Shown here in pieces: positions 1-64,000 of a stretch of DNA of 64,000 bases. A model generated the notes under the pieces. The model did no database searches and had not been told where the DNA came from. It saw only the letters and a list, made by a program, of their open reading frames with translations. A program made the position numbers and the translations under genes. The stretch is taken from contig OZ246021.1 of NCBI GenBank assembly GCA_965230845.1, forward strand, positions 57,184-121,183, given 5' to 3'. The DNA is from Aquimarina sp. Its GTDB lineage: Bacteria > Bacteroidota > Bacteroidia > Flavobacteriales > Flavobacteriaceae. Numbering within the stretch: the first letter of the stretch is position 1; every line of letters begins with the position of its first letter.

Positions 1-1575
1 ACTATTCATACTCGGTACATTCATTGCAAACATAGAACCGATAATACGTTCTCCTTTCTTATCTTGTAATTTACCATATTCGATCCAGGCATCTTTCATT
101 TCAGATTCTGTAAACTCATCATGTGGTAAAGAGTTCGGATCTACAATACTGTCTACTTTCTTTTCCTGATGTTCTTTCTTTTTACGAATACTACTCAAGG
201 ATAATCCCGAAGTCTTTTTACGAGGAGAAGATATAGAAAGATTATTTTTAGTTTCAGTAGCTGGTGTTGGAGTAACCACGTCACTTTCTGTACTACTTAC
301 TTCTCGATCTATGGTTTGAACATTTTCTTTTTCCTGAATATTACTATCTGTTGTTTCTACTGAAACAGGAATGGGTTCAGGTACCGGGTCTGTATTAGGA
401 ACAGGCTTCGTTTCAACCTTCTCTTTAATCTCTTGATTAATTTTTATAGGTTGGATACCTTTTTCTTTGAAATAAGAAGGAGGAATTATGTAGGGTTTGT
501 CATTTTTTTTTTCTCCATCCGGAGTAAGGATAGAGGCAAGCTGCATCAAACATAGTTCAACCAGTAATCTTTGATTACGACTTGTTTTATATTTCAAATC
601 ACAATCATTGGCCAATTCAATTCCTTTTATAAGAAATGCGTGTGATGCTTTTTGCGATTGCTCTAGATATTTTGCTTTGGTTTGTTCTCCTACTTCAAGA
701 AGATTAATGGTAGCTTGATTTTTGCAGACCAAAAGATCTCTGAAATGAGATGCCAATCCTGCAATAAAATGGTGCCCATCAAATCCCTGAGCTAGAATAT
801 GATTAAACTCAATAAGTAATTGAGGAATATTATTTTGTAAAATCAAATCGGTAGCCTTAAAATAGGTCTCGTAATCGAGTACGTTCAAATTTTCGGTTAC
901 CGCTTGTCTAGTTAAGTTTTTACCACTGAAACTAACAACCCGATCAAAAATAGACAAGGCATCTCGCATTGCTCCATCTGCTTTTTGCGCAATAATTTGC
1001 AACGCATCTTCATCGGCATTAATTCCTTCTTGAGCTGCAACCTGCATCAGATGATTTTTGGCATCAGTTACCGTGATTCTTTTGAAATCAAAGATTTGAC
1101 ATCTGGATAAAATCGTTGGAATGATCTTATGCTTTTCTGTGGTAGCTAATATAAAAATAGCGTGCTTTGGAGGTTCTTCTAATGTTTTTAGGAACGCATT
1201 AAAAGCAGCTTGGGATAACATATGAACCTCATCGATGATATAGACTTTGTATTTTCCTACTTGTGGAGGAATACGTACCTGATCAATAAGATTCCGAATA
1301 TCGTCTACAGAGTTGTTGGAAGCGGCATCAAGCTCAAAAATATTGAATGCAAAATCTTCATCTGGATGTTCGTTTCCATCTTGATTGATTGTTTTTGCCA
1401 ATATTCTTGCACAAGAGGTTTTACCAACTCCTCTCGGGCCAGTAAATAGCAAAGCCTGCGCCAAATGGTTGTTTTCTATAGCATTCAGCAAAGTATTGGT
1501 AATAGCCTGTTGCCCTACAACATCCTTGAAGGTTTGAGGTCTATATTTCCGCGCAGATACTATAAAGTGTTCCAT
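1..1575 (-). CDS. dnaX: DNA polymerase III subunit gamma/tau (C-terminus runs off the window edge; absent from ORF track)
   Basis: Manual translation from ATG at 1575: MEHFIVSARKYRPQTFKDVVGQ...LLFTGPRGVGKTSCARILAK (Walker A). The frame reads as continuous dnaX in the stretches translated and is open from 600 to position 1. Confidence 0.96.
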   Translation of the reverse strand, partial: MEHFIVSARKYRPQTFKDVVGQQAITNTLLNAIENNHLAQALLFTGPRGVGKTSCARILAKTINQDGNEHPDEDFAFNIFELDAASNNSVDDIRNLIDQVRIPPQVGKYKVYIIDEVHMLSQAAFNAFLKTLEEPPKHAIFILATTEKHKIIPTILSRCQIFDFKRITVTDAKNHLMQVAAQEGINADEDALQIIAQKADGAMRDALSIFDRVVSFSGKNLTRQAVTENLNVLDYETYFKATDLILQNNIPQLLIEFNHILAQGFDGHHFIAGLASHFRDLLVCKNQATINLLEVGEQTKAKYLEQSQKASHAFLIKGIELANDCDLKYKTSRNQRLLVELCLMQLASILTPDGEKKNDKPYIIPPSYFKEKGIQPIKINQEIKEKVETKPVPNTDPVPEPIPVSVETTDSNIQEKENVQTIDREVSSTESDVVTPTPATETKNNLSISSPRKKTSGLSLSSIRKKKEHQEKKVDSIVDPNSLPHDEFTESEMKDAWIEYGKLQDKKGERIIGSMFAMNVPSMNS

Positions 1576-1580
1576 CGCTA

Positions 1581-1588
1581 CAAAGTTA
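1581..1588 (-). promoter_or_regulatory. Bacteroidota -7 promoter box (TAACTTTG) for dnaX
   Basis: Exact TAnnTTTG match, 6 nt from the ATG. Confidence 0.6.
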
Positions 1589-1670
1589 AAAATTGCAGCC
1601 ATAAATTACATTTCAGGATTTGGTTTTTATATTTAGTTATTAACAGCTGTTGTACTTATTGAATTTATAA

Positions 1671-1678
1671 TATTTTTG
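1671..1678 (+). promoter_or_regulatory. -7 promoter box (TATTTTTG) for rnpB
   Basis: TAnnTTTG match 5 nt before the P1 helix of RNase P RNA. Confidence 0.65.
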
Positions 1679-1682
1679 CAGC

Positions 1683-1978
1683 AAGCAGATCACCTTATCG
1701 CGGCGCTGTCGAGGAAAGTCCGGACACCATAGCGCAGCATAGCGGGTAACGCCCGTCCGTTGTAAGACGAGGACAAGTGCAACAGAAAGAATGTACAGGT
1801 AATGCTGTAGTGAAATCAGGTAAACTCTATGCGGTGCAACGCCATGTAAACCAACTTTTGAGGGTTGCGCGCCCAATGTTGGAGGGTAGGCGGTTGGAGC
1901 TGGTAAGTAATTACTGGCCTAGATAAATGATAAGGCCCGTCTTTTTGACGGTGACAGAATCCGGCTTATGATCTGCTT
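1683..1978 (+). ncRNA. rnpB: RNase P RNA (bacterial type A)
   Basis: GAGGAAAGTCCGG at 1711-1723 and ACAGAATCCGGCTTAT near 1954-1969. Terminal P1 pairing AAGCAGATC (1683-1691) with GATCTGCTT (1970-1978). Confidence 0.97.
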
Positions 1979-2132
1979 TTTTATTTTAGTTTTTGTAAGT
2001 AATGTTTCTCACACAAAAGCTTAGTTTCATTCGTACAAATGCTCCGCGTCAAGGTCAAATAAGTTTTACAACTACTTTAACAATGGGCTATACTAAATTT
2101 CTTGTACCTTGTGCGGCAAAGAAATTGACCCT

Positions 2133-3260
2133 ATGAAAATTGCGATTGTTTGTTACCCTACTTTTGGAGGTAGTGGAGTAGTGGCTACCGAGTTAGGTAT
2201 TGCCTTGGCAAAATTGAACCATGAAGTTCATTTTATTACCTATAAACAGCCTGTACGCTTGGATTTGTTAAATCCTAACATTCATTTTCATGAGGTTCAT
2301 GTTCCAACCTATCCGCTATTTTTATATCAACCCTATGAGTTGGCTTTATCTAGTAAGCTTGTGGGTATCATTAAGAAACATAATATAGATGTTCTACATG
2401 TACATTACGCAATACCACATGCGTATGCAGGATACATGGCCAAAAAGATGCTAGAAGAAGAGGGAATTTACATCCCGATGCTAACCACGCTTCATGGTAC
2501 CGATATAACATTAGTTGGTAATCATCCAAATTATAAACCAGCGGTTACTTTCAGTATTAACAATAGCGATATTGTTACTTCGGTTTCGCAAAGTTTAAAA
2601 GACGATACTTTACGTTTGTTCAATATCAAACAGGATATTAAGGTAGTTCCAAACTTTATTGATGTAAGCCAACAGAAAACAAGCTTTACCGATTGCCAAA
2701 GAGAGGTTATGGCAGCACCAGAAGAACGTATTGTGACCCATATTAGTAATTTTAGACCAGTAAAAAGAATTACAGATATCATAGATATCTTTAATAATAT
2801 TCAAAAAGAAATGCCAGCCAAATTGTTGATGGTTGGAGAAGGACCAGAGCGCAAACCGGCAGAACAGAAGTGTAAAGAGCTGGGGATTAAGGATAAGGTG
2901 ATCTTTCTCGGTAATAGCAATGAGATTGATAAGATTTTGTGTTTTTCAGACCTATTCTTGCTACCTTCAGAACGAGAGAGCTTTGGTTTAGCGGCCTTAG
3001 AAGCTATGGTGAATAAAGTGCCTGTTATATCAAGTAATGCCGGAGGAATTCCAGAAGTAAATCGTCATGGGGTGTCAGGGTACCTAAGTAATGTTGGCGA
3101 TGTTGAAGAAATGTCAGCAAACGCGATTAAAATTCTTAAAGATGACGATGTATTAGAACAGTTTAAGGAGAATGCATACAAAGAAGCAAAAACATTTGAT
3201 GTAAACGAAATCGTTCCTAAATACATTGCTTTATACGAAGGTGCATTAGCAATGACTTAG
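2133..3260 (+). CDS. bshA: N-acetyl-alpha-D-glucosaminyl L-malate synthase (bacillithiol pathway, GT4)
   Basis: MKIAIVCYPTFGGSGVVATELG, HVHYAIPHA, TTLHGTDIT and ESFGLAALEAM motifs. The ATG at 2133 is preferred over the GTG at 2109. Confidence 0.93.
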   Translation: MKIAIVCYPTFGGSGVVATELGIALAKLNHEVHFITYKQPVRLDLLNPNIHFHEVHVPTYPLFLYQPYELALSSKLVGIIKKHNIDVLHVHYAIPHAYAGYMAKKMLEEEGIYIPMLTTLHGTDITLVGNHPNYKPAVTFSINNSDIVTSVSQSLKDDTLRLFNIKQDIKVVPNFIDVSQQKTSFTDCQREVMAAPEERIVTHISNFRPVKRITDIIDIFNNIQKEMPAKLLMVGEGPERKPAEQKCKELGIKDKVIFLGNSNEIDKILCFSDLFLLPSERESFGLAALEAMVNKVPVISSNAGGIPEVNRHGVSGYLSNVGDVEEMSANAIKILKDDDVLEQFKENAYKEAKTFDVNEIVPKYIALYEGALAMT

Positions 3261-3295
3261 GAACGATTTATATTGTTTCGTTATATTCTTTTCTA

Positions 3296-3784
3296 TTAGA
3301 ACTGATAACGGATTCCTAACCCTAGGTCAAAATCTAGATCATCATCATTGTCTCCAAAACCTATTTCTGGTCTAAAATCAAGAGATATGAGTATAGGAAT
3401 ATTAAAGTTGTATTCTATACCGATGTCACCAGCGATAAATAGATAGGTATCACTATCATCTCCACCAGGGAAATTATCATCCAGATCTACATATACAAAT
3501 CCTCCACCAGGACCTACATACCAATTAAATCCTTTGTCCAGATTAAATACCCATTGGTATAGCCCTGTAAATTTGATAGCATCTCCAAAATCGAAATCTC
3601 TCCATCCCAAATCAAACTCAAGTCGATTGTTTCCGCTTAAGCCTAATTGATAAGATATTTCTGCACCAAAACCATCATCATCTCCCAACCTCAAACCTAA
3701 TGCGTGCTTAGAAATTTCTTGTGATTGAACTGTACTTATCGACGCTACAATAAAAGCTACAATAAATAAAATACGTTTTGTCAT
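3296..3784 (-). CDS. Small outer-membrane beta-barrel protein
   Basis: Signal peptide, alternating amphipathic strands and C-terminal GIRYQF. Confidence 0.75.
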   Translation of the reverse strand: MTKRILFIVAFIVASISTVQSQEISKHALGLRLGDDDGFGAEISYQLGLSGNNRLEFDLGWRDFDFGDAIKFTGLYQWVFNLDKGFNWYVGPGGGFVYVDLDDNFPGGDDSDTYLFIAGDIGIEYNFNIPILISLDFRPEIGFGDNDDDLDFDLGLGIRYQF

Positions 3785-3862
3785 AGTTAAATAGGTTTTT
3801 TAGATTTATGATATCAAATATAACGTTCCATATCTACTTTTAATGTATTTAGTCGATATTTA

Positions 3863-4675
3863 TTACGATTTTTGTAGCAGCATGTCAGTGCTTTCAAAGA
3901 TTTTGTCGGCGGAGTTTGCTATAAATCCGGTAAATAGCGTTCCGTCTTGTTTTGGGTAGCGATAAGCGAATTCATAATAACATGAAGTGATGTTTTGCTT
4001 TCCTTCTTCAAATTCGAATTCAATTTTATCTGCCAGTATGCTGGATTGTTCCAAAAGTTGATCTGCAGAGCCTTTGATTTCTCCACCCGAGGTATTCATC
4101 TGGAAACCATTGTTTTTCAAGAAACGATTTACCTGCTCTAGCATATCAAAAGAACTCAATTTGTTTACATCTACGGTGAAGTGATTTGAGCAAAAACCAT
4201 TAACATACATCCATGCGGCATATTCAGATTCCTCAAGCAATGAAGTATAGGTAGCATGCGAAGGAGTTTTCCAAACTCTACCCTTCAGAATCAGATCATC
4301 CTGCAAGAATACTTCTTGATCCACTTCATCTAGTAGTAATTTAACAGTGTTTTGTAATTGTACAGAACATTCTTCCAACAACAATTGACTGATAAAAATT
4401 TTTGGAGCATCTGGATCCTCTTGATGTTCAAAATGTTTTGCATATAACTTTTTAGCTTCAAAACGATATTCTCCTTTTGAGATATATCCCATTTGTATAA
4501 AAACACGGGAAAGTACATCGATGTTTACTCTGGGATCGTTGAAAGTTCGTATTGCAATATGATCGTTGAAAACAGTATTTCCTTCCTCCTCAAATAGTGA
4601 TTTTACCTTTTGCGCAGAGGGAGTCTTGGTAGTATATTGTTTCCATAATTCATTAAAAAAATCAGTAGTATTCAT
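3863..4675 (-). CDS. DUF1338 family protein (2-oxoadipate dioxygenase/decarboxylase, HglS-like)
   Basis: NDHIAIRTF, NHFTV and YYEFAYR supply the His/His/Glu metal triad typical of DUF1338. Confidence 0.8.
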   Translation of the reverse strand: MNTTDFFNELWKQYTTKTPSAQKVKSLFEEEGNTVFNDHIAIRTFNDPRVNIDVLSRVFIQMGYISKGEYRFEAKKLYAKHFEHQEDPDAPKIFISQLLLEECSVQLQNTVKLLLDEVDQEVFLQDDLILKGRVWKTPSHATYTSLLEESEYAAWMYVNGFCSNHFTVDVNKLSSFDMLEQVNRFLKNNGFQMNTSGGEIKGSADQLLEQSSILADKIEFEFEEGKQNITSCYYEFAYRYPKQDGTLFTGFIANSADKIFESTDMLLQKS

Positions 4676-4834
4676 AACGTCTTGTTTTTTAATGTAAAAT
4701 TATTAGTTTTGACTTTAATAAGGGTTATATGTAGTCTATTTAATCTTGTTAGGTTTGTTTTTGTGTTAAACTAACAGCAAAGTGTTTGAAAATAGCTCTG
4801 TTTTGAATAATTTCATCTATAAAACAATACTGTC

Positions 4835-5320
4835 ATGCATCATTTTGATTATATCGATCAGCAAATTTTGTTACAGATCAGGGAGGATGCAAGAAAACCT
4901 TTCTCTCAGATAGCAGAAGACTTGAAGATTTCTAATTCACTGGTACATCAACGTATACGAAAACTAAAGGAACAAGGAGTTATTGCCAAGGCAGAATTTG
5001 TCGTGGACGAGAAAAAGATTGGTTTCAGAACAAAATCATATGTGGGCATCCGTCTTAGAGAAGCGCGTTATGCCGAGCAGGTAGTTGCTGGATTAAAAAA
5101 AATACCAGAAATTTTAGAATGTAATTTTGTATCTGGTAATTATGCTATTTTCATTCTTATTTTTGCATATGATAACCACCACCTAAGAAAAATTCTATAT
5201 GAGCAAGTTCATCATATTGATGGAGTAGCAGGAACTGATAGTTTTATTTGTTTTGATACCAATTTCAAAAGACCCGTATCGTTAGAAGCTTTAACGAAGA
5301 AAGATGTTTATGATCAATAA
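4835..5320 (+). CDS. Lrp/AsnC family transcriptional regulator
   Basis: N-terminal DYIDQQILLQIREDARKPFSQIAEDL HTH plus C-terminal RAM-type domain. Confidence 0.92.
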   Translation: MHHFDYIDQQILLQIREDARKPFSQIAEDLKISNSLVHQRIRKLKEQGVIAKAEFVVDEKKIGFRTKSYVGIRLREARYAEQVVAGLKKIPEILECNFVSGNYAIFILIFAYDNHHLRKILYEQVHHIDGVAGTDSFICFDTNFKRPVSLEALTKKDVYDQ

Positions 5321-8237
5321 GGCATTACTTCACCAATTTCAGAATACGCTAGAGGGAGAGTTTAGATTTGATTCACTCTCCAAGCGGTTATATGCTACAG
5401 ACGCCTCTGTGTATCGAAGAATACCCATAGCCGTGGCATTTCCAAAGACGATATCAGACATTAAAAAGATAATCACTTTTGCTGAAAAACATAAAATAGG
5501 CATTATTCCCAGAACAGCAGGAACTTCTCTTGCCGGTCAAAGTGTTGGAGAAGGAATAGTGGTAGATGTATCTAAGCATTTTACCAAAATAGTTACGGTA
5601 GACGAAGCGAACAAAACAGTTACCGTTCAGCCAGGTGTAGTTCGAGATGATTTAAATAGATATCTAAAACCGTACGGACTTTTCTTTGGTCCCAATACAT
5701 CAACCTCTAATAGATGTATGATTGGAGGAATGGTAGGTAACAACAGTAGTGGTACCACCTCCATACAATATGGTGTTACTCGTGATAAAGTGCTGAGCAT
5801 GCAAACAATTTTATCTGATGGTAGCGAAGCTTCTTTCTCTAATGTATCTCCAGAAGAGTTTCATGCAAAACGGCAATTGTCTTCATTAGAAGGTTCTATT
5901 TATCAGACTATTTATGATGCACTTTCTTCAAAAGCAGTACAAGAGCAAATCAAAACCAATTTTCCAAAGGCCGAGATTCACCGTCGTAATACAGGATATG
6001 CGATCGATGAATTGATTGAATCTGAAGTTTTCTCTGATAATAGTCAACCTTTTAATATGTGTAAGCTGTTATCGGGTAGTGAGGGAACACTGGCTTTTAC
6101 TACAGAAATTACACTACAGTTGGATGAGCTCCCGCCAGAAGAATCCTCTATGATTGCTGCACACTTTAATAGTATCGAGGATTGTATGAACGCGGTTAGC
6201 CCTGTTATGCAACACAAGTTATTCACTTGTGAGATGATGGATAAAACGATCCTTGATTGTACACTGAATAACATCGAACAATTAAAAAACCGATTTTTTA
6301 TCAATGGTGATCCGCAAGCGATATTGATGTTAGAGTTGAGGAGCAATAGCAAAGATGATCTGGAAATCCAGGAAAAACAACTGCTTGCTGAAATTCAAGA
6401 TTCTGGGCTTAGCTATGCAAACCCTATATTGAGAGGTAAAGAAATTGACCAGGCCTTAGAACTTCGAAAAGCAGGTCTGGGGTTGTTGGGTAATATTGTT
6501 GGTGATAAAAAAGCCGTAGCCTGCATAGAGGATACTGCAGTAGCCATTCCTGATTTGGCTTCATATATTTCTGAGTTTACCGAAGTGATGAAATCTTATG
6601 ATCAGCAGGCGGTTTATTATGCCCATGCTGGAGCAGGAGAATTGCATTTACGCCCCATATTGGATTTGAAGAAAAGCGAAGATGTAACGCTTTTCAAGAA
6701 AATTACAGATGATGTCGCTACTTTGGTGAAAAAATACCAGGGATCCATGAGCGGAGAACATGGGGATGGTATCGTAAGAGCCAGTTATATTCCTTATATG
6801 ATTGGTAGTGATAATTTTGAAATCGTAAAGCGAATCAAAAAACTATTTGATCCTAACGCTATTTTTAATCCTGGAAAGATTGTTGATGCATATGCAATGG
6901 ATGAAAAGTTGCGTTACGAAGTGGATCGAAAGGAACCGGATATAGATACATTACTTAACTTTTCAGATTCCTTAGGAATTCTAAGAGCCACAGAAAAGTG
7001 TAATGGGAGTGGAGATTGTAGGAAATCGGTAGAAGCTGGAGGGACGATGTGCCCAAGTTATCGTGCTACAAAAAATGAAAAAGATACAACCAGAGGAAGA
7101 GCTAATGCATTAAGAGAGTTTCTTACTACTGGAGGGAAAGAAAACAACTTTGATCATAAGGAATTAAAGGAAGTATTTGATCTTTGTTTGAGTTGTAAAG
7201 GATGTGCAAGTGAATGTCCTTCTAATGTAGATGTAGCTGCGCTAAAGGCAGAGTTCGAATATCAATACCAAAAAGAAAACGGAACATCCCTAAGAACAAA
7301 GCTATTTGCGCACAATAATCGTTTGAATGGGTTAGGGCGAATAAGTACAGGTATTACCAATTTCTTTTTCACTAATAGTTTCACTTCGGGAATTTTGAAA
7401 TCTGCATTAGGAATTGCTAAAGAACGAGAACTCCCAACACTGAGCAAGTTTTCTTTACGGAAATGGTGTGATCAAAACCTTAAAAGTTTACAACCTGAAA
7501 GTCCAATCAAATCTATATATCTTTTTGTAGATGAGTTTACGAATCATTTAGATACGGAAATAGGAATTGATGCAATAAAATTACTGACAAAGCTGAATTA
7601 TGAAGTCAAAATAGCAGATCATAAGGAGAGTGGCCGATCATATATTTCAAAAGGGTTATTACAGCATGCCAAGAAGTTTGCAAATCAAAATGTAGAACTT
7701 TTTGCTCCTTTTGTATCCCAAGATGTTCCATTGATTGGGATAGAGCCTTCTGCTATTCTTACGTTCAGAGATGAATATCCCAGATTAGCGAAGGATAAGA
7801 ACAAGGCAAAACAGCTAGCTTCAAATACGTATTTGATCGATGAGTTTTTAGCTTCGGAAATTGAACTAGGAAATATAAAACAAAATCAATTTTCTACTGA
7901 AAACAAAGTGATTAAGTTACATGGACACTGTCATCAAAAGGCCTTGTCTGGAGTACATCATACGTTCACTACTTTGAATTTACCAGAAAACTTTAAGGTA
8001 ACCATCATCCCTTCGGGATGTTGTGGTATGGCAGGATCATTTGGTTATGAAAAGGAGCACTATGAAATCAGCATGAAAGTAGGGGAACAAACCTTACTCC
8101 CGGCAGTAAGAAAGGCTCCAAAAGATACACTTATTGCTGCTGTAGGTACAAGTTGTAGACATCAAATAAAAGACGGAACACAGCGCGAAGCACTGCATCC
8201 CGTCTCTATATTGTATGATGCTCTGATTAAAAATTAA
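5304..8237 (+). CDS. FAD-binding and Fe-S-binding oxidoreductase (YdiJ/D-2-hydroxyacid dehydrogenase-like)
   Basis: YATDAS...GTSLAGQ FAD domain, SGEHGDG, CNGSGDC and CLSCKGCASECP ferredoxin motifs, HGHCHQK and GCCGMAG CCG domains. Confidence 0.88.
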   Translation: MFMINKALLHQFQNTLEGEFRFDSLSKRLYATDASVYRRIPIAVAFPKTISDIKKIITFAEKHKIGIIPRTAGTSLAGQSVGEGIVVDVSKHFTKIVTVDEANKTVTVQPGVVRDDLNRYLKPYGLFFGPNTSTSNRCMIGGMVGNNSSGTTSIQYGVTRDKVLSMQTILSDGSEASFSNVSPEEFHAKRQLSSLEGSIYQTIYDALSSKAVQEQIKTNFPKAEIHRRNTGYAIDELIESEVFSDNSQPFNMCKLLSGSEGTLAFTTEITLQLDELPPEESSMIAAHFNSIEDCMNAVSPVMQHKLFTCEMMDKTILDCTLNNIEQLKNRFFINGDPQAILMLELRSNSKDDLEIQEKQLLAEIQDSGLSYANPILRGKEIDQALELRKAGLGLLGNIVGDKKAVACIEDTAVAIPDLASYISEFTEVMKSYDQQAVYYAHAGAGELHLRPILDLKKSEDVTLFKKITDDVATLVKKYQGSMSGEHGDGIVRASYIPYMIGSDNFEIVKRIKKLFDPNAIFNPGKIVDAYAMDEKLRYEVDRKEPDIDTLLNFSDSLGILRATEKCNGSGDCRKSVEAGGTMCPSYRATKNEKDTTRGRANALREFLTTGGKENNFDHKELKEVFDLCLSCKGCASECPSNVDVAALKAEFEYQYQKENGTSLRTKLFAHNNRLNGLGRISTGITNFFFTNSFTSGILKSALGIAKERELPTLSKFSLRKWCDQNLKSLQPESPIKSIYLFVDEFTNHLDTEIGIDAIKLLTKLNYEVKIADHKESGRSYISKGLLQHAKKFANQNVELFAPFVSQDVPLIGIEPSAILTFRDEYPRLAKDKNKAKQLASNTYLIDEFLASEIELGNIKQNQFSTENKVIKLHGHCHQKALSGVHHTFTTLNLPENFKVTIIPSGCCGMAGSFGYEKEHYEISMKVGEQTLLPAVRKAPKDTLIAAVGTSCRHQIKDGTQREALHPVSILYDALIKN

Positions 8238-9525
8238 CTTTAATCATATAGAGCGAACTGGCATCTATGGTAGGTTTAGTTCCTGGTAGTACTTTTTGTT
8301 CGATAACGCCATTATCGTCTTCATCGGTAACGGCAAAATCATCATCATTAATGCACCCTAATGTATGATTATCGATAAGCCAAATACCCTCAAGTTTATC
8401 ATGAGGATATCCAGTTTTATTCACCAAATCCGCAACTAGAACTTTAGAAACTGGTTGAATTCCTGCGGCTTCCAGTTCTTCCCAGCTTGATTCTTCCAGA
8501 GTTTTCTCGTTAATCAAGAGCCCAAACTCGTCATTGTCATTTGCTGCGCTAACATCTGTGGCATTAGAAACATCAATCTTGTAGATATGCTTTTGTGCTG
8601 GTCCACTTCCGGAAAACTTTCCATCTCTTTCTATGACCAAGAATTCGGTATTGGATAGGCCAACAATTTCAGAATTGGACAAATTAGCATCTTCTTGTCT
8701 GTACAGAAACTGTTTGGTTGTACCTGTTTGTAAGTCAAAAAACAAAATACGAGTAAGGTCAGTTCTGATTCGTATAGGATTGTACATAGTAGATTGCATG
8801 ATACCCACTAATGTAGATTCATCAGGAGTAATTCCTAAACCTTCCATTCCTCGATTTGGTCTTCGTTTACCAAATACTGCAGGTATTTTCCGTCCTCCAT
8901 TCCCTTCATTAATACCGATAGGGGATATACGTTCCAGTTCAACACCATCCTGAGAATAATGTACTATATGCGGGCCGTATTCATCAGAAATCCAAAAAGT
9001 ACCGTCGTGTAGGGCTACAATACCCTCGGCATCCAACCCAAAATCATCAAATGGCAATTGATTTCCATCAATATCGTAAGGGATTTCTCCGGTTGCACCT
9101 TTCCCTTCGGGATTAGGGATTCCTGAAATTGGGTTTCCGTTGGGGTCTTTCAATAAGATTTCTTTTTTGAGGATGATATTGCCTTCAGCTGTAACAGCAA
9201 ATAACCCAATTCTTGGAGTGTAACTGGCAACAGGGAATTTTTTACCATCCAGAAAATCTGTATTGGGACCACGATCGGTAATGGCATAAAATTCTCCCTT
9301 CTTTGTTGGGTGGGCGGTAGCACCAGATCCATATCCTCCATTTCTTATCTCGACACCTTCGGTAGTTGTGGTTAGCACCTCAAAAGGTAATTCGTATTGC
9401 GTATTTTCTTCTAAGACTAATTGGGGTGGAACAGATATTGGACCTCCGGTATAATCATCGAGGTAATGGCAAGAATACAAAAGTAGTATTGCTACAAAAG
9501 GTAGCAAGGTTTTTACAGTTTTCAT
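8227..9525 (-). CDS. Esterase-like activity of phytase family lipoprotein
   Basis: Lipobox LYSC; TDRGPN, DAEG, WISDEYGP, NRGMEGL, KLEG and NDDDF motifs. Confidence 0.8.
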   Translation of the reverse strand: MKTVKTLLPFVAILLLYSCHYLDDYTGGPISVPPQLVLEENTQYELPFEVLTTTTEGVEIRNGGYGSGATAHPTKKGEFYAITDRGPNTDFLDGKKFPVASYTPRIGLFAVTAEGNIILKKEILLKDPNGNPISGIPNPEGKGATGEIPYDIDGNQLPFDDFGLDAEGIVALHDGTFWISDEYGPHIVHYSQDGVELERISPIGINEGNGGRKIPAVFGKRRPNRGMEGLGITPDESTLVGIMQSTMYNPIRIRTDLTRILFFDLQTGTTKQFLYRQEDANLSNSEIVGLSNTEFLVIERDGKFSGSGPAQKHIYKIDVSNATDVSAANDNDEFGLLINEKTLEESSWEELEAAGIQPVSKVLVADLVNKTGYPHDKLEGIWLIDNHTLGCINDDDFAVTDEDDNGVIEQKVLPGTKPTIDASSLYMIKVNF

Positions 9526-9575
9526 AAGATTTAGATGTATTAGTAAGACGTTGTGTGATTAAAAATCTGTAAAGC

Positions 9576-10427
9576 TTATATCTTTTTGTTCAAAATTGAG
9601 TTCATCAAAAAGGAGGGCTGTAATTCTTCCAAATCCAATCCGATATTTTCAATCTCTTCTTGGGGTTCTTCGTAAGATTCCATTAATTCTTGTTGGTAAT
9701 GAACTAATTTCCATTCTTGATCATGATATTCTAAAGAAGTTAAATTCTCTATCCAATCTCCAGAATTTAAATATATACACGATCCGTTTTTATCTGTATA
9801 TGTTCTCATTTGTGGTTGATGAATATGTCCACAAACCACAAATTCGTAGTTGTTTTTTACCGCCAATTCTGCAGCAACATCTTCAAAATCACTGATGTAT
9901 TTTACAGCTTTTTTGACGCTGTTTTTGATTTTTTTTGATAAAGAGAATTTTTCCTTTCCGAATTTTACCAAAAACCAGTTGATCAATTGATTTAAAAGAA
10001 TCAACATGTCATATCCCCATCCTCCTAATTTTGCCAACCATTTTGCATTTTGGATAGAAGCATCAAAAATATCACCATGAAAAAACCAGGCTTGTTTTCC
10101 ATCAAGTTCCAGAACCAATTTGTCTACTAGCTTAAAGCTTCCCATCTCGGTATCACTAAATTTCCGGAGCATTTCATCATGATTTCCTGTGATGTAGATC
10201 ACTTCAGTTCCTTTTGAAGCAAACGAAATGATCTTCTTAATCACCTTGAGATGAGGTTTAGGGAAATAACGTTTCCTAAATTGCCAGATATCGATGATAT
10301 CCCCATTTAGAATCAATATTTTGGGTTTGATACTGTTCAAATAATGAAGAAGTTCTTTGGCGTGACAACCATAGGTGCCCAAGTGAACATCGGAAATAAC
10401 AACAAGATCAACAGCACGTTTTTTCAT
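9576..10427 (-). CDS. UDP-2,3-diacylglucosamine diphosphatase-like metallophosphoesterase (LpxH family)
   Basis: SDVHLG, NGDIID, GNHD, HGD and GHIH calcineurin-like motifs. Confidence 0.82.
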   Translation of the reverse strand: MKKRAVDLVVISDVHLGTYGCHAKELLHYLNSIKPKILILNGDIIDIWQFRKRYFPKPHLKVIKKIISFASKGTEVIYITGNHDEMLRKFSDTEMGSFKLVDKLVLELDGKQAWFFHGDIFDASIQNAKWLAKLGGWGYDMLILLNQLINWFLVKFGKEKFSLSKKIKNSVKKAVKYISDFEDVAAELAVKNNYEFVVCGHIHQPQMRTYTDKNGSCIYLNSGDWIENLTSLEYHDQEWKLVHYQQELMESYEEPQEEIENIGLDLEELQPSFLMNSILNKKI

Positions 10428-10676
10428 AAAACAGGACTTATTCCTGCAAATAAAACATTCTTGGGTTAAAGTATAATTAACTAATTATAAGGAGATTGTT
10501 ACCAGTAATTAAAGATTTAAACCTCGTATTACGTAAACATTACGTAAAAATTATTATCAAAAAGTTCTTAACATTCCATGGATACTATTTAATTTTAGAT
10601 AATTCGTCTATATAACTCAAATAATGAACTCTTATCTAGAAAGTAACTCAGCTTTTGATAAAGGGAAAATAGAGAT

Positions 10677-12587
10677 ATGATTACAAAACCGGTGTATATT
10701 GTTTATGGAGTTTCCGGAAGTGGAAAGACAACAATAGGGTCAGCGTTGGCAAAGAAAATGGAAGTTCCATTTTATGATGCTGATGATTTCCATCCTGAAA
10801 GGAATATTCAAAAAATGGCCAAAGGTTTTCCCCTTAATGATGATGATAGAGCTCCGTGGTTACAGGATTTGGCCAATAACATTTCAAAATGGAGTACTGA
10901 TCAAGGTGCGGTTTTGGCTTGCTCTGCTCTCAAGGTGAGTTATCGTAACATATTAGCTTCTGTTGTTCCAGAAGCCGTGAAATGGATTTTTTTGGAAGGG
11001 AGTTATGAGCTGATTTTTGAGCGAATGCAATCCAGAAAAAATCATTTTTTTACTTCAGAAATGCTGCAATCGCAGTTTGATACTTTAGAAGTTTGGAAAG
11101 AGGGAATTTCAGTAGATATTGATCAGGAAATACAAAGAATTGTAAAGGAAATTGAATCAAAACTTAAGATGCAAAAATCAGAAATAGGAGTAATCGGTTT
11201 GGGAGTGATGGGAAAGAGTTTGGCAACAAATATATTATCCAAAGGATTTCGTTTGTCAGTTTTTAATCGTCATCTGGCAGGAAAAGAAGAAGATATTGCC
11301 AAGAACTTTGTAAGTGAGCATTCCAATATTCCACTAGGGTTTGATGATTTGTCATTGTTTGTGGCATCATTGGCGCAACCCAGAACGATTTTAATGATGG
11401 TCAATGCCGGACCGGCGGTTGATGTGGTGATAGAACAGTTGTTGCCTTTATTGGATGAAAGTGACTGTGTAATTGATGGGGGTAACTCTCATTACAAAGA
11501 CACCTTGATTAGAGAAGCAAAACTCAGAAAAAAAGGAATTTTATACGTTGGGGCAGGAATATCTGGAGGAGAAGAGGGGGCGCTTTATGGGCCTTCGATT
11601 ATGCCTGGTGGTTCTAAAAAAGGATATGAGAATTGCGGTCCATTTCTGGAAGCCATTGCCGCCAAAGATGAAAAAGGAAATCCTTGTTGCTCTTATATCA
11701 GTCCTGATGGAGCCGGCCATTTTGTAAAGATGGTGCACAATGGGATCGAATATGCAGAGATGCAATTGTTGGCCGAAATTTATCATTTTCTTCGATTTCA
11801 TTTAGGCAATTCACCTGATGCTATCCATGAAATTTTTACGTCCTGGAGATCCAATAATAAAGACAGCTATCTTTTGGAAATTACAGCAGATATTCTTCAG
11901 AAAAAGGAAGGAGAAGATTTCTTGATAGATAAGATTTTGGACAAGGCAGGGCAAAAGGGTACAGGAGGATGGTCCACACAGGCAGCGTTAACCTATGGTA
12001 TTCCAGTGTCTACAATTTCTGAAGCGGTAATGACCAGGTATTTATCAGCAAAAAAAGAAGAACGTATTGAAGCATCAAAAGTATATTCCAGAACTGCAAG
12101 TATAGTAGAGGCTGACACTGCAATTGTGGAGATGTTGGAGGAGGCCTATTATGCGGCTAGCCTAGTTAATCATGCTATTGGTTTTGACTTGATGAAACAA
12201 GCTGCCAAAGAAAATAAGTGGGAGCTAAACTTCTCAGAAATTGCCAGAATTTGGACCAGAGGATGTATCATAAGAAGCGATCTTATGGAGAATCTCACTT
12301 TATTTTTTAAAGATAACAACAACACCCCACTATTGATGCTTGCAAAAGTTGTAGAAACTCTGGATCAAAGTATAGATGCATTGACAACAGTGGTATCAAA
12401 AGGGATTGGTATGAAATGCCCTTTGCCAGTATTATCGGCTGCAGCTAATTATTTGTTGAATTATACATCGGAAACCATGTCTGCCAATATGTTGCAAGCA
12501 CAGAGAGACTATTTTGGAGCTCATACGTATCAGCGGGTGGATAAAGGAGCTGGAGCATATTTTCATACAGATTGGAAAAATATATAA
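10677..12587 (+). CDS. gnd: Fused gluconokinase (GntK) and NADP-dependent 6-phosphogluconate dehydrogenase
   Basis: Residues 1-164: GVSGSGKTT, DADDFH, PLNDDDRAPWL, MLQSQFDTLE. From residue 165: GVIGLGVMG, GISGGEEGA, VKMVHNGIEY, QRDYFGAHTY. Confidence 0.93.
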   Translation: MITKPVYIVYGVSGSGKTTIGSALAKKMEVPFYDADDFHPERNIQKMAKGFPLNDDDRAPWLQDLANNISKWSTDQGAVLACSALKVSYRNILASVVPEAVKWIFLEGSYELIFERMQSRKNHFFTSEMLQSQFDTLEVWKEGISVDIDQEIQRIVKEIESKLKMQKSEIGVIGLGVMGKSLATNILSKGFRLSVFNRHLAGKEEDIAKNFVSEHSNIPLGFDDLSLFVASLAQPRTILMMVNAGPAVDVVIEQLLPLLDESDCVIDGGNSHYKDTLIREAKLRKKGILYVGAGISGGEEGALYGPSIMPGGSKKGYENCGPFLEAIAAKDEKGNPCCSYISPDGAGHFVKMVHNGIEYAEMQLLAEIYHFLRFHLGNSPDAIHEIFTSWRSNNKDSYLLEITADILQKKEGEDFLIDKILDKAGQKGTGGWSTQAALTYGIPVSTISEAVMTRYLSAKKEERIEASKVYSRTASIVEADTAIVEMLEEAYYAASLVNHAIGFDLMKQAAKENKWELNFSEIARIWTRGCIIRSDLMENLTLFFKDNNNTPLLMLAKVVETLDQSIDALTTVVSKGIGMKCPLPVLSAAANYLLNYTSETMSANMLQAQRDYFGAHTYQRVDKGAGAYFHTDWKNI

Positions 12588-12590
12588 CAC

Positions 12591-13934
12591 ATGGATTACA
12601 ATTTATTGATTGCAGTAGGCATAGGCGTTTTTGCATTACTTTTTATGATATTGAAATTAAGAATGCAGGCCTTTATTGCATTGTTGATTGTATGCATAAT
12701 AGTAGGAATTGGTGCAGGGTTGTCCCCAGATGTGATTTTTGAGAGTATCAAAAATGGGATGGGAAATACGTTAGGGTTTGTGGCAACTGTAGTAGGTTTG
12801 GGAGCACTTTTTGGTGGCTTGCTAGAAAACTCAGGAGGTGCACGAGGATTGGCTACCTATATCCTGAAATTGTTTGGAGATAAAAATGCTTCCTGGGCTT
12901 TGATGATTACGGGTTTTATTGTGGCCATTCCCGTTTTTTTTGATGTTGCATTCATTATTCTGATCCCTCTAGTATACGCTATAGCAAAAAAGACCGGGAA
13001 ATCCTTGTTGCTGTACGCTATTCCTTTGTTAGCAGGATTAGCGATTACCCATAGTTTTATACCTCCAACACCTGGCCCAATTGCAGTGGCAGATATATTA
13101 GGGGCAAATTTGGGATGGGTAATTGTATTTGGTTTTATCGTTGGTATCCCAGCAGCGATAATTGGAGGGCCTCTCTTTGCAAGTTATATTTCGAAACGAA
13201 TAGAAGTAGTGCCCCCAGAGATGAATTTGGTAGCCGATGAGGAGGTTGCATCTCCTAACCCTTTTATAATAATTGGCATTATTGTATTACCTATTCTTTT
13301 GATAGTCATAAAAACTTTGTTGTTGGGAGACTGGTTTGATCACGAGTCTTTACCCAAACAAGTAATTTATATTGTGTCTTTGTTAGGGCATCCTTTTTCT
13401 GCCTTATTAATAGCTAACTTATTAGCATGGTATGTACTGGGAGTTCGGAGAGGTGTAGGTAAGGATGCACTCTTAAAACTTTCTATGGAATCTTTTAAAC
13501 CTGCTGGAGCGATTATACTATTAACTGGAGCAGGAGGAGCATTCAAACAAATTTTGGTGGATACCAAGGTGGGAGAGTTATTGGCGTCTACCTTACAAAA
13601 TGCAGCGATACATCCTTTGTTGTTTGCATTTATCATTGCTTCATTAATCAGAGTATTACAAGGATCAGCAACCACGGCTATGATTGCCAGTGCTGGAATT
13701 ATGTCACCTGTAATTGCTTCGGGTGATTTCAGTCCGGCTCAGATTGCACTTACAGTAATTGCTGTAGCTTCTGGGTCTACAATTTTGTCGCATGTGAATG
13801 ATAGTGGGTTTTGGTTAGTAGGACAGTATTTGGGACTCACAGAAAAACAAACTTTCCGTTCCTGGACAGTAATGACCACTTTGATTGCTTTAACAGGACT
13901 GTTTACTGCTATGATTTGTTGGTATTTGTTCTAA
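12591..13934 (+). CDS. GntP family gluconate:H+ symporter
   Basis: Multi-TM protein with HSFIPPTPGP and SHVNDSGFW motifs; starts 3 nt after the gnd stop. Confidence 0.9.
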   Translation: MDYNLLIAVGIGVFALLFMILKLRMQAFIALLIVCIIVGIGAGLSPDVIFESIKNGMGNTLGFVATVVGLGALFGGLLENSGGARGLATYILKLFGDKNASWALMITGFIVAIPVFFDVAFIILIPLVYAIAKKTGKSLLLYAIPLLAGLAITHSFIPPTPGPIAVADILGANLGWVIVFGFIVGIPAAIIGGPLFASYISKRIEVVPPEMNLVADEEVASPNPFIIIGIIVLPILLIVIKTLLLGDWFDHESLPKQVIYIVSLLGHPFSALLIANLLAWYVLGVRRGVGKDALLKLSMESFKPAGAIILLTGAGGAFKQILVDTKVGELLASTLQNAAIHPLLFAFIIASLIRVLQGSATTAMIASAGIMSPVIASGDFSPAQIALTVIAVASGSTILSHVNDSGFWLVGQYLGLTEKQTFRSWTVMTTLIALTGLFTAMICWYLF

Positions 13935-14090
13935 AAACTAGTGTAGGTATCGGCATACTAATTCCTTTTGAGAATCATCTAATGTCAGATTTTCAAAAAA
14001 AATAAAGCTAAATTGAAATTGATTTAATTTAGAATAGACATTACCCATTTTTTCTGTCATATTACTAGCGTGTTTTTAGAGATTAACAAT

Positions 14091-14098
14091 TACATTTG
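14091..14098 (+). promoter_or_regulatory. -7 promoter box (TACATTTG) for aroC
   Basis: Exact TAnnTTTG match 18 nt before the ATG. Confidence 0.6.
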
Positions 14099-14115
14099 TT
14101 GAAAATAAGAAATGC

Positions 14116-15180
14116 ATGGCAGGAAATACATTTGGAAACCTTTTTAAGCTCACCACTTTCGGTGAATCTCATGGGGTTGCAATTGGAGGTATTATTGATG
14201 GTTGTCCATCAGGTGTTACATTAGATTTAGAAGCAATTCAGCAAGAATTAGACAGAAGAAAACCGGGACAATCTGCAATCGTAACACAGCGGAAAGAACC
14301 GGATACGGTGGAGTTCTATTCTGGTATTTTTGAAGGGGTTACTACAGGGACTCCTATCGGCTTCGTGATTAAAAATGCAAATCAAAAGTCTAAAGATTAC
14401 TCTCATATCAAAGATTCTTATCGCCCTTCGCATGCAGATTATACCTATGACCAAAAGTATGGGATTCGTGATTACAGAGGAGGAGGAAGGTCTTCAGCAA
14501 GAGAAACCGCTAGCAGAGTAGTGGCTGGAGCTATTGCAAAGCAAATCTTATCGGATGTATCTATTAATGCATATGTAAGTGGTGTAGGTACTTTAAAATT
14601 GCAAAAAAGTCATACTGAATTAGATTTATCACAAACAGAAAGCAATATTGTTCGCTGTCCCGATCCAGAAATGGCTAGTGAAATGGAACAATATATCAAG
14701 CAGATACGAAAAGAAGGAGATACCGTTGGTGGGATTGTAAGTTGTGCGATCTCTGGAGTTCCTGTTGGATTGGGAGAACCTGTTTTTGATAAGTTACATG
14801 CAGAATTGGGTAAAGCTATGCTTTCCATCAATGCTGTAAAAGGTTTTGAGTATGGTAGTGGATTTGATGGAGCTGCCTTAAAAGGAAGTGAGCATAATGA
14901 TTTGTTCAATACAGATGGTAGCACAAAAACTAATCTCTCTGGTGGTATTCAAGGTGGAATTTCTAATGGGATGGATATCTATTTCAATGTGGCATTTAAA
15001 CCTGTAGCTACCATTATGCAAGATCAAGAAACTATTGATAAAGATGGAAATACAGTAACCATGCAAGGTAAAGGAAGACATGATCCGTGTGTAGTGCCTA
15101 GAGCCGTGCCCATTGTAGAAGCTATGGCCGCTTTGGTATTGGTAGATTATTGGTTAATGAATCGCACAATAAAAAAGTAA
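14116..15180 (+). CDS. aroC: Chorismate synthase
   Basis: [22 protein letters not shown] and GRHDPCV motifs. Confidence 0.98.
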
Positions 15181-15205
15181 ATACAAAATAACAGTATTAT
15201 TAATT

Positions 15206-15236
15206 ACGGTAATCTCAATAGGGTTACCGTTTTTTT
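15206..15236 (+). terminator. Intrinsic terminator after aroC
   Basis: ACGGTAATCT/GGGTTACCGT stem followed by a T-run. Confidence 0.8.
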
Positions 15237-15280
15237 GTATTTAATTCATATATTCGACCCACTTTATACAAATTACTTTT

Positions 15281-16606
15281 ATGAAAAAGCTAGCACTGCA
15301 CTGGAAAATTATGATTGGAATGCTATTAGGGATAGTATTCGGATTTATAATGACAACTGTTTCTTGGGGTAAAGGATTTACAGGAGATTGGATAGCTCCC
15401 TTGGGAACTATCTTTGTGAACCTTTTAAAATTGATTGCAGTGCCTTTAATTTTAGCATCATTAATCAAAGGGATTTCTGATCTGAAAGATATTTCAAAAT
15501 TCAAGGCGATAGGTGGAAGAACCATCGTGATTTATATTCTAACAACCGTGGTGGCTATTACAATCGGATTGTTGATCGTAAATGTGGCAAAACCCGGGGA
15601 TGGAATTACTGAAGCTACTATCGAAAAGTTAACCAATGAGTATGCAGGAAATTCAAAGATTTCTGAACGTATTGCTGAAGCTGGTAGACAGAAGGAAAGT
15701 GGTCCGTTGCAATTTATAGTGGATATGGTACCACAAAATGCGGTGGCTGCGATGAGTAATAACAAGTTAATGCTTCAGGTGATATTTTTCGCTATTTTCT
15801 TAGGGATAAGTATGTTGTTGGTAAAACCGTCAGAATCCGAGCCACTAAAGAAGTTTTTTGATAGTTTGAATGAAGTTGTGCTAAAAATGGTCGACTTGAT
15901 CATGCTTACAGCACCATACGCAGTGTTTGCTTTGTTAGCCAATGTGGTAGTTACCTCTGATGATCCGGATATCTTATTAGCGTTATTGAAGTATGCAGGA
16001 GTAGTATTATTTGGATTATCCTTAATGATTATTTTTTACTGTATTTTGGTTGCTGTTATTACCAAAAAATCTCCTTTTTGGTTTTTAAAACAAATAAGTC
16101 CAGCACAATTACTAGCGTTCTCTACTAGTTCTAGTGCTGCTACGCTTCCTGTTACCATGGAGCGAGTAGAAGAACATATCGGAGTGGATAAGGAAGTTTC
16201 CAGTTTTGTATTGCCAGTAGGAGCAACTATTAATATGGATGGTACTAGTTTATATCAAGCCGTAGCCTCTGTTTTTATTATGCAGGTGTTGTGGCCAGAA
16301 GGGTTAACATTCAGTAATCAAATTACTATTGTACTTACTGCTTTACTAGCTTCTATAGGATCAGCTGCAGTACCTGGTGCAGGTATGGTGATGTTGGTGA
16401 TTGTTTTGGAGGCTATTGGATTTCCTTCAGATAAACTGCCGATTGGATTGGCATTAATCTTTGCGGTAGATCGACCGTTAGATATGCTTCGTACAACTAT
16501 CAATGTAACTGGAGATGCTACCGTATCTATGATTGTAGCCAAGTCTGTTGGTAAACTTGGAGATCCGCATGTTAAAGATTGGGATGATAATTATCCTGGA
16601 GAATAA
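15281..16606 (+). CDS. Dicarboxylate/amino acid:cation symporter (GltP/DAACS family)
   Basis: FSTSSSAATLP and GATINMDGT signature motifs. Confidence 0.93.
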   Translation: MKKLALHWKIMIGMLLGIVFGFIMTTVSWGKGFTGDWIAPLGTIFVNLLKLIAVPLILASLIKGISDLKDISKFKAIGGRTIVIYILTTVVAITIGLLIVNVAKPGDGITEATIEKLTNEYAGNSKISERIAEAGRQKESGPLQFIVDMVPQNAVAAMSNNKLMLQVIFFAIFLGISMLLVKPSESEPLKKFFDSLNEVVLKMVDLIMLTAPYAVFALLANVVVTSDDPDILLALLKYAGVVLFGLSLMIIFYCILVAVITKKSPFWFLKQISPAQLLAFSTSSSAATLPVTMERVEEHIGVDKEVSSFVLPVGATINMDGTSLYQAVASVFIMQVLWPEGLTFSNQITIVLTALLASIGSAAVPGAGMVMLVIVLEAIGFPSDKLPIGLALIFAVDRPLDMLRTTINVTGDATVSMIVAKSVGKLGDPHVKDWDDNYPGE

Positions 16607-16616
16607 AGGAAAGCTA

Positions 16617-17498
16617 TTAATCTACGGACCAATTTTTTAAAAGCTCAAACAAGGTAGGATATTCTGATTCTCTTTCAGGATTCCATATCATGGTCAATTT
16701 GGCTTTTTGTGTAATGTTATCCAATTCAATACTTTTTATTGGGAAATTGTGGTCATGCAGTGAGGATATAGGTTCTAAAGATATTCCTAACCCAGCTTCA
16801 ACTAATCTAAAACTGGAACTAGCAGAATCTGTTTCATGAACTACCTTAGGATTGAAACCTGCATCTATACATATGGATTCTAGAATATGTACATAGTTGG
16901 GGCCATCGGCAACTGATGGGAAAATAAACTGATCAGTAGAGAACACAGAGAAATTAGTATAGTTGGATATCGTTACTGGATGATCTTCTGGCAAGAGCAC
17001 GGCAAAATTATCAATGTGTAATACTTTACTGGTTAGATTAAAAGGGATCAAGGGATTGGTGGCAAATCCTATATCCAATTCATTTTGTTGTAATGCTAGG
17101 TACTGATCCCGGTTATTCATTTCTCGTAAAACGGTTTTTATTCCAGGGATTTGAGCATTCATGGTTTTCAATATGTTAGGTAAGATGGTTTGCATAATAG
17201 AGTGTGTAAAACCAATTCTAATCTCTCCCACATCTCCATGATGAATGTATGCAGCCTGTTTAGCCATCCTATCTGCATTGGCAACGAGCTTTTTTGATTC
17301 TTTTACAAAGTATTCTCCTGCCGGAGTAAGCGCTACATTACGTTTATCTCTTTTAAATAATATAGCTCCAACTTCATCTTCTAATTGCTTGATCTGTCTA
17401 CTTAGAGCAGGTTGAACAATATTGAGCTCTTCTGCAGCTCGGGTAAAGTTTAGTTTTTCTGCCAATACGATAATATTTCGCAAAGTTTGAATGTTCAT
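16617..17498 (-). CDS. LysR family transcriptional regulator
   Basis: LNFTRAAEELNIVQPALSRQIKQLE HTH. Confidence 0.95.
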   Translation of the reverse strand: MNIQTLRNIIVLAEKLNFTRAAEELNIVQPALSRQIKQLEDEVGAILFKRDKRNVALTPAGEYFVKESKKLVANADRMAKQAAYIHHGDVGEIRIGFTHSIMQTILPNILKTMNAQIPGIKTVLREMNNRDQYLALQQNELDIGFATNPLIPFNLTSKVLHIDNFAVLLPEDHPVTISNYTNFSVFSTDQFIFPSVADGPNYVHILESICIDAGFNPKVVHETDSASSSFRLVEAGLGISLEPISSLHDHNFPIKSIELDNITQKAKLTMIWNPERESEYPTLFELLKNWSVD

Positions 17499-17585
17499 TA
17501 ATGCTTTTTTGTTATTATTCTATCAAAATTAAGTATTTTTTATTATAAATAATGATGATTAATTTTGAAAACGAATAGATGTCTA

Positions 17586-19058
17586 ATGGGAAAGATTTTT
17601 GCTATGAAAAAAAATGTTTTGGAGAATGTGTATGACCCATCAGTTTTTAGAACAATAGGGCATGAGCTTATTGATTTGCTTGCAGATCATTTGGAAAAAG
17701 TACAAAGTGACAGAGAACATCCGGTACTACCGTATAAAGATCCAGAAGTGGTTCTAGATTATTGGAAAAAAGATTTCTCTTCGGATACTGGAGTTATGGA
17801 TATGTTTGGGAATATTTTGTCTCAATCGATCAATGTACATCACCCAAGATATATCGGTCATCAGGTGGCAGTACCTGCATTTATTTCGAGTTTATCAGGA
17901 TTAATATCTGATGTGATGAGCAATGGCACAGGGGTTTACGAGATGGGAATGGCTGCTAATGCCATAGAACGAATTGTAACCGATTTGGTAGCTCAGCGAA
18001 TAGGATACGATCAAAATGCCTCGGGATTGCTTACTTCGGGAGGAAGTTTAGCTAATCTTACCGCTTTGCTAGCAGCTAGAAAAGCAAAAGCACCTTCTTC
18101 AGTATGGGAAAAAGGACATCAGGAAAAGTTAGCGATACTAGTATCAGAAGAGGCACACTACTGTATAGATCGAGCAGCAAGGATTTTAGGGTTAGGAGAA
18201 GAAGGCATCGTCAAGGTACCAGTAAACCGTGATTATAGTATCGATACTTCAAAAGTGTTCGATTGTTTGGAAGAAACTCAATCAAAAGGATTACACGTTA
18301 TTGCTATTATCGGTTGTGCATGTTCTACAGCAACAGGATCTTATGATGATCTGGAATTTTTAGGAGATTTTGCGAGTACACATAACCTATGGTTTCATGT
18401 AGATGGAGCCCATGGTGCCGGAGTTATTTTTTCAGAAAAATATAAACATTTGGTAAAAGGAATTGCAAAAGCGGATTCTGTAGTTTTGGATTTTCATAAG
18501 ATGTTGATGACACCTGCATTAAATACTGCTCTGGTATTTAAAAATTCAAGAGACTCGTATCGTACCTTTGAACAAAAAGCACAATATTTATGGGATTCTC
18601 AGCATTCTCAAGAATGGTATAATTCTGGGAAGCGAACTTTTGAGTGTACCAAATTAATGATGTCTATAAAAGTTTATGCGATTTTGAAAGCATACGGAGA
18701 AGAAGCTTTTAGTCAGAATGTAAATACCCTGTATGATCTGGCAGAGACATTTTCTGAAATGATAGATAAACAAGAAAGTTTTGAACTTGCTCATCATCCA
18801 CAAGCAAATATTGTGAATTTTAGATATGCTCCCGAACAGGTCGATATTGATTTAAATACATTGAATAATAACATACGACAAGCTCTTATTCAATCGGGTA
18901 AATTTTATGTTGTACAGACTACCATAAATGGAGAAAAATATTTACGTACAACGATGATGAATCCATTAACAACCAAGGATGATTTGATAGCATTGATAGA
19001 AGAGGTACATCATCTCGGAACCGCATTTGTAAAAGAAAAAGTATCTAATTCACTCTAA
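17586..19058 (+). CDS. Group II PLP-dependent decarboxylase (DAB/aromatic amino acid decarboxylase-like)
   Basis: SGGSLANL, HYCIDRAA, HVDGAHG and DFHK (PLP lysine). A TAATTTTG promoter box at 17560-17567 argues against the TTG start at 17565; the true start is 17586 or 17604. Confidence 0.87.
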   Translation: MGKIFAMKKNVLENVYDPSVFRTIGHELIDLLADHLEKVQSDREHPVLPYKDPEVVLDYWKKDFSSDTGVMDMFGNILSQSINVHHPRYIGHQVAVPAFISSLSGLISDVMSNGTGVYEMGMAANAIERIVTDLVAQRIGYDQNASGLLTSGGSLANLTALLAARKAKAPSSVWEKGHQEKLAILVSEEAHYCIDRAARILGLGEEGIVKVPVNRDYSIDTSKVFDCLEETQSKGLHVIAIIGCACSTATGSYDDLEFLGDFASTHNLWFHVDGAHGAGVIFSEKYKHLVKGIAKADSVVLDFHKMLMTPALNTALVFKNSRDSYRTFEQKAQYLWDSQHSQEWYNSGKRTFECTKLMMSIKVYAILKAYGEEAFSQNVNTLYDLAETFSEMIDKQESFELAHHPQANIVNFRYAPEQVDIDLNTLNNNIRQALIQSGKFYVVQTTINGEKYLRTTMMNPLTTKDDLIALIEEVHHLGTAFVKEKVSNSL

Positions 19059-19141
19059 TTTTTAACATTTAATAACGCAACGAACACTAAAAGGTCTTCA
19101 TCTACAGTTATATAGAAAGAATTAACCAAAACTTATTACAA

Positions 19142-19546
19142 ATGAAAAGGGCACTCTATATAACGATATTAGCCATTGTATTAGGATGCAGTGGGGATGA
19201 TGATACTAATGTTATAATCCCACTAACAGGCATAGATGGAGTCTGGAATTTGATAAATGTTACAGGTGGTTTTGTGGGTACAGATCATGATTTCGAAAGT
19301 GGGTTAATTACTTGGGATTTTGAAGAAAGTAGCCAAACCGTCACTATTACCAATAACAATACTGATGATACCCTTGAGGATTCTTTCCCTTCAGGGACCT
19401 ATACGTATACGATTATTACTGCTCAAGGAGGTAATCAAGAAATACTGGTTGATGGACGTAACATAGGTAATTTTGAACTCACCAGCAATCAATTTACCAT
19501 CGATGAGACTTTTAGAGACGGTTTTCGTTTTACATTTCGACGTTAA
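19142..19546 (+). CDS. Surface lipoprotein, possibly lipocalin-like
   Basis: Lipobox VLGC followed by SGDDD; G-x-W-x-L (DGVWNL) motif. Confidence 0.7.
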   Translation: MKRALYITILAIVLGCSGDDDTNVIIPLTGIDGVWNLINVTGGFVGTDHDFESGLITWDFEESSQTVTITNNNTDDTLEDSFPSGTYTYTIITAQGGNQEILVDGRNIGNFELTSNQFTIDETFRDGFRFTFRR

Positions 19547-21426
19547 AGACTAATTCTTCTGCTGCGCGGATGTTTTACCTGGTATGAAAACTGTTTTTCC
19601 AGTTTTTGGTTAGCTTGTACATCTAGCTTCCAGGTCATTATTCCCTTTTTTGAATCGTAAACCGCTTGATCTGTTTGAACTTCATCCAGTTTGATATCTT
19701 TATTTTGGGAAACCGGTATACGATCTTCAACCGTGATATTTATGTTGCTTTTTTTGTTGTTTTTGATGGTGATTTTATACGCTCGATTTACAATTTTACT
19801 ATTACCAGTAAAGTTTTTGCTTTTGAAGTTTTTGAGTTGTTCTCTTTTTACCACAATATTAGGATCAACACCTAAAGAGACAGTCAAAGTGTCTGTAGTA
19901 TGCAATGGATCTATATTTGTTTTGCCTGCATAACTGCCTTCAAAGTAGATGTTGGCTTCTCCAGCGAGTAAATTGAACTGTTCCCAATTGGCAAGTTTTG
20001 CAGTTAGAAATACATTCTCATTTAATTCTGGAGCTACATAGTGATTATAATCTGTTCGGATTTCAAAATTATCGATTTCTATAATCGTAATATCAGCATT
20101 AGAAGGGATGCTGTATTTTTTCTTAATTTTAAATCGAGTATTCGTAATTCCTTCTTCTTTCACTTCGACTACTTCATTATAATACTCTTTTTTTTCTTTT
20201 TTTCTGGTATAACTAGATCTTGGAGAATAACGACCAGATGACCCAGAAGTGGAATACCCTGCAATTACTACTTCATCTAAAACGGAAGTGTCTTCCTCTA
20301 AAGAAATATTCATAACCGAAGAATAAATCGGAAGTGATTGAGATGAAAATCCTATGTACGAAAATGAAAGCTCTCTACCATCAGCAACTTCTAGTGTGTA
20401 ACGGCCATCAAAATCAGTTTGTGTTCCATTTGAGGTCCCTTTTTCGATAACATTAACTCCAGGTAAAGGTAATCCACCATCGTCCAGAACAATTCCGTTA
20501 ATGGTTTTTACAGTTGGATTGTATTGATAACCATATCGTTTTATTGCATTTTGCTGTCGGTTACTACCATAGCTAAAGTTTAAGTATTTTGGAGACACGT
20601 TAGGTTTGATATTATTAGTATTTGGATCACCCGTGGATAGTGTAATGTTTACGTTGTTCCAAGGAGTACCTGTTTGCTGGTATACATTGGCTTTGTAGGC
20701 CATTTTGATAGGATCCTTTATGCTTTGGGATTTGATATCGTATAACGGAAACCATCCCGCTTGAGTAACATTGTATTGTATCACAAGACTCAGTGTGGTA
20801 GCTACCGGAGCATCTAGTTTCACCTTGATCTCTCCCCGTTGTTCTTTGGTATCGTCATCCAACTTGTCAATTTGTTGGGTTATTGCAGATATTTCATCAG
20901 ATAGACGATCTATTTTTTGTGTATGCGTATAGGTTTCATTCTGAATTTCAATTGCTCTATCTCTATAATAGGCAGATATTTCTTTTACTTTTTCCAAAGA
21001 AAGAGATTCTGTTGTACTGGCGATACGCTGATTGTTTTCCAACAATTTTTTTTCCTGACCAAGTCCAGTTATGATATTTTCTAGCTTGTTTTTTTCAAGT
21101 AATAATTGTTCTAATTGCTTTTGAAGGGCAGTTAACTCTTCTGAAGTTTTTCTTTTTTCCAAATAGTCGATTCCAAAATTTATTGACAATATAGAAACGT
21201 TTTTAAGTCCTGAAATCTGAATACTATTCTCATTAATTGTAGGGGATAGGTCATGGAGTAAAATTTCGTTAGTCCCTGGTTTTAAAGAAACGTCAGCGGT
21301 TCTTTTTATTCGAGCACCAGTGAGATATACGGTGACGTCTTCAATAGTTGATACCGTCTTTTTTCCAGTATTTGCCAATGTAAGGTTAGCAATCAAAAGT
21401 AATATGGATAGTAATACAGCTCTCAT
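19543..21426 (-). CDS. DUF4139/DUF4140 family protein with an inserted carboxypeptidase-regulatory-like domain
   Basis: IEDVTVYLTGA start, coiled coil, AGWFPLYDI and QQTGTPW, C-terminal VEDRIPVS; internal PLPGVNV...TDFDG domain. Confidence 0.85.
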   Translation of the reverse strand: MRAVLLSILLLIANLTLANTGKKTVSTIEDVTVYLTGARIKRTADVSLKPGTNEILLHDLSPTINENSIQISGLKNVSILSINFGIDYLEKRKTSEELTALQKQLEQLLLEKNKLENIITGLGQEKKLLENNQRIASTTESLSLEKVKEISAYYRDRAIEIQNETYTHTQKIDRLSDEISAITQQIDKLDDDTKEQRGEIKVKLDAPVATTLSLVIQYNVTQAGWFPLYDIKSQSIKDPIKMAYKANVYQQTGTPWNNVNITLSTGDPNTNNIKPNVSPKYLNFSYGSNRQQNAIKRYGYQYNPTVKTINGIVLDDGGLPLPGVNVIEKGTSNGTQTDFDGRYTLEVADGRELSFSYIGFSSQSLPIYSSVMNISLEEDTSVLDEVVIAGYSTSGSSGRYSPRSSYTRKKEKKEYYNEVVEVKEEGITNTRFKIKKKYSIPSNADITIIEIDNFEIRTDYNHYVAPELNENVFLTAKLANWEQFNLLAGEANIYFEGSYAGKTNIDPLHTTDTLTVSLGVDPNIVVKREQLKNFKSKNFTGNSKIVNRAYKITIKNNKKSNINITVEDRIPVSQNKDIKLDEVQTDQAVYDSKKGIMTWKLDVQANQKLEKQFSYQVKHPRSRRISL

Positions 21427-21622
21427 AGTGGTATAATTTTTGGTTACTATACGAATGTATCCTGATCTATACCCGTATGAAATGTAAAATGAGTGAAGTA
21501 GTATTTTTATTGAGTAAACATGATCATCGCTTAAACGATCAAGAAAATATGAAATAGAGTAGGGGGATTTTCCCCTCCCTAATTTTAGTTAAACTCCCCT
21601 TACATCGTGTTTACCTAATCTA

Positions 21623-21630
21623 TACTTTTG
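21623..21630 (+). promoter_or_regulatory. -7 promoter box (TACTTTTG) for small ORF 1
   Basis: TAnnTTTG match 38 nt upstream of the ATG at 21668. Confidence 0.55.
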
Positions 21631-21667
21631 AAACATCACTTTATCACACTAATAAACAAAAATAATT

Positions 21668-21841
21668 ATGAAACGGCTGTTACTTCCTTTAGCGCTTATT
21701 GCATTTGCTGTTATATGTTTGAGCATTGTACATATAGACAATGTAAATAAGCTTGATGCGCAATCTGAAGAGTTGCGAAAGAAAATAAATTCTGAAAACG
21801 GAACAGAACAATTAAATACCACTACTCCAGAAACGAAATGA
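21668..21841 (+). CDS. 57-aa small membrane-anchored protein (paralogue 1; not in ORF track)
   Basis: MKRLLLPLALIAFAVICLSIVHIDNVNKLDAQSEELRKKINSENGTEQLNTTTPETK. A-rich start context; 20/28 N-terminal identity to the ORF at 22157. Confidence 0.8.
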   Translation: MKRLLLPLALIAFAVICLSIVHIDNVNKLDAQSEELRKKINSENGTEQLNTTTPETK

Positions 21842-22086
21842 ATAGATAAGGATACCATTCTTATTAATGAGTAGGGCTTATTTATGTTTTATATTCGTCC
21901 AGTATCACGTTATTTAATATATACTGGATGAATAAAAATTTAGCTAATATTAGCTAAGGTATAATCTGTTTGTATTTAGTAGTTTACATGATTTTACTAT
22001 AAATCCAACTACAAAGACTTAGCTAGATTGACGAATTCTAGTTCATTCTCTACGAATACTAAAAGTTGAAAAGGGAATTAAATATT

Positions 22087-22127
22087 GGCTTTACTTTTAT
22101 ACCGTAAAAAAAGTAAGGTCTTTTTTT
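22087..22127 (+). terminator. Intrinsic-terminator-like hairpin 30 nt upstream of small ORF 2
   Basis: 12-bp stem (22087-22098 with 22109-22120, two G-U pairs) followed by T7. Confidence 0.6.
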
Positions 22128-22156
22128 GTTCCAAATTGTTTTAATCCCAAAATAAA

Positions 22157-22303
22157 ATGAAAAGGTTACTACTACCAGTGTTATTAATTTGCTTTGCTAT
22201 CTTTTGTTTATCCTATATACATATTGATAATATGAACAAGATAAACGAGGAGAAAGCTGCTATAGAGAAGCAAAAAGAAGAAGCCCTCCTTCTTACAGAG
22301 TAG
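22157..22303 (+). CDS. 48-aa small membrane-anchored protein (paralogue 2; not in ORF track)
   Basis: MKRLLLPVLLICFAIFCLSYIHIDNMNKINEEKAAIEKQKEEALLLTE. Conserved residues use different synonymous codons from paralogue 1. Confidence 0.8.
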   Translation: MKRLLLPVLLICFAIFCLSYIHIDNMNKINEEKAAIEKQKEEALLLTE

Positions 22304-22327
22304 TCAACGAATAGGTTACTCTTGTTC

Positions 22328-22741
22328 TTATTGGTCGATGAACAGTGCCTTAAGCTCAGGGGTAGGAATCATACAGCTATCCTTTTTACCAAACCATTTG
22401 TACCTATTTCGGGCGATAATATCATATACCCAATCCCTTAAGAATTTGGGAAGTATTAAAAAAGCAGACAAAAGGGGATACCCACCTCTCAGGTGTTTTG
22501 CGATTTGCAATGCTGCGGTAGATTTATGGTAATACGCTATTCCTGGATCAATCAAGAGAATAGAATCTATTTCCTGGGTATTAATATTTCTTTCGGCAAT
22601 TAGTTTTTGACCGATTTCACTTTGCAAAGAAGCATACACAAACATTTTGTGTTTGTCACGTTTGATGATAAAATTAATAGCTCCGTTGCACAAATTGCAG
22701 ACACCGTCGAACAGAATAATCTTTTTCCCTTCTTCAATCAT
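22328..22741 (-). CDS. DCC family thiol-disulfide oxidoreductase (DUF393)
   Basis: LFDGVCNLCNG (DxxCxxC) and RNRYKWFG motifs. Confidence 0.92.
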   Translation of the reverse strand: MIEEGKKIILFDGVCNLCNGAINFIIKRDKHKMFVYASLQSEIGQKLIAERNINTQEIDSILLIDPGIAYYHKSTAALQIAKHLRGGYPLLSAFLILPKFLRDWVYDIIARNRYKWFGKKDSCMIPTPELKALFIDQ

Positions 22742-22799
22742 AATGCAAAGATACGACGAATAATTTAGTAGCTTTTGCGCTTTAGTATTTTGTTATGTA

Positions 22800-23615
22800 T
22801 TATTTTACAATAACCGATTCAATAACTTCTTGTGTAGTTATTTGAAGGTTTTTGGGGAGTTTGTTGTCTTTAGGGAGTACTGCAAGATATCTATCGTTAT
22901 TAGAATCGTATACCTGTTTAAAAACAGGGTTTTCTAGAACCATAGACTCGCATAATTCTTTGATCAAATCAAAATGATATGATAAATCATTACTCCCAAG
23001 ATGAAAGATCCCTTTTTTATTTCTATTGATGATATAATGGATTTGCTGAGTCAGTTTAGAAATAGTGGTCGCATTAATAATCACATTAGGAAAGACTTCT
23101 ATAGGCGCTTTAAGGTCGTACAAAGTTTTTAGCTCTTGAATTCTTGGAGTAGCAGGTCCAAAGATCATAGGCACTCTGGCAATTACATATTTGGAAGTAG
23201 GAAGACGCATCAAAGCATTTTCGATCTTAATCTTAAATCTACCAAATACACTATTACTTAGCGTCTTATCAAATTCGTAAGAAGGATAATTACTAAAAGA
23301 ATCAAATACATTAGCACTCGACATAAAAATTAATCTTGATCGGTGCGTTTTGATCCAGTCGATGATCCGTTGATGAGCATCCAATTGCGAATTGAAATTT
23401 CCTCTAATCGCAGAAATGATAATCGCAGGTTTTAAATTATCCAGGAGAATAGAAATATCCTCTAATTCCATATCATACTGGAAAAATTTCTGATTTTTTT
23501 CAAAGAACGTATTGTCCTTACAATAGGTCCCATAGGTGTCATAATAGGAATTAAGCTCTTTGTATAGAGCATTTCCTATAAAACCACTGGCTCCTATGAT
23601 CAGAATTTTTTTCAA
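22800..23615 (-). CDS. RmlD-like NAD(P)-binding extended SDR protein
   Basis: IIGASGFIG Rossmann motif, FMSSANVFD, FGRFK. Confidence 0.75.
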   Translation of the reverse strand: MKKILIIGASGFIGNALYKELNSYYDTYGTYCKDNTFFEKNQKFFQYDMELEDISILLDNLKPAIIISAIRGNFNSQLDAHQRIIDWIKTHRSRLIFMSSANVFDSFSNYPSYEFDKTLSNSVFGRFKIKIENALMRLPTSKYVIARVPMIFGPATPRIQELKTLYDLKAPIEVFPNVIINATTISKLTQQIHYIINRNKKGIFHLGSNDLSYHFDLIKELCESMVLENPVFKQVYDSNNDRYLAVLPKDNKLPKNLQITTQEVIESVIVK

Positions 23616-23699
23616 AATGAAATGATGCTAAAAAAATTAAGTTTCAAACATTACAGATCTGTAACCTTGAAACTTAATCCTATTACTTTTATTATATAA

Positions 23700-24782
23700 T
23701 TATCCTTTGTAAAAAGGTAATTTAACTACCGTAGCAGGAATGGCCTTTTTACGAACCTGAATATTAATTTTACTATCAGGTTTGGCAAAAATAGTAGGTA
23801 CATATCCTAGTCCTATCCCTTTACCCAAAGAAGGAGACATCGTACCTGAAGTTACATTACCGATAACATTTCCATTGCCATCTACAATATCATATCCTTG
23901 TCTTGGGATTCCTCTTTCGTCCAATTCAAAACCTACTAGTTTTTTTTCAGCTCCTCGTTCTTTCTGCTTTCCTAATTCTTCAGCATTGATAAAATCTTTG
24001 GAGAATTTGGTGATCCATCCTAAACCAGCTTCAATAGGAGAGGTGGTGTCGTCAATATCATTACCATAAAGACAGTATCCCATTTCCAGACGAAGTGTAT
24101 CTCTAGCAGCCAATCCAATAGGTTTGATTCCAAAATCAGCTCCAGCTTCTAGTACTTTATCCCAGATTTGTTTTACTTCGGTATTCTTGCAATAGATTTC
24201 AAAACCTCCACTTCCTGTATATCCCGTTGCCGAAATGATTACATGTTCGATACCAGCAAAATCGGCTACTTCAAAAGTGTAGAATTTCAAAGCTTCGAGA
24301 TCCACAGAGGTTAGAGATTGCATGGCAGCAGCTGCTTTTGGTCCTTGGATGGCCAATAAGGAGTAATCCTCAGACAAGTCACGCATTTCCGCTCCCATAC
24401 TATTATGACTACTGATCCAATCCCAATCCTTTTGGATATTGGAAGCGTTAACCACCAATAAATATTTTTCGTCTGCTATCTTATATACGATTAAGTCATC
24501 AACAATACCACCTTGATCGTTGGGTAAACAACTATATTGTGCTTTACCATCAATTAGCTTTGATGCATCATTAGAGGTTACTTTTTGTATAAGATCCAAT
24601 GCATTGGGTCCAGTGATCAAAAACTCTCCCATGTGCGAAACATCAAAAACGCCAACCCCATTTCTTACAGTTTCGTGTTCTATATTCACACCTTCATAGG
24701 ATACAGGCATATTATATCCTGCAAAAGGAACCATTTTGGCGCCAAGAGCAATATGAGTTTCTGTTAATGCAGTATTTTTCAT
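23700..24782 (-). CDS. gcvT: Glycine cleavage system aminomethyltransferase T
   Basis: [31 protein letters not shown]. The start MKNTAL at 24782 is preferred. Confidence 0.97.
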
Positions 24783-25011
24783 TGTTAGCAGCTTATTTAA
24801 TTGAAGGCCGAATGTAAAAAACTTTGGGTAGCTACACAATGCTTTTTTGTTATAATCTTGATAAATTGTTAACTAAAGTGCTCTGCTTTTACTGCTACTT
24901 ATGATATTCGCAATTTTCTTACAACTATCTCAATGATTATATATTTTGAACGACCCTAACCAAACTTTTAATATCTTTAGAAAACATACCTAACTTTTAA
25001 ACTGTTTGATC

Positions 25012-25428
25012 ATGCCAACAGCAGGATATTCTGGAACACCCCTCGCAAAGAAACTTGGTATTAAAAAGGGGAATGCAATATTGTTATATAATGCGCCTAA
25101 GCACTACTATGAGCTTTTCGCAGATTTTCCCGAAGGTGTGACAGAACTTGATGCTGTTGCAGAAGAGGTGGCTGATTTTATACATATTTTTTGTACTTCT
25201 TTTGAAACACTTAAAGAAATAGTACCTCAATACAAATCTGCTTTGAAAAAAAATGGAATGCTTTGGGTGAGTTGGCCAAAAGGTAGTTCTAAAATTTCAA
25301 CAGATCTGAAAAGAGATCCTATTAGAGAGTACCTCTTGAATATTGGATTGGTAGATGTTAAAGTAGCTGCTGTAGATGAAGATTGGAGTGGATTAAAGTT
25401 CATGTACCGAATAAAAGACAGAAAGTAA
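25012..25428 (+). CDS. DUF3052 family protein
   Basis: AGYSGTPLAKKLGIK, LWVSWPK and GLVDVKVAAVDEDWSGLK motifs. Confidence 0.85.
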   Translation: MPTAGYSGTPLAKKLGIKKGNAILLYNAPKHYYELFADFPEGVTELDAVAEEVADFIHIFCTSFETLKEIVPQYKSALKKNGMLWVSWPKGSSKISTDLKRDPIREYLLNIGLVDVKVAAVDEDWSGLKFMYRIKDRK

Positions 25429-25490
25429 AGATAAAGAACAATAAGCAACCTTTTTCTTTGTAGATCATCTCCTTATAAAAGATCAATACC

Positions 25491-25895
25491 ATGAAAAAGT
25501 ATATCATCATTCTATTATTAAGTGTAGCCTTTGTGTCCTGCTCAAGCGACGATGACAATCAGAATCCTGAAGCAACAGTTATTGGTAAATGGAAATTGGT
25601 CGAAGCATTGGTTGATCCTGGGGATGGTAGTGGAACATTCCAACCTGTAGAAAGTAATCAAACCATCACTTTTTTTGAAACTGGTAGTGTGGTGTCAGAA
25701 AACGGATCACTTTGTAATATTTTTTCTGAATCTGCGGAGACAAGTTCCGGTACCTTTTCGTTTGAAACCAATACCTTGGAAATTGGTTGTGTGGATGATG
25801 TGATCACACTTACCTTTGAGCGTACTACATTAAATCTAATTATCTATTACCCTTGTATTGAAGGCTGTGCATTTAAGTATATAAGGGTCGATTAG
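25491..25895 (+). CDS. Surface lipoprotein, possibly lipocalin-like
   Basis: Lipobox FVSC followed by SSDDD; IGKWKL motif. Confidence 0.7.
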   Translation: MKKYIIILLLSVAFVSCSSDDDNQNPEATVIGKWKLVEALVDPGDGSGTFQPVESNQTITFFETGSVVSENGSLCNIFSESAETSSGTFSFETNTLEIGCVDDVITLTFERTTLNLIIYYPCIEGCAFKYIRVD

Positions 25896-26112
25896 GATAC
25901 AAGATAGCTTCAAAAAACATAATATTTGCAAATTATTTCTACATTGATTTTACAACCAAAACGTTTTTTGGCTTAAAATTTTGCTGATTTCCCATAAATC
26001 AAATTAAATAATAATAGGATTCATGAAAATTGAACATCTTTTATTAAATGATTGTTGGTAAAATGTTAAGAAAACAAAAAAATATTTACCTTTATGATGT
26101 ATTATTGTATCG

Positions 26113-26688
26113 TTGGAAAGGGAAATACACATAAGGAACAGTTACTTTATTAAAAGTATTAATGAAGGAAACAAAGAGGCTTTTAAAGTGCTTTTTGAGC
26201 TTTATTATGCCAAATTGTTATTCGTGGCCAGTAGCTATATTTCCAACAAAGAAGATGCCGAGGAGATCGTACAAGATGTTTTTGTAAAAGCGTGGAAAAA
26301 AAGAAAAAATATTTCTTCAAATATTAATGGATACCTCTTCAAAATCACCAAAAATAAATGTTTAGATTATTTAAGATCCAAAAAAGGAAAGCTAATTGCT
26401 CTAGCTAATAATACCTCACAAATTGAGGCTTATATCAATCATCTGGCATTATCAGATCTCGATTCGAATACGATCATCGAAAAAGAATTAGAACTTCAAA
26501 TACAAGCAGGAATCGATTTGCTACCAGAAAAGTGCAAAAAAGTTTTTGTGAAAAGCCGAATTGAAGGGTTGAAAAACAAACAAATCTCTGAAGAATTGGA
26601 GATATCTATCAAAACTGTAGAGAACCATATGTCGAAGGCTTTGAAACATATGAGACTGCATCTTCGCGAATTTTTATCTTTTTTTTAA
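26113..26688 (+). CDS. ECF RNA polymerase sigma-70 factor
   Basis: AEEIVQDVFVKAW, YLFKITKNKCLD (region 2) and LPEKCKKVF...SIKTVENHM (region 4). TTG start uncertain. Confidence 0.93.
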   Translation: MEREIHIRNSYFIKSINEGNKEAFKVLFELYYAKLLFVASSYISNKEDAEEIVQDVFVKAWKKRKNISSNINGYLFKITKNKCLDYLRSKKGKLIALANNTSQIEAYINHLALSDLDSNTIIEKELELQIQAGIDLLPEKCKKVFVKSRIEGLKNKQISEELEISIKTVENHMSKALKHMRLHLREFLSFF

Positions 26689-26746
26689 ACTTTGAATAGG
26701 GGGTACTACTTTTTTTCTCGTCTTTATATATATAACACATATATAC

Positions 26747-27721
26747 ATGCAGGAAAAGGAACTCATAAAATATATAAAAGGTGAAGCTAGTCCAGAAGAA
26801 GTAAAGGAAATCTTGAAATGGATTAGAGAAAACAAAGAACACCAAAAACGTTATGCTATTCTTAAAGCCAAATACGTTGCTTCCAATCTTGATCGTTTGG
26901 ATGACGAAGATGTAGAGTTGGGGTATGAGAAATTTTCTTCCAAAAGAAATAAGAGGAAAAATGCATTTTATCAAACAGCCGTTGCAGCGGTATTACTTCC
27001 TTTGTTGATTTGGCAATCTTATACTTATTTTCAGAATGATGGTCTGATCGTTAATCAAGATAAAATTTCTACTGTTGTGGTAAAAAATATTGCCACAAAT
27101 TATGGTGGACAGAAAACCATCAACTTACCAGATGGATCTACAGTAATATTAAATTCGGGAAGTTCGATTTCTTATCCCGAAAACTTTACAGATACCTTGC
27201 GGCAAGTAACCTTAAAAGGGGAAGCATATTTTGATATTGAAAGAGATGTCACAAAACCTTTTATAGTGCAAACAGATCACTTAAAAGTAAGAGTACTAGG
27301 AACTTCTTTTAATGTAAAATCATATCCCAAGGATGATAAAATAGAAACAACTTTAGTTTCCGGTAAAGTAGAGGTGATTCAGGAAGAGACTGAAGCACTT
27401 GTTGTATTAACTCCTTCTCAAAGAGCTACATTTCATAAAGAAGAAAGTGATATCAAAGTAGATCAAGTAGATTCTAATAAAATTGTTGCCTGGAAACAAG
27501 GAAAATTGGTGTTTGATAAAACTCCACTAAAACAGGTGGTACTGGATCTAAAGCGAAAGTATGATGTTGAATTTGTAATAGAATCAGATTCGTTATTGCA
27601 TTATCGATATACCGGAGAGTTTGACAACTTAAGTTTAGAAGATGTTCTGGAGCTGATCAAACTTTCTTCATCAATAGATTATAAACGTAAAAACAATAAA
27701 ATTATGCTAAACTCAGAATAA
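26747..27721 (+). CDS. FecR family anti-sigma factor
   Basis: TM segment, LPDGSTVILNSGS, GEAYFD, VLGTSFNV and AWKQGKLVF motifs. Confidence 0.95.
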   Translation: MQEKELIKYIKGEASPEEVKEILKWIRENKEHQKRYAILKAKYVASNLDRLDDEDVELGYEKFSSKRNKRKNAFYQTAVAAVLLPLLIWQSYTYFQNDGLIVNQDKISTVVVKNIATNYGGQKTINLPDGSTVILNSGSSISYPENFTDTLRQVTLKGEAYFDIERDVTKPFIVQTDHLKVRVLGTSFNVKSYPKDDKIETTLVSGKVEVIQEETEALVVLTPSQRATFHKEESDIKVDQVDSNKIVAWKQGKLVFDKTPLKQVVLDLKRKYDVEFVIESDSLLHYRYTGEFDNLSLEDVLELIKLSSSIDYKRKNNKIMLNSE

Positions 27722-27728
27722 GAAAAAA

Positions 27729-27752
27729 AAGAGGGTGTTGCAGCACCCTCTT
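27729..27752 (+). promoter_or_regulatory. GC-rich hairpin between fecR and susC
   Basis: AAGAGGGTGT-TGCA-GCACCCTCTT stem-loop with no U-tract, flanked by 12-bp direct repeats. Confidence 0.55.
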
Positions 27753-27807
27753 CATATCGGTCATTTAATTAAACTCAGAATTGAAATAATTAAAATCAAA
27801 CAAAATT

Positions 27808-30800
27808 ATGAAAAAAAACCATTCGGGAGTTTTCTTGTCGAGAAAACATCTCATAAGAATTATGAAAATCTACTCGCTACTTATTTGTATTACCCTATCG
27901 AAGTTATTTTCATTCAATACTTATTCCCAGAATATTTCGATTTCGTTAAAAGAAGCAACGTTAAAAGTAGCTATCGAAGAAATTGAAGAAAAGAGTGAAT
28001 TTCGTTTCTTTTATAACAACAGTTTGATAGATATCTCCAAAAAGGTATCACTTACGGTGAATAACGAAAAAGTAAAAAGAATCCTAAACGATTTATTTAT
28101 AGGGACAAATATTGATTTCAGCATCTATAAAAATCAAATAGTGCTTTTTCCGCATGATGGAAAAACTTCAGAAGAAACCTTCAAAAAGGTATTGGATTAC
28201 ATCAAGAAGAATGCAGAAAATTCGATACAAAGATCTGCAATCCCTACTAATTTCAGCTTTGCTCAAAATCGAATTAGAGGGACAGTAAGAGGATCCGATG
28301 GTGTTCCTCTACCTGGTGTTAATGTGGCGATAAAGGGAACGAACAGAGGAGCGTTAACCGATTTTGATGGGAACTACGAATTGGATGCTAATTTTGGTGA
28401 AACTATGGTGTTCTCTTACGTAGGGTTCGTTACTCAAGAAATTAGTATAGATAAAAATAAGATAGATGTAACGCTGCAAGAAGATGTTAGCACACTGGAT
28501 GAAGTAGTGGTGGTTGCATACGGTACCGCAAGTAAATCTTCGGTAGTAGGATCAATTACTCAGATCGAATCAGAGGATATAGAAAGAAGACCAGTAACTA
28601 ATGTACTTACCGTATTGGATGGGGCGGCTGCTGGTGTAAAAATTACTCCGGCAAACGGACAACCCGGATCTAGTCCTGCTATACGAGTAAGAGGTTTTGG
28701 TTCTATTAATGCATCTAATAGTCCATTAATTGTAGTTGATGGAGTGGAATTCGTTGGTAATTTTTCCAGCCTTAACCCAAATGATATAGCCAACGTTACT
28801 ATACTTAAGGATGCTGCGTCAACATCATTGTATGGTAGTAGAGCCGCTAACGGGGTGGTAATTATTACTACCAAAAAAGGCAAAAAAGGTAAAGACACTT
28901 TCTCAATAGATATAAGTCAAGGTGTAAGTACAAGAAGTATCGGAGAATATGATAGGCTTGATCCTGCCCAATATTATGAAGCTATGTGGGAAGCATTACG
29001 AAATAGCCTGTCTATTTCTGGTACTACTCCTGTAGCAGAAGCGAATCAACAAGCTACCGATGAGATTTTTGATGAATTGGGGATCAATCCATTTAATGTG
29101 CCCAATAATCAAATCGTATTACCAGATGGTAATATCAATCCAAATGCAAGTTTACGGTATGATGATCTGGATTGGCAAGAACTTTTGGTACGTACAGGAT
29201 ATCGCTCAAACTTGAATTTTTCATATAGCGGTTCTAGTGAAACTACAGATTACTTTGCGTCCTTAAGCTATTTGGAAGAGGACGGGTATATCATCAATTC
29301 GAATTTTGAACGAATTACGGGAAGAATTAATATCAACAGTCAGTTACATAAAAATTTTAAAACTGGGATTAATTTATCGGTAGCTTCTTCAGAATCTAAT
29401 AATGCTAATGATGCCGGAAATACGAGTTTAGTAAATCCGTTCCGTACTACCAGACTGATTGCACCTATTTACCCTGTGTTTTTGCATGATCCCGATACAG
29501 GAGCATTTATTTTGGACGAAAATGGAGACAGACAATTTGATAGTAGTAACAGTAGAGTAGGAAGTTCTGCAGGAAGAAATGTAATTCAAGAAACGATATT
29601 GAATAGGGATTCTGATAAAATATTCTCTGTAAATGCCAGAGCATACACAGAGTTTAAGTTCCTGAATGATTTTACATTTACTTTTAATGCCGCTATGGAT
29701 AAGCGCTTTTTTAGTAATATCCAGTTTAACAATCCAATAGTAGGTGATGGAGCTCCGGATGGGGTGGCAGAAAAAGATGAAATTACAAACACCACCATCA
29801 ATTATAATCAACTTTTACGCTACAATAAAACCATTGGCGAACATGGGATAAGCGTTCTTTTAGGACATGAAAGTTTTGATACCGAAAGAAACTTTTTTAC
29901 CGCAAATAGGCGAGGACAGGTAGTAGATGGTAATATAGAATTGATCAATTTTACAACCACTCAAGATGTAGACTCCAACACTCGAAGATTAACACGAGAG
30001 GGATATTTCGGGAGTTTTAACTACGACTATAGGAATACGTATTATTTATCCGGTTCGTACAGAAGAGATGCCTCTTCAAGATTTGATGAGGGTAACCGAT
30101 GGGGGGATTTCTTTTCAGTTGGTGCCTCGTGGAGATTAGATCAAGAAGCATTCGTTAGTAGTGTAGATTGGATTAATTTATTAAAACTTAGAGCTTCATA
30201 TGGAGAGGTAGGTAACGATAACCTACTGGATGCAGCTGGAGTAAGTGATTTTTATATTAGTCAAGGATTATTTGATCTTGGATTTAATAATCAATTAGAA
30301 GGAGGTATATTATCGGCTACCACTGGTAATCCTGATATTACCTGGGAAACCAATATCCAGTCTGATGCCGCAGTAGAATTTGGGTTTTTGAACAACAGAG
30401 TTTCGGGTACGATCGAATACTATAGAAGAGAATCAAAAGATTTATTGTTTTTAGTGCCTATTCCAACTGCTTCAGGTTTGGATACTAAACCAGATAATAT
30501 CGGAAGCATGGTCAATAATGGTTGGGAGTTTGATTTGAATTTCGGGATCATCAATAGTGCAAATTTTGATTGGAAATTAAACATCAATGCGGCTACAATA
30601 GCTAACGAGATTACAGAATTGCCACAAGAAGAAATCATTAATGGTACTAAGAAATTAGTCGTAGGTGGCGATATTTTCGCCTTTTTCCTTAGAGATTGGT
30701 ATGGGGTAGATCCAGATGATGGTTCTGGTTTGTTTGTGTTAGACCCAGAACTTGGCGCTGTTGGTGATGGTGATGTTCGAACGGCTGCGGATGGAACCAT

Positions 30801-31335
30801 TGTGACCACTAATCAAAATAAGGCGTTACGGGATTTTGTAGGAACAGCTATCCCAGATCTGTTTGGAGCATTTACCAATACGTTTAGATATAAGAATTTT
30901 GATCTTGGATTTACATTTACGTACCAAATAGGAGGACAAACTTATGATACCAACTATGCCAATCTTATGGAATCTGGTGAGTTTGGAGTAGCATTAAGCA
31001 CTGATATCTTGAGACGTTGGCAACGACCAGGAGATATTACCGATGTACCTAGGTTGGATGCAAATCAAACCGCTGCTTTTGGAGCAGCGTCTGATAGATG
31101 GTTGGTCAAGTCCGATTTTCTTGCGCTACGACAAGTGAATATGGCATATAATTTTGACAAGGATTTGGTTAACAAATTAGGACTTGCCAATGCCAGAATA
31201 TACGTAAGTGGAGAAAATATTTTTGTACTCAATGAACGCAAAGGACTTGAACCTGGTCAAAGATTTAATGGTACTACATCAAATAGATTTACTCCATCAA
31301 GAGTAATTTCATTAGGATTCAACGCAACATTTTAA
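27808..31335 (+). CDS. SusC/RagA family TonB-dependent transducer with N-terminal signalling (STN) domain
   Basis: STN-like N-terminus, CarboxypepD_reg-like domain, LDEVVVVAYG, IRVRGFGS, KDAASTSLYGSRAANGVVIITTK; C-terminal Phe. Confidence 0.96.
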   Translation: MKKNHSGVFLSRKHLIRIMKIYSLLICITLSKLFSFNTYSQNISISLKEATLKVAIEEIEEKSEFRFFYNNSLIDISKKVSLTVNNEKVKRILNDLFIGTNIDFSIYKNQIVLFPHDGKTSEETFKKVLDYIKKNAENSIQRSAIPTNFSFAQNRIRGTVRGSDGVPLPGVNVAIKGTNRGALTDFDGNYELDANFGETMVFSYVGFVTQEISIDKNKIDVTLQEDVSTLDEVVVVAYGTASKSSVVGSITQIESEDIERRPVTNVLTVLDGAAAGVKITPANGQPGSSPAIRVRGFGSINASNSPLIVVDGVEFVGNFSSLNPNDIANVTILKDAASTSLYGSRAANGVVIITTKKGKKGKDTFSIDISQGVSTRSIGEYDRLDPAQYYEAMWEALRNSLSISGTTPVAEANQQATDEIFDELGINPFNVPNNQIVLPDGNINPNASLRYDDLDWQELLVRTGYRSNLNFSYSGSSETTDYFASLSYLEEDGYIINSNFERITGRININSQLHKNFKTGINLSVASSESNNANDAGNTSLVNPFRTTRLIAPIYPVFLHDPDTGAFILDENGDRQFDSSNSRVGSSAGRNVIQETILNRDSDKIFSVNARAYTEFKFLNDFTFTFNAAMDKRFFSNIQFNNPIVGDGAPDGVAEKDEITNTTINYNQLLRYNKTIGEHGISVLLGHESFDTERNFFTANRRGQVVDGNIELINFTTTQDVDSNTRRLTREGYFGSFNYDYRNTYYLSGSYRRDASSRFDEGNRWGDFFSVGASWRLDQEAFVSSVDWINLLKLRASYGEVGNDNLLDAAGVSDFYISQGLFDLGFNNQLEGGILSATTGNPDITWETNIQSDAAVEFGFLNNRVSGTIEYYRRESKDLLFLVPIPTASGLDTKPDNIGSMVNNGWEFDLNFGIINSANFDWKLNINAATIANEITELPQEEIINGTKKLVVGGDIFAFFLRDWYGVDPDDGSGLFVLDPELGAVGDGDVRTAADGTIVTTNQNKALRDFVGTAIPDLFGAFTNTFRYKNFDLGFTFTYQIGGQTYDTNYANLMESGEFGVALSTDILRRWQRPGDITDVPRLDANQTAAFGAASDRWLVKSDFLALRQVNMAYNFDKDLVNKLGLANARIYVSGENIFVLNERKGLEPGQRFNGTTSNRFTPSRVISLGFNATF

Positions 31336-31346
31336 AAAAAGAAATC

Positions 31347-32834
31347 ATGAAAACATATAGAAGATTATTGATATTCAGTATGGTTTTATCCGGTCTTGTA
31401 TTTAATTCTTGCTCAGAGGATTTCTTGGATGAAACACCCACAGAATCGGTTTCTATAGAAGAAGCCACAGCGACAACTACCAATTTATTTACGATTGTTA
31501 ATGGTATACATCGATCACTATACATTAGGTATGGTTCGCAAGGAAGAACAGGAGTAGGTGCGCTTATGTTACAAAATGAAGTACTTGGAGATGATTTTGT
31601 AATGACTTCAAGAGCCAACGGTTGGTTTATTAATGCATATCGTTGGAATGATCATACTAATGCTACAGACGCAGATGATTTATTTCCATATAGAACCTAT
31701 TATAGAATTATTAGGAACGCAAATACCATAATTAATGGAGCAGATGATGCTGTAGGACCTGATGAAGAAAGAAATGCGGCCAAAGGACAGGCCTTGGTCT
31801 ATAGGGCTTGGGCACATTTTCAACTTGTTCAGTTATACGGAATTCGATATCAAGCAGGGCAGGTAAATGATCAAATGGGAGTTCCTATTGTATTAACTAC
31901 TGCTTTTGAACCACTACCACGTTCTACCGTCGAAGAAGTGTATACTCAAGTCAATGAGGATCTGGATGAAGCTATTGTGCTTCTGGAAGGATATGGCAGA
32001 CCTAACAAATCTCATTTGGATCAGAGTGTAGCTCAGGGATTAAAGGCAAGAGTGGCATTGGTGCAAGGAAATTATTCGATTGCTGCAGATTTTGCCGAAA
32101 TAGCTAGAGCTGGGTATCAGTTGATGTCAAGAGACGACTATTTTAATAATTTCAGTGATTATGAAAGCGATGAGTGGATGTGGGGAAGTCATATCGTAGA
32201 AGATCAAAGTGACACCTTTGGTAATTTTGGGGCTTTTATTTCTAGAAACTTCAGTTCTTCTAACATACGAGGTAATCCAAAGGCTATTAATAGTCTTTTG
32301 TACGATACCATGTCGGATACCGATGTGCGAAAATCTTTATTTGATCCCACAGGAGATCATGATGTATTACCTCCAGGGGTTGTAATTTCATCAAGACATC
32401 GTAAGCGACCATTTACCAGTCAAAAATTTATTGCTGAAGGTGTAGGGGATAGTAGGATGGATGTTCCTTACATGAGAGTTTCTGAAATGTATTTGATCGA
32501 AGCTGAAGCAAAAGCTAGATTAAATGATCCTACAGCTGCTGATGTTCTCTTGGTGATTGGTGCCGAGCGAGACCCAGCATATACGAGGTCAGTAAATACA
32601 GGAACAGCTTTGGTTGACGAAATTTTACTGCATAGGCGTTGGGAATTATGGGGAGAAGGTTTTAGGTTTTATGACCTAAAACGAACAAATGCCGCGCTCA
32701 ATAGAAATGGTGCAAACCATTCTACAACTCTGGCAGTCGTTTTCGACGTTCCTGCTGGAGATAACAGATGGCAGTGGCTTATTCCTCAACGCGCATTGGA
32801 TGCTAACCCTCTATTAAGGCAAAATCCATTGTAA
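31347..32834 (+). CDS. SusD/RagB family nutrient-uptake lipoprotein
   Basis: Lipobox FNSC, MRVSEMYLIEAEA and RRWELWGEGFRFYDLKR motifs. Confidence 0.95.
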   Translation: MKTYRRLLIFSMVLSGLVFNSCSEDFLDETPTESVSIEEATATTTNLFTIVNGIHRSLYIRYGSQGRTGVGALMLQNEVLGDDFVMTSRANGWFINAYRWNDHTNATDADDLFPYRTYYRIIRNANTIINGADDAVGPDEERNAAKGQALVYRAWAHFQLVQLYGIRYQAGQVNDQMGVPIVLTTAFEPLPRSTVEEVYTQVNEDLDEAIVLLEGYGRPNKSHLDQSVAQGLKARVALVQGNYSIAADFAEIARAGYQLMSRDDYFNNFSDYESDEWMWGSHIVEDQSDTFGNFGAFISRNFSSSNIRGNPKAINSLLYDTMSDTDVRKSLFDPTGDHDVLPPGVVISSRHRKRPFTSQKFIAEGVGDSRMDVPYMRVSEMYLIEAEAKARLNDPTAADVLLVIGAERDPAYTRSVNTGTALVDEILLHRRWELWGEGFRFYDLKRTNAALNRNGANHSTTLAVVFDVPAGDNRWQWLIPQRALDANPLLRQNPL

Positions 32835-32891
32835 TTAAGCCTTAATTAATAAACTGAATTATATAATTGTTTAGTTTGTGTTAGCCTTTTG

Positions 32892-32932
32892 TAATGAGTT
32901 CAATTGTTTTGTAAAAAACATTGGACTCATTA
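32892..32932 (+). terminator. Long imperfect hairpin after susD (terminator or stabiliser)
   Basis: TAATGAGTTCAAT ... ATTGGACTCATTA inverted repeat. Confidence 0.45.
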
Positions 32933-33032
32933 TCAAAGTATTTTGATGATTAAAGCATTGCTTTATCCATATGCTTTTAAAAAACAAAGATTTTTTTAGA
33001 TCTCTGGATGAATTAATCTGTACTTTTAAAAT

Positions 33033-33602
33033 ATGAAATTTCATATTCTAAAAGAGATGACTGTTTACCAGGATTTTTTGAGAATAAAAAAAGCCTGGAT
33101 CAAACACGACCGTTTTGACGGAGCAAGCAGTGTTACTTATGATCGGGAATGTTTGGATAAAGGAGATTTTGCAACGGTATTACTATTTGAAAAAGATACG
33201 AAGCAAATCATTCTCGTTAAACAATTTCGATACCCCAGCATTCATCATGATGATGGTTGGGTCCTAGAAATTCCAGCTGGAGGAATAGAAGAAGGAGAGG
33301 ATCATGAAGAATGTGCTATTCGAGAAGTATATGAAGAAACGGGATACGTAACCAAAAACCTTGAGCATATGGTTACCTGTTATACCTCACCCGGAATTAC
33401 TAATGAGCGTATGATTCTGTATTACGCAGAGGTGGATCAAAATGATAAAACTGGTGAAGGAGGAGGAAACACAAATGAAGATGAAGATATTGAGCTTCAT
33501 AAATACAGTATCCCCGAAATCAAACAACTTTTATTATCAGGAACCATCAATGACGCAAAAACAGTCATTGCTTTACAATGGTATTTGCTTCATAAAATTT
33601 AG
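33033..33602 (+). CDS. NUDIX hydrolase (ADP-sugar/GDP-mannose pyrophosphatase-like)
   Basis: Nudix box GGIEEGEDHEECAIREVYEETG; DAKTVIAL C-terminus. Confidence 0.92.
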   Translation: MKFHILKEMTVYQDFLRIKKAWIKHDRFDGASSVTYDRECLDKGDFATVLLFEKDTKQIILVKQFRYPSIHHDDGWVLEIPAGGIEEGEDHEECAIREVYEETGYVTKNLEHMVTCYTSPGITNERMILYYAEVDQNDKTGEGGGNTNEDEDIELHKYSIPEIKQLLLSGTINDAKTVIALQWYLLHKI

Positions 33603-33617
33603 GAGATAGATGATATA

Positions 33618-34775
33618 CTATTTGAGATTGGTTAGAATAAAATCCAGCTTTTTATTAGTATTCAAATTTTGAGCAAAAGAGTCGGTAACATGCTTACTTC
33701 GATTGGCAAGCCCTAGTTCCTGTAAACGTAAGATACTATCTTTATTTTCTAGGGTCACTTTACCGGTAAGTAATAGATTCATATCCTGCTCAGAGTGGTA
33801 GTAATCATATACTTTCTTTAACCCGGTAAGATATAAGTAATCTTTGGTAAATCCGCCTCCTCGATGCACTCTGAGTGTGATCTGCCAGGCAGCTTCGCGA
33901 TCTAATTTGTATTGACTATATAACAAATCAAAAGTACCTTTAAAATCGTATCCTTTGATCAGACTATCAGCAGCAATAACTCTATAGGCAAGTTCTTTCA
34001 TTCTCTTCAAAGTCAAACTACCTGACATATATTCGCTCAACACCGCTAGTCCTTCTTGAGTTTCCGTATTGTTTACAAAACCATTAGAGAAAACTTTTAG
34101 CGGCTGACTTTTTCCATTAAAAGTAGTGACCATATGTACTCCAATTTCATGATTGGCCAAAACCTTTAACTCGTTTTCGCTGAATTTATAATTCCTTTTT
34201 AATACTAATGTTTCTGATGCGTTTAGTACCATAGCAGAAGCCGAGATATGAGTAGATTTTTTAATATTAAAATCAAAATCATATCGTTTAGAAAATTCAT
34301 TAAAATAACTTTCAGCTTCGTCAACAGAGTACTTCTTGATCATACTCTCGGGCATGGGTTCGTCTTCAAAATGAAGAATAAAGCGGGCATTTTCTACATC
34401 ACGTTCCTTGGGTGTTCCAAACACTTTTAAGGAATTGTAGTAAAAATTCTTTCCACTCCCAATGGTTTCTATGCATTGTATAAGGCCAGAATATTCATAA
34501 ATAATATCCTGATATAACTTTCTGATCTGTTTATCCTCAATGCGCTCTAATTTTTGATCAAAAAACAAGCGCTGTAATTTGTAAGGATTAAACTTGATCT
34601 TGCGATACTTAAAAGTGGGATTTTTTCGGTATTTGCTGGTGAAAAACAGTTTTTTTTCCTGCTCAATATTCAGAGGATTAAGAAAATTGAGTAATTCAAT
34701 ATTCTTGACCAGACGATCCAAATTTTGATCGATCTTAAAAAGATCACTATAGGTGGCTACAACATCTTCAATCAT
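33618..34775 (-). CDS. QEGLA-motif (DUF1704, MATCAP-like) putative metallocarboxypeptidase
   Basis: HEIGVH (HExxxH) followed by TQEGLAVLSE; GGGFTKDYLY. Confidence 0.88.
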   Translation of the reverse strand: MIEDVVATYSDLFKIDQNLDRLVKNIELLNFLNPLNIEQEKKLFFTSKYRKNPTFKYRKIKFNPYKLQRLFFDQKLERIEDKQIRKLYQDIIYEYSGLIQCIETIGSGKNFYYNSLKVFGTPKERDVENARFILHFEDEPMPESMIKKYSVDEAESYFNEFSKRYDFDFNIKKSTHISASAMVLNASETLVLKRNYKFSENELKVLANHEIGVHMVTTFNGKSQPLKVFSNGFVNNTETQEGLAVLSEYMSGSLTLKRMKELAYRVIAADSLIKGYDFKGTFDLLYSQYKLDREAAWQITLRVHRGGGFTKDYLYLTGLKKVYDYYHSEQDMNLLLTGKVTLENKDSILRLQELGLANRSKHVTDSFAQNLNTNKKLDFILTNLK

Positions 34776-34854
34776 TATCTTGTCGTTGATTCTTTAAGGA
34801 TTCGAGAATCACAAACTAACTGCAAAAAATGCAGATTAACAAATAGGTTAGCAT

Positions 34855-35688
34855 TTAATCAATGAATCGGTCAAAAAATGATTTTGCGTGATCGGGGAGT
34901 ATGGTTTTTAACTGTGTTTCTATAGCGTGAACTACTTCAGGATATAGGACATAATTCAGTTCATCGCAATATATTTTTGAAAATTCTGTAGCCAACACCA
35001 GGGTGTTCTTAAAGTTTGAGGTGATGTATTTTAGAAAATAACCATTTCCTTGAAAAGTGTCATTTATAGCTGCGGATGTTTTCTCAATATGTGGTAGTTT
35101 AATGTTAGACAATGCAGTACACCAGGATTGTGCAAAGGCATCGTATTTGGTGTGATCAATATTTTTGGTTCCCAAGTTGATAATAGGTACTTCTCGATCC
35201 CATCGCCTCCAGTTGTAGGAGTGCATATCATAAACGATTGCAGCTCCGTGTTTTGACTCGATTTTTGAAATCAAAGCCTGAACAACTTTGTAAAAATTAT
35301 GATGCTTTTCAAGAGATCTGCGTTTTACTTCTGCTGGTAATGGGGTTTTCCAAAGCTTTTTACCCCAGGCGTCTTCATAAACCGCAATTTCAGGAGATCT
35401 GTTTAAATCATATTCAAATCTTGAGTCGCATCCAGCAATAACAATAGGGTGACTTTGCACCATTTGTCGGGTAGCAGGATCCTCTTCATACCAACGATCG
35501 TATTCAGAATGTAAGCAGTATTCCCAAAGTTCTTTTCGAAATTGATGACCATCGTGTACGGCTGCACACACATAATAGTCATAAGCCTCGATTTTCAAAG
35601 TAAAAGAATAGTCGTTGGAAACGGCATGGAAAGGTTCTTCCCGATGTATTTTTTCAATGATATCCTCGATGGATAGTTTAAGCATCAT
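34855..35688 (-). CDS. N-formylglutamate amidohydrolase family protein
   Basis: AVHDGH, SRFEYDLNR and YDMHS motifs. Confidence 0.85.
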   Translation of the reverse strand: MMLKLSIEDIIEKIHREEPFHAVSNDYSFTLKIEAYDYYVCAAVHDGHQFRKELWEYCLHSEYDRWYEEDPATRQMVQSHPIVIAGCDSRFEYDLNRSPEIAVYEDAWGKKLWKTPLPAEVKRRSLEKHHNFYKVVQALISKIESKHGAAIVYDMHSYNWRRWDREVPIINLGTKNIDHTKYDAFAQSWCTALSNIKLPHIEKTSAAINDTFQGNGYFLKYITSNFKNTLVLATEFSKIYCDELNYVLYPEVVHAIETQLKTILPDHAKSFFDRFID

Positions 35689-36709
35689 CTACAGTTTTTC
35701 TGAGTTTCGCTTTGCGATCGAATCTGTTTACGCGTTGTACTACCTTATCTTCGATAAAATCAACTACCTTTTCTTGTAGTCGTACTTTATATTTTTTATT
35801 GATATAAGTGATTCCTCCTGGACTCATCACATTTACTTCAACCAACATTCCATTAATAACATCGATACCTACAAAATACAACCCATCTTTGACCAATTTG
35901 GGTCCAATCTTTCTACAAAGTTCTTTCTCGGTCTTCGTTAATGAGTGCTTTACTACAGAACCTCCAGCGGTTACATTAGATCGGTGATCATCTTCCCCTG
36001 GAATTCTTCGCATTGCTCCAATAGGTTTCCCGTTGAGGAGCAATATACGTACATCGCCTTGGTCAGCACCTTCTATATAATCCTGAAGAATCACATAATT
36101 ACTGGATCCATCTTTGTTATCGATATAGAAATCCAACAAAGATCTGATACTTCTCATCGCACCTTTTTCGATCAGAATAACTCCTGAACCACCAAAACCA
36201 TTCAATGGTTTCAATATCATCTTATCATTTGGAGCCTCTTTGATTATCTTGATAAGGTACTCCTTATTTTTGGTAACGTGAGTTTTAGGAATAAAATGAG
36301 TTTCCAAATCATCAAAAGCTGCAGTATATAGCTTGTTGTTGGATCTACGAATACCATCAATGTCATTCATGATAAAAACATCATCTTTTACCGAATCCAA
36401 AAAGTTAAGCATGATCATATCCAGAGGAGGATTGCTACGTAAAATGATAACATCAAATCCAGCCAGTGGCAACATTTCATCCCTAAAAGTAGTTTTGGCA
36501 TGAAAGGATTTCATCGAAGAAGAAATCTTTTCGGCTCTATTGATTACTTTACAAAAAGAGAAGGTGACACTATCCCTAATCGTCAAATTATAGGGAGTTG
36601 CAAGAGCAACACCATGTCCTCGTTTAGCACATTCATGAATAAGTGTTAGGGAAGTATCATTTTCAGGATCTATTTCTTCCCATGGATACATTAAAAAGCA
36701 AACATTCAT
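35678..36709 (-). CDS. gshB: Glutathione synthetase-like ATP-grasp ligase
   Basis: GshB-type N-terminus (MYPWEEIDPENDTS), KPLNGFGGSGV, GDVRILL, RSNVTAGG, GIDVI and EVNVMSPGG. Physiological product uncertain. Confidence 0.8.
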   Translation of the reverse strand: MNVCFLMYPWEEIDPENDTSLTLIHECAKRGHGVALATPYNLTIRDSVTFSFCKVINRAEKISSSMKSFHAKTTFRDEMLPLAGFDVIILRSNPPLDMIMLNFLDSVKDDVFIMNDIDGIRRSNNKLYTAAFDDLETHFIPKTHVTKNKEYLIKIIKEAPNDKMILKPLNGFGGSGVILIEKGAMRSIRSLLDFYIDNKDGSSNYVILQDYIEGADQGDVRILLLNGKPIGAMRRIPGEDDHRSNVTAGGSVVKHSLTKTEKELCRKIGPKLVKDGLYFVGIDVINGMLVEVNVMSPGGITYINKKYKVRLQEKVVDFIEDKVVQRVNRFDRKAKLRKTVDDA

Positions 36710-36798
36710 TGTAGACGATTTTTGAATGTGAAAATTTACGTTTTTTATTAGAAAATCAAGAAAAATCCTAAAATAAAGTTTCTTCTATGTTGAAACTA

Positions 36799-37383
36799 TT
36801 ATTCGCATTTGATGTTTACACCTACTTTATTTAATTTTTTCCATACCGGATGGCTTGTAGGTTGTGGTGAAATATCAAAACGAACCAAATGTTTGTTTTC
36901 CTTTTGACAAGGTGTGTGATTCACCATGATAAAAAGTTCAACGGGTTGTTTTGTGATAAAAGCATCATAGGTCAAAACTTTGCCTACAAACGTAGTTGCG
37001 CTAATTTTTTCAAAAAAGGCCTTTGATTTCGGGATTTGATTCTCATTGACATCCGATTTTGCAACGATATTCATGAGGCCATCGTAATAGATTTCAAGTT
37101 CTTTTTCTATTTTTTTGGCAGATAACGTTGGATCTTGATCAATTTCCCACAAAAAAACATAAGAAAAATAGTCTTTTGCTCCTTTGGTTCCCCATCCGGG
37201 AGCAAATTGTACATATTCTACACCTGTATATGCTAATGAAGGTGCAAAATCTAAGGGAAGCTGAAGAATTTCACTTCTCCAACCATCGGGCGCAGAAAGC
37301 TTGTTTTTGACAGATTTTTCTGGGCTACATTGTAAGAATAATAAAAAAAATATAAAAAAAGGTATGGTTTTTGTCAATTTCAT
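36799..37383 (-). CDS. Hypothetical exported protein/lipoprotein
   Basis: Hydrophobic signal ending FLQC; no recognised domain. Confidence 0.65.
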   Translation of the reverse strand: MKLTKTIPFFIFFLLFLQCSPEKSVKNKLSAPDGWRSEILQLPLDFAPSLAYTGVEYVQFAPGWGTKGAKDYFSYVFLWEIDQDPTLSAKKIEKELEIYYDGLMNIVAKSDVNENQIPKSKAFFEKISATTFVGKVLTYDAFITKQPVELFIMVNHTPCQKENKHLVRFDISPQPTSHPVWKKLNKVGVNIKCE

Positions 37384-37480
37384 TTTTGAAGTATTATTTT
37401 AGTGCTAAAAGTACTAAATTGTATTATTATAGAATTTTCATAAATTTGTGTTAAAGCAAATGGAATACAAAACCTACAAA

Positions 37481-38365
37481 ATGAATTATTATAAAACATT
37501 TTTACTATTGCTCTTTTTCGTAGTTCAGGTAGCCCCAGCTCAAACTGAACAAGATAGAAGAGAAGCCGAGATCATTAATATCCAGAGGGATATCGTAGCC
37601 AAACTTACTGGTCACGAACCTATCAAGGGTAAAAAGAAGCTAAGCAGTAGATTTACGAATGCCGAGAGAAAAGCGACGGCCGACTATTTACTAAATTCTT
37701 TAAAAGAAGCTGGTTTAAAGCCAGTGAAAGAAAATTATAACGTTCAGGATAAAAAGGGAAATCAATATAACGGAAACAATGTTTATGCTGAAATTCCTGC
37801 AACGAATGGTAGTGACGAATGGGTGTTAATTTGTGCGCACTACGATACGGTAGAAAATAGCCCTGGTGCGGTTCATAATGCTACTGGCGTAGCTATAGCT
37901 TACTATGTTGCCAAAAAAATAGCTGAACTAGAGACTAGAAACAAAAATTTTATGGTAGTATTCTTCGATCATTGGAAAAGCAATATGATCGGTACCAGAA
38001 TGTTTACCAAAAAATTACAAACCGATGGATATAATATACACTCTATGCACAGAGCGGATTATATGGGATGGGATAATGATGAAGATCGTGCCATTGAATT
38101 GTTGGCGTCTAACATTAGCTTAGAATCCTTATATCGTATCGAATCTCCGGTTCCGGTGTATAAGCGTGAAGTAGCTACTCCGGAAAGTAGATTCTTTTCT
38201 AACTTCGGTTACGAAACCGTTACCCTTACCGCAGAACTGAAAAACGCAGATAATTCTCCTTTTGTTAGACAAAGCGAGGACAAGTATACGACAGTGAATT
38301 TTAAATATTTGGCGTCAACTACAGAGATTACCTATAATGTAATGAAGGCATTAGCCACGGAATAA
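37481..38365 (+). CDS. M28 peptidase-fold protein with degenerate active site
   Basis: Signal peptide and CAHYDT motif present, but GAVHN, FFDHWKS and PFVRQSED replace the canonical GADDN, xEEx and YH. A TAAATTTG promoter box lies at 37441-37448. Confidence 0.8.
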   Translation: MNYYKTFLLLLFFVVQVAPAQTEQDRREAEIINIQRDIVAKLTGHEPIKGKKKLSSRFTNAERKATADYLLNSLKEAGLKPVKENYNVQDKKGNQYNGNNVYAEIPATNGSDEWVLICAHYDTVENSPGAVHNATGVAIAYYVAKKIAELETRNKNFMVVFFDHWKSNMIGTRMFTKKLQTDGYNIHSMHRADYMGWDNDEDRAIELLASNISLESLYRIESPVPVYKREVATPESRFFSNFGYETVTLTAELKNADNSPFVRQSEDKYTTVNFKYLASTTEITYNVMKALATE

Positions 38366-38398
38366 GAAAGATCGGAAAATTTTATAACGAAAGAGTTC

Positions 38399-39688
38399 TT
38401 ACCGCAGTAAGAACTCTTTTAGTTTTTGATAACTATCTATAGGAATGTTTTGTTTCTCTTTGTCTAGAACACTCTGAATCTGCTCAGGAATTTCTACAGT
38501 AACATCCAAGGTATCTTCTACGATATCAAGGAATTTTACAGGATGAGCGGTTTCCAGAAAAATACCGTAATCTGTTCCATTTAATTGATGTTCCTTTAAA
38601 CCTAAATACCCAACAGCACCGTGTGGATCGGTGATATATCCACTAGTATCAAATACACTTTTCATTGCCTCTTTGGTTTGCAGATCATCAAAACTATAGG
38701 CGGAGAAAGAATCCTTTAGTACTTCAAAGTTGTTGCCAAATAACTCTTGAATTCTAATAAAATTACTAGGGTTACCTACATCCATCGCATTTGATATGGT
38801 AGCTTTTGAAGGTTTAGGTTCGTACTTTTCTGTTTGTAAATAAGAAACAACGGTATCATTGATATTGGTAGAAGCTATAAAATGCTTTACCGGAAGACCT
38901 AATTTTTTGGCGACAATACCCGCACAGATGTTTCCAAAATTACCACTAGGTACCGAAAATGTAATTTCTTTTCCTTTGTGTTTTACCTGCTTATAGGCAA
39001 ACAAAAAGTATAACAATTGTGGAAGCCATCTGGCTACATTGATAGAATTTGCTGAAGTTAGTTGAACACTATCAGTAATACTAGTGTCTAGAAATGCAGT
39101 TTTGACCATATCCTGGCAATCGTCAAAAACGCCATCAACTTCTAATGCAGTAATGTTTTGGCCAAGAGTCGTTAACTGCCTTTCCTGAATGTCACTTACT
39201 TTTCCTTTAGGATAGAGAATTACAACTTCGACTCCCTCAACTCCTAAGAATCCTTTTGCTACGGCTCCTCCTGTATCGCCGGAAGTCGCCACCAAAACAG
39301 TAACCTTGTTTTTATTATGTTGATTAAAATAACCCAGGCACCTAGCCATAAAACGAGCACCCACATCTTTGAATGCCATGGTTGGCCCATGAAACAATTC
39401 TAATGTTCCTATGTTGTCCTGAATATCTACTACAGGGAAATCAAAACTCAAAACATCCTTTAAAATATCTTTGAGTTCTTCTTCAGGAATTTCATCACCT
39501 ACAAATTGTTGGATCGTCCGAAAAGCAATTTCAATGTTATCCAACGTATCGATAGTTTCAAAAAAACTATCGGGCAGGGGAGTTATGTTTTCTGGAAAAT
39601 ACAAGCCCCTATCTGGCGCCAAACCTTTGATAACAGCTTCAGAAAAAGAAACTTTTGGTGCGTTATGATTTAAACTATAATATAACAT
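38399..39688 (-). CDS. thrC: Threonine synthase
   Basis: ELFHGPTMAFKD, ATSGDTG, SANSINVARW and VPSGNFGN motifs. Confidence 0.97.
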   Translation of the reverse strand: MLYYSLNHNAPKVSFSEAVIKGLAPDRGLYFPENITPLPDSFFETIDTLDNIEIAFRTIQQFVGDEIPEEELKDILKDVLSFDFPVVDIQDNIGTLELFHGPTMAFKDVGARFMARCLGYFNQHNKNKVTVLVATSGDTGGAVAKGFLGVEGVEVVILYPKGKVSDIQERQLTTLGQNITALEVDGVFDDCQDMVKTAFLDTSITDSVQLTSANSINVARWLPQLLYFLFAYKQVKHKGKEITFSVPSGNFGNICAGIVAKKLGLPVKHFIASTNINDTVVSYLQTEKYEPKPSKATISNAMDVGNPSNFIRIQELFGNNFEVLKDSFSAYSFDDLQTKEAMKSVFDTSGYITDPHGAVGYLGLKEHQLNGTDYGIFLETAHPVKFLDIVEDTLDVTVEIPEQIQSVLDKEKQNIPIDSYQKLKEFLLR

Positions 39689-39699
39689 TTGTTTGTCGA

Positions 39700-40068
39700 T
39701 TAATGGTTGAGTACGGCCGAAAACTCTATCTCGACCAAAATTTCGGGATCAATGAGTTTAGCTACTTCTACAAGAGTAGCAACAGGTCGTATTTCTTTAA
39801 AAAATTCTCCGTGTGCTTTTCCTATCAATTCCCATTTTGAAATATCGGTACAGTACATCCTAGTGCGTACCACATTATTAAGGTCTGCTCCAAGATCCTT
39901 TAATGCTTGTTCGGCAATTTTGATAATACCTACAGTTTGCTCATATTCATTTGCTCCACTGGCTGTAGTTCCAGAAATTTCAATAATATCTCCTATTTTA
40001 ATAGCTCTTGAATATCCTACAATATCTTCCCAGGGAGCTCCAGTACTTATTTTCTTTATTTCTTTCAT
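39700..40068 (-). CDS. Rid (YjgF/YER057c/UK114) family protein lacking the catalytic Arg
   Basis: GYSRAIKIG, ISGT and LVEIE motifs; PVAT where RidA has PARS. Confidence 0.88.
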   Translation of the reverse strand: MKEIKKISTGAPWEDIVGYSRAIKIGDIIEISGTTASGANEYEQTVGIIKIAEQALKDLGADLNNVVRTRMYCTDISKWELIGKAHGEFFKEIRPVATLVEVAKLIDPEILVEIEFSAVLNH

Positions 40069-41003
40069 TATGAATCGATTATTTTAACGCCTTTATCATT
40101 GATTTTTGAAACATGAATATCAAACGCAAGTCCCGTGGTATCATACACTTCTCGAATTGCAGCAGCAACATGATTAGCTGTTTCAGTTCCTTTGCTAAGC
40201 GCAAAGATCGAAGGTCCAGATCCTGAAATCCCACACCCAAGAGCTCCTTTACTCATTGCAGCTTCTTTCACTGCATTAAATTCAGGTATCAGAATGGATC
40301 GCAATGGCTCAATGATAACATCCTCCAGGCTACGACCAATAAGACCATAATCCTCAGTATACAATCCGGCTACAAGCCCACCAACATTTCCCCACTGCCG
40401 AATCCCATCTTTGAGGGTGATATTAGATTTAATTACAGAACGAGAATCTGAAGTTTTTACCTCGATTTGTGGATGAATTACTGTCATCATTAAATCTTCT
40501 GGGGTATGTAATTTAATAACATCGAGAGGAGAGTAACTACGAACTAGTGTAAAGCCGCCCAACAGGGCAGGGGCTACATTATCTGCATGTGCATTACCAC
40601 TTGCCAGTTTTTCTCCTTCCATAGCAAAGGCAACAAGATCCTGAGGCGAAAAAGGATTGCCTAGCAAATGATTAACCGCCCAAACAGCTCCGGCACTACT
40701 GGCAGCACTGCTCCCAATACCACTTCCTGCTTTTATTTTTTTATAAATCTCTATATCTACTCCCAGGGGTTGATCGTACTTTTTAAGCAAAGCTTCGACA
40801 GCAACACCCGCTACATTTTTGTGTGTTTCGATAGGGAGATCAGCACCTTCAATTTTGGTGATTTTTACACCTGGATCTTCATGAACGGAAATCACCATTT
40901 CGTCACCTACAGTATCCAAACAACATCCTAACACATCAAATCCACAGGATAGGTTGGCTACAGTAGCAGGAGCGAATATTTTAATACGTTTGTTCATCTC
41001 CAC
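40068..41003 (-). CDS. thrB: Homoserine kinase
   Basis: PATVANLSCGFD, GSGIGSSAAS, HADNVAP and ISGSGPS motifs. Confidence 0.97.
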   Translation of the reverse strand: MEMNKRIKIFAPATVANLSCGFDVLGCCLDTVGDEMVISVHEDPGVKITKIEGADLPIETHKNVAGVAVEALLKKYDQPLGVDIEIYKKIKAGSGIGSSAASSAGAVWAVNHLLGNPFSPQDLVAFAMEGEKLASGNAHADNVAPALLGGFTLVRSYSPLDVIKLHTPEDLMMTVIHPQIEVKTSDSRSVIKSNITLKDGIRQWGNVGGLVAGLYTEDYGLIGRSLEDVIIEPLRSILIPEFNAVKEAAMSKGALGCGISGSGPSIFALSKGTETANHVAAAIREVYDTTGLAFDIHVSKINDKGVKIIDS

Positions 41004-43447
41004 TATTTTTTACCTATTCTAATGATATCTGCAAAAATTCCTGAAGCAGTTACATCTGCTCCGGCACCTGCTCCTTTAACGATAAGAGGCTGTTTAGGAT
41101 ACCTGTCTGTATAAAAAAGAACAATATTATCACTACCCTCAAGGTTGTAAAAAGGATGATCGGCAGGAATGAATTGTAATCCTACTTTTGCCGTACCATC
41201 TTCGTATTGTGCTACATATTTTAATCGACTATCTTTTGCATTGGCTTCCTCAAGTATAGATTTAAAATGAGATTCATTTCCAGTTAATGAGGTGAAAAAA
41301 TCTTCCACATTATTAGTTTCCAAACTATCTGTAGGTAAAAAAGAATCATTTTCAATATCTTCTAGTTCCATGATTTTACCACTTTCTCTGGCTAGAATCA
41401 GAATTTTACGAGCTACATCAACACCACTTAGATCAATTTTTGGATCAGGCTCGGTATATCCTTCTTGCTGTGCTTGTTTTACTATATCATGAAAGGTAAC
41501 ACCTTCTTTGTAATTGTTGAAAACAAAATTGAGACTTCCAGATAAGACTGCCTGTATTTTGTGAATATTATCCCCAGAAGCAATAAGATTATTGAGTGTG
41601 TCTATAATCGGCAAACCAGCACCTACATTGGTTTCGTACAAGAACGAAGCATTAAATTTTCTCGATAGGTTTTTCAACTCTTCATAGTTGTTATACTCGT
41701 CGGCACAAGCAATTTTGTTACAGGTCACCACCGCCATACTTTCGGCCAGATAATATTTGTAAATTTTTGCAATGTCTGGGTTAGCTGTATTATCAACGAA
41801 TATAGAGTTTCGTAGGTTCATTTCCTTTGCTTTTTCAAAAAATGCCTTAGCATCTGCCTTTTCTCCGTTGGCAAGCGCTTCTTCCCATTGATCTAAAGCA
41901 ATACCTCCTTCATCAAAAATCATTTTTCGAGAATTCGACATACCGACCACTCTAATTTTTAGTCTTAGTTTATCTTTAAGATATTTTTTCTGCTGATCTA
42001 GCTGTTCTAATAATTTACTTCCTACATTTCCGACACCAGTAACAAACAAGTTTAATTGTTTTGTTTTTACCTCAAAGAATCTTTCGTGTAACGTATTCAG
42101 TGCTTTTTTGATATCTTTTTCTTCGATGACTACAGAAATATTTTTTTCTGAAGCTCCTTGAGCAATGGCTCTAATGTTGACATTGTTTTTTCCTAAAGTG
42201 CTAAACATTTTACCACTCAATCCCTGATGAGAATACATATTATCTCCAACAAGTGCGACAATGGCTGCCTTGTTTTCAATTTTTACAGGATCTAATCTCT
42301 TTTTTGCGATCTCAAACTCAAAAGTAGTATCCAAAACTGTTTTGGCTTTTGAAGCTTCAGATGCTTCTATCGCCAAACAGATAGAATGTTCTGAGGATGC
42401 TTGAGTGATGAGAATCACATTGATGTTATTAAGAAATAGCGTTTCGAACAAACGTTTTGAAAAACCTGGAATACCCACCATACCACTACCTTCCAAAGAG
42501 ATGATGGAGATGTTATCAATATGACTAATCCCTGTAACTGGTTTTTCCCGGTCCGAGACTTCTCTTGTGATTAATGTCCCTTTAACTTCGGGTTCGAAAG
42601 TGTTTTTGATAACTATAGGGATATTTTTATCCAATACCGGGTGAATAGTTGGTGGATAAATCACCTTCGCTCCAAAATGAGAGAGCTCCATAGCTTCATG
42701 ATATGAAATATGAGCTACTGGTTTGGCTTGTTTTACCAATTTTGGATTAGCGGTGTACATCCCACTTACATCTGTCCAGATTTGTAACTCATTGGCATCC
42801 ATTGCAGCAGCCAGAATTGCAGCAGTAAAATCGGATCCTCCTCTTCCTAGAGTAGTGGGTTCTCCATCTTGTGTTCTAGCCACAAATCCTGGAAACAGAC
42901 ATACCTTGTGTTTTGTAACAGAAGCGAACTTTTGAATCCTTTGATTGGTTTCTTTGTAATCTATAGAAACTTTTGAGTTTACAGTTTTAACAATCAGGTC
43001 TCTTGAATCCTTTAGAAGAATATCAAGCCCTTTTACTTTAGCCGCTTCAGATATAATATAAGAAGACAACATTTCACCAAAACTTGAAATTACCGAAGCA
43101 GTTTTTTCAGACAATTCACTTAATAGAAATACTCCTTCACAAAGAGATTCTAGCGCATTAAGTTCAGATTTTACTTTACTGATAATAGCACTTTGAGAAG
43201 TGATAGGAATTAATTCTTTTATGGCATCAAAATGCCTTTGCTCGATAGTAGCAAGCGTTTGTTTATATGCTTCATTATTGTTTGAGGCTTCTTCTCCTGC
43301 CTGTAATAATAGGTCTGTAATTCCTCCCATCGCAGATACTACCACATACAAAGGTGTGGTAGAAGATTGGTTTTCAATGATATGAATTACCTTTTCTATG
43401 GTAGCCGCATTGGCTACAGACGAACCTCCAAATTTTAGAACGTTCAT
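41003..43447 (-). CDS. thrA: Bifunctional aspartokinase/homoserine dehydrogenase I
   Basis: LKFGGSSV, LGRGGSD, two ACT domains, GVGNVG, YETNVGAGLP and GAGADVTA motifs. Confidence 0.98.
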   Translation of the reverse strand: MNVLKFGGSSVANAATIEKVIHIIENQSSTTPLYVVVSAMGGITDLLLQAGEEASNNNEAYKQTLATIEQRHFDAIKELIPITSQSAIISKVKSELNALESLCEGVFLLSELSEKTASVISSFGEMLSSYIISEAAKVKGLDILLKDSRDLIVKTVNSKVSIDYKETNQRIQKFASVTKHKVCLFPGFVARTQDGEPTTLGRGGSDFTAAILAAAMDANELQIWTDVSGMYTANPKLVKQAKPVAHISYHEAMELSHFGAKVIYPPTIHPVLDKNIPIVIKNTFEPEVKGTLITREVSDREKPVTGISHIDNISIISLEGSGMVGIPGFSKRLFETLFLNNINVILITQASSEHSICLAIEASEASKAKTVLDTTFEFEIAKKRLDPVKIENKAAIVALVGDNMYSHQGLSGKMFSTLGKNNVNIRAIAQGASEKNISVVIEEKDIKKALNTLHERFFEVKTKQLNLFVTGVGNVGSKLLEQLDQQKKYLKDKLRLKIRVVGMSNSRKMIFDEGGIALDQWEEALANGEKADAKAFFEKAKEMNLRNSIFVDNTANPDIAKIYKYYLAESMAVVTCNKIACADEYNNYEELKNLSRKFNASFLYETNVGAGLPIIDTLNNLIASGDNIHKIQAVLSGSLNFVFNNYKEGVTFHDIVKQAQQEGYTEPDPKIDLSGVDVARKILILARESGKIMELEDIENDSFLPTDSLETNNVEDFFTSLTGNESHFKSILEEANAKDSRLKYVAQYEDGTAKVGLQFIPADHPFYNLEGSDNIVLFYTDRYPKQPLIVKGAGAGADVTASGIFADIIRIGKK

Positions 43448-43545
43448 AATATGTTTTTTAGATTGAAATAAAAGTAATAAAGCTTAATTTTCGGTAGCTT
43501 AATCTTAATAAACTACGTACTCTTTCTGTGGTGATATATAATGTA

Positions 43546-43650
43546 TTAACCCCTAGGGGTAATAATAGTACCCGTGATAGAAGTTCTCCCAGAAAGGGTA
43601 ATCATTTCTAACCTAATCCATGAAGCCGAGATGTAAACGGTACTTAACAT
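43546..43650 (-). CDS. Putative Thr/Ile-rich thr operon leader peptide (34 aa; 19 aa from the second ATG at 43605)
   Basis: MLSTVYISASWIRLEMITLSGRTSITGTIITPRG-stop, lying between a TACATTTG promoter box (43674-43681) and thrA. Confidence 0.7.
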   Translation of the reverse strand: MLSTVYISASWIRLEMITLSGRTSITGTIITPRG

Positions 43651-43673
43651 TAGTTTGCTTTATATTATAAGTT

Positions 43674-43681
43674 CAAATGTA
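43674..43681 (-). promoter_or_regulatory. -7 promoter box (TACATTTG) for the thr leader/operon
   Basis: Exact TAnnTTTG match on the minus strand. Confidence 0.65.
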
Positions 43682-43797
43682 TAATTTTTTACTTTTAGAG
43701 AAAATTAAATTAGAACTATCCTTAAACTTTTGTTAATTCAATAATATAGGTATAGTTTCGTTGTAGAATTCTCAAAAAAAATAAGCAAAGCAAGCTC

Positions 43798-45333
43798 ATG
43801 AAAATATTTTCAGCATCACAAATGCGTATGGCAGACGAAGTTACCATAAAATCAGAGAAAATAACTTCTTTAGAATTAATGGAACGGGCTGCAGGTCAAA
43901 TTTTTAATCTTTTGCATCATCGATTACAAGGAGCACAAATACCTATCCATGTGTTTTGTGGTATAGGAAATAATGGAGGAGATGGATTGGTGATTTCAAG
44001 ATTATTAGTAGAACATGGTTATAATGTAAAAACCTACATTGTTAATTTTAGTGAGAATCGATCCAAAGATTTTCTGGTGAATTATGATCGATTAAAGGAA
44101 ATATCAAAAGAATGGCCTTTCCAAATTAAATCTGAGGAAGATTTTCCTACGGTTCAATACCAGGATATGGTGATAGACGCCATCTTTGGGATTGGGTTAA
44201 ATAGACCGTTGGTACCTTGGGTGACCCAGCTTATTAAACATATCAATAATGCACGTTGTTTTACGCTTTCTGTTGATATCCCTTCAGGTTTGTACGACTA
44301 CAAAAAACCTGATGATCCTGAAGGAGTTATTTTTGCAGATGTAACGGTCACTTTTCAATTACCTAAGTTGGTCTTTTTCTTACCGCAAACTGGAGGTTAT
44401 ACTAAAGAGATAGAGGTAATTGATATAGGATTAGATCGAAATTTTTTGCATCAGACACCCGGTATTGCAGAGTTGATTAACAAAAATGAGGTAGTTCCTT
44501 TATACCGTTCTCGACATAAATATAGTCATAAAGGTACTTTTGGACATTGTGTATTGATTGGAGGAAGTTATGGTAAGATAGGAAGTATGGTATTGGCCAC
44601 CAAAGCAGCTTTAAAAATGGGAGCAGGTTTGGCTACTGCTTATGTTCCCGAATGTGGATATGAAGTATTACAAACCACTGTGCCAGAAGCCATGGTGATT
44701 ACCGATAGTGATGATGAGCTGGAAGAGATCAATTTGGATTTTGAACCATCTGCAGTTGGTATAGGAATGGGGTTGGGAACCGATGAGAAAACGATTAAAG
44801 CGTTTGAAGAGTTTTTGAAGGAAAATAAAGCTCCTATGGTTATTGATGCTGATGCTATCAATTGTATGGCCAAAAGACCTGAGCTTTTAGAACATCTTCC
44901 TTTGCAAACTATTATTACACCACATCCTAAAGAGCTGGAACGTTTAATAGGAAAATGGGAGGATGATTTTGACAAAATAAGAAAAGCACAGGAGTTTTCT
45001 GCTAAGCATCGTTGTGTTCTTATAATAAAAGGAGCTAACTCTGTCATTATATATGAAGATCAAATGTATGTTAATAATTCTGGGAATCCCGGTATGGCTA
45101 CGGCTGGTAGTGGAGATGTGCTAACAGGAATGCTTACTGGACTTTTGTCACAAGGATATGATCCAATTCGCGCAGCGGTGTTAGGCACCTATTTACATGG
45201 TAGTGCTGGAGACCTGATTGCTCAAAAAAATGGCTTTGAAGCGTTAATTGCTGGAGATATCGTGAATAATATTGGTCAGGCTTATTTGGAGTTGTTTAGG
45301 CAGCCACAGCAAAAGGCACAAGAACAAAAATGA
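43798..45333 (+). CDS. nnr: NAD(P)H-hydrate epimerase/dehydratase
   Basis: LMERAA, GNNGGDG, DIPSG, HKGTFG, DADA, TPHPKE and ATAGSGDVL motifs. Confidence 0.96.
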   Translation: MKIFSASQMRMADEVTIKSEKITSLELMERAAGQIFNLLHHRLQGAQIPIHVFCGIGNNGGDGLVISRLLVEHGYNVKTYIVNFSENRSKDFLVNYDRLKEISKEWPFQIKSEEDFPTVQYQDMVIDAIFGIGLNRPLVPWVTQLIKHINNARCFTLSVDIPSGLYDYKKPDDPEGVIFADVTVTFQLPKLVFFLPQTGGYTKEIEVIDIGLDRNFLHQTPGIAELINKNEVVPLYRSRHKYSHKGTFGHCVLIGGSYGKIGSMVLATKAALKMGAGLATAYVPECGYEVLQTTVPEAMVITDSDDELEEINLDFEPSAVGIGMGLGTDEKTIKAFEEFLKENKAPMVIDADAINCMAKRPELLEHLPLQTIITPHPKELERLIGKWEDDFDKIRKAQEFSAKHRCVLIIKGANSVIIYEDQMYVNNSGNPGMATAGSGDVLTGMLTGLLSQGYDPIRAAVLGTYLHGSAGDLIAQKNGFEALIAGDIVNNIGQAYLELFRQPQQKAQEQK

Positions 45334-45349
45334 TCAAAATATAGAGTAT

Positions 45350-46297
45350 TTACTTTTGCTCAAATGATAACAGGAAAAAGCCTTTGAATAACTCTTGAGC
45401 TTTTTCTTTTTCTACCCCAGAGATTGGATTGTTATCTAATAATAATCCCGCTAAGGGATATTTTTCAGTGCTATAAACCTCAGGAATCATGCTTATTTGA
45501 TTGTTATTCATATGTACCATAAACAATCCTGGGATTTCGGTAAAAACCGGAGGCAATTCTTCGAACTTATTGTATCCTCCATGAATCACCCATACCTTTC
45601 TCATGTCTTTCATGGTCGCAGGTAGCCGAGATAATTCATTATGATCAATATATAAGAAACGTACTTGATCAAGTTCCCCTATAGTTTCTGGGAGTTCTTT
45701 TATTTTATTATGATCCAACCATAGCGAATATAATTTTGGAAGTTTTGCTAAGAATTCAAAATTTTGAGTTCCTTCTAAATGGTTGTATGATAAATTCAGA
45801 TCTTTAATCGATTTTAGCTCCACTATATTTTCTGGTAGCGTTTTGATATTATTTTGTTTCAGATTGAGAAAATCTAAGGAAAGTCCAGACAATACATTAA
45901 AGGACTGCTTCCAATCAAGATCTGGATTGTTTACCAACGATAGTTGAGATAGATTAGTAAGCTTTCCTAAGGATTTGGGCAATCGATTGATATCCATACT
46001 ATCCATAATTAGAATGCTTAGTTCTTTATTTTCAGTGATTGTTTTGAATACTTCTTCAAGATCCAGGTTTGGATTATTACTGATGTTCAGCATTCTTAGG
46101 TTTGATAATCCTTGAACCTCTTTGGGTAATACACTTAAGTTTTGACCACTTAAATTAAGTCTATAGATCTTTTCTTGTTTACTATTTTCAGTAATGGAAT
46201 TGTGCGTTTTCTTATAGAAACTTTTGTAGGTATTACAACCACTTAGTACGGATAATAGCCCGAGAATTAATAGATATGTATGCCTAACCTTAATCAT
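45350..46297 (-). CDS. Leucine-rich repeat lipoprotein
   Basis: Lipobox LSGC; about 10 LxxLxLxxN-type repeats (e.g. LWLDHNKIKELPETIGEL). Confidence 0.9.
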   Translation of the reverse strand: MIKVRHTYLLILGLLSVLSGCNTYKSFYKKTHNSITENSKQEKIYRLNLSGQNLSVLPKEVQGLSNLRMLNISNNPNLDLEEVFKTITENKELSILIMDSMDINRLPKSLGKLTNLSQLSLVNNPDLDWKQSFNVLSGLSLDFLNLKQNNIKTLPENIVELKSIKDLNLSYNHLEGTQNFEFLAKLPKLYSLWLDHNKIKELPETIGELDQVRFLYIDHNELSRLPATMKDMRKVWVIHGGYNKFEELPPVFTEIPGLFMVHMNNNQISMIPEVYSTEKYPLAGLLLDNNPISGVEKEKAQELFKGFFLLSFEQK

Positions 46298-47243
46298 TCG
46301 TTACATTTTTGTATAAAGCGTTTCCTGAAATTTCTATATAAATTTTGTCCTTGGTATCCACTGCCCATGGGAAACGAGGATTCAAACCTATACCATCGTG
46401 TAAGGTATTTTGAATAAAAGCACCAGCTTTTTGACTGTTGATTCCTAGTTTGGAGTGTACACTATAATATTCATCCTGATACGTTCCATAGGCGTATAAA
46501 TTTCCATAAAATAAATCTTTGAAAGGAGGTAAGGTATACCAAACATTTTTACGTCCATCATCAGAGTTTATAGGATTTCTTGGCGATCTGCTATAATCGG
46601 GACGAGCGGTGAATATATCTACACCCAAACCGACCTGATAAATGGTATTTGGATTTTCAATTTTGGTAAATCCAACGTTTAAACTACCGGTCACTCCATA
46701 ATCTGTTCCAGCGCCATTAAACCATCCGATTTTAAAATCATTCATAAATGCAAAATGAATATTATGATTAGCATTACTAAAGCGCATTAATAGTGCACCT
46801 CTCTTTAACCCATAGGATTTTAATTCTTTGGGTAAATGATCTTTACTGAAACCAAAACCTAATCCGTTAAAACCTCCTTTTCCTGTGGGATTGAAGATGA
46901 TCGCAGTACTTGTATTAGAAACCGCTGATCCTAATAAATTGGTGTTTTTACCAATACCTCCCAAACCGAAAAACTCATAAGAATAGGCCAATCCAGAAGT
47001 TTTTTTGGTGTGTCTTTTTATGAATTGATAGATTGTAAGAGAGACACCGCTTTCTACAGAAAGATCACCATAATTCATAGTCCCAAATCCAAATACACCA
47101 AGTTTTAACCATTGATTCTGGTTTCCGAGTGTAATCTCTGCCTGTAGTAAGATTCCGCCATCAATATTTAGATTTTGAGCGTACAGCGATTGATTTAAGA
47201 GAATAAAAAAGAGTGCTATAAACCTTAAACAAATCACTTTCAT
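46290..47243 (-). CDS. Hypothetical exported beta-rich protein (possible Ntox23-like toxin domain)
   Basis: Signal peptide ending LYAQ; Gly/aromatic-rich; MNDF and IQNTLHD motifs; overlaps the LRR gene start. Confidence 0.6.
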   Translation of the reverse strand: MKVICLRFIALFFILLNQSLYAQNLNIDGGILLQAEITLGNQNQWLKLGVFGFGTMNYGDLSVESGVSLTIYQFIKRHTKKTSGLAYSYEFFGLGGIGKNTNLLGSAVSNTSTAIIFNPTGKGGFNGLGFGFSKDHLPKELKSYGLKRGALLMRFSNANHNIHFAFMNDFKIGWFNGAGTDYGVTGSLNVGFTKIENPNTIYQVGLGVDIFTARPDYSRSPRNPINSDDGRKNVWYTLPPFKDLFYGNLYAYGTYQDEYYSVHSKLGINSQKAGAFIQNTLHDGIGLNPRFPWAVDTKDKIYIEISGNALYKNVTND

Positions 47244-47246
47244 AAA

Positions 47247-48143
47247 TTATCTTCTGGGATGGAAATTATTCATTACTTCGCTTAAATGACTACGATCAAC
47301 ATGCATGTATATTTCTGTAGTCGTAATACTTTCGTGACCTAACATTAACTGTATGGCTCTTAAATCTGCTCCATTTTCTAATAAATGGGTGGCAAAAGAA
47401 TGCCTAAAGGTGTGAGGGCTCACTTTTTTATGAATACCAGCTTTTTCTACCAAACGCTTAATAATTGTAAAAATCATGGCTCTGGTTAGTTGTTTTCCTC
47501 TTCGATTTAGGAATAATGTATCTTCATGGCCTTTCTGAATATTGATATGATTGCGTATTTCCTTGTGATAAATATTGATGAATTTTTGAGTGGTCTCACC
47601 AATGGGGACAAACCGTTGTTTATCTCCTTTTCCTATTACACTTATATAGCCTTCGTCAAAAAAGAGGTGGGATAACTTCAATTCGATGAGTTCGGTAACC
47701 CGTAGTCCGCATCCATATAAAGTTTCTATAATGGCTCTATTGCGTTCTCCTTCGGGTGTACTTAAATCAATTTGTGAAATGATCAAATCGATCTCCTCTA
47801 CAGATAAGGTATCAGGTAGTTTTCTTCCTGTTTTAGGAGACTCGATCAACTCCATTGGGTTGGATTCTCGATAATCTTCAAACACTAAATAATTAAAAAA
47901 ACTTTTTAACCCAGAAATGATTCTTGCTTGGGATCTTGCATTCACCAATTTTGCAGTTTCAAAAACAAACTGTTGTAAGATGTTTTTATCTATGGATAGT
48001 GGAGAGGTTTCTATTTTAGAATTTTCAAGAAAGGATAATAAGCGTCTGATATCCAGTGTGTAATTGATTATTGAGTTTTCTGAAAGTCCTCTTTCTATTC
48101 TAAGATAGTGTTGATAATCCTTTAAGGCGTGTTCCCATTTCAT
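47247..48143 (-). CDS. xerD: Site-specific tyrosine recombinase XerD
   Basis: LYGCGLRVTE, GKGDKQRFVP, PHTFRHSFATHLL and LGHESITTTEIY (R-H-R-H-Y). Start MKWEHAL at 48143. Confidence 0.93.
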   Translation of the reverse strand: MKWEHALKDYQHYLRIERGLSENSIINYTLDIRRLLSFLENSKIETSPLSIDKNILQQFVFETAKLVNARSQARIISGLKSFFNYLVFEDYRESNPMELIESPKTGRKLPDTLSVEEIDLIISQIDLSTPEGERNRAIIETLYGCGLRVTELIELKLSHLFFDEGYISVIGKGDKQRFVPIGETTQKFINIYHKEIRNHINIQKGHEDTLFLNRRGKQLTRAMIFTIIKRLVEKAGIHKKVSPHTFRHSFATHLLENGADLRAIQLMLGHESITTTEIYMHVDRSHLSEVMNNFHPRR

Positions 48144-48308
48144 TAGGATAAAAATAACAAAGAAAAGCATCTTTATGCAAACTGGAAGCGATTAAAATGT
48201 GAGTTGTTTTAGACTACAAATTTGAAGTGAACCATCTGAAGAAAAATAAAAGTGGCAAGGTCTTTGTTTTATCAGGTTCTGTAAATTTTAAATAAACAAA
48301 CATTAATT

Positions 48309-48899
48309 ATGAAAAAAATTTTAGCATTTATCGCAATTGCATTTATCGGGTTTAGTATGAACGCACAAGAAGAGTCAATTCGTTTTGGAGCCAAAGCGGG
48401 TGTAAACTTCAATAATGTAAAAGGAGATAATGAAGGAACAGATAATCGTACCGGTTTCCATATCGGTGGACTTGTTGAAATCCCAATCTCTGAAAAATTC
48501 GCGTTTCAACCAGAATTATTGTATTCTTCTCAGGGAACTCAGGTAGATGAGGATGATTTTGAATCTAAAACAAAATTAGATTACTTAAACATTCCTTTAA
48601 TGGCTAAGTTTTATGCAGCAAAAGGATTTAGTATCCAGGCTGGTCCACAGATCGGGTTCTTGTTATCTGCAAATTCTGAAGGTACCGATCTTGGACAACC
48701 ATTTGATGACGATATCAAAGATCAATTGAGCTCTGTAGACTTCGGTCTTAATTTTGGTGCAGGATATCAGTTGGATATGGGACTGTTTTTTGAGGGTCGT
48801 TACAACTTAGGATTATCTAATATTTTTGATGAAGATGTAATTGGAGATGATAGTGTTCAAAATTCAGTATTCCAAGTTTCTGTAGGGTATAAATTCTAA
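48309..48899 (+). CDS. Porin-family outer-membrane beta-barrel protein (paralogue 1)
   Basis: FGAKAGVN, QPELLYSSQG, LDYLNIPL, GRYNLGL motifs; terminal GYKF. Confidence 0.9.
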   Translation: MKKILAFIAIAFIGFSMNAQEESIRFGAKAGVNFNNVKGDNEGTDNRTGFHIGGLVEIPISEKFAFQPELLYSSQGTQVDEDDFESKTKLDYLNIPLMAKFYAAKGFSIQAGPQIGFLLSANSEGTDLGQPFDDDIKDQLSSVDFGLNFGAGYQLDMGLFFEGRYNLGLSNIFDEDVIGDDSVQNSVFQVSVGYKF

Positions 48900-48920
48900 T
48901 CCTTAGAAAAAGATTAGTAT

Positions 48921-48952
48921 AAAGGGCGTTATGATTCACATAGCGCCTTTTT
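48921..48952 (+). terminator. Intrinsic terminator after porin 1
   Basis: GGGCGTTATG/CATAGCGCCT stem followed by a T-run. Confidence 0.7.
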
Positions 48953-49085
48953 CTTTAATACCTTTAACATATGTTCCTTGAAGATCATTTTGAGAAACAT
49001 ATCTCCTCGATAATGAAACAATGGTACTATTTGCAGTACGATTTTGCAAGTAGATTTGCTTTCTAAACTAAATCAATAAATAATA

Positions 49086-49679
49086 ATGAAAAGAGTTTTT
49101 TTAGCAATCTGTCTATTTTGTATTTCATGTCATCTTATGGCTCAAGAAGAAAAAATTCGTTTTGGAGGTAAAGCAGGGATTAATTTGTCAGAGATTCGAG
49201 GCTCTACTGATTATAGAACAAGTTTTCATGTAGGTGTATTGACCGAAATTCCAGTACTAAATAAAATATCAGTTCAACCAGAATTGGTATATTCTTCCCA
49301 AGGAGGAGAAACTGTAACCTCTGATTTCGAAGCAATCTTTAAGCTTGATTATCTTAATATTCCGGTCATGCTTAAACTTTATCTTGGCAAAAGATTTAAT
49401 TTCCAAGCAGGGCCGCAAGTAGGTTTTTTACTGTCTGCCAGAAGAGAATCTGTAGATAGTTTTGGGGGTATTACAGAAACATTGGATGAGGATATTAAAT
49501 CATTCTTATCAGATGTTGATTTTGGATTAAGTTTTGGATTAGCGTATCAATGGAAAATAGGTGTCTTTATAGATACAAGATACAATCTTGGTGTTACTGA
49601 TATTTCAAAAGTAGAATTTAATAATTCTGATATCGAAAACGGAACTTTTCAGTTTTCTCTGGGATATATGTTCTTATAA
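49086..49679 (+). CDS. Porin-family outer-membrane beta-barrel protein (paralogue 2)
   Basis: FGGKAGIN, QPELVYSSQG, LDYLNIPV and RYNLG motifs. Confidence 0.9.
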   Translation: MKRVFLAICLFCISCHLMAQEEKIRFGGKAGINLSEIRGSTDYRTSFHVGVLTEIPVLNKISVQPELVYSSQGGETVTSDFEAIFKLDYLNIPVMLKLYLGKRFNFQAGPQVGFLLSARRESVDSFGGITETLDEDIKSFLSDVDFGLSFGLAYQWKIGVFIDTRYNLGVTDISKVEFNNSDIENGTFQFSLGYMFL

Positions 49680-49698
49680 TAAGTAAAAAATAAAGATT

Positions 49699-49735
49699 AA
49701 AAAGCTTCTTAAACACAGCAACAAGAAGCTTTTTT
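49699..49735 (+). terminator. Intrinsic terminator after porin 2
   Basis: AAAAAGCTTCTT/AAGAAGCTTTTT stem. Confidence 0.75.
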
Positions 49736-49800
49736 CTTTTATAGATGTATATAGTTCTAAAAATAAAACTACATTTGAGTACGTTTTATAGAATAAAAAA

Positions 49801-50430
49801 ATGAAGAAAACATTCTTTTTGCCCCTAATTGTACTGTTTGCTACTTTTTCATCCTATGCACAGGATGAGGAACCTTTATATACCAGAGCAGGTTTTAAAG
49901 CCGGACTTAACTATGCCAATATTGGTGGAGATATTGAGGATACCGATGCTAGAATCCGAATGCACCTTGGAGCTGTAGTCGAGTTTCCGATTACACAGCA
50001 AATTTATATACAAGCAGAAATACTATACTCTGCACAAGGATACACCATTGAAGAAAATGGTGAAGAAAACAAGATCAGCTTGAATTACCTAACCCTTCCT
50101 TTAATTTCAAAGTTTTATTTCGGAAATCATTTTAGCTTAGAAACAGGTCCTCGTTTTGCTACTTTGGCTAATGCTACAGAATCTGATGATGATACTCCAG
50201 AAGAATTTTTTGATTCTTTTAATAATTTTGATTTTGGTTGGATCGTGGGAGCAGGATATAAGTTCGAAAGCGGATTGTTTCTTCAAGCTCATTATAATCT
50301 AGGACTTAGCGATGTGATTGATACCAATGTGCTGGATGTATCCACCAATACTTCTTTAGTCCAGCTATCCGTAGGCTATTTATTTAAGACCAAAAACAAC
50401 AGAAGACAAGAACCAGCAGTACAAGAATGA
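49801..50430 (+). CDS. Porin-family outer-membrane beta-barrel protein (paralogue 3)
   Basis: GFKAGLN, QAEILYSAQG, LNYLTLP and HYNLGL motifs; own TACATTTG box at 49770-49777. Confidence 0.88.
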   Translation: MKKTFFLPLIVLFATFSSYAQDEEPLYTRAGFKAGLNYANIGGDIEDTDARIRMHLGAVVEFPITQQIYIQAEILYSAQGYTIEENGEENKISLNYLTLPLISKFYFGNHFSLETGPRFATLANATESDDDTPEEFFDSFNNFDFGWIVGAGYKFESGLFLQAHYNLGLSDVIDTNVLDVSTNTSLVQLSVGYLFKTKNNRRQEPAVQE

Positions 50431-50843
50431 AATTGTTAATACTCAACGGACCAAATTTAAATTTACTAGGGAAAAGAGAGCCTGGTATTTACGGAGACCA
50501 AACTTTTGAAGGCTTCTTTAAAGAGTTGCAAGAACAGTTCCCTTTGATTGACTTGTCATATTACCAATCCAATATTGAAGGAGAATTGATCGATAAAATT
50601 CAGGAGGCAGACGATACTGTTGATGGTGTAATTCTTAATGCCGGCGCCTATACACATACTTCTATTGGGATTGGAGATGCGATTAAGGCCATTGCTACTC
50701 CTGTAATAGAAGTACATATATCCAATACTTTTGGGAGAGAAGCGTTTAGGCATCAATCTTATATTTCTCCAAATGCGAAAGGGGTTATTTTGGGCTTTGG
50801 GTTACAGAGTTATGAATTAGCCATACAAAGCTTTTTAAAATAA
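50427..50843 (+). CDS. aroQ: Type II 3-dehydroquinate dehydratase
   Basis: NGPNLNLLGKREP, NAGAYTHTS and EVHISN motifs. Confidence 0.98.
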   Translation: MKLLILNGPNLNLLGKREPGIYGDQTFEGFFKELQEQFPLIDLSYYQSNIEGELIDKIQEADDTVDGVILNAGAYTHTSIGIGDAIKAIATPVIEVHISNTFGREAFRHQSYISPNAKGVILGFGLQSYELAIQSFLK

Positions 50844-50846
50844 CAT

Positions 50847-51578
50847 ATGTATAAGACTTATTTTAATTGGAGCAGTGGGAAGGATTCTTCCCTCGCACTA
50901 TACCATGTGCTTCAAAACAAAGAATTTGACATCTCGCAATTGATCACTACAGTAAATAGAGATTATAACCGAGTTTCTATGCATGGTTTGCGTGTAGAAT
51001 TATTGGATCGACAAGCGGAAAGTATAGGGATTCCTTTACATAAAATTGAATTTCCTGCACGAGTGTCTATGCAAATCTACACCGACACCATGAGAACAGA
51101 GGTAGAACAGCTGAAAAAGCAAGGATATTCTCATTGTGTTTTTGGAGACATTTTCTTGGAAGACCTCAGGAAATATCGAGAAGAACAATTAAATGAAGTA
51201 GGAATACAGGCTTCTTTTCCATTATGGAAGCAAGATACCAAAGAACTACTTCGGGAATTTATTGGTCTAGGCTTTAAGGCCATCACCGTTTGTGTAAATG
51301 CAAAATATCTGAATGAACATTTTTGTGGTAGAGTATTGGATCACAGTTTTATTGAAGAATTACCTGCAGAAGTAGATCCTTGTGGAGAGAATGGAGAGTT
51401 TCATACTTTTGTGTATGATGGTCCCATATTTAAATCACCTATAGATTTTGAAATAGGAGAGAAGGTACTGCGTGGCTATGAGCCCGCATCTGATCAAGAT
51501 GACGATGACTGTTTTAAAGATGATGCAGATAAGAATTGGGATACCTCTTTTTGGTATTGTGATTTGATTCCTAAATAA
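50847..51578 (+). CDS. Diphthine-ammonia ligase (Dph6/DUF71)-like PP-loop ATP pyrophosphatase
   Basis: WSSGKDS PP-loop, FGDIFLEDL and DPCGENGEFHT motifs. Confidence 0.88.
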   Translation: MYKTYFNWSSGKDSSLALYHVLQNKEFDISQLITTVNRDYNRVSMHGLRVELLDRQAESIGIPLHKIEFPARVSMQIYTDTMRTEVEQLKKQGYSHCVFGDIFLEDLRKYREEQLNEVGIQASFPLWKQDTKELLREFIGLGFKAITVCVNAKYLNEHFCGRVLDHSFIEELPAEVDPCGENGEFHTFVYDGPIFKSPIDFEIGEKVLRGYEPASDQDDDDCFKDDADKNWDTSFWYCDLIPK

Positions 51579-51592
51579 TAGTTTTAAAAAAT

Positions 51593-51628
51593 AAAAAACC
51601 TCAAAGTAAAGACTTTGAGGTTTTTTTT
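51593..51628. terminator. Bidirectional terminator between the dph6-like gene and lpdA
   Basis: AAAAAACCTCAAAGT-AAAG-ACTTTGAGGTTTTTT perfect inverted repeat between convergent genes. Confidence 0.88.
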
Positions 51629-51647
51629 ATGATAATTTGAAAATCTA

Positions 51648-53039
51648 TTACAAATGAATCACCTCGTCGTAAGCATCAGCAACTGCTTCCATTACTGCTT
51701 CACTCATGGTTGGGTGAGGGTGAATTGCTTTTAACACTTCGTGTCCTGTAGTTTCTAATTTTCTACCTAAAACCGCTTCAGCGATCATATCGGTTACTCC
51801 GGCACCAATCATGTGGCATCCTAACCATTCTCCATATTTGGCGTCGAAAATTACTTTCACAAATCCATCCTTAGTACCTGCAGCACTTGCCTTTCCAGAT
51901 GCAGAAAATGGGAATTTTCCGATCTTCAATTCATAACCAGCTTCTTTGGCTTGCTTTTCTGTCATTCCAACACTTGCGATTTCAGGAGTAGCATAGGTAC
52001 AACCAGGAACGTTTCCATAATCGATAGGCTCTACGTGCATTCCAGAAATTTTCTCAACACATGTAATTGCTTCTGCGGTAGCAACGTGTGCTAGGGCAGG
52101 ACCAGGAACCACATCTCCAATAGCATATACACCAGGAATATTAGTTTGGTACCAATCATTTACTACAATCTTATCTCTATCGGTAGCAATACCCAATTCT
52201 TCTAAGCCTATGTTTTCGATATTACTTTTAATTCCTACTGCTGATAATACGATATCTGCTTCCAGAACTTCTTCTCCTTTTTTAGTCTTTACAGTAGCCT
52301 TTACACCATCTCCACTGGTATCTACGCTTTCTACGGAAGAATTGGTCATTACCTTGATTCCAGATTTTTTAAAGCTTCTTTCGAATTGTTTTGATACTTC
52401 TTCGTCTTCAAGAGGAACAAGATTAGGTAGGAACTCTACAATAGTTACTTCGGTTCCCATGGCGTTGTAAAAATGTGCAAACTCAACACCAATAGCTCCA
52501 GATCCAACCACAATCATTTTCTTTGGTTGTTCTGGCAAAGACATGGCATCTCTATAACCAATAACTTTCTTCCCATCTTGTGGTAAGTTTGGAAGTTCTC
52601 TTGATCTTGCACCTGTAGCAATAATTAGGTGTTTTCCTTGGTAATCTGTTGCTTTACCATCTGCATCTGTAACCGTGATGGTGTTGCTTGATTTTAGTTT
52701 ACCAAAACCTTCAATTACATCAATTTTGTTCTTCTTCATTAAGAATTGAACTCCTTTGCTCATTCCTTCAGCAACTCCTCGGCTACGTTTTACAACCGCT
52801 CCAAAATCCTTGTCAAAATTCTCTACAGTAAGCCCATAATCTGATGCATGTTTTAAGTAATCAAAAACCTGTGCACTTTTTAATAAAGCTTTGGTAGGAA
52901 TACATCCCCAATTTAGGCATACACCACCTAAACTTTCTTTTTCTATAATTGCGGTTTTAAACCCAAGTTGTGAAGCTCTAATCGCGGCAGGATAACCTCC
53001 AGGACCACTACCTAAAACAATGATATCATATGTGCTCAT
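51648..53039 (-). CDS. lpdA: Dihydrolipoyl dehydrogenase
   Basis: GSGPGG, GGVCLNWGCIPTK and HPHPTMSE motifs. Start MSTYD at 53039. Confidence 0.98.
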   Translation of the reverse strand: MSTYDIIVLGSGPGGYPAAIRASQLGFKTAIIEKESLGGVCLNWGCIPTKALLKSAQVFDYLKHASDYGLTVENFDKDFGAVVKRSRGVAEGMSKGVQFLMKKNKIDVIEGFGKLKSSNTITVTDADGKATDYQGKHLIIATGARSRELPNLPQDGKKVIGYRDAMSLPEQPKKMIVVGSGAIGVEFAHFYNAMGTEVTIVEFLPNLVPLEDEEVSKQFERSFKKSGIKVMTNSSVESVDTSGDGVKATVKTKKGEEVLEADIVLSAVGIKSNIENIGLEELGIATDRDKIVVNDWYQTNIPGVYAIGDVVPGPALAHVATAEAITCVEKISGMHVEPIDYGNVPGCTYATPEIASVGMTEKQAKEAGYELKIGKFPFSASGKASAAGTKDGFVKVIFDAKYGEWLGCHMIGAGVTDMIAEAVLGRKLETTGHEVLKAIHPHPTMSEAVMEAVADAYDEVIHL

Positions 53040-53139
53040 AAATGTCGATTTTTTTGAAGTCACGAATTTAAGGATAATTCGGCGATTCTAAAAAGGAATT
53101 AGATTTTCCTTAAAACAAGGTTTTCATGTATTTAAGCAT

Positions 53140-53169
53140 AAAAAAAACACTATCCCAAGGATAGTGTTA
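53140..53169 (-). terminator. Intrinsic terminator after the lipoprotein gene
   Basis: AACACTATCC/GGATAGTGTT stem with an A-run on the plus strand (U-tract on minus). Confidence 0.75.
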
Positions 53170-53224
53170 ATTTTTTGTGCGATTTATCGTGTGTTCTGTG
53201 ATATATTAGTTTTATATCAAATCT

Positions 53225-53722
53225 TTAGAACTCTAGTTTTAAAGCTGTTTTTACCGCTTCCAGGTTGTTTAAATCTACTGGAGGATTCTCTGCAAATGCA
53301 GAAGGTACAACTACAATTCTAAATACCTGATTGTCGGTAATATCTGCTGCTAATGCTCCCAGGTCGTCGCTTTCTAAGAATATTTCTATACTAGCGATAC
53401 TTTGCTCTGCATCGAATATGAAATTAAATTGAAACTGAGCAAAACCACTCGGTGAGAAGAAGAATGTTCTTGGTAGTGGCTCCCACACATCTAATTGTGC
53501 AGTAGATCTTGTAGGATCTAATATATATACAAGTGCCACATCAGCGTCGAATACATCTACATTGTCGGGTACAACTGCCTCTACGGTGAAGTTATTAGCA
53601 GGATTAAAACTTCTGGTAATTTCAAAAGTACTTCCAATAGTATCAAAATCTGTATCATCATCACTGGTACAAGAAGTAATTAATAAGGTAGAGAAACAAA
53701 GTAATGCAATAATCTTTTTCAT
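53225..53722 (-). CDS. Hypothetical surface lipoprotein
   Basis: Lipobox ITSC followed by TSDDD; VWEPLP and FRIVVVP motifs. Confidence 0.75.
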   Translation of the reverse strand: MKKIIALLCFSTLLITSCTSDDDTDFDTIGSTFEITRSFNPANNFTVEAVVPDNVDVFDADVALVYILDPTRSTAQLDVWEPLPRTFFFSPSGFAQFQFNFIFDAEQSIASIEIFLESDDLGALAADITDNQVFRIVVVPSAFAENPPVDLNNLEAVKTALKLEF

Positions 53723-53749
53723 AAATTCTAAGTGTTTATTTGTTGTAAA

Positions 53750-54145
53750 TTATTTTTTGTCAAAATCGATACTAACCGAATTTACACAGTACCGTTGTCC
53801 GGTCGCTGTTGGCCCATCATCAAAGACATGACCCAGATGGCTTCCACAATTTGTGCATACTATTTCGGTTCTTATCATCCCATGCGAAGTATCTCTTATA
53901 TATTCGATACTTCCCTCTATCGACTCATCAAAACTTGGCCATCCGCACCCAGAGTCGAATTTGGTGTTGCTATGAAATAGGGGAGCACTACAAGCCATAC
54001 AAGTGTACGTTCCTTTTTCGAAATGCATGTTGTACTTACCGGTAAATGGTCTTTCTGTTCCTTTTTGACGCAATACAACATATTCATCATCAGAAAGTTG
54101 TTCTTTCCACTCTTGCTCGGTTTTCTCTACAGGGTATTTTTTCAT
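53750..54145 (-). CDS. msrB: Peptide-methionine (R)-S-oxide reductase, cytoplasmic
   Basis: GTERPFTG, CxxC, SGCGWPSF, CTNCGSHLGHVF and RYCVNS motifs. Start MKKYPVEK at 54145 via TAATG overlap. Confidence 0.95.
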   Translation of the reverse strand: MKKYPVEKTEQEWKEQLSDDEYVVLRQKGTERPFTGKYNMHFEKGTYTCMACSAPLFHSNTKFDSGCGWPSFDESIEGSIEYIRDTSHGMIRTEIVCTNCGSHLGHVFDDGPTATGQRYCVNSVSIDFDKK

Positions 54146-54633
54146 TATTTGGTTTTTTCTGGTACAAATACTAAGGCATCTCCATTGATGCAATGCCTCC
54201 ATCCAGTGGTTTCCCTTGGACCATCATTAAATGCATGTCCCAAATGACCACCACAAGTTCCACATTTTAATTCTACCCTTGCATATCCTATTTTATAGTC
54301 AACGTCTTTTTCAATATTTCCTTTTACTGCTCTGTCAAAACTTGGCCAACCTGTTCCGCTGTCAAATTTATACTTGCTTTCATACAAAGGTGTATCACAA
54401 GCGGCGCAGTGAAAGGTCCCATCGTCATATACTTTGTTCAATATACTAGAATAGGGTCGCTCTGTTCCTGCTTGTCTCAAAATATAGTACTGTTCTGGTG
54501 TTAAAATCTCTTTCCACTCCTCATTGGTTTTAGAAACAGCATATACTTTCTTTTCCTTTTTGACATTTTTTTGAGCGTTACCTGCACAACCTACTACTAA
54601 AGCTACAAAACATAATACAAATAATCGTTTCAT
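54145..54633 (-). CDS. msrB: Peptide-methionine (R)-S-oxide reductase, exported lipoprotein
   Basis: Lipobox VVGC; GTERPY, CAAC, SGTGWPSF, CGTCGGHLGH and RHCING motifs. Confidence 0.93.
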   Translation of the reverse strand: MKRLFVLCFVALVVGCAGNAQKNVKKEKKVYAVSKTNEEWKEILTPEQYYILRQAGTERPYSSILNKVYDDGTFHCAACDTPLYESKYKFDSGTGWPSFDRAVKGNIEKDVDYKIGYARVELKCGTCGGHLGHAFNDGPRETTGWRHCINGDALVFVPEKTK

Positions 54634-54704
54634 ATTTTTTAATTAAAATTAAATAAAGTTTTAGTAATAGTCGTACAAATTCGTTTTCAATAACGTATCA
54701 ACAA

Positions 54705-55565
54705 CTATTCCAAAATAAATTTTACGATTTGGGAAATGACTTTCTGGTCTCCAAGAATTTTGCGATGCCCCAATTGTTCGGTTAACAATAGCTCTCCATT
54801 TTCTAAGGCGTCAGTAATCTCATGAGCCGAGCTATAATGTACATCCACGTCGTTTTTGTCATGAACTACAAGCGTTGGAATTTTGATACCTTTTGCAGAA
54901 ACAGCTCCAGAATAATTATTTAGATCCTCTCCATATCGATGATCAAAATAAGATTTAAGCAGTGTAGCTACTTTTTCGGTTAACTGCAGATTTTTAGCAA
55001 AGTTTTTGGTGATTGCAGTTATACTATTGGCGGTACCTATAATAACTAGTTTTTGAATGTTGAGTCCATGTTTTGTACTTCGCAATAAAGACATACCTCC
55101 CAGAGAGTGACCAATTGCGGCTTCAAAAGGACCATATTGTTCTTCGAGGTAATGGATCGCTTCAATGAAATGTGGTAAAAGGGTTCTTTTTCCTGGAGAT
55201 TTTCCATGAGCGGGAGCATCAAAACTCACCGTGCTATATCCCTTGGCTAATAATTGATCTGCAATTTTTGATAATTGTGTTCCGCTACCAGACCACCCGT
55301 GTACCAAAAGTATCTTTTTGGGAGCATCTCCATAATGATACACCATAATGTCTCGATTGATGGAGTTTACTCGAACTAACTCTTTTTTGCTTTGCTCATA
55401 CATGCTTTTTTCTCGTTCTGGCATTTCGTAACCGAACGGAGTGAGAAAAATGCGAGCTGCAAATCGAGAGGCTAGAAAAGGAGAAATCCAATTCAGTATT
55501 TTGCCAGTATATAGAATGGGTTTTGGTATGAGTAACGCCTGAACAGGAATTAGATCTTTTTCCAC
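54705..55565 (-). CDS. Alpha/beta fold hydrolase
   Basis: LVHGWSG, FDAPAHG, GHSLGG nucleophile elbow, HDKND and LGHRKIL motifs. Confidence 0.9.
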   Translation of the reverse strand: MEKDLIPVQALLIPKPILYTGKILNWISPFLASRFAARIFLTPFGYEMPEREKSMYEQSKKELVRVNSINRDIMVYHYGDAPKKILLVHGWSGSGTQLSKIADQLLAKGYSTVSFDAPAHGKSPGKRTLLPHFIEAIHYLEEQYGPFEAAIGHSLGGMSLLRSTKHGLNIQKLVIIGTANSITAITKNFAKNLQLTEKVATLLKSYFDHRYGEDLNNYSGAVSAKGIKIPTLVVHDKNDVDVHYSSAHEITDALENGELLLTEQLGHRKILGDQKVISQIVKFILE

Positions 55566-55740
55566 GTGCTATTTAGATATTGTTTGGGCAATAAAATTAA
55601 AACATGAGATACTTCTAAATGAAAGAATTATCAATAATTAACATTTCATAACAGTAATCGTGAAGAAATATATTTTAAGATTTGTTTCGTATAACCTGAT
55701 AAAGTGCTTAATTTTGTAGCTTATTTTTAACCAAAGCTGC

Positions 55741-57261
55741 ATGGGATTTTCCCCCACCGAAACAAAAAATACAGGAAAAAAGGTCTTATACGATTATCAA
55801 AAAAGAGATATCGATAAAATCTTTAGTCGTTTAGAAGAATTTCCTGAGAAATATAATCTTTTGTACCAACTACCAACAGGAGGAGGGAAGACGGTTATTT
55901 TTTCTGAAATTGTAAGACGATACATTGAAAGTACCAAGAAAAAGGTGGTGGTGCTCACGCATCGTATAGAGCTATGTGGTCAGACCTCTAAAATGCTCAG
56001 CGAGTTTAGGGTAAAAAATAAGATCATTAATAGTTCTGTAAAGCAGTTATATGATCAGGATGAGTACATGTGTTTTGTGGCCATGGTCGAAACACTGAAT
56101 AATCGCTTAAACGATGATCAATTAGAACTGAATGATATCGGAATGGTGATCATTGATGAGGCGCATTATAATTCCTTCAGAAAACTGTTTAGATTCTTCA
56201 AAAATTGCTTTATTCTTGGGGTAACGGCGACGCCTTTAAGCTCCAATATGAAGCTCCCGATGAAAGATAATTATAACGAACTTATCGTTGGGGATACCAT
56301 TAATTCTTTGATTGGAAATGGATTTTTGGCCAAGCCAGTAACCTATACCTATGACGTAGGTTTGGGATCCTTAAAAATAGGAATGAACGGAGATTACACC
56401 GTAAAATCTTCTGAGGAACTGTATACCAATATGCTGATGCAGGATAAACTGCTTAGAGCATACGAGGAGCGCTGTAAAGGTAAAAAAACCTTGGTTTTTA
56501 ACAACGGGATCAATACTTCGATTTATGTGTATGATACTTTTAAAAGAGCAGGTTACCCCGTACGTCATCTGGATAATACGCATAGCAAGCAAGAACGGGA
56601 AGATATCTTGAAATGGTTTAAAGAAACTAATGACGCTATTCTAACATCTGTAAGTATTCTGACTACCGGCTTTGATGAACCTACCGTAGAAACTGTTATA
56701 CTAAATAGAGCAACAAAATCACTCACGCTATATTTTCAAATGATTGGTAGGGGATCTCGAATACTCCCTACAAAACCTGAGTTCTCGATCATTGATTTAG
56801 GAAATAATACAGCGAGGTTTGGATTATGGAATTCTGATGTGGACTGGCAATCGATCTTTAGATCTCCTGATTTTTACTACGATAATCTAATTGGCGATGA
56901 AGAAATTGAAAGAAATTTCAAATATGTCATGCCCGATGATATCCGAAAGGAATTTGCAAATACCACAGATTTTGACTTTGACATAGAAGAAGAATATTCC
57001 AAAACAAAAAAATACAATCTACGTAGCTTAACAGTTTTAGAAAAATCGATCGAACAACATGCGCGTATGTGTGTAGAGAATAGTGAGGATGTTTTTGATG
57101 CAAGAATCCTCAGTAAACTGCTGGCTTCGGATATCGAGTATAGAGTTCGTAGATATTCTTATTGTATAAGTAAAAGTACCAAGAACTACAGGGATTGGTT
57201 AGAAGAAGATTATAAGCGGAAACTAAGATCCAAGATCAATCAATTATTTATGGATAACTAG
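55741..57261 (+). CDS. SF2 DEAD/DEAH-box helicase (ResIII/RadD-like)
   Basis: QLPTGGGKT, IIDEAH, TATP, LTTGFDEP and QMIGRGSR motifs; TAATTTTG box at 55709-55716. Confidence 0.9.
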   Translation: MGFSPTETKNTGKKVLYDYQKRDIDKIFSRLEEFPEKYNLLYQLPTGGGKTVIFSEIVRRYIESTKKKVVVLTHRIELCGQTSKMLSEFRVKNKIINSSVKQLYDQDEYMCFVAMVETLNNRLNDDQLELNDIGMVIIDEAHYNSFRKLFRFFKNCFILGVTATPLSSNMKLPMKDNYNELIVGDTINSLIGNGFLAKPVTYTYDVGLGSLKIGMNGDYTVKSSEELYTNMLMQDKLLRAYEERCKGKKTLVFNNGINTSIYVYDTFKRAGYPVRHLDNTHSKQEREDILKWFKETNDAILTSVSILTTGFDEPTVETVILNRATKSLTLYFQMIGRGSRILPTKPEFSIIDLGNNTARFGLWNSDVDWQSIFRSPDFYYDNLIGDEEIERNFKYVMPDDIRKEFANTTDFDFDIEEEYSKTKKYNLRSLTVLEKSIEQHARMCVENSEDVFDARILSKLLASDIEYRVRRYSYCISKSTKNYRDWLEEDYKRKLRSKINQLFMDN

Positions 57262-58298
57262 ATTGTGCATTTGACCATTAGTTTTCCTTTGCTTTTTCCA
57301 TGAAATAACATATTCAAAGCATTGGGTAGGTTTTCAAAACCCTCTAGTATGGTTTCTTGATATTTCAAGCGTCCATCTTTAACCCAAGGTGTCATCTCTT
57401 TTAGCATTTCATCCATTCTGTTAGTATAATCTCGAGCTAATACACCTTGAATAGTCGCGCGTTTGTATAATATGTGGTGTAAAAATCGTGGTCCCATTTC
57501 AGGAGTATCTAATCCTCCCGAATATTGAGATATTTGTCCGCAAATAATGATTCTTGCTTTGTGGTTAATTAACTCAAAAACGGCATCTGTAATAAAACCA
57601 CCTACATTATCATAATAGATATCAATACCTTCTGGACATACCTCTTTAATTGCTTCTTTGATTTTCTGATGAGATGGATGTTTTTTGTAATTGATCACTT
57701 GATCCACATCGAGTACGTTTTTTAAATACGCTAATTTTTCATCTGATCCAGCAATACCAATCACTTTGCATCCTTTGATTTTTGCAATTTGAATAACAAT
57801 TTGCCCCACAGCTCCCGAGGCACCAGATACTACTACCGTTTCTCCTTCCTTTGGTATTCCGGTTTCGATCAATCCAAAGTATGCTATGCGTGCTGGCATT
57901 CCTAATATTCCTAGAGCAGTGGTTACTGGAACTTCGTTGGGGTCCAGTTTTCTTAATTCACTTGTTTTAGCAATAGCATATTCCTGCCAACCGGTATAGG
58001 ATAATACCCAATCTCCAGCTTTTATATTGGATTTGGGATCGTTACATAGAAGGACTTGGCATACCACTGCACCACCTTGTACAATGTCTAAAGGGTGTGG
58101 TGCCTCCCAGGTATTATGCTGAGATTGCTGAATTCTCATATAGGGATCTACACTCCAATATTTTGATTGCAACAGAGCTTCACCTTCTTTAATCGTTGAA
58201 GTATCTATAGTTGATTCTTTTAATGTATAGTGCTCGTTAGTAACTATAGATTGCGGACGTTTGGTATAGATCCACTGATGGTTTTTTAATAGAGACAT
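57258..58298 (-). CDS. NADP-dependent oxidoreductase (MDR, PTGR/CurA-like)
   Basis: SVDPYMR, SGASGAVG, YYDNVGG and CGQISQY motifs. Confidence 0.92.
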   Translation of the reverse strand: MSLLKNHQWIYTKRPQSIVTNEHYTLKESTIDTSTIKEGEALLQSKYWSVDPYMRIQQSQHNTWEAPHPLDIVQGGAVVCQVLLCNDPKSNIKAGDWVLSYTGWQEYAIAKTSELRKLDPNEVPVTTALGILGMPARIAYFGLIETGIPKEGETVVVSGASGAVGQIVIQIAKIKGCKVIGIAGSDEKLAYLKNVLDVDQVINYKKHPSHQKIKEAIKEVCPEGIDIYYDNVGGFITDAVFELINHKARIIICGQISQYSGGLDTPEMGPRFLHHILYKRATIQGVLARDYTNRMDEMLKEMTPWVKDGRLKYQETILEGFENLPNALNMLFHGKSKGKLMVKCTI

Positions 58299-58310
58299 AA
58301 GTGCTTGTAT

Positions 58311-59006
58311 CTAGTTGTTTAGTGCCAATTCTACAGCACGCTCCGCATGGATTTTTGTGGTATCAAATACAGATATGTCGACATCATCTGGTTTGATCAA
58401 TAAAGGAAGCTCTGTACATCCTAGAATTACACCTTGCGTACCTTGGTTTTCTAAGGTTTTGATGATCTTTATTAAGGTTTCTCTGGATTCATCAACAAGG
58501 TTACCTACTACTAATTCTTTGTATATGATGTTATGAACAATTTCTCTATCAGTTTCGTTAGGAATGATTACGTCCAGATCAAAATCCTGTTGCAAAGTAT
58601 TTTTATAAAAATCTTTTTCCATAGTGAACTTAGTCCCAAGCAGCGCTATTTTTTGTAATCCTGAAGCTTTTATTTTCTCACCAGTTGCCGTAGCAATATG
58701 CAAAAAAGGAATGGAAACGTTGCTGATAATCTCGGGACTGGTTAAATGCATGGTGTTGGTACAGAGTACGATAAATTCAGCTCCAGCGTTTTCTAATTGT
58801 TTTGCAGCGTCAACCATTAGTTGATTAAGAGTTTCCCAATCTCCTTGACGTTGCAATTGTTCGATCTCTGCAAAATCAACGGTTAGTAATATACTCTTGG
58901 AAGAGTGTAAACCGCCAAGCATATTTTTTGTGTATGTATTCATGAGTTGGTAGTACATAGCTGATGACTCCCAGCTCATTCCTCCAATTAAGCCTATTGT
59001 TTTCAT
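58311..59006 (-). CDS. Aspartate/glutamate racemase family (YgeA/RacX-like)
   Basis: GLIGGMSWESS; both catalytic cysteines present (LCTNT, GCTE). Confidence 0.93.
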   Translation of the reverse strand: MKTIGLIGGMSWESSAMYYQLMNTYTKNMLGGLHSSKSILLTVDFAEIEQLQRQGDWETLNQLMVDAAKQLENAGAEFIVLCTNTMHLTSPEIISNVSIPFLHIATATGEKIKASGLQKIALLGTKFTMEKDFYKNTLQQDFDLDVIIPNETDREIVHNIIYKELVVGNLVDESRETLIKIIKTLENQGTQGVILGCTELPLLIKPDDVDISVFDTTKIHAERAVELALNN

Positions 59007-59020
59007 GTGTATGATATGCG

Positions 59021-59815
59021 TTATTTTGAATTAACTTCAATTTCTCCTGTTAAATATGGCACAGCGTATCCGGTAAGGAATACACGGTCATTTTCTAATC
59101 TACATTGCAATTCTCCTTTTCTGTCTGATAATTGAGTTGCTTTTAGCTCAGTTTTGTTTAATACGTTTGCCCAATAGGGAACAAGCATAGTGTGTGCCGA
59201 ACCAGTTACTGGATCTTCCAAAGGGATCTCTGGATTAGCATCAAATACTCTGGAAACAAAATCTGCTTGTTCTCCCTTTGCAGTAATAATGGTACATAAA
59301 TAGGGGAGTCCCTTCAGTTTGAAAAGGTCAGGAGTTACATTTTGTATTTCGGCTTCAGAAGAAACGGTGATCATTAAATCTCTGCCTGCAAAAGCTTTCA
59401 AAGGTGTTACATCAAATGCGTCATATACTTCTTTCGGGATGTCAATTTCTTGTGGTGGGTTAGCTGGGAAATCTAAAGTTATACTTCCGTTTTCTTCTTT
59501 TTTTGCTTTCAGAATACCACTTTTTGAAGAAAATGTAACTTCATCGAGATGCGTGTCGATATGATTAAAAATAACATAGGCCGCTGCCAGAGTTGCATGA
59601 CCACAAAGGTCAATTTCTTCGTATGGCATAAACCAGCGTATTTCAAAATGATCTTCTTTTTTTACAAAATACCCGGTCTCCGCCAAATTGTTTTCTTTGG
59701 CAATGTTTAATAATGTTTCATCATCTAACCATTCTGGTAAATGACATATTGCAGCTGGATTACCACCAAATAATGTTTTGGTAAAAGCGTCGATTTGATA
59801 GATAGGAATTTTCAT
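59021..59815 (-). CDS. PhzF family isomerase
   Basis: DAFT, GGNPAA, ETGY, EIDLCGHATLA and EDPVTGSAH motifs. Confidence 0.93.
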   Translation of the reverse strand: MKIPIYQIDAFTKTLFGGNPAAICHLPEWLDDETLLNIAKENNLAETGYFVKKEDHFEIRWFMPYEEIDLCGHATLAAAYVIFNHIDTHLDEVTFSSKSGILKAKKEENGSITLDFPANPPQEIDIPKEVYDAFDVTPLKAFAGRDLMITVSSEAEIQNVTPDLFKLKGLPYLCTIITAKGEQADFVSRVFDANPEIPLEDPVTGSAHTMLVPYWANVLNKTELKATQLSDRKGELQCRLENDRVFLTGYAVPYLTGEIEVNSK

Positions 59816-60417
59816 TACTCGTAAATTTTTAAGATTTGACCTGTGCTGTTTGTTTCTATGGTTTGTTTGTATACTTCGATGACTTTCTGTATGTCTACAG
59901 GGTAGTAGCCTGCAAATTTTTGGTTTTCTGGAAAATCTCCAGCAATTGCACCGGGAGCTACAACGTTAAGTCTAATATTATTTTTTAACTCGTTGGATGC
60001 AGCTTGTACAAAGCTATGAATAGCCCCATTTACTAATGACAATGCGGTAGCTTTGGGTTCATAGTGCTCTGCAAGGATTCCTGTGGTTAGTGTAATAGCT
60101 CCATTGTTGTTTAAATAATCCTGAGCTATACGAACCAAATTAACTTGCCCCATTAATTTACTTTTTATTCCGATATAATAATCCTCTTCTGTAAGGTCCG
60201 AAAAAGATTTCCAGGTTGCAGTTCCTGCTGCGTTGATTACAATATCTAATTTGGGAAGTTTTTCAAATAAATTTTTAATGGATTGGCTATCGGTTATATC
60301 AACTGGGAGGGAAGTGCTCTTGCGATGAGCTGCATATACTTCTTTGTATTGTTTTTTTAGCGAATGATAAATCTCTTTTCCTATAGTGCCCGTGGCACCG
60401 ATCACTAATATTTTCAT
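59815..60417 (-). CDS. Short atypical SDR-family oxidoreductase
   Basis: IGATGTIG, NAAG, SKLMGQVNLV motifs; no canonical YxxxK. Start MKILV at 60417. Confidence 0.85.
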   Translation of the reverse strand: MKILVIGATGTIGKEIYHSLKKQYKEVYAAHRKSTSLPVDITDSQSIKNLFEKLPKLDIVINAAGTATWKSFSDLTEEDYYIGIKSKLMGQVNLVRIAQDYLNNNGAITLTTGILAEHYEPKATALSLVNGAIHSFVQAASNELKNNIRLNVVAPGAIAGDFPENQKFAGYYPVDIQKVIEVYKQTIETNSTGQILKIYE

Positions 60418-60458
60418 AATTATATATTTAATTTTATAAATATGTTGTTTCAAATTTT

Positions 60459-60767
60459 TTATAACTCTCGTAGAGAATTCAAATACTCAGCTATCATCTT
60501 CTCGTTTCTTTTGAAGTAGGTCCATTTTCCATGCCTGGTGGTTATCAACAAACCAGCTTTATGCATTCCTGATAAATAATGAGAGATAGTTGGCTGAGAT
60601 AAACCAGACTTATCCTGAATGTACTGCCCACAAACACCATCATCAAAATGTCCTAATTCCTGATGAGGAGGAAAATTAGCTTCAGGATTTTTTAACCACC
60701 TCAAAATATCCAATCGAGTAGGGTTAGATAATGCCTTGTTGATCTCTAGTATTTTACCGTTATCCAT
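60459..60767 (-). CDS. ArsR/SmtB family transcriptional regulator
   Basis: KALSNPTRLDIL, GVCGQYI, LSQPTISHYL and GKWTYF motifs. Confidence 0.93.
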   Translation of the reverse strand: MDNGKILEINKALSNPTRLDILRWLKNPEANFPPHQELGHFDDGVCGQYIQDKSGLSQPTISHYLSGMHKAGLLITTRHGKWTYFKRNEKMIAEYLNSLREL

Positions 60768-60921
60768 GGGTCAAATATACATATTTAATTTTGTAAATAT
60801 GTTAAAATTATTTTTTTTAGTTTTTGATGTAACGAAATAAGGATTGTTTCGTCTAGTAAGTAAAGGCTATTAAAGTTAGTATATACCTAAACCCTAGATA
60901 GTTTTAACGATACATCTGCAG

Positions 60922-60964
60922 AGCGCCTATCCTGATATTTCTTGGGATAGGTGCTTTCTCTTTT
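60922..60964 (+). terminator. Orphan intrinsic-terminator-like hairpin in a divergent intergenic region
   Basis: 14-bp stem (60922-60935 with 60942-60955, three G-U pairs) followed by TTCTCTTTT. Confidence 0.55.
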
Positions 60965-61028
60965 ATAGGATAAGAAACTTAATTTTATTGTATGATAGCT
61001 ACCAAAATATTCTTATTCTTGTCAACGT

Positions 61029-62243
61029 ATGAATATTACACCACAATTAGACACCAAAAGGATAGCGATCAAACTTAAACCTGCTGTAGAGAAAAAGGTG
61101 AGGCAAGAACATCCATGGGTTTTTGAAGATAGTATTGTAAAGCAGAATTTAGCTGGAGATCCTGGTGATCTGGCGATTATTTATGATCACAAAAAAAACA
61201 GCTTTTTGGCATGTGGTTTATACGATCCTTATTCTCCTATTCGTATAAAATTGATTCAGTTTAAAAAAGCTGCTCAGATCGATCATACTTGGTTTTCGAA
61301 CAAGATAAGAGCTGCCTTTGATATCCGTAAACCATTATTGGCTACCGATACCAATAGTTATCGATTACTTTTTGGTGAAAATGATGGATTACCGGGGTTT
61401 ATTGCAGATGTTTATGATCAGGTTTTGGTCATCAAATTGTATTCCCATATTTGGTTTCCTTATCTCAATTGGATCATTCCAGAGTTGATTAAAGTTTCCG
61501 GAGCTCAAACAGCAGTAATGCGATTCAATCGATTGATTCAATCCAAAGGAGAAACTTACGGCTTACATGATGGTCAGGTCATCTATGGGGATCTAGAAGA
61601 CGAGGTGGTCGTATTTAGAGAACATGGGGTGCTTTTTTCTGCTAACGTGATCAAAGGGCACAAAACAGGATATTTTTTGGACCATCGACATAATAGAAAA
61701 CGAGTAGGGGAGCTTTCAAAGGGAAAAACCGTGCTAGATGTTTTTTCGTACGCTGGTGGTTTTTCGGTTCATGCTTTGAGTCAAGGCGCCAAAAATGTTA
61801 CTAGTTTGGATATCAGTAAACACGCTTTGGACATGGCTAAAGAAAATGCATCTTTAAATACTCATACCGGGACGCACAATATAGTGGTAGCGGATGCATT
61901 TGAAGGGTTGCAAGATTTTATTAATCAGGGACAGCAATTTGATATTGTAGTAATCGATCCTCCTTCTTTTGCCAAGAGAGAAAGCGAAATCAAAAGAGCA
62001 GAGAAAAGTTATGCAAAACTGGCTGTTTTAGGAGCCAAATTGGTGGCCCGTAATGGAATTTTGGTATTAGCCTCTTGTTCTTCCAGAGTAAAGGCTGTAG
62101 ATTTTTTCAGGATTTCAGAAGAACAAATTACTGCTTCAGGGAAACCATTTAAAGAACTGGAGAAAACATTTCATGACGTAGATCATCCAATTACTTTTCC
62201 AGAAGGAGCTTATCTAAAATGTGGTTACTATCAAATACAATAA
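61029..62243 (+). CDS. Class I SAM-dependent rRNA m5C methyltransferase (RlmI family)
   Basis: PUA-like HPWVF, ENDGLPG, GHKTGYFLDHR, FSYAGGFS and IDPPSFA motifs. Confidence 0.9.
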   Translation: MNITPQLDTKRIAIKLKPAVEKKVRQEHPWVFEDSIVKQNLAGDPGDLAIIYDHKKNSFLACGLYDPYSPIRIKLIQFKKAAQIDHTWFSNKIRAAFDIRKPLLATDTNSYRLLFGENDGLPGFIADVYDQVLVIKLYSHIWFPYLNWIIPELIKVSGAQTAVMRFNRLIQSKGETYGLHDGQVIYGDLEDEVVVFREHGVLFSANVIKGHKTGYFLDHRHNRKRVGELSKGKTVLDVFSYAGGFSVHALSQGAKNVTSLDISKHALDMAKENASLNTHTGTHNIVVADAFEGLQDFINQGQQFDIVVIDPPSFAKRESEIKRAEKSYAKLAVLGAKLVARNGILVLASCSSRVKAVDFFRISEEQITASGKPFKELEKTFHDVDHPITFPEGAYLKCGYYQIQ

Positions 62244-62280
62244 CAAACACCTGATACGCTACGCATAAACAGGTGTTTGT
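62243..62280. terminator. Inverted repeat between convergent genes
   Basis: ACAAACACCTG/CAGGTGTTTGT 11-bp stem. Confidence 0.6.
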
Positions 62281-62299
62281 CATAAAGTTTAGTGATATT

Positions 62300-62707
62300 T
62301 TAATGCCTGCCAAAGACGTGTACTTTTGCTCTCTTTTTTGATAAGTTTTTGGTGTCGTAAAAAAATGTAATATCTCTTATCACTCTTTTTCCTCCTTCTA
62401 AATCGATAAGTCGCGTAGCGCTTTTTCTTGAAAAATTATATCGTAGCGGAATGATGTCTTTTTTACCGTTACCGTATTGAACGACCATTTTATGCATGTT
62501 TAAAGAACCTCCTGTTACTTTTACTTTTAGTTTGGTAAATCCTCCTTCTCGTGCGGTTACTTTGATCACATCTTTATCCAATCTATAATTTACCGTTCTT
62601 GATCCTAGGTGTTCCCAACGTACTATTTTTGTTGTAAAACTACTACCAACAAATAGGATTACTAGTAATGTGGCTATAACCGAACTTTTTGTAATTGCAT
62701 TTTTCAT
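62300..62707 (-). CDS. Small basic secreted protein (DUF2541-like)
   Basis: Signal peptide; WEHLGSRTV...DKDVI...LEGGKRVIRDITFFY pattern. Confidence 0.6.
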   Translation of the reverse strand: MKNAITKSSVIATLLVILFVGSSFTTKIVRWEHLGSRTVNYRLDKDVIKVTAREGGFTKLKVKVTGGSLNMHKMVVQYGNGKKDIIPLRYNFSRKSATRLIDLEGGKRVIRDITFFYDTKNLSKKRAKVHVFGRH

Positions 62708-62792
62708 AGTCTAATAATTTGATTCAACATCTATTGGACTACGATGTGGTAAAAAGGTTTAAATCCGATTTGTTTTTTACGAATTGGGGTAT

Positions 62793-62826
62793 AAAAAAAG
62801 GATAGCTATTAGTTAGCTATCCTTTT
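62793..62826 (-). terminator. Intrinsic terminator after the ompA-like gene
   Basis: AAAAGGATAGCTA/TAGCTATCCTTTT stem. Confidence 0.8.
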
Positions 62827-62849
62827 ATATGTCAATAGTTAGTGTGTGT

Positions 62850-63683
62850 CTAGTTAGCAGATAATAATGCAAAGAATTTATCCATATTCGGTAAAAGAAC
62901 GATTCTGGTACGTCGGTTGATGGCCATATTTTCCTCAGTATCATTTTCTACGATAGGCTTGTAACTACTTCTTCCTGAAGCAATTAATTTTGCTGGATCT
63001 ACATCATATTTAGTCTGTAATTTTCTTACAATAGAAGTTGCTCTTTTAACACTTAAATCCCAGTTATCCTGAAGTACTGCAGTGCTAATGGTTCTAGGAT
63101 CGGTATGTCCTTCAACCATAACTTCTAAGCTAGGTTCAGAATTGATAACGTCTGCCAACTTTTGTAAAATACCGTCTGCCTTGTTACTCACTCTGAAACT
63201 TCCGCTATTGAATAACATTTTGTCAGAGATAGAAATCATTACTACCGTATTGTCGATATCGATAGAAATATCTTCATCTTCTTTTAAATTGTCATCAAGT
63301 GAATTTTTAAGATTGTATGAAACTGCCAAGTTCATAGAATCTTTTAAGGAAGTAGCTCCCTGAAGTTTTTGAGCATCCACTTTGCTTAATGTTTGCTTCA
63401 TTTTTTCTTTGGTAACATTAGATATCATTGCAATATCATCTACCATCACCATTTTTTCATCGTTAGACTCTCTTAACGAGTTGATTTTGGAATTATAATC
63501 TGCTACTCTGGCTTCGATTTTTGCAAACTTTTCCTCCAATTCCTCTTTTTCCACGACAGTCTTTTGCAAAGAGCTACGGGTGTCTTGTAACTCTTGTTCT
63601 AAAGCCACATACTTTTTCTTTGATACGCAGGAGGTTAACAATAAAGCTCCTGAGAAAACGATTAATGTGAATGATTTTTTCAT
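62850..63683 (-). CDS. OmpA/MotB family lipoprotein with coiled coil and peptidoglycan-binding domain
   Basis: Lipobox LTSC-VSKKK, heptad region, VEGHTD, NWDLSVKRA and NRRTRIV motifs. Confidence 0.92.
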   Translation of the reverse strand: MKKSFTLIVFSGALLLTSCVSKKKYVALEQELQDTRSSLQKTVVEKEELEEKFAKIEARVADYNSKINSLRESNDEKMVMVDDIAMISNVTKEKMKQTLSKVDAQKLQGATSLKDSMNLAVSYNLKNSLDDNLKEDEDISIDIDNTVVMISISDKMLFNSGSFRVSNKADGILQKLADVINSEPSLEVMVEGHTDPRTISTAVLQDNWDLSVKRATSIVRKLQTKYDVDPAKLIASGRSSYKPIVENDTEENMAINRRTRIVLLPNMDKFFALLSAN

Positions 63684-64000
63684 GGTTATTTAATTAATAT
63701 TTTATGCTTTTTTAACTGGTTCAACTCATATTTATTGCTCCTATGATTACTAATTTTTTCACATCAATTTCTTAAAAAGTGTTAATGAATACTCTTAAAA
63801 ATGGAGTCCCGTAATTCTTTTATGGTTGCAGAGTATTTTTGGATTTATTTAAAATTTTGATTTTCAAAAGAGTAATAAGAATGACGAAAAAATGAAAGAA
63901 TTTAATTCTATTTTAAATTATCCTTATATTGCAACGTTGTATTATTTTTACGGTCATTTGTTGTAAAAGATACCTCATAGCCCAGATTTACCTATAAACT

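Follow-up and report, generated by a model that had tools for sequence, protein, structure and literature searches.

The dnaX gene of Aquimarina sp. contains an uninterrupted run of ten A's where clamp-loader domain III meets the tau-specific linker, and this run is probably a site of programmed transcriptional slippage like that of Thermus thermophilus. A first-pass annotation of the same DNA had proposed that the gene yields both tau and gamma by recoding, a proposal that is supported by the conservation of the A10 run and by 53 relatives that need the run to make tau. The core phenomenon, poly-A slippage in dnaX, is already known (Larsen 2000; Antonov 2013 for Flavobacterium, Cytophaga and Chlorobi). 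What is new is an RNA hairpin that ends 0-3 nt 5' of the run, that is position-specific over 78 clusters of upstream sequence and that covaries in Flavobacteriaceae.

The A10 run and its reading frames in Aquimarina

The window analysed here is a stretch of 64,000 nucleotides, in which dnaX (DNA polymerase III subunit gamma/tau) occupies positions 1-1575 of the minus strand; the gene extends past the left window edge and ends 243 nt further on (genome C1:56941). Its product has the makeup of DnaX proteins: AAA+ clamp-loader domains I-III and, behind them, a C-terminal region specific to tau. The ORF matches Pfam PF13177, PF22608 and PF12169 (DNA_pol3_delta2, DNAX_ATPase_lid and DNA_pol3_gamma3), the last match ending at residue 358 of 614, and it scores 726.6 bits (cut-off 685) against the NCBIfam equivalog NF011531, with residues 10-614 corresponding to profile positions 1-613. 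The final 250 residues have no Pfam match of their own. There are in-frame ATGs at 1575 and, upstream, at 1602. Since the NF011531 alignment begins at ORF residue 10, the second ATG (window position 1575, Met10 of the ORF) appears to be the likelier start; it is also the one from which the first-pass annotation had counted in arriving at its residue E355. Counted from Met10, tau is 605 aa long.

Around the run, the minus strand reads CCG GAT GGA GAA AAA AAA AAT GAC AAA, the ten A's being window positions 512 to 503 and the bases 3' of them T502, G501 and A500, so that the A10 tract at 503-512 and the codons GAT GGA GAA AAA AAA AAT GAC are exactly as they had been described. The stops foreseen in the two other frames are in place as well. 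With one A more, the sequence becomes GAA AAA AAA AAA TGA, a stop (500-502, minus strand) directly behind the run, which predicts a gamma of 358 aa with the end ...DGEKKK; a -1 ribosomal shift would enter the same frame. With one A fewer (or two more), it becomes GAA AAA AAA ATG ACA AAC CCT ACA TAA, and the TAA five codons on (486-488, minus strand) predicts a product of 362 aa with the end ...GEKKMTNPT. Frame 0, by contrast, is open for 251 codons from the first codon of the run to the end of tau, and the 'reversed' two-ORF layout is not found here. The site thus has a sense-strand run of 9 or more A's at the gamma/tau border, directly behind the domain III match, and a tau in the templated frame with nearby stops in both other frames, as in the Thermus type. 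Because both stops are near, any change of length that is not a multiple of three would give gamma. Among 80 relatives with tau in frame, the distance to the stop in the +1A frame has a median of 1 codon versus 7 at control positions of the same genes, the corresponding medians for the -1A frame are 5 and 10, and at no locus does the longer distance exceed 17.

Long A runs are otherwise rare in this DNA. The dnaX run is the only A10 or T10 in the window, for which dinucleotide shuffles average 3.8, and the whole genome (5.44 Mb, 36% GC) has just 10 A/T runs of at least 10, of which 2 lie inside long ORFs. In about 3,800 long ORFs, 13 of 584 Lys-Lys-Lys tripeptides are spelled AAAAAAAAA, compared with about 246 expected from 75% AAA usage, which amounts to an approximately 19-fold avoidance of A9 (AAAAAAAAA) in coding DNA. 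AAG makes up 25% of the Lys codons, and the tRNA-Lys of the genome has the UUU anticodon only, as in E. coli.

In E. coli, the dnaX -1 frameshift takes place on A_AAA_AAG, with an upstream Shine-Dalgarno-like sequence and a downstream stem-loop (Rfam RF00382). The Aquimarina site resembles it in being in the same gene, in having a gamma whose end comes about one codon after entry into the -1 frame, in its Lys-codon slippery stretch and in the single tRNA-Lys type. Unlike the E. coli site, it has no heptamer-final AAG, as in-phase A_AAA_AAG is absent and the sequence is A_AAA_AAA followed by AAT. The 70 nt 3' of the run fold at -5.3 kcal/mol, no better than shuffles (z -0.8), and an Rfam search gave no match to the DnaX element (RF00382) at E<=10. 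A well-spaced Shine-Dalgarno-like stimulator about 10 nt upstream is also lacking: the sole GGAG adjoins the run (0 nt) and lies within the 3' arm of the hairpin described below. With neither a downstream fold above shuffles nor an Rfam match, a frameshift cassette of the E. coli type was rejected. A further difference is that relatives need shifts both ways.

Conservation of the run and frame layouts in Bacteroidota

The comparison set comprised 161 Bacteroidota dnaX loci from genus, order, class and phylum samples plus named genomes. A run of A9-A13 is present at the domain III/IV border in 133 of the 161, and it is exactly A10 in 113. One check suggested for relatives was whether AAG codons break the run; not one of the 133 runs is interrupted, despite the 25% share of AAG among Lys codons. 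The first A falls at position 1, 2 or 3 of its codon among the relatives, and the flanking residues vary too. Since the codon phase varies, it is the nucleotide run that is conserved and not a fixed codon string, and a protein-level cause such as a Lys-rich motif was rejected because of the codon usage and the varying phase. Among the Bacteroidota lineages without the run are some families outside the class as well as several Bacteroidaceae and other Bacteroidales MAGs.

Of the run-bearing loci, about 80 have tau in frame 0, 46 require +1A to reach it and 7 require -1A, counts that are approximate by one or two because the frame of L154 is mis-assigned and L121 and L156 run off their contigs. 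On a tree of N-terminal domains, these layouts have switched at least 30 times. The genomic run length had been expected to vary between 9, 10 and 11, but this expectation did not hold: the length stays at A10, and the frame is altered by small indels just 3' of the unchanged run (for example, A10-TGACC in L007 versus A10-GGCC in L014). Assembly error was considered as a source of the frame differences among relatives and rejected, as A10 is constant and the indels are located immediately 3' to it. For single odd loci, namely L101 (A9), L107 (A12) and L156 (A13), an assembly error is possible.

As read from their sequences, the 53 relatives outside frame 0 (46 +1A, 7 -1A) reach the essential tau frame only by recoding at the run. 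Since they need recoding for tau, the run must be recoding-active in the lineage, and by this comparison the A10 in dnaX is a recoding site with phylum-wide conservation. Poly-A transcriptional realignment had been predicted for two-ORF 'reversed' dnaX genes (Antonov, Coakley, Atkins, Baranov and Borodovsky 2013; PMC3711429), the cases in Suppl. Fig. S3 being Flavobacterium johnsoniae, F. psychrophilum, Cytophaga hutchinsonii, Capnocytophaga ochracea, Chlorobi and Coraliomargarita. The gene studied here is like these in having A10 at the homologous position and in belonging to the same phylum, and the two-ORF layout occurs in its congeners and confamilials (L014, L016, L018, L032, L061, L100-L105). 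It differs from them in that its tau is read in frame 0 and gamma would be the product of recoding. Such an in-frame layout could not be detected in that study because GeneTack finds frame-broken genes only; neither the -1A class nor the upstream hairpin is reported in it.

A hairpin at the 5' edge of the run

Directly abutting the run on its 5' side is an RNA hairpin (513-535, minus strand) of 8 bp and about -10 kcal/mol, which overlaps the Ser-Ile...Asp-Gly-Glu codons and is made up of CUCUAUCC (535-528), the loop UUACUCC (527-521) and GGAUGGAG (520-513). Its energy of -10.1 kcal/mol places it in the top 0.4% of the 1,049 A>=8 runs of the Aquimarina genome (mean -1.2). Hairpin profiles were obtained for 78 clusters of unlike upstream sequence from the energy with pairing enforced so that the hairpin ends at offset d from the run. 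They have a sharp energy minimum at d = -3..0, with -3.3 to -3.6 kcal/mol, versus -1.0 to -1.7 kcal/mol further upstream. The dnaX run is among the best 10% of its own gene's positions in 35 of the 78 clusters (binomial p 2e-15) and shuffling the 5' 22 nt alone gives p<=0.05 in 22 of the 78 versus 6.4% at control positions, p-values that overstate independence because the loci share ancestry. Hairpins at or below -5 kcal/mol are found in 50% of the clusters and at 15% of control positions; in 14 of the 78, the hairpin energy is no better than that of the own gene's median position. The hairpin is therefore frequent at the dnaX run, with about half of the lineages at -5 kcal/mol or below, but it is not universal.

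In the Flavobacteriaceae alignment, 80% of cells pair versus 35-53% in slid registers, a comparison that favours the tested structure because it was taken from one aligned sequence. In six of the 8 stem pairs both partners have changed (for example, AUC/GAU to GUC/GAC to CUG/CAG), and the covariation score is 0.274 compared with 0.159 in shuffles, none of 500 shuffles being as high. Outside the family the upstream sequence is without conservation, and the position of the hairpin is kept in other lineages with different sequences. We found no description of an upstream hairpin for dnaX in the literature, and the reviews consulted (PMC1088944, PMC5009743) mention none for Thermus.

A precedent comes from a Roseiflexus IS element, in which a stem-loop 5'-adjacent to the slippage motif stimulates slippage (Penno et al. 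2015, as related in PMC5009743). According to the same source, the motif is a heteropolymeric T5C5, only a one-base deletion occurs and slippage is strictly hairpin-dependent. The dnaX site shares with this element a stable, terminator-like hairpin directly 5' of the motif, for which melting or limiting of the upstream hybrid and prevention of backtracking are proposed; it differs in that its motif is a homopolymer and the effect of its hairpin is predicted. As a homopolymer should slip unaided, the dnaX hairpin would tune slippage rather than enable it. All 7 loci that need -1A carry strong hairpins, which agrees with the deletion-promoting effect of the sole characterised stem-loop stimulator.

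Proposed transcript realignment, alternative routes and two predicted DnaX products

How might the run give two products? As the ten template T's are copied, the 9-10 bp RNA-DNA hybrid would consist entirely of rA:dT, permitting cost-free realignment of the transcript, and the resulting mRNAs would contain 10 A's or would have gained or lost one or more of them. Templated mRNAs (and those with three A's more or fewer) would encode full-length tau of 605 aa, whereas +1A mRNAs would end directly at the TGA and -1 or +2 A mRNAs at the TAA a few codons later. The early-stopped products would be gamma, 358-363 aa long and comprising clamp-loader core domains I-III. The C-terminal part missing from gamma is, in E. 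coli, the home of the helicase- and polymerase-binding domains. The 8-bp hairpin in the nascent RNA, ending where the run starts, probably confines the hybrid to the homopolymer and prevents backtracking and would thereby stimulate or tune slippage, its geometry being that of an intrinsic terminator in which A's replace the U's. Since tau is in frame here, the cell would be viable without slippage.

Slippage on an A9 run has been shown for Thermus dnaX (Larsen et al. 2000, as related in PMC1088944 and PMC5009743). The two systems have in common the gene, the site behind the clamp-loader core, a sense-strand A run of hybrid length and a tau in one open frame with near stops in both others. The Aquimarina site differs in its A10, in belonging to the Bacteroidota and in the covarying hairpin at the 5' edge of the run, and here we infer slippage, its efficiency and the production and use of gamma from the sequence. 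That the hairpin acts on RNA polymerase is likewise what we infer; in principle, it could re-form behind the ribosome and act on translation instead. The first-pass annotation had left two mechanisms side by side, and of these transcriptional slippage is favoured, since tau occurs in all three frames, no stimulator of the E. coli type is present and a hairpin sits at the 5' edge of the run. A -1 ribosomal shift fares less well because it would be unable to serve the -1A loci, whereas slippage of RNA polymerase fits all three layouts.

It is conceivable, though unlikely, that gamma arises through such a -1 shift in the manner of E. coli, with tRNA-Lys slipping back on A_AAA_AAA (or A_AAA_AAT) in an mRNA whose A10 is invariant, after which the ribosome would meet the TGA. 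The heptamer is in phase at the site, the genome has the single tRNA-Lys(UUU) that in E. coli renders Lys codons prone to shifting (PMC5009743), and in-phase A_AAA_AAG is present in 21 of the 46 relatives needing +1A. However, A_AAA_AAA is reported to be far less shift-prone than A_AAA_AAG (PMC5009743), and the absence of a downstream stem-loop (z -0.8) and of an Rfam DnaX element speaks against this route, as does a GGAG that stands at 0 nt, not about 10 nt upstream, and is part of the hairpin. Moreover, 7 relatives need the opposite change (-1A), the varying phase of the run leaves the heptamer frame unfixed, and a heptamer gives no account of why ten A's, not seven, are kept. Somewhat less probable again is a scenario in which ribosomes slide on the poly(A) of one mRNA (three AAA codons) and exit in any frame, with the hairpin re-forming behind them and biasing their movement. 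Sliding of ribosomes on poly(A), reportedly described by Koutmou et al. in 2015, would explain tau in either alternative frame and is compatible with the avoidance of AAA-AAA-AAA in coding DNA. On the other hand, slippage of RNA polymerase on at least 9 A/T is efficient, general and shown for Thermus dnaX (PMC1088944, PMC5009743), the conserved length of 10 fits the polymerase's 9-10 bp hybrid, and the flush hairpin fits both the terminator geometry and the Roseiflexus slippage stimulator (PMC5009743). Either ribosomal route may still contribute.

Could the run simply code for a Lys-rich beginning of the linker, with tau as the sole product and slippage as tolerated noise? The in-frame tau of the Aquimarina genome would permit this, and the lack of the run in some Bacteroidota lineages indicates that it is dispensable in principle. 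Yet we consider this very improbable, as none of the 133 runs has an AAG despite a 25% share of AAG among Lys codons and a roughly 19-fold avoidance of AAAAAAAAA, flanking residues and codon phase vary, 53 relatives would be without tau unless recoded at the run, stops come unusually early in both other frames and a covarying hairpin adjoins the run. We give least credence of all to a DNA-level phase-variation tract, in which length changes at replication would switch the form of the gene. Homopolymer tracts are classic contingency loci, and one Flavobacterium assembly (L101) has A9 where its congeners have A10. But a heritable tau-off state would be lethal since dnaX is essential, the length is nearly invariant (A10 in 113 of 133), and species differ in frame through indels that lie outside the run.

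Transcriptional slippage remains the reading we prefer. Building on it, we propose more tentatively, as slightly less likely than not, that dnaX in Bacteroidota (including the sampled Chlorobi-like families) may carry a two-part module, in which a terminator-like hairpin 0-3 nt before A10 would set the frequency and direction of slippage and let tau move among the 0, +1A and -1A frames. The reason why bacteria have two DnaX forms is still unresolved (bioRxiv 10.1101/2022.11.10.516041). That a tau/gamma recoding device has been kept in a large phylum through many frame rearrangements is an argument that each of the two products is important. Annotators should mark an in-frame dnaX with A10 as a two-product gene and should not label the 'broken' dnaX of relatives a pseudogene. 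A hairpin flush with a homopolymer of hybrid length also provides a natural and widespread test case for the control of transcript realignment by nascent-RNA structure, which has so far been characterised for one IS element only. If the two-part module is true, dnaX would be the first known case of a cellular housekeeping gene in which homopolymer slippage is assisted by a hairpin.

dnaX, its A10 run and the predicted products

The minus-strand gene bearing the run is dnaX, since its product contains the clamp-loader domains (Pfam), with the domain III match stopping at ORF residue 358 of 614; it also matches the NCBIfam equivalog NF011531 over its full length (score 726.6 bits, cut-off 685). 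The gene extends past the window and has a genomic length of 614 codons from the first ATG (window 1602, minus strand), which opens the longest ORF (MAAIFNFVA...), or 605 codons from Met10. Because the NF011531 alignment begins at ORF residue 10, the ATG at window 1575 (MEHFIVSARKYRPQ...), the true start is probably this codon and not that at 1602, making the residue numbering of the first-pass annotation, which counted from this second ATG, the better one. An RNase P RNA gene (class A, bacterial; RF00010, 202.7 bits, E 1e-65) lies at window 1682-1983 on the plus strand, about 100 nt upstream of dnaX and on the opposite strand, so that the two form a divergent pair.

At window 499-519 the minus strand reads GAT GGA GAA AAA AAA AAT GAC, the run itself occupying 503-512. 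The first-pass annotation had counted ten As here and had predicted that an additional A leads to GEKKK followed by TGA, giving a 358-aa product, and that the loss of one A leads to a TAA five codons later; the window's minus strand and the products computed from it agree exactly with these statements, the second product ending in GEKK-MTNPT.

No other A10/T10 occurs in the window, for which dinucleotide shuffles predict 3.8. The genome (5.44 Mb, 36% GC) contains ten A/T runs of at least 10, two of them inside long ORFs, and its coding A9/T9 runs number 45 against two coding A10 runs (genome size 5.4 Mb). Lys-Lys-Lys tripeptides are spelled AAAAAAAAA in 13 of 584 cases, versus about 246 expected, with AAA providing 75% and AAG 25% of the genome's Lys codons. 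Coding DNA of this genome strongly avoids long A runs and consecutive AAA codons, and the dnaX run is therefore an exception that needs a reason. The only other A10 in a long ORF lies outside the window, at positions 2699040-2699049 of the contig (C1), 105 nt downstream of an A9 (C1:2698935-2698943); both belong to one ORF (about 540 aa) whose product appears to span the membrane several times and to carry a thioredoxin-like region at its C-terminus. The two runs encode PAKKKTT and LEKKKGS, and the gene is possibly a second slippage-prone one.

Conservation of the run and frame layouts in Bacteroidota

For comparison, dnaX loci were drawn from four samples (genus plus order, class, phylum, and 80 named genomes, of which Aquimarina mytili is nearest, then Flavobacterium, Kordia and Mariniflexile) and anchored individually on the end of domain III. 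A run of A9-A13 is present at the gamma/tau border in 133 of 161 loci, and is exactly A10 in 113; none of the 133 is interrupted by AAG, in keeping with the conserved, unbroken run that the first-pass annotation had anticipated in relatives. The run's first A occupies the first, second or third position of its codon according to lineage, and the residues on either side show little conservation, so it is the nucleotide run itself that is constrained. Several Bacteroides, Bacteroidaceae or Bacteroidales MAGs (L118, L131, L141, L153, L162) have no A run of at least 6 after domain III and have tau in frame, as do L066-L069, L071-L074, L078 and L080 from other families of the phylum; some lineages have therefore either lost the recoding site or never gained it. 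L101 (Flavobacterium sp. YO12) has A9, congeners with identical flanks having A10, and L107, L156, L161 and L030 have A12 or A13; these odd lengths could reflect true variation or assembly errors in homopolymers.

About 80 loci encode tau, the full-length product, in the templated frame; 46 reach it only with an additional A and 7 only with one A fewer. A tree built from the N-terminal 350 residues shows at least 30 layout changes. Between close relatives the frame has moved by a one-base indel just 3' of an unchanged A10 (for example, A10-TGACCAACC versus A10-GGCCAGCC). Bacteria studied so far cannot do without tau (bioRxiv 10.1101/2022.11.10.516041), and since it is reachable only via +1 A or -1 A in 53 of the compared genomes, these must recode at the run. 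In the 80 in-frame genes, stops in the alternative frames follow the run after medians of 1 and 5 codons, versus 7 and 10 at control positions in the same genes, and the longer alternative frame never exceeds 17 codons. The conserved A10, the 53 genomes needing recoding and the early stops support the proposal of the first-pass annotation that both tau and gamma, the short clamp-loader core product, are made by recoding at this site.

A hairpin adjoining the run

Folding of the flanks yields an 8-bp RNA hairpin at window 513-535 on the minus strand (CUCUAUCC-UUACUCC-GGAUGGAG); it ends at the base immediately 5' of the run. Its energy of -10.1 kcal/mol is reached by only four (0.4%) of the genome's 1,049 runs of at least eight As, for which forced hairpins ending 0-3 nt 5' of the run average -1.2 kcal/mol.

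The 133 run-bearing loci were grouped by the 24 bases preceding the run, which gave 78 clusters with less than 60% identity to one another over this stretch. The cluster-averaged forced-hairpin energy has a sharp minimum at end offsets of d = -3 to 0 (-3.3 to -3.6 kcal/mol), with -1.0 to -1.7 kcal/mol farther upstream, and 35 of the 78 clusters fall within the best 10% of their own gene's positions (binomial p 2e-15, Wilcoxon p 2e-10, both inflated by relatedness). Hairpins of -5 kcal/mol or lower occur in 50% of clusters versus 15% of control positions; when the 5' 22 nt are shuffled and the 3' 11 nt kept, p<=0.05 is reached in 22/78 clusters versus 6.4% at control positions, p-values in these hairpin tests being generally inflated by the relatedness of the loci.

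Stem sequences differ by lineage (GGCUGCC/GGUGGCC, GCUUGUG/CACAAGC, GUUCAGC/GCUGAGC, UCCGAC/GUCGGA). In Flavobacteriaceae, with one arm anchored on the LMQLAS Met codon and the other separately on the run, 80% of cells are paired; sliding the register lowers this to 35-53%, and shuffles give 71%. Both sides change in 6 of 8 stem pairs, and the covariation score is 0.274 versus 0.159 for shuffles (0/500 equally high). Paired codons even co-change amino acids (Ile/Asp AUC:GAU, Val/Asp GUC:GAC, Leu/Gln CUG:CAG). The hairpin is seen in all three layouts and is frequent, not universal. All seven -1A loci (L015, L017, L021, L101, L117, L127, L160) have a strong hairpin adjoining the run (mean -9.2 kcal/mol, 7/7 at -5 or lower), versus a mean of -4.9 at +1A loci, in a small and partly related sample; this is in line with hairpin-promoted forward realignment yielding deletions.

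Slippage by RNA polymerase or by ribosomes

Transcriptional slippage is the probable mechanism, and appears to be the only single one that could serve all three layouts. Both directions of change are needed among relatives, and a -1 ribosomal shift is unable to supply both. The E. coli-type cassette was not found at the dnaX site, where the heptamer's final base is A or T and not the G of E. coli dnaX; the 70 nt 3' of the run fold no better than shuffles, and the Rfam DnaX frameshift element has no match at E<=10, which likewise speaks against ribosomal frameshifting. However, the genome's only tRNA-Lys has the UUU anticodon, a point in favour of ribosomal slippage, some of which may occur at the run.

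The stem is flush with a run that matches the 9-10 bp RNA-DNA hybrid in length, a stem-plus-run geometry that is also that of an intrinsic terminator, except that the dnaX site has As where the terminator has Us, and that is shared with the slippage-stimulating stem-loop of a Roseiflexus IS element (Penno 2015, as described in PMC5009743). From this geometry we infer that the hairpin would tune RNA polymerase slippage at the run, although it may act on ribosomes instead.

The core of the proposed dnaX slippage site is of an already known kind. Transcriptional slippage on A9 has been shown experimentally for Thermus dnaX (Larsen 2000), where transcripts altered by a non-multiple of three all give gamma, both as described in PMC1088944 and PMC5009743. 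That arrangement, with tau in frame and early stops in the other frames, is matched by the 80 in-frame Bacteroidota genes, this genome thus representing the Thermus layout within a Bacteroidota lineage. Transcriptional realignment has also been predicted for the two-ORF poly-A dnaX genes of Flavobacterium, Cytophaga, Capnocytophaga, Chlorobi and Coraliomargarita (Antonov 2013, PMC3711429). We found no description of an upstream hairpin at a dnaX slippage site in the papers covered, which include PMC1088944, PMC5009743 and Antonov 2013. The conserved 5' hairpin is possibly a new element of the proposed dnaX slippage site, and it is the part worth an experiment.

Follow-up and report, generated by a model that had tools for sequence, protein, structure and literature searches.

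An accessory DUF1338-Lrp cassette beside a core ydiJ-like gene in Aquimarina sp. and related Flavobacteriaceae, and its predicted place in lysine breakdown

Described hydroxyglutarate synthases and the Aquimarina locus

Among the enzymes of the DUF1338 family, FLO7, AT1G07040, YdcJ, and HglS all turn 2-oxoadipate into 2-hydroxyglutarate (2-HG), and their substrate specificity is set by the arginine of an H-x3-R motif (PMC7286885). DUF1338 genes often adjoin "glycolate dehydrogenase" genes (10.1101/450254), and E. coli YdiJ is an enzyme strictly specific for D-2-hydroxyglutarate (D-2HG) (PMC9504171). HglS (PP_5260) and YdiJ (PP_4493) of Pseudomonas putida carry out the same two reactions that are proposed below for the gene pair studied here. 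Both the route and the pairing of the genes are known from earlier descriptions in other bacteria and in plants, and public databases already give the DUF1338 enzyme a name.

The window, i.e., the whole stretch of 64,000 nucleotides of DNA from the marine flavobacterium Aquimarina sp. that was analysed, contains a related pair together with a regulatory gene:

3296..3784, - strand: omp162, small beta-barrel-like outer-membrane protein (weak OMP_b-brl match)
3863..4675, - strand: DUF1338 gene, short-form hydroxyglutarate synthase type, 270 aa (PF07063 and PDB matches)
4676..4834, no strand: intergenic control region separating the divergent DUF1338 and lrp genes, 159 bp (conserved length, three blocks)
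4835..5320, + strand: Lrp/AsnC-family regulator, cassette-specific orthologue, 161 aa (Pfam domains)
5304..8237, + strand: YdiJ-like FAD/Fe-S oxidoreductase, core gene, 977 aa (Pfam, NCBIfam, and E. coli YdiJ alignment)

Like FLO7/AT1G07040 and the Shewanella frigidimarina protein 3LHO, the DUF1338 protein of the window is a short, single-domain form with the His/His/Glu triad, the H-x3-R arginine, and no C-terminal substrate loop, and like FLO7 it would act downstream of a saccharopine-type lysine route. Unlike FLO7 it is bacterial and without a transit peptide; its partner is a YdiJ-type Fe-S dehydrogenase, whereas that of plants is an ETF-linked, GlcD-only D2HGDH, and it is predicted to be under a dedicated Lrp-type regulator. 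P. putida HglS, in contrast, is a long form of ~460 aa (FLO7 and HglS share only ~15% identity), and hglS and ydiJ are unlinked in P. putida while the window pair is linked. In both organisms a dedicated regulator gene lies upstream of, or divergent from, the dehydrogenase gene, but P. putida HgcR (PP_4494) senses D-2HG, whereas the regulator of the window is an Lrp/AsnC protein predicted to be co-transcribed with ydiJ.

Proteins encoded by the locus

An earlier note on this DNA had described a DUF1338 gene with an intact His/His/Glu triad, divergent from an Lrp/AsnC gene whose stop overlaps the reading frame of a 977-aa FAD + Fe-S + CCG oxidoreductase. The three ORFs (270, 161, and 977 aa) match its coordinates to the base, and the gene identities, the triad, and the domain make-up were all borne out by the searches that follow. 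The lrp stop codon ends at 5320, 17 nt past the ydiJ-like ATG at 5304 and 11 nt past an alternative in-frame ATG at 5310.

In Pfam searches the DUF1338 protein matched PF07063 (HGLS) at 110 bits against a cut-off of 25 bits, covering only positions 37-282 of the 386 in the profile, and its two closest solved structures were 3LHO (E 3.5e-84) and the rice FLO7 hydroxyglutarate synthase 6W1K (E 4.9e-36). Alignment to 6W1K gave a metal triad of His39/His165/Glu235 and placed the 2-oxoadipate-binding arginine at Arg43, four residues past the first triad His (H-x3-R); all four residues are invariant in 92 Bacteroidota DUF1338 homologues. Judged from its sequence, the protein is a hydroxyglutarate synthase of the short plant-FLO7/3LHO type, and the reaction predicted for this Fe(II) oxygenase is 2-oxoadipate + O2 -> D-2-hydroxyglutarate + CO2.

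The 161-aa protein carries an HTH_24/HTH_AsnC-type winged HTH and an AsnC_trans_reg ligand domain (RAM/ACT-like) in Pfam, and reached none of the NCBIfam equivalogs (AsnC, 105 bits against a cut-off of 227). Orthologues at 60-64% identity were found only in the five other sampled genera that have the 270-aa DUF1338, and always beside it; all other sampled genera have only an Lrp paralogue of 32-42% identity. This widespread paralogue adjoins an SDH-like gene.

Pfam assigned FAD_binding_4, FAD-oxidase_C, and 4Fe-4S dicluster domains to the 977-aa protein, which also contains one CCG motif (GCCGMAG at residue 906) and a CLSCKGCASECP cluster motif; the Pfam CCG model gave no score on it at E <= 0.001. 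Its best NCBIfam family is YdiJ (NF049975, 631 bits, below the equivalog cut-off of 1350 bits), and its C-terminal half is GlpC-like. It aligned end to end with E. coli YdiJ at 29% identity (E 2e-139), collinear over residues 24-974 against 34-1017 and with the same GlcD + Fe-S + GlpC architecture, and both are encoded by core genes, in Flavobacteriaceae and in Enterobacteriaceae (PMC9504171), respectively; the E. coli ydiJ and ydcJ genes, however, are not neighbours. From its domains and motifs the protein is a YdiJ-like, single-chain FAD (GlcD-type) + 2x[4Fe-4S] + GlpC/CCG oxidoreductase, and it is predicted to be a quinone-linked D-2HG dehydrogenase. It is the only protein of the FAD-oxidase_C/GlcD superfamily in its own genome.

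Conservation of the cassette, its backbone, and the control region

In a fetched set of 80 related flavobacterial loci, the YdiJ-like gene lies within ~1.4 kb of DUF1338 in all 80 and the Lrp gene stands between them in 77, and the arrangement is therefore not due to chance. The Lrp gene was lost and the enzyme pair kept in the remaining loci (L051, L071, and L076), and in 45 of the 50 loci analysed the end of lrp overlaps the beginning of ydiJ or is <= 9 nt away from it. Other gene orders were also found: DUF1338 and the YdiJ-like gene are in tandem in L105, and G404 has the order DUF1338-PCD-...-ydiJ, where PCD is piperideine-6-carboxylate (P6C) dehydrogenase. In L097 a gene for a kinase-aminotransferase fusion adjoins a second ydiJ-like copy.

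Among 121 sampled genera of Flavobacteriaceae, the YdiJ-like gene was found in 111, PCD in 112, DUF1338 in 20, and DUF1338 plus the particular Lrp orthologue, as two genes together, in 6. Where these two genes are absent, ydiJ has omp162 as its immediate, divergently oriented neighbour (8/8 genera checked). By this comparison of gene orders, DUF1338 and lrp are an accessory two-gene indel cassette located exactly between omp162, which marks its left boundary, and ydiJ, within a conserved bshA-omp162-ydiJ-metallophosphoesterase backbone. The omp162 gene has its own TATATTTG box ~33 nt upstream of its ATG. The clustering of the two enzyme genes described in the earlier note thus stands, with these genes adjacent throughout the 80 loci, whereas its picture of three genes as one dedicated unit does not, since the ydiJ-like gene belongs to the core and stays in place whether DUF1338 is there or not. 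Because it also occurs in ~90 of the sampled genera that lack DUF1338, its main role must lie elsewhere, e.g., in the clearance of SerA-made D-2HG or in D-lactate oxidation. What is new here is anatomical, i.e., the distinction between the core ydiJ-like gene and the accessory DUF1338 + Lrp cassette.

The DUF1338/lrp intergenic region is 155-165 bp long in 74 of 78 loci; that of the window matched no Rfam family. Three conserved blocks were seen in an alignment of 75 loci:

4695..4711, no strand: near-palindrome TAAAATTATTAGTTTTG, consensus CAAAATTAnTAGTTTTG (box counts in 75 loci)
4757..4770, no strand: central block TTTTGTGTTAAA, consensus TTTTrTGTCAAAT (highest-information block of the alignment)
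4800..4807, no strand: right block GTTTTGAA, consensus TTTTGAC (~30 nt upstream of the lrp ATG)

The near-palindrome can be read as a back-to-back pair of Bacteroidetes -7 boxes (TAnnTTTG), with one box on each strand, and is also a candidate operator. A TAnnTTTG box occurs on the - strand 15-29 nt upstream of the DUF1338 ATG in 65/75 loci and on the + strand ~120 nt upstream of the lrp ATG in 54/75; the - strand box of the window, TAATTTTA, has one mismatch to TAnnTTTG. The central block, a candidate Lrp site, is an inverted copy of the TTTGAC element of the left block. In 49 of the 53 loci that have both, and likewise in the window (4708 and 4765), the central block and the left TTTGAY are exactly 57 nt apart. 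The right block is a candidate lrp-proximal promoter or operator element; 23 loci have its TTTGAC at a distance of 30-34 nt to the lrp ATG, and in 21 loci it is separated from the central block by 35-37 nt.

Predicted pathway and alternative readings

The explanation that we consider probable as a whole joins a lysine-degrading end, Lrp control, and a D-2HG step. The DUF1338 and YdiJ-like enzymes most likely end lysine breakdown by way of 2-oxoadipate -> D-2-hydroxyglutarate -> 2-oxoglutarate. L-lysine would be converted to 2-aminoadipate by LKR-like, SDH-like, and P6C dehydrogenase proteins, and then to 2-oxoadipate by a transaminase; the DUF1338 enzyme, with Fe(II) and O2, would decarboxylate and hydroxylate 2-oxoadipate to D-2HG, and the YdiJ-like flavo-iron-sulfur dehydrogenase would oxidise D-2HG to 2-oxoglutarate, passing electrons to the quinone pool. 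The Lrp protein would bind the 159-bp divergent region and from there govern both DUF1338 and the oppositely oriented lrp-ydiJ transcript, with lysine, 2-aminoadipate, 2-oxoadipate, and D-2HG as candidate effectors. Because the lrp stop overlaps the ydiJ start, extra D-2HG dehydrogenase would accompany induction of the D-2HG-producing enzyme.

The genome itself encodes a P6C dehydrogenase matching NF050084 (838 bits, cut-off 730), an SDH-like protein similar to yeast Lys9 and the human AASS SDH domain (E 1e-65 to 1e-68), and an LKR-like protein similar to the human AASS LKR domain (E 7e-35), the genes of the saccharopine route being scattered; no 2-aminoadipate transaminase reached the NF049976 cut-off in this genome. 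In other Bacteroidota, P6C dehydrogenase immediately adjoins DUF1338 in loci L097, L102, L103, and L104, and also in G381, G325, G404, G411, and G344; in L102 a LysR gene is divergent from a saccharopine-DH-family - DUF1338 - PCD operon. The proposed link of DUF1338 to lysine catabolism is well supported because LKR, SDH, and P6C dehydrogenase are present in the genome and DUF1338 stands beside PCD elsewhere.

Another explanation, which we regard as unlikely, makes the YdiJ-like protein a Dld-II-like Fe-S D-2-hydroxyacid dehydrogenase of a general or D-lactate type; the DUF1338-Lrp cassette would merely have landed beside it in a permissive intergenic site, so that the adjacency would be without metabolic meaning. 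The core distribution of ydiJ-like genes whether or not DUF1338 is present, the low identity to YdiJ with a score under the equivalog cut-off, and the domain architecture shared with Fe-S D-lactate dehydrogenases (Dld-II, P. putida PP_4737) agree with this, and D-lactate is oxidised by enzymes of that architecture (PMC12297413). Yet the adjacency holds in 80/80 loci across Aquimarina, Tenacibaculum, Polaribacter, Kordia, and others despite differing flanks, DUF1338-ydiJ linkage arises independently in the orders of L105 and G404, the DUF1338 neighbour in L107 is a GlcD-only oxidase, lrp overlaps the ydiJ start in most loci, and the genome offers no other GlcD-family enzyme for D-2HG removal. 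An enzyme of broad specificity that accepts D-2HG among other substrates would still suit the lysine pathway proposed above. That the short DUF1338 enzyme uses another 2-oxoacid, and that the cluster has nothing to do with 2-oxoadipate, is highly improbable: the Arg that determines specificity does not vary, DUF1338 genes stand repeatedly beside P6C dehydrogenase genes, which links the family with the aminoadipate branch, and rice FLO7 converts 2-oxoadipate although, like the window protein, it is without the Val402/Ser403 loop found at the C-terminus of P. putida HglS. The missing loop and the partial coverage of the PF07063 profile would fit such a substrate, as would the fact that short bacterial DUF1338 proteins have never been assayed, 3LHO being uncharacterised (PMC7286885).

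It is also conceivable, but quite unlikely, that the module works as proposed on 2-oxoadipate derived mainly from sources other than free L-lysine, such as 5-hydroxylysine (from collagen of animal or sponge hosts), D-lysine, or tryptophan/kynurenine breakdown, with Lrp sensing one such compound or an intermediate rather than lysine. The L097 cluster combines DUF1338-PCD with a 765-aa kinase (APH)/class-III aminotransferase fusion, which we take to resemble hydroxylysine kinase and phosphohydroxylysine phospho-lyase; no such fusion turned up among the class-III aminotransferases that the Aquimarina genome encodes, and this genome does have all three genes (LKR, SDH, and PCD) for L-lysine. On the regulatory side, the Lrp paralogue beside the SDH-like gene is a better lysine-sensor candidate, and HgcR, the P. 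putida ydiJ regulator, responds to D-2HG and not to lysine (PMC12297413). All of these sources meet at the 2-aminoadipate/2-oxoadipate node, so this reading refines the lysine pathway and does not contradict it.

A classical glutaryl-CoA dehydrogenase is also encoded in the genome, so that the D-2HG branch would be one of two possible fates of 2-oxoadipate and flux through it would not be required for lysine use. The D-2HG branch would provide this organism with a CoA-independent alternative to the glutaryl-CoA route.

Layout of the locus and identity of the two enzymes

The window spans positions 57184-121183 in a complete genome of 5.44 Mb. Among named relatives Aquimarina spongiae comes nearest, its DUF1338 protein being 96% identical. 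Three open reading frames lie where the earlier note had placed them, and the end of the lrp gene does overlap the start of the oxidoreductase gene, whose ATG (5304, or in-frame 5310) falls within the last lrp codons:

3863-4675, minus strand: DUF1338 gene, 270 aa (Pfam PF07063 HGLS)
4835-5320, plus strand: Lrp/AsnC regulator gene, 161 aa (Pfam HTH_24/HTH_AsnC + AsnC_trans_reg)
5304-8237, plus strand: ydiJ-like oxidoreductase gene, 977 aa (Pfam FAD_binding_4 + FAD-oxidase_C + 4Fe-4S dicluster)

Conversion of 2-oxoadipate to 2-hydroxyglutarate has been demonstrated for Pseudomonas putida HglS, E. coli YdcJ, Arabidopsis AT1G07040 and rice FLO7, members of a family in which the metal is held by a His/His/Glu triad and an arginine four residues past the first His both binds the distal carboxylate and determines specificity (Thompson et al., PMC7286885). 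Profile search confirmed the DUF1338 identity: residues 25-239 match positions 37-282 of the 386-position PF07063 profile (HGLS, 2-oxoadipate dioxygenase/decarboxylase) and score 110.3 bits, where the gathering cut-off is 25. The triad, claimed to be intact, is indeed so; His39, His165 and Glu235 line up with the triad motifs of FLO7 and are invariant in 92/92 Bacteroidota homologues, as is Arg43, four residues past the first His. Arg43 lies in the segment DHIAIRTF, aligned to DHFAFRTF of FLO7, and its counterparts HglS Arg74 and FLO7 Arg64 bind the distal carboxylate of 2-oxoadipate. The long-form C-terminal loop that closes over the substrate (HglS Val402/Ser403) is absent, the protein stopping at residue 270. 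This extra HglS loop is likewise absent from FLO7 (PMC7286885), and since the plant enzyme is active without it, the loop marks the HglS/YdcJ subtype and not the whole family. The nearest solved structure is 3LHO, a 267-aa uncharacterised protein of Shewanella frigidimarina (E 3.5e-84), followed by the rice FLO7 "hydroxyglutarate synthase" 6W1K (E 4.9e-36). These nearest structures, the shared motif, the invariant residues and the lack of the loop in FLO7 as well identify the protein, at the level of sequence comparison, as a short, FLO7/3LHO-type member of the PF07063 family, with the predicted reaction 2-oxoadipate + O2 -> D-2-hydroxyglutarate (D-2HG) + CO2. Close homologues in UniRef and newer NCBI records are already named "2-oxoadipate dioxygenase/decarboxylase (family protein)", and flavobacterial ydiJ-like homologues carry generic database names.

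The FAD + Fe-S + CCG architecture proposed for the 977-aa protein was borne out by Pfam/NCBIfam domains (FAD_binding_4 at 41-174, FAD-oxidase_C at 278-526, Fer4 at 565-643 and a GlpC-like region at 617-974), by the Fe-S motifs CNGSGDC...CP at 566 and CLSCKGCASECP at 628, and by one CCG motif at 906. E. coli YdiJ is strictly D-2HG-specific (PMC9504171); in P. putida, the orthologue PP_4493 serves lysine catabolism as its D-2HG dehydrogenase (10.1101/450254; PMC12297413). Over its whole length the Aquimarina protein aligns with E. coli YdiJ at 29% identity (E 2e-139), and its best NCBIfam family is the YdiJ D-2-hydroxyglutarate dehydrogenase (NF049975). Because its score of 631 bits lies under the equivalog cut-off of 1350 and its architecture is common to Fe-S D-lactate dehydrogenases, we call it YdiJ-like and not YdiJ; its D-2HG specificity we infer from genomic context. 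It is the sole FAD-oxidase_C protein encoded by its genome, in which no second ydiJ-like or GlcD-like paralogue was found.

Cassette and backbone in the Flavobacteriaceae

The physical clustering proposed in the earlier note stands as far as adjacency is concerned. Among 80 related loci from Aquimarina, Tenacibaculum, Polaribacter, Kordia, Pseudotenacibaculum and uncultured Flavobacteriaceae, ydiJ-like adjoins DUF1338 in 80/80, with the Lrp gene between them in 77/80 and with variable outer flanks. The other three (in Aquimarina sp. U1-2, Tenacibaculum geojense and an uncultured Tenacibaculum) have DUF1338 divergent from ydiJ-like with no detectable Lrp gene between, and look like natural regulator-loss variants. 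The notion of a single dedicated unit fared less well, as ydiJ-like is present with or without its neighbours. When the family was sampled at one genome per genus, ydiJ-like was found in 111/121 genera and L-piperidine-6-carboxylate dehydrogenase (PCD) in 112/121; DUF1338 was found in 20/121, six with the 270-aa type and fourteen with a type of ~305 aa. Orthologues of the cassette Lrp (60-64% identity) were found only in the five other sampled genera with a 270-aa DUF1338, always adjoining it; the remaining Lrp matches are a paralogue of 32-42% identity, present in most sampled genera, whose copy in the Aquimarina genome follows a gene similar to saccharopine dehydrogenase (SDH).

The gene order in the window is bshA, omp162 (the gene at 3296-3784, minus strand), DUF1338, lrp, ydiJ, a phytase-like gene and a metallophosphoesterase gene. 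Where the cassette is missing (eight genera), omp162 is the direct divergent neighbour of ydiJ in 8/8, and the fetched flanks hold bshA in 5/8 and the metallophosphoesterase gene in 6/8. Taken with the genus survey, this cassette-less backbone argues that DUF1338 and Lrp form a ~1.5-kb accessory cassette within a conserved backbone, and that ydiJ-like is a core gene whose role does not depend on DUF1338. Either insertion or repeated loss would account for the distribution of the cassette.

Several other genes of the window were characterised in passing. BshA (2109-3260), an N-acetyl-alpha-D-glucosaminyl L-malate synthase by TIGR03999 (567 bits, cut-off 274), is encoded in the backbone next to omp162 and points to bacillithiol biosynthesis. 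The phytase-like gene (PF13449; 8227-9525, minus strand) shares 11 nt with the 3' end of ydiJ and is found only in some Aquimarina loci; a terminator-like hairpin lies at 8207-8169 on the minus strand, inside the coding end of ydiJ. Further on (10677-13934), a 636-aa fusion of gluconokinase (residues 5-163) and 6-phosphogluconate dehydrogenase (165-635), with full-length matches (residues 1 to ~635) in other Aquimarina loci, is followed by a GntP gluconate permease gene.

Probable supply of 2-oxoadipate from lysine

The lysine link was pursued in the rest of the genome. PCD (L-piperidine-6-carboxylate / aminoadipate-semialdehyde dehydrogenase) is assigned by the NF050084 equivalog, with 838 bits against a cut-off of 730. 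Two further assignments come from similarity to solved structures only: the SDH-like protein has yeast Lys9 and the human AASS SDH domain as its best matches (E 1e-65 to 1e-68), and a protein similar to lysine-ketoglutarate reductase (LKR) best matches the human AASS LKR domain (E 7e-35). The LKR-like gene lies elsewhere in the genome, apart from the SDH-like gene. All three members of the saccharopine-route trio thus appear to be encoded and would supply 2-aminoadipate. No protein of the genome reaches the NF049976 cut-off of 650 for a PP_4108-type 2-aminoadipate transaminase (best 231 bits); several general aminotransferases are present and could carry out this step. A route through L-lysine 6-transaminase was discarded, there being no match in the genome above the TIGR03251 cut-off (the best is ornithine aminotransferase). 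Also rejected was the AlaDh_PNT gene near the SDH-like gene as a candidate LKR, since it encodes a true alanine dehydrogenase (TIGR00518, 516 bits against 392). That gene lies close to an SDH-like/AsnC-type pair (chromosome positions 2641730-2645642) in which the SDH-like gene is followed by a regulator gene whose product is 39% identical to the cassette Lrp; this AsnC-type paralogue may be the real lysine sensor. Elsewhere, a 4361-aa open frame that probably encodes an NRPS/PKS-type megasynthase contains a class-III aminotransferase-like domain (1899510-1900478).

In four loci of distant Bacteroidota (L097, L102, L103 and L104), PCD directly adjoins a DUF1338 gene whose product is 34-59% identical to that of the window, and the same adjacency occurs in five genera of the family sample (genomes G381, G325, G404, G411 and G344). 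At L102 a LysR gene is divergent from an operon of a saccharopine-dehydrogenase-family gene, DUF1338 and PCD. The adjacency in distant Bacteroidota is independent context evidence for the lysine link. The genome also encodes a classical glutaryl-CoA dehydrogenase (E 1e-125 to human GCDH), so that the DUF1338 branch is an alternative and not the sole fate of 2-oxoadipate. At L097 (15657-17951), a gene for a 765-aa fusion of an APH-type kinase and a class-III aminotransferase immediately precedes a second ydiJ-like paralogue and shares a cluster with a divergent Lrp/DUF1338-PCD arrangement; we presume from its resemblance to hydroxylysine kinase / phospho-lyase that it may feed collagen-derived hydroxylysine into aminoadipate semialdehyde.

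The Lrp regulator and its possible role

The 161-aa regulator belongs to the Lrp/AsnC family, with an N-terminal winged HTH (HTH_24 at 5-50, HTH_AsnC-type at 5-45) and a C-terminal RAM-type ligand-binding domain (AsnC_trans_reg at 70-141). It falls into none of the characterised ligand-predicting groups AsnC, Lrp, LysM and LrpA, the best being AsnC with 105.5 bits (cut-off 227), followed through to LysM with 68 (cut-off 180).

The spacer between DUF1338 and lrp is 155-165 bp long in 74/78 loci and carries three conserved blocks. The left block (4695-4711; consensus CAAAATTAnTAGTTTTG) is a near-palindrome with a Bacteroidetes -7 box (TAnnTTTG) on each strand; in 65/75 loci the DUF1338 ATG is preceded by TAnnTTTG at a distance of 15-29 nt, and a second copy lies ~120 nt upstream of the lrp ATG in 54/75. 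The central block, TTTTrTGTCAAAT, is an inverted TTTGAC element exactly 57 nt from the TTTGAC of the left block in 49/53 loci, and a third TTTGAC is found ~30 nt before lrp. We infer that these blocks are candidate Lrp sites. The long lrp leader gave no Rfam match to a known RNA or riboswitch at E <= 1, and a scan for sigma-70-type promoters and terminators did not exceed shuffled expectation, Bacteroidetes using other boxes. In 45/50 loci analysed the stop codon of lrp overlaps the start of ydiJ or directly adjoins it, which argues for co-transcription of the two genes. As a sign of an internal ydiJ promoter, TAnnTTTG is rare upstream of ydiJ in cassette loci, and the cassette-less control is equally unclear.

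One reading of this arrangement, speculative and in our estimate rather unlikely, is that Lrp is a new kind of aminoadipate-branch sensor, responding to 2-oxoadipate, 2-aminoadipate or D-2HG and not to a proteinogenic amino acid, and that DUF1338 and Lrp make up a self-contained, transferable "plug-in" that rewires a D-2HG dehydrogenase. Such a plug-in would capture ydiJ transcription, by way of the lrp stop lying over the ydiJ start and two back-to-back -7 boxes inside the conserved palindrome, and would make an inducible catabolic operon out of a housekeeping D-2HG dehydrogenase.

That DUF1338 genes often adjoin "glycolate dehydrogenase" (YdiJ-like) genes is known and has been used as pathway evidence (10.1101/450254). 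DhdR and HgcR are the regulators known for D-2HG dehydrogenases (PMC12297413), whereas the locus described here carries one of Lrp type. This regulator, its transcriptional fusion to a core ydiJ gene and the clear cassette/backbone anatomy are the points specific to the locus. Should an intermediate of the pathway prove to be the Lrp ligand, the protein could be used as a small biosensor part beside DhdR and HgcR. The clean contrast between cassette and backbone offers a natural experiment on the wiring of an accessory enzyme to a core detoxifying/recycling enzyme. The lysine-branch cassette does not overturn current knowledge; it extends to marine Flavobacteriaceae the CoA-independent end of lysine catabolism (2-oxoadipate -> D-2HG -> 2-oxoglutarate), previously established in P. 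putida and plants. Here the branch looks like an optional extra, attached to a lysine-to-aminoadipate route and a YdiJ-like dehydrogenase that are both near-universal in the family.

Follow-up and report, generated by a model that had tools for sequence, protein, structure and literature searches.

Two short open reading frames (ORFs) lie in tandem on the plus strand of the Aquimarina DNA analysed here, a stretch of 64 kb that is referred to in full as the window. ORF1 (positions 21668-21841) encodes a small membrane protein of 57 aa and ORF2 (22157-22303) a paralogue of 48 aa, the lengths given in the original prediction of an unannotated tandem pair under purifying selection. Both assignments drew on ORF reading, homologues, helix analysis and dN/dS values of 0.09 for ORF1 and 0.14 for ORF2. 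Genes of the ORF1 kind are termed A and those of the ORF2 kind B. Direct comparison of the first 28 residues reproduced the 20 identities reported for the pair, and a BLASTP alignment of the two proteins contained 21/39 identities (E = 5e-16). A profile search of all six frames detected these two copies of the family only in the window.

The ORFs are separated by a spacer of 315 nt (21842-22156). Downstream of ORF2 is a convergent gene for a DCC1-like thiol-disulfide oxidoreductase (22328-22741, minus strand; Pfam PF04134, E = 2.7e-32), and the neighbours in the window also include genes for a DUF4139/4140 protein, an RmlD-like protein, GcvT, a PLP decarboxylase and a LysR regulator. The description of the pair as unannotated was only partly true, because both proteins occur as gene calls in the protein collection and the A-type orthologues are often present as 'hypothetical protein' in RefSeq Aquimarina genomes (e.g., WP_170864529.1, the ORF1 orthologue of A. 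spongiae). The B-type copies had neither a name nor an accession in the sources checked.

Coding status and selection

Eleven of the 20 residues common to ORF1 and ORF2 were found to be specified by differing codons (ORF1/ORF2: CGG/AGG, CTG/TTA, TTA/CTA, CTT/CTA, CCT/CCA, CTT/TTA, TTG/TTA, AGC/TCC, ATA/ATT, GAC/GAT and AAT/AAC), confirming that identical residues often differ at synonymous positions. Over codons 1 to 28, the two ORFs of this one genome had a synonymous difference of 0.74 and a non-synonymous difference of 0.24. Comparison among orthologues gave median dN/dS values for these codons of 0.086 in A and 0.144 in B, with a value of 0.19 for codons 29 to 40 of the A family. The mean synonymous difference over codons 1 to 28 was 0.59 for A and 0.68 for B, which is near saturation. 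Entropy was 1.04 (A) and 1.02 (B) at codon position 3 and 0.15 (A) and 0.25 (B) at codon position 2, and the reading frames were unbroken in all relatives having them (58/58 for A and 35/35 for B).

The shortness of the ORFs and the lack of a match to family models are what would be expected of chance ORFs, or of sequences whose conservation acts on DNA or RNA rather than on protein. Such a reading conflicts with dN/dS values of about 0.1 at saturated synonymous sites, with variation that tracks the ORF frame while antisense ORFs vary in extent, and with frames that are whole in every genome; judged by the codon-pattern analysis, it was effectively refuted and retains next to no probability. 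ORF1 and ORF2 are real protein-coding genes under strong purifying selection. The predicted selection at the protein level was thus borne out, with dN/dS far from 1 and variation mostly at third positions. An antisense ORF of 69 aa (21649-21858, minus strand) was examined as a further coding candidate and rejected, its extent differing among other species and the codon-position pattern of the region tracking the ORF1 frame.

Distribution, gene context and origin of the pair

A profile built from the ORF1 and ORF2 proteins recovered 77 small proteins of 43 to 78 aa, and all of the named ones were from Aquimarina (Flavobacteriaceae). When one genome per species was scanned, 58 loci were recovered, which were labelled Aquimarina except for three metagenome bins named to family or class only. 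These searches for copies and context supported the existence of a small-protein family with homologues, now extending to 58 species. The A gene (54 to 64 aa) was detected in all 58 of the Aquimarina loci retrieved and is a core gene, present in every Aquimarina species sampled. In 35 of these loci, a B gene (39 to 52 aa) followed A in tandem, always between A and the convergent DCC1-like gene. The nearest relative was A. spongiae DSM 22623, with 95% identity for ORF1 and 100% identity for ORF2.

When 1.84 billion representative proteins were searched with a profile and without a word index, only 21 clusters emerged, with the same architecture throughout and with all of the named ones again from Aquimarina. 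No match near a gathering score was obtained with Pfam-A, NCBIfam, PHROGs, PADLOC or PDB sequences, relaxed scans included. Sub-threshold matches to DUF2756, a radical SAM model, EMC5 and Cmr1 were dismissed as noise from hydrophobic segments or coiled coils; the best PADLOC match, to the CRISPR Cmr1 model, had an E value of 0.016 and was judged meaningless. A literature search found no paper on this small-protein family.

The DCC1-like gene adjoined the family on its downstream side in 58 of 58 loci. Among the four most divergent members it did so in three, L059 being the sole exception among the loci examined. The arrangement in these three divergent members was also tail to tail, and in two of them the next gene was not RmlD-like; one distant family member had a different gene context. 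The DCC1-like gene was otherwise followed by an RmlD-like gene and then by gcvT. The upstream neighbour varied by species and encoded a DUF4139/4140 protein, a 134-aa protein or others. The gap between the 3' end of the family gene and the convergent DCC1-like gene was 18 to 32 nt, with an 18-nt overlap in one locus (L064). Neither A nor B was located in an operon with any membrane complex. DCC1 orthologues of 70% identity in Salegentibacter and Gramella occurred in a MutS2/DCC1/symporter context without the small ORF. Because of these loci, and because adjacency to the DCC1-like gene was kept in the divergent members, the A/B family appears to be an invention of the Aquimarina lineage, to which it seems to be restricted.

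In loci with both genes, the sequence after the A stop codon matched the A/DCC1 junction of A-only loci. In the window, this match corresponds to a degenerate remnant of the DCC1-like 3' end (21851-21877, plus strand), and a 174-nt fragment of the DCC1-like gene was retained in another locus (L053). The matching junction and the retained fragment indicate that a tandem segmental duplication, which took in the end of the DCC1-like gene, gave rise to the pair. Losses of B were counted on a quick neighbour-joining tree of three neighbouring (downstream) genes. Loci with A and B occupied the earliest branches and many others, and A-only loci formed one large clade and at least six scattered lineages. 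Since the two-gene arrangement was basal and the A-only state was scattered, the sampled Aquimarina seem to have inherited the duplication from a common ancestor, with several apparent losses of B. Furthermore, the deletions of B may have occurred through the DCC1 ends, which are present as repeats.

Upstream regions and spacer

Almost all of the 58 loci had the same order of elements upstream of A, consisting of a GGGG/CCCC palindrome, a -33 motif, a spacing of ~20 nt, a -7 box and a short A-rich leader. The palindrome of the window, GGGGG-ATTTT-CCCC (21560-21581, plus strand), was called as terminator-like on both strands. Its general form, GGGG-N4-6-CCCC, kept a constant spacing to the -7 box in nearly all of the 58 loci, whatever gene was upstream. 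The element may act as an insulator resembling a terminator, or it may be bound by a protein. The motif TAGTTAAACTCCCCTTA (21586-21602, plus strand) overlaps the -33 region of the ORF1 promoter and was near-invariant in the 58 loci, where it took the form TAG[TG]TAAA[CG]TCCCCTTA; it was unique in the window and complementary to the upstream sequence GTAGGGGGA. The perfect -7 box predicted for ORF1 was recovered as the Bacteroidetes-type sequence TACTTTTG (21623-21630, plus strand), 37 nt before the ATG, and an equivalent TAnnTTTG box preceded the A start by 40 to 50 nt in 56 of the 58 loci. We infer a transcription start for ORF1 near 21636. The 5' leader would then be short, A-rich and unstructured (21636-21667, plus strand), and the fold of 21636-21730 had a z score of +1.12 relative to shuffled sequences.

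The spacer between ORF1 and ORF2 was examined for conserved elements. Its middle part ranged from 171 to 640 nt across loci and was not conserved. A predicted 14-bp hairpin (~21893-21935, plus strand) had two stem positions broken in A. spongiae and was missing from other species. A perfect 18-bp palindrome seen in the sequence, TTAGCTAATATTAGCTAA (21940-21957), was broken at a paired position in the A. spongiae locus (L001), was polymorphic in related strains and was absent from other species. These two elements are lineage specific and probably without function. All of the parts attributed to the spacer by the original prediction (315 nt, a hairpin, an 18-bp palindrome and a terminator-like hairpin) were present, but a regulatory role for the first hairpin and the palindrome was not supported, neither being conserved even in A. 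spongiae.

Conserved elements were detected nearer to ORF2. Alignment of the B loci identified a direct repeat, ACGAATTCTA / ACGAATACTA, located just upstream of the ORF2 promoter with its copies 21 nt apart (22031-22040 and 22052-22061, plus strand). The sequence CTACGAATTCTAAAA was near-invariant in the 32 aligned B loci. Of the loci listed, at least 8 showed the second copy as well, located 21 nt further upstream, and the repeat is a candidate transcription factor site. A 12-bp hairpin followed by a T7 run (22087-22127, plus strand; fold z = -2.68) could serve as an intrinsic terminator for transcription of ORF1, and a -7-like box for ORF2, TACTTTTA (22092-22099, plus strand), lies inside the 5' arm of this hairpin. 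A block of hairpin and T-run was present in 35 of 35 loci, as was a TAnnTTTR box 60 to 75 nt before the B start. As the -7-like box sits within the 5' arm, one block may both end the A transcript and start the B transcript. The elements upstream of B, namely the ACGAATTCTA repeat, the -7-like TACTTTTA, the weak hairpin with its T-run and a leader running from GCTCCCAA to TTTTAATCCCAAAATAAA, differed from those of A. The ORF2 leader was unstructured (z = +0.45 relative to shuffled sequences), and the start codons of both genes were free. Overall, the conserved elements predict that A and B each have their own Bacteroidetes-type promoter and are independently transcribed. A regulon search found no convincing recurrence of the conserved upstream motifs of A and B in the 64-kb window.

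These data were relevant to one of the functions originally proposed, that of type I toxin-like peptides. On this reading, A and B would be membrane peptides whose synthesis is kept low by small RNAs (sRNAs) encoded antisense or adjacent to them, in the spacer or flanks. A and B are similar to several type I toxins in size, in combining a hydrophobic helix with a charged tail and in their tandem order across a long spacer, and lengths of 57 and 48 aa with Kyte-Doolittle values of 2.66 and 2.46 are in the range of small hydrophobic peptides; a convergent DCC1-like transcript could, in addition, overlap the 3' ends. On the opposite strand, however, no conserved TAnnTTTG box was detected from -200 to +260 relative to the starts of A (58 loci) and B (35 loci), and an Rfam scan of the whole window matched RNase P only, with nothing at this locus. 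Both leaders were unstructured with free start codons, and the variable middle of the spacer was not conserved. A-only loci leave no room downstream for an sRNA gene, and no meaningful match was produced by PADLOC. Furthermore, the family occupied a single fixed, syntenic locus in 58 species under strong purifying selection, and was neither patchy nor multicopy. The missing antisense promoter, the unstructured leaders and the one locus per species weakened this proposal to the point that we consider it highly improbable. No description of a type I toxin-antitoxin system in Bacteroidetes was found in a literature search.

Public sequencing runs that contain the locus, which were isolate DNA or of unknown type, were assessed as expression evidence and set aside. 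One had a uniform coverage of ~500x, which indicates isolate DNA. Another, from the same sample, was patchy at ~25x, with drop-outs and with no excess over RNase P RNA, a pattern that fits noisy long-read DNA and not RNA.

Protein architecture and proposed function

The A proteins had the consensus MKRL[LF]LPxxLIxFAVICLSIVHIDNVNKLDxQSNELRKKH followed by ~20 variable polar residues, and the final residue was Lys in 52 of 59 sequences. In ORF1, this corresponds to an MKR N-terminus, a hydrophobic helix at residues 5 to 23, a conserved juxtamembrane helix (HIDNVNKLD..ELRKK) and a variable polar tail ending in K. The B proteins had the consensus MK[QRK]xL[LI]PxxL[LI]CF[TA]xxCLx[FY][VI]H[IM]DNM[ND]K and ended in a short charged tail, with C12, F/Y20 and M26 as diagnostic residues; ORF2 accordingly has the same helix and HIDN motif as ORF1, with a shorter and charged tail. 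His22 was invariant in the family. In A, hydrophobic residues recurred at heptad-like positions (V26, L29, S/Y33 and L36). The tails had been described as coiled-coil-like, a claim that was not sustained, as just about two heptads after the helix were conserved in A and the remainder was variable and of low confidence in the structural model.

A conserved N-terminal region of 28 to 40 residues ahead of a hypervariable, Ser/Thr-rich stretch of 20 C-terminal residues mimics the leader and core of a RiPP or bacteriocin precursor. For A and B, this identity is hardly credible. The supposed leader is a hydrophobic helix of the membrane type, the tails contain no recurring pattern of Cys or of Ser/Thr, no modifying enzyme, protease or exporter was found within ~5 kb, and the upstream neighbours vary among species.

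The 19-residue Kyte-Doolittle maximum was located at residues 5 to 23, with the values of 2.66 for ORF1 and 2.46 for ORF2. The N-terminal charge was +1.9 in ORF1 and +1.4 in ORF2, and the charge over the 15 residues after the helix was about -0.5. As the N-terminus is positive and the segment after the helix slightly negative, the charge distribution favours an N-in/C-out topology. An AlphaFold2 model made with the family alignment consisted of a single continuous helix from residue 5 to residue 48, with pLDDT values of 82 to 93 for residues 1 to 20 and 77 to 79 for residues 21 to 40 and low values in the tail. The hydrophobic stretch extended over 20 residues without a helix breaker, and in A neither Pro nor Gly occurred between residues 8 and 19.

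Conservation over residues 4 to 25 was periodic, most strongly so at 100 degrees in each family (A, permutation P = 0.005; B, P = 0.03; from 22 positions in related sequences). The conserved face of the helix comprised L6, P7, L10, I11, F13, A14, C17, L18, I20, V21, H22, D24 and N25, and the variable stripe comprised residues 5, 8, 9, 12, 15, 16 and 19. Conservation of one face is the pattern that would be expected of a helix packing on another membrane protein and not of a cleavable signal peptide. Both proteins are below ~60 aa and have one membrane helix that carries the conservation, as do small bitopic modulators.

Secreted signal-peptide precursors were also among the functions first suggested for the pair. 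In that case, the first 19 residues would form a cleavable Sec signal peptide, releasing secreted or periplasmic peptides of 20 to 45 residues that either begin with [I/F/Y]-[V/I]-His, an ATCUN-like Cu/Ni site, or serve as signalling peptides. An MKR n-region, a hydrophobic core from L4 to I16 and, in most A and B members, C17-L18-S/G19 at the -3/-1 positions are consistent with cleavage, which would make the invariant His22 residue 3 of the mature peptide and would place the conserved DNVNKLD..ELRKK segment in its mature part. Most, but not all, substrates of signal peptidase I in Bacteroidetes expose Gln at +1 (PMC5837995). The residue at +1 was I, F or Y in all members of the family, and not Gln. 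The core was, moreover, conserved along one helical face and not merely hydrophobic; the 20-residue stretch ahead of the putative site lacked Pro and Gly, the modelled helix continued unbroken through the site, and the remainder of the would-be mature peptide was the least conserved part of the protein. The sequence fits the -3/-1 rule, but the conservation of a helix face and the absence of Gln at +1 disfavour a secreted precursor, which we regard as unlikely. Processing as a bacterial lipoprotein by signal peptidase II was also considered and was rejected on the lipobox, L-[ASTVI]-[GAS]-C; the residue before Cys17 was I or V in A and F, L, C or A in B, so that an A-C pair occurred in some B proteins only.

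Of the original suggestions, that of single-pass regulators of a membrane complex was favoured as a kind by the one-face conservation, the unbroken 20-residue hydrophobic stretch and the modelled helix from 5 to 48. In our preferred explanation, to which we give a probability slightly above one-half (about 0.55), A and B are uncleaved bitopic inner membrane proteins that act through the conserved helix face and a Cys17...His22-x-Asp24-Asn25 motif, their target being a larger membrane protein or each other, with A as the core protein and B as a differently regulated and dispensable isoform. ORF1 and ORF2 would be transcribed as two separate genes. The MKR N-terminus would remain in the cytoplasm, residues 4 to 23 would form the uncleaved membrane helix and the Cys17...His22-x-Asp24-Asn25 motif would lie at the outer interface of the membrane; in A, the chain would continue as a short polar helix, which is conserved, and would end in the periplasm as a variable, disordered tail. 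The conserved face would pack on a putative larger membrane partner, or A and B on each other, and thereby modulate the target. B would have arisen from A by the old tandem duplication, would have acquired or kept a different promoter region, becoming an alternatively regulated isoform, and would have been lost repeatedly.

A more specific partner can be envisaged in the tail-to-tail DCC1-like oxidoreductase, which adjoins the family in all 58 loci. A and B would then be lineage-specific membrane subunits of this enzyme, with Cys17, His22 and Asp24 tethering or redox-coupling it, and the convergent 3' ends would couple expression by antisense transcription. We consider this partnership rather improbable. 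If it were true, a gene would have been born in the Aquimarina ancestor beside its partner and would later have been duplicated into two differently regulated isoforms.

Bitopic membrane proteins acting through a helix face, the explanation preferred here, make A and B an uncharacterized family of a known kind, small membrane proteins, and not a surprising mechanism; the finding alone alters no established picture. Small membrane proteins are generally under-annotated, and to our knowledge almost none of those of Flavobacteriia have been studied. The A/B family is unusually well backed by comparison. The core gene of the genus encodes a protein whose helix face is conserved and whose Cys...His-x-Asp-Asn motif is invariant, and this gene is accompanied by a sister copy that has a different promoter region and has apparently been lost repeatedly. 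The family is a good case for how a taxonomically restricted small protein gains function. A new family model is justified and would allow the B-type copies to be called.

Comparison with known families and systems gave both likenesses and differences. The Pfam family DUF2756 (PF10956) was matched weakly over its first 34 positions by 14 of 41 family members (best E = 0.0063), at a score of 14.6 against a gathering threshold of 21 bits. As the match was below threshold and confined to the N-terminal hydrophobic segment, it was judged to be compositional similarity and homology was rejected. The type I toxins TxpA, BsrG and Fst consist of an N-terminal helix and a charged tail. A and B resemble them in length, in a hydrophobic helix followed by a charged tail and in tandem copies, and differ from them in having no conserved antisense promoter, no structured leader and a fixed core-genome locus. 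FtsB and FtsL are bitopic divisome proteins in which an N-in membrane helix leads into a coiled coil in the periplasm. The N-terminal membrane helix of A and B similarly runs on into a short heptad-like helix, but A and B are about half the size, have only about two conserved heptads, share no homology with these proteins, lie outside the cell division cluster and are restricted to one genus.

Each of the small enterobacterial proteins MgrB, AcrZ, MgtS, CydX and KdpF spans the membrane once and modulates a larger membrane protein. In contrast to these, A and B have an unrelated sequence, belong to Flavobacteriia and form a conserved paralogous tandem pair with differing promoter regions. They share with them a length of fewer than 60 residues, one membrane helix, conservation in or next to that helix, stand-alone genes with promoters of their own and a narrow taxonomic range.

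Convergent 3' ends of the gene family and the DCC1-like gene

The convergent DCC1-like gene, which encodes a thiol-disulfide oxidoreductase (window 22328 to 22741, minus strand), has a terminator-like hairpin of 12 bp on the minus strand at window 22270 to 22296, within the coding sequence for the ORF2 tail (QKEEALLLT) of gene B, the tandem paralogue. In other species, such as those represented by loci L002 and L004, the stop codon of B runs into the end of the DCC1-like gene. The placement of the hairpin and the overlap seen elsewhere imply that the 3' ends of B and the DCC1-like gene must be transcribed across one another.

In locus L053, a 174-nt fragment of the DCC1-like gene was detected between B and the ORF1-type gene A (positions 4209 to 4382), with 57% identity at the protein level. 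Of the traces left by the segmental duplication, this fragment is the best preserved. Divergence within the family is greatest for a 70-aa protein (L059, positions 445 to 657) encoded on a metagenome contig, where it has no DCC1-like neighbour; in this protein, TTQIDN replaces VHIDN and both Cys and His are missing.

Public sequencing runs and structured RNA

Coverage by two public runs containing the window locus, X1 and X5, was examined over window positions 19000 to 25500 and 1 to 6000. Run X1 gave uniform coverage of about 500 to 560x, in agreement with the depth that 2967 M letters would give for a genome of 5.44 Mb. Run X5, from the same sample, gave contigs with 100% identity that were fragmentary and gapped, at about 25x. 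This pattern fits error-rich long reads, and hence X5 coverage should not be counted as expression. A comparison of the whole 64-kb window with Rfam yielded a sole match above the gathering score, a class A bacterial RNase P RNA (window 1682 to 1983, plus strand; 202.7 bits).

Sequences flanking gene A

A DUF4140/DUF4139 protein of 627 aa, carrying an inserted CarboxypepD_reg-like domain, is encoded at window 19543 to 21426 (minus strand). Its gene, placed between a 134-aa ORF and A, is a presence/absence polymorphism immediately 5' of the A promoter, being found in some Aquimarina species but not in others (L002 to L006 versus L007 and L008) and reduced to a short remnant in L009 and L039. 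The 134-aa ORF (window 19142 to 19546, plus strand), which had no Pfam match, adjoins a PLP-dependent decarboxylase gene, an arrangement kept in most Aquimarina loci, and is tandemly duplicated in some (e.g., L028, L030, and L034).

Downstream of A, a conserved block, GGATACGTTACAAAC.AATAAA...GGGAAAACAAAAAAAGTAACGG followed by a hairpin, was observed in a single Aquimarina clade (L028, L030, L034, L035, L038, L044, L045, L047 to L051, L056, and L057) and is absent from the window. The block occupies the initial ∼130 nt past the A stop codon (e.g., L049, positions 4178 to 4310) and, in L049, overlaps a Lys/Arg-rich ORF of 34 aa (positions 4164 to 4268). It might represent a small RNA or an additional, third small gene.

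What the first reader, a model, noticed from the sequence alone, without database searches (positions are those of the whole stretch)
33618..36709. ATP-grasp ligase + formylglutamate-amidohydrolase-like + QEGLA/MATCAP-like peptidase: a candidate peptide write/erase system
Seen: three co-oriented genes; the ligase stop overlaps the amidohydrolase start by 11 nt, and an 79-nt gap precedes the peptidase. All catalytic-type motifs look intact (ATP-grasp K/D/E-x-N; HDGH...DMHS; HEIGVH + QEGLA). No gshA or hut gene is nearby, and the window carries bshA, so the thiol buffer may be bacillithiol-type rather than glutathione. Established: ATP-grasp enzymes ligate amino acids to peptides or protein C-termini (GshB, RimK, TTL). 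The DUF1704 fold includes the eukaryotic tubulin C-terminal carboxypeptidases MATCAP/TMCP. Inference: the GshB-like enzyme adds an amino acid to a peptide or protein tail (or builds an unknown oligopeptide) and the two hydrolases remove or recycle it, forming a bacterial analogue of tubulin tyrosination/detyrosination or a new peptide-metabolite cycle.
Basis: partly seen in the sequence, partly recalled or inferred. Interest (0 to 1): 0.8.

Follow-up and report, generated by a model that had tools for sequence, protein, structure and literature searches.

The report
Peptide ligase with two partner hydrolases
Three adjacent genes in a marine Aquimarina encode a glutathione-synthetase-like ligase and two metal-dependent hydrolases that stay together, sometimes fused, across several bacterial phyla; they probably build and break down an unidentified small acidic peptide rather than make glutathione, and this has not been tested in the laboratory.

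Summary
On the minus strand lie a GshB-type ATP-grasp ligase (36709..35678), an FGase-family amidohydrolase (35688..34855, 11-nt overlap) and a DUF1704/MATCAP-family metallocarboxypeptidase (34775..33618, 79-nt gap). All catalytic motifs are intact. The trio is a real evolutionary module. It is collinear in 44/44 Flavobacteriaceae loci despite changing flanks. It recurs in a different gene order on Rhizobiaceae megaplasmids. In Gammaproteobacteria and a cyanobacterium the two hydrolases are one ~660-aa protein placed directly after the ligase, and FGase+ligase fusions also exist. The ligase belongs to a GshB paralogue subfamily (PRK12458). A rhizobial strain carrying a member of this subfamily still lacks glutathione once its canonical gshB is knocked out. 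A published survey found no complete gshA–gshB pathway in Bacteroidetes, and the window carries bshA. The ligase keeps every GshB catalytic residue and both active-site lid loops, so I favour a small glutathione-like peptide substrate over a protein tail. In Photobacterium damselae the operon rises 27–38-fold at low salinity. The tubulin-like protein-tail reading is not excluded but has no specific support. The substrate is unknown.

The parts
35678..36709 (-). GshB-paralogue ATP-grasp ligase (343 aa, NF009110/PRK12458 subfamily). It is the first gene of the operon.
   Evidence: Pfam GSH-S_N plus GSH-S_ATP. NF009110 scores 452 bits against a cutoff of 408, while TIGR01380 scores 233 < 299. The best solved relative is E. 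coli GshB 1GSA (E 8e-37). All GshB catalytic and loop residues are invariant.
34855..35688 (-). FGase-family metal amidohydrolase (277 aa). It is a divergent subfamily, not HutG.
   Evidence: PF05013 scores 62 bits, but the HutG equivalog TIGR02017 scores only 24 against a cutoff of 279. The AF2 model has pLDDT 95.9. Its best folds are the FGase-family entries 2Q7S and 2ODF (TM ~0.7, 14-16% identity), followed by M14 carboxypeptidases. Invariant residues include H45, G47, the EEDP motif at 68-71, D154, H156 and five arginines.
33618..34775 (-). DUF1704/MATCAP-family gluzincin, a predicted metallocarboxypeptidase (385 aa) with HExxxH and QEGLA motifs.
   Evidence: PF08014 scores 354 bits. TIGR02421 scores 316, just under its cutoff of 338.65. 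The AF2 model has pLDDT 93. Its best folds are human MATCAP 7Z5G/7Z6S (probability 1.0, TM 0.55-0.64), followed by M32 carboxypeptidases. Invariant residues are H209, E210, H214, QEGLA at 240-244 and E248.
36710..36798 (-). 89-nt intergenic region upstream of the ligase; probable promoter region of the three-gene operon.
   Evidence: Read directly. A TAAATTTT element about 25 nt before the ATG resembles the Bacteroidetes -7 box (recalled from general knowledge). The sigma-70 scan is not informative here. This assignment is inferred, not shown.
34776..34854 (-). 79-nt spacer between the amidohydrolase and peptidase genes, containing a weak 5-bp hairpin.
   Evidence: The hairpin lies at 34834..34820. 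The number of terminator-like sites in the region is not above the shuffled expectation (5 against 3.1 +/- 2.2). In Gammaproteobacteria this spacer is replaced by an in-frame fusion.
15281..16606 (+). GltP-like (DAACS family) amino-acid/dicarboxylate symporter. It is a possible displaced accessory gene, about 19 kb from the trio in this window.
   Evidence: Its best NCBIfam model is GltP, below the cutoff. It is 78% identical to the symporter directly upstream of the ligase in Tenacibaculum. A symporter sits there in 10/10 non-Aquimarina genome loci sampled and in 33 loci by a stricter automated count. Whether this linkage is functional is not shown.

Best explanation
The three genes form a self-contained cytoplasmic operon that makes and unmakes a small, acidic, glutathione-like peptide of the form N-acyl or gamma-glutamyl amino acid plus one more residue.

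Proposed steps:
1. The GshB-paralogue ligase phosphorylates the C-terminal carboxylate of a small acyl-amino acid or dipeptide, then adds one amino acid to it. This is GshB chemistry.
2. The MATCAP-like zinc carboxypeptidase removes that C-terminal residue again.
3. The FGase-like amidohydrolase splits the remaining N-acyl amino acid. The two hydrolases therefore carry out consecutive steps of product breakdown.

The module is not ordinary glutathione synthesis. At least in Vibrionaceae it is switched on at low salinity.

Shown: the gene linkage and fusions, intact active sites, fold assignments, paralogue status, and salinity-dependent expression in one relative.

Inferred: the small-molecule nature of the substrate, the order of the steps, and that the hydrolases act on the ligase's product.

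Unknown: the identity of the peptide.
For: Linkage:
- 44/44 Flavobacteriaceae loci are collinear while their flanks differ.
- Of metagenome loci with enough upstream sequence, 61/64 have the FGase gene directly upstream and 39/41 have both partners.
- Rhizobiaceae megaplasmids carry the same three families in the order FGase, QEGLA, ligase.

Fusions:
- FGase+MATCAP proteins of about 660 aa account for 117 of the 120 best relatives of the Photobacterium protein, spread over many gammaproteobacterial genera and one cyanobacterium.
- All 7 such genes that were looked up follow the ligase gene directly.
- An FGase+ligase fusion is followed by a MATCAP gene.

Ligase:
- It has the GshB N-terminal domain.
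- R86, K125, K160, the small loop G164-G167, D208, R210, the large loop R225-G240 (including R233 and N235), D273, E281 and N283 are all invariant with E. coli GshB.

Hydrolases:
- The peptidase's nearest folds are all metallocarboxypeptidases: MATCAP, then the M32 family.
- The amidohydrolase's nearest folds are FGase-family entries, then M14 carboxypeptidases. Its five invariant arginines fit a carboxylate-rich small substrate.

Not canonical glutathione synthesis:
- TIGR01380 is failed.
- bshA is in the window.
- A published survey found no complete gshA-gshB pathway in Bacteroidetes, and 21% of gshB-carrying genomes lack gshA.
- The S. meliloti 2011 gshB mutant lacks GSH although its pSymB carries the trio.

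Regulation: in P. damselae the ligase gene rises 38-fold and the fused hydrolase gene 27.5-fold at 1% versus 3% NaCl (gene adjacency confirmed).

Self-contained: no conserved precursor peptide, transporter or regulator gene accompanies the module in gamma-type loci.
Against: - No substrate or product has been identified, and no biochemical data exist for any member.
- The only characterised MATCAP-family enzymes act on protein C-termini.
- The ligase also matches the RimK domain model (71 bits), and RimK is co-induced in P. damselae.
- Co-expressing a ligase with hydrolases that undo its product looks futile unless it is regulated after translation. The hydrolases could instead act upstream of the ligase.
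- The argument that the lid loops imply a small substrate rests on recalled E. coli GshB structural work, not on a test made here.
- The rhizobial ligases are only ~28% identical to this one, so the S. meliloti result transfers only indirectly.
- Absence of gshA from this Aquimarina genome could not be checked.
Confidence: 0.45

Rival explanations
1. Protein or peptide tail write/erase. The ligase adds an amino acid to the C-terminus of a cellular protein. The MATCAP-like enzyme removes it, and the FGase-like enzyme (distantly M14/CCP-like in fold) trims the next acidic residue. This would be a bacterial counterpart of the TTL / MATCAP / CCP tubulin cycle or of RimK modification of S6.
For: - The MATCAP fold and motif are confirmed.
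- The FGase fold is distantly related to M14 carboxypeptidases, including the bacterial CCP-like entries 4A37 and 4B6Z.
- The ligase has a RimK-domain hit.
- RimK is co-induced with the operon in P. damselae.
- The module is self-contained, with no small-molecule pathway genes nearby.
Against: - The ligase is GshB-type, not TTL-type or RimK-type. rimK_fam scores 91 < 143, there is no TTL hit, and the GshB N-terminal domain and both lid loops are kept.
- No conserved target gene lies nearby.
- FGase relatives with a known function act on free N-acyl amino acids (general knowledge).
Confidence: 0.15
2. Salvage or remodelling pathway. The two hydrolases act before the ligase rather than against it. 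They liberate an acyl-amino acid and/or an amine from an N-blocked or C-extended peptide, either endogenous or imported. The ligase then re-joins the pieces into a different product.
For: - FGase+ligase fusions exist. Fusions usually join consecutive steps.
- A GltP-like amino-acid symporter lies directly upstream in most non-Aquimarina Flavobacteriaceae.
- All three genes are co-induced.
Against: - The symporter is absent from gamma-type and rhizobial loci and is 19 kb away in this window.
- All three proteins lack signal peptides (read from the sequences), so any such substrate must first be taken up.
- No direct evidence favours either order of steps.
Confidence: 0.15
3. Osmotic glutamate or amino-acid buffering. 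At low salinity the ligase condenses abundant anionic osmolytes (glutamate-type) into a peptide to lower their osmotic activity. The hydrolases release them again when salinity rises.
For: - The operon is induced 27-38-fold at 1% versus 3% NaCl, together with RimK at 52-fold.
- Carriers are mostly marine genera.
- Occasional neighbours are an MscS-like channel and PtsP/EI-Ntr, and a GltP-like symporter.
Against: - This rests on one transcriptome in one species.
- A GshB-type enzyme adds a single residue, so the osmotic gain would be small.
- The neighbours cited are sporadic (3 of 35 loci).
- Rhizobia also carry the module.
Confidence: 0.1
4. Ordinary glutathione synthetase that merely sits beside two unrelated hydrolase genes.
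For: - NF003573 (the GshB equivalog) is passed narrowly, 284 against a cutoff of 272.
- The catalytic residues are identical to those of GshB.
- Public annotation calls relatives 'glutathione synthase'.
Against: - Linkage and fusions with the hydrolases span several phyla.
- TIGR01380 is failed.
- A published survey found no complete gshA-gshB pathway in Bacteroidetes.
- bshA is present in the window.
- A rhizobial strain carrying a PRK12458 ligase lacks GSH once its canonical gshB is inactivated.
Confidence: 0.06

Closest known systems
Bacterial glutathione synthetase GshB (E. coli, PDB 1GSA)
   Same: Same two-domain architecture. About 31% identity over the full length. All catalytic residues and both flexible loops are conserved. 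The expected chemistry is also the same: an acyl-phosphate forms on a C-terminal carboxylate and is then attacked by an amino acid.
   Different: This ligase belongs to a separate subfamily (PRK12458) and fails the TIGR01380 equivalog cutoff. It has a ~25-aa C-terminal extension. It is always linked or fused to two hydrolases. It occurs in bacteria reported to lack the complete gshA-gshB pathway and alongside a canonical gshB in rhizobia.
Glutathionylspermidine synthetase/amidase (E. coli Gss); recalled from the literature, not tested here
   Same: An ATP-grasp-type ligase and an amidase that undo each other's reaction on one small thiol-peptide conjugate, encoded together and fused. It is the clearest precedent for a small-molecule write/erase pair.
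   Different: The amidase there is a CHAP cysteine hydrolase, not an FGase or MATCAP metallohydrolase. There is one hydrolase rather than two. The ligase family differs, and the substrate is known.
Tubulin tyrosination cycle: TTL, MATCAP/TMCP and CCP carboxypeptidases
   Same: An ATP-grasp ligase adds a C-terminal residue and a MATCAP-family HExxxH enzyme removes it. The fold match to 7Z5G is confirmed. A third enzyme with a carboxypeptidase-like fold trims further. TMCP activities are described in PMC10499314.
   Different: The ligase here is GshB-type, not TTL-type. There is no tubulin and no conserved protein target nearby. The bacterial protein shares only 20-21% identity with MATCAP. The substrate here is probably a small molecule.
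Solo QEGLA proteins (P. aeruginosa PA3697 type; 'flavohemoglobin expression-modulating')
   Same: Same Pfam and NCBIfam family, with the same HExxxH and QEGLA motifs.
   Different: They form a distinct clade (HEGWIH motif, ~426 aa, 25-29% identity). In Pseudoalteromonas and Legionella they have no ligase or FGase neighbour. Their name comes from an effect on the fhp promoter in P. aeruginosa, which says nothing about the trio.
Storage- or metabolite-peptide modules with a ligase plus two hydrolases: cyanophycin synthetase / cyanophycinase / dipeptidase, and NAAG synthetase RIMKLA / GCPII / aspartoacylase; recalled, not tested
   Same: An ATP-grasp ligase builds an amide-linked product. A first hydrolase cuts it, and a second hydrolase splits the remaining N-acyl or dipeptide piece. 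This is the same three-role logic as proposed here.
   Different: The enzyme families of both hydrolases differ, those products are known, and there is no evidence here for a polymer.

Membership tests
Canonical glutathione synthetase GshB (EC 6.3.2.3) | GSH-S_N plus GSH-S_ATP two-domain architecture | tested here: met
   PF02951 scores 83.5 bits and PF02955 183.5 bits.
Canonical glutathione synthetase GshB (EC 6.3.2.3) | Catalytic and Mg/ATP residues plus the two flexible loops of E. coli GshB | tested here: met
   R86, K125, K160, G164, G166, G167, D208, R210, R225, P227, R233, N235, G240, D273, E281 and N283 are invariant in an alignment with E. coli GshB.
Canonical glutathione synthetase GshB (EC 6.3.2.3) | Scores above the curated equivalog cutoffs | tested here: inconclusive
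   TIGR01380 scores 232.8 < 299.05 (fails). NF003573 scores 283.9 > 272 (passes narrowly). The best model is the separate subfamily NF009110, at 452 bits.
Canonical glutathione synthetase GshB (EC 6.3.2.3) | A gshA (or gshF) partner in the genome supplying gamma-Glu-Cys, and glutathione present in the cell | not testable with these tools
   Only the 64-kb window is available, and it has no gshA near the trio. A published survey found no complete gshA-gshB pathway in Bacteroidetes (PMC6282198).
PRK12458 (NF009110) GshB-paralogue subfamily linked to FGase and DUF1704 | Score above the subfamily cutoff | tested here: met
   452.3 bits against a cutoff of 408. The Photobacterium and S. meliloti trio ligases score 480 and 501 bits.
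PRK12458 (NF009110) GshB-paralogue subfamily linked to FGase and DUF1704 | Adjacent or fused FGase-family and DUF1704-family genes | tested here: met
N-formylglutamate amidohydrolase HutG | FGase domain and fold | tested here: met
   PF05013 scores 62 bits against a cutoff of 28.9. The model matches 2Q7S and 2ODF at TM ~0.7.
N-formylglutamate amidohydrolase HutG | HutG equivalog score | tested here: not met
   TIGR02017 scores 24.2 bits against a cutoff of 278.75.
N-formylglutamate amidohydrolase HutG | Histidine-utilisation (hut) gene context | tested here: not met
   No hut genes flank the trio here or in any related locus examined.
MATCAP / DUF1704 (PF08014) gluzincin carboxypeptidases | Family HMM match | tested here: met
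   PF08014 scores 354 bits, E 1e-105. TIGR02421 scores 316, just below its cutoff of 338.65.
MATCAP / DUF1704 (PF08014) gluzincin carboxypeptidases | HExxxH zinc motif plus a downstream glutamate in QEGLA | tested here: met
   H209, E210, H214 and Q240-E241-G-L-A244 are invariant in 14 sequences from four phyla. They align with HEIGTH / EEGLA of human MATCAP.
MATCAP / DUF1704 (PF08014) gluzincin carboxypeptidases | MATCAP catalytic-domain fold | tested here: met
   The AF2 model (pLDDT 93) has human MATCAP 7Z5G/7Z6S as its top PDB hits (probability 1.0, TM 0.55-0.64).
MATCAP / DUF1704 (PF08014) gluzincin carboxypeptidases | Removal of a C-terminal Tyr/Phe from a protein tail (tubulin) | not testable with these tools
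   This needs an enzyme assay. No tubulin-like target or precursor gene is conserved nearby.
RimK-type protein-tail glutamate ligases | RimK family score above cutoff | tested here: not met
   TIGR00768 scores 90.9 < 143.4 and NF007764 scores 53.6 < 331. There is only a domain-level Pfam RimK hit of 71 bits.
TTL-family tubulin ligases | TTL domain | tested here: not met
   No TTL hit among the Pfam matches at E <= 0.01.
Known anti-phage defence systems | Match to a PADLOC model | tested here: not met
   No hit for any of the three proteins. No relative was found on viral contigs.

The most novel reading that the evidence does not exclude
The trio is a reversible C-terminal amino-acid tagging system for a bacterial protein or ribosomal peptide. 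A GshB-derived ligase writes a C-terminal residue, a MATCAP-type enzyme erases it, and an FGase/M14-like enzyme trims the tail further. This would be a prokaryotic forerunner of the tubulin tyrosination/detyrosination/delta-2 cycle, switched by salinity.
Probability: 0.15. Interest if true: 0.9.

Novelty: new variant of a known kind. Interest (0 to 1): 0.6.

Why it matters
- It would give a function to "orphan" gshB genes. A published survey found that 21% of genomes with gshB lack gshA. These genes are routinely annotated as glutathione synthase and so mislead metabolic reconstructions of Bacteroidota and marine Gammaproteobacteria.
- It would provide the first biochemical context for bacterial MATCAP/DUF1704 proteins. 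At present their name comes from an indirect promoter phenotype in Pseudomonas.
- It may show where the eukaryotic tubulin detyrosinase fold came from: a bacterial ligase-plus-hydrolase module.
- If the product is a new glutathione-like or osmotically regulated peptide, it would add a metabolite class to marine bacterial physiology. The strong low-salinity induction in a fish pathogen gives a ready experimental handle.

Tried and rejected
- Literature: full-text searches for QEGLA, DUF1704, TIGR02421/PRK12458/COG3930, and MATCAP combined with ATP-grasp, formylglutamate or operon found no paper on the trio. The amidoligase survey of Iyer et al. 2009 (PMC3268129) may mention this neighbourhood, by my recollection, but it is not held. 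Guessed S. meliloti locus tags found nothing, and the 1021 pSymB record carries no annotation.
- Transcription in Aquimarina: no RNA run was identifiable. The four runs laid on the locus behave like DNA assemblies and gave no operon information.
- Promoter and terminator scan: counts are not above the shuffled expectation, and the sigma-70 consensus is unsuitable for Bacteroidota.
- PDB sequence search for the FGase-like protein found no hit. The fold search was needed instead.
- Defence-system and phage origin were rejected.
- My single genome-contig scan was run with one protein rather than an alignment, so it returned only Flavobacteriaceae. Other phyla had to be reached through plasmid records, cluster look-ups and the metagenome scan.
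- gshA in this genome could not be tested.
- The neighbours in this window (NUDIX, 194-aa ORF, M28 peptidase) were considered as parts of the system and rejected. They are conserved only within Aquimarina.

Full report
**What is there**

The window comes from an Aquimarina. The DUF1704 protein is 98% identical to that of A. spongiae.
- a 343-aa ATP-grasp ligase (36709..35678);
- a 277-aa FGase-family protein (35688..34855), which overlaps the ligase stop by 11 nt;
- a 385-aa DUF1704/MATCAP-family protein (34775..33618), after a 79-nt spacer.

Profile searches confirm the families:
- Ligase: GSH-S_N plus GSH-S_ATP. Its best NCBIfam model is the subfamily NF009110/PRK12458 (452 bits, cutoff 408).
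- Second protein: PF05013 FGase at 62 bits, but the HutG equivalog scores only 24 bits against a cutoff of 279.
- Third protein: PF08014 MATCAP at 354 bits. TIGR02421 'QEGLA' scores 316 bits, just below its cutoff.

The neighbours are SusC/SusD, a NUDIX hydrolase, a 194-aa ORF with no family, an M28 peptidase and the thr operon. No gshA or hut gene is near. bshA is in the window at 2109-3260.

**Is the trio a unit?**

Yes.
- In 44 of 44 Flavobacteriaceae genome loci (Aquimarina, Dokdonia, Gangjinia, Nonlabens, Tenacibaculum, Maribacter) the three genes keep the same order while their flanks change.
- On Rhizobiaceae megaplasmids the same three families occur in a different order: FGase, QEGLA, ligase.
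- In Photobacterium the ligase (61% identical to ours) is followed by a single 665-aa ORF in which FGase and DUF1704 are fused.
- This fusion is widespread. Of the 120 best relatives, 117 carry both domains. They come from Photobacterium, Aliivibrio, Moritella, Marinobacterium, Thiosulfativibrio, Piscirickettsia, Endozoicomonas, methanotrophs and one Leptolyngbyaceae cyanobacterium.
- All seven fused genes I looked up follow a GshB-like ligase gene directly.
- An exhaustive HMMER search with the FGase-like protein found only 505 representative clusters. About 40% of the best hits are such fusions.
- That search also revealed an FGase+ligase fusion. Its gene is followed by a MATCAP gene. It also revealed one FGase+GNAT protein downstream of a ligase.
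- Among the 80 best metagenomic DUF1704 loci, 61 of 64 with at least 900 bp upstream have FGase directly upstream. Of 41 with at least 3.4 kb upstream, 39 have both partners.
- Solo QEGLA proteins in Pseudoalteromonas and Legionella form a separate clade without these partners. The family's odd name comes from such a solo protein, P. aeruginosa PA3697.

**The three enzymes**

*Ligase.* Its closest solved structure is E. coli GshB. I aligned it with E. coli GshB and ten trio ligases from four phyla. Every catalytic residue is invariant, and so are both flexible loops of GshB: R86, K125, K160, G164-G167, D208, R210, R225-G240 (including R233 and N235), D273, E281 and N283. The catalytic roles of D208, R210, D273, E281 and N283 are as described in the preprint read. 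In E. coli GshB these loops close over a small dipeptide substrate. That point is recalled from the structural literature and was not tested here.

*FGase-like protein.* It models with pLDDT 95.9. Its nearest folds are two FGase-family structural-genomics entries (TM ~0.7, 14-16% identity), followed by M14 carboxypeptidases. Its invariant residues include the two putative metal motifs and five arginines.

*DUF1704 protein.* It models with pLDDT 93. Its nearest folds are human MATCAP, followed by M32 carboxypeptidases. The HExxxH and QEGLA motifs are invariant.

None of the three has a signal peptide, judging from their N-termini.

**Not ordinary glutathione synthesis**

- The ligase fails the TIGR01380 equivalog cutoff and passes NF003573 only narrowly.
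- A published genome survey found complete gshA-gshB pathways in Cyanobacteria, Proteobacteria, one actinobacterium and eukaryotes only. It noted that just 79% of gshB-carrying genomes have gshA. It also showed that the flavobacterium Polaribacter makes N-methyl-bacillithiol (PMC6282198).
- In S. meliloti 2011, inactivating the canonical chromosomal gshB abolishes glutathione (PMC7063052), although pSymB of that strain carries the trio (hit H67). The rhizobial member of the subfamily therefore does not replace GshB in culture.

**Regulation and context**

- In P. damselae the 'GshB' gene next to the QEGLA gene rises 38-fold at 1% versus 3% NaCl, and the QEGLA gene itself rises 27.5-fold. Both are among the most induced genes, together with rimK at 52-fold (PMC10308900). 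The adjacency is confirmed.
- No additional gene is consistently linked in gamma-type loci.
- In most non-Aquimarina Flavobacteriaceae a GltP-like symporter lies directly upstream of the ligase. Its orthologue in this window is 19 kb away.
- Sporadic neighbours hint at thiol, gamma-glutamyl or osmotic themes but prove nothing:
  - a 3-mercaptopyruvate sulfurtransferase inserted in the Tenacibaculum operon;
  - a GGACT-like protein and a glutaredoxin in Marinobacterium;
  - DsbD and a thioredoxin-like protein in P. damselae;
  - PtsP and an MscS-like channel in some metagenomic loci.

**Most likely mechanism (confidence about 0.45)**

The module makes and unmakes a small glutathione-like acidic peptide.
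1. The ligase adds one amino acid to the carboxylate of an acyl-amino acid or dipeptide.
2. The MATCAP-like carboxypeptidase removes that residue.
3. The FGase-like amidohydrolase splits the remaining N-acyl amino acid.

This fits the known chemistry of each family. It also fits the fusion of the two hydrolases as consecutive steps. Two kinds of precedent exist, both recalled rather than tested: the fused ligase/amidase for glutathionylspermidine, and ligase-plus-two-hydrolase schemes such as cyanophycin or NAAG metabolism.

Rivals:
- a protein-tail cycle (0.15);
- hydrolases feeding the ligase in a salvage route (0.15);
- osmotic amino-acid buffering (0.10);
- plain glutathione synthesis (0.06).

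**Novelty**

The enzyme families are known, and the genes are annotated in many genomes. No paper in the searchable library treats the trio as a system or identifies its substrate. A 2009 comparative-genomics survey that may mention the neighbourhood could not be read. I rate it a new variant of a known kind, namely ATP-grasp ligase with cognate hydrolases. Interest is moderate to high, because it links orphan gshB genes and bacterial MATCAP homologues in one testable hypothesis.

Noticed in passing
window 2109-3260 (+): bshA (N-acetylglucosaminyl-malate synthase; TIGR03999, 567 bits against a cutoff of 274). The organism probably uses bacillithiol or a derivative as its main low-molecular-weight thiol.
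   Followed up: partly
window 14116-16606 (+): aroC is followed by a GltP-like symporter. In most other Flavobacteriaceae this pair lies directly upstream of the ligase-FGase-DUF1704 trio. In Aquimarina the trio has therefore been moved about 19 kb away from its usual neighbours.
   Followed up: partly
L036 3971-5142 (also L037 and L044; the small ORF alone in L038): Tenacibaculum has two extra genes between the ligase and FGase genes: a 3-mercaptopyruvate sulfurtransferase-like rhodanese protein (NF008557, 235 bits, just under its cutoff) and a 108-aa ORF with no family. This is a possible hint that the substrate contains sulfur.
   Followed up: partly
L048 5263-6000 and L045 5260-6000: The ~250-aa N-terminal extension of the rhizobial QEGLA proteins aligns with the C-terminal half of the FGase domain (hhalign probability 83%, E 8.7e-6), with the DMHS motif replaced by LEMDE. 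It is probably a degenerate FGase domain. If so, these proteins are decayed fusions that sit beside an active stand-alone FGase.
   Followed up: partly
L139 1852-6143; L128 117-4918; L125 178-1887: Three metagenomic loci have PtsP (GAF plus PEP-utilising enzyme, EI-Ntr) directly upstream of the DUF1704 or fused gene and no ligase found in the upstream sequence held. L128 is followed by an MscS-like channel fragment, and L139 is preceded by a GGDEF protein.
   Followed up: partly
L072 2-2139; L090 12-1571: In two short flavobacterial metagenome contigs the GltP-like gene is followed directly by DUF1704, with no ligase or FGase gene in between. The two genes may have been deleted there.
   Followed up: no
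L060 2216-4571: A ligase gene is followed by a 437-aa FGase+GNAT acetyltransferase fusion at the end of the contig. This is a single example, and it is unknown whether a MATCAP gene follows.
   Followed up: no
L046 4566-7239; L050 5223-7212: The solo QEGLA genes of Pseudoalteromonas share neighbours of their own: a DUF3081 protein plus a small hypothetical protein on one side, and a type III PLP-dependent enzyme, DUF1338 and ast genes on the other. This looks like a separate conserved context for the solo clade.
   Followed up: no
window 36799-37383 (-): A 194-aa ORF with a lipoprotein-like N-terminus and no Pfam or NCBIfam match. It is present only in Aquimarina and evolves fast (48-61% identity where the ligase next to it keeps 92-96%).
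   Followed up: partly
window 38399-43447 (-): The thrA, thrB and thrC genes have a 122-aa ORF (39700-40068) between thrB and thrC. By eye it looks RidA/YjgF-like. Its family was not tested.
   Followed up: no
P. damselae transcriptome, PMC10308900: rimK (52-fold) is the top gene induced at low salinity, alongside the trio's ligase and fused hydrolase genes. Two ATP-grasp peptide ligases are therefore co-induced by the same signal.
   Followed up: no
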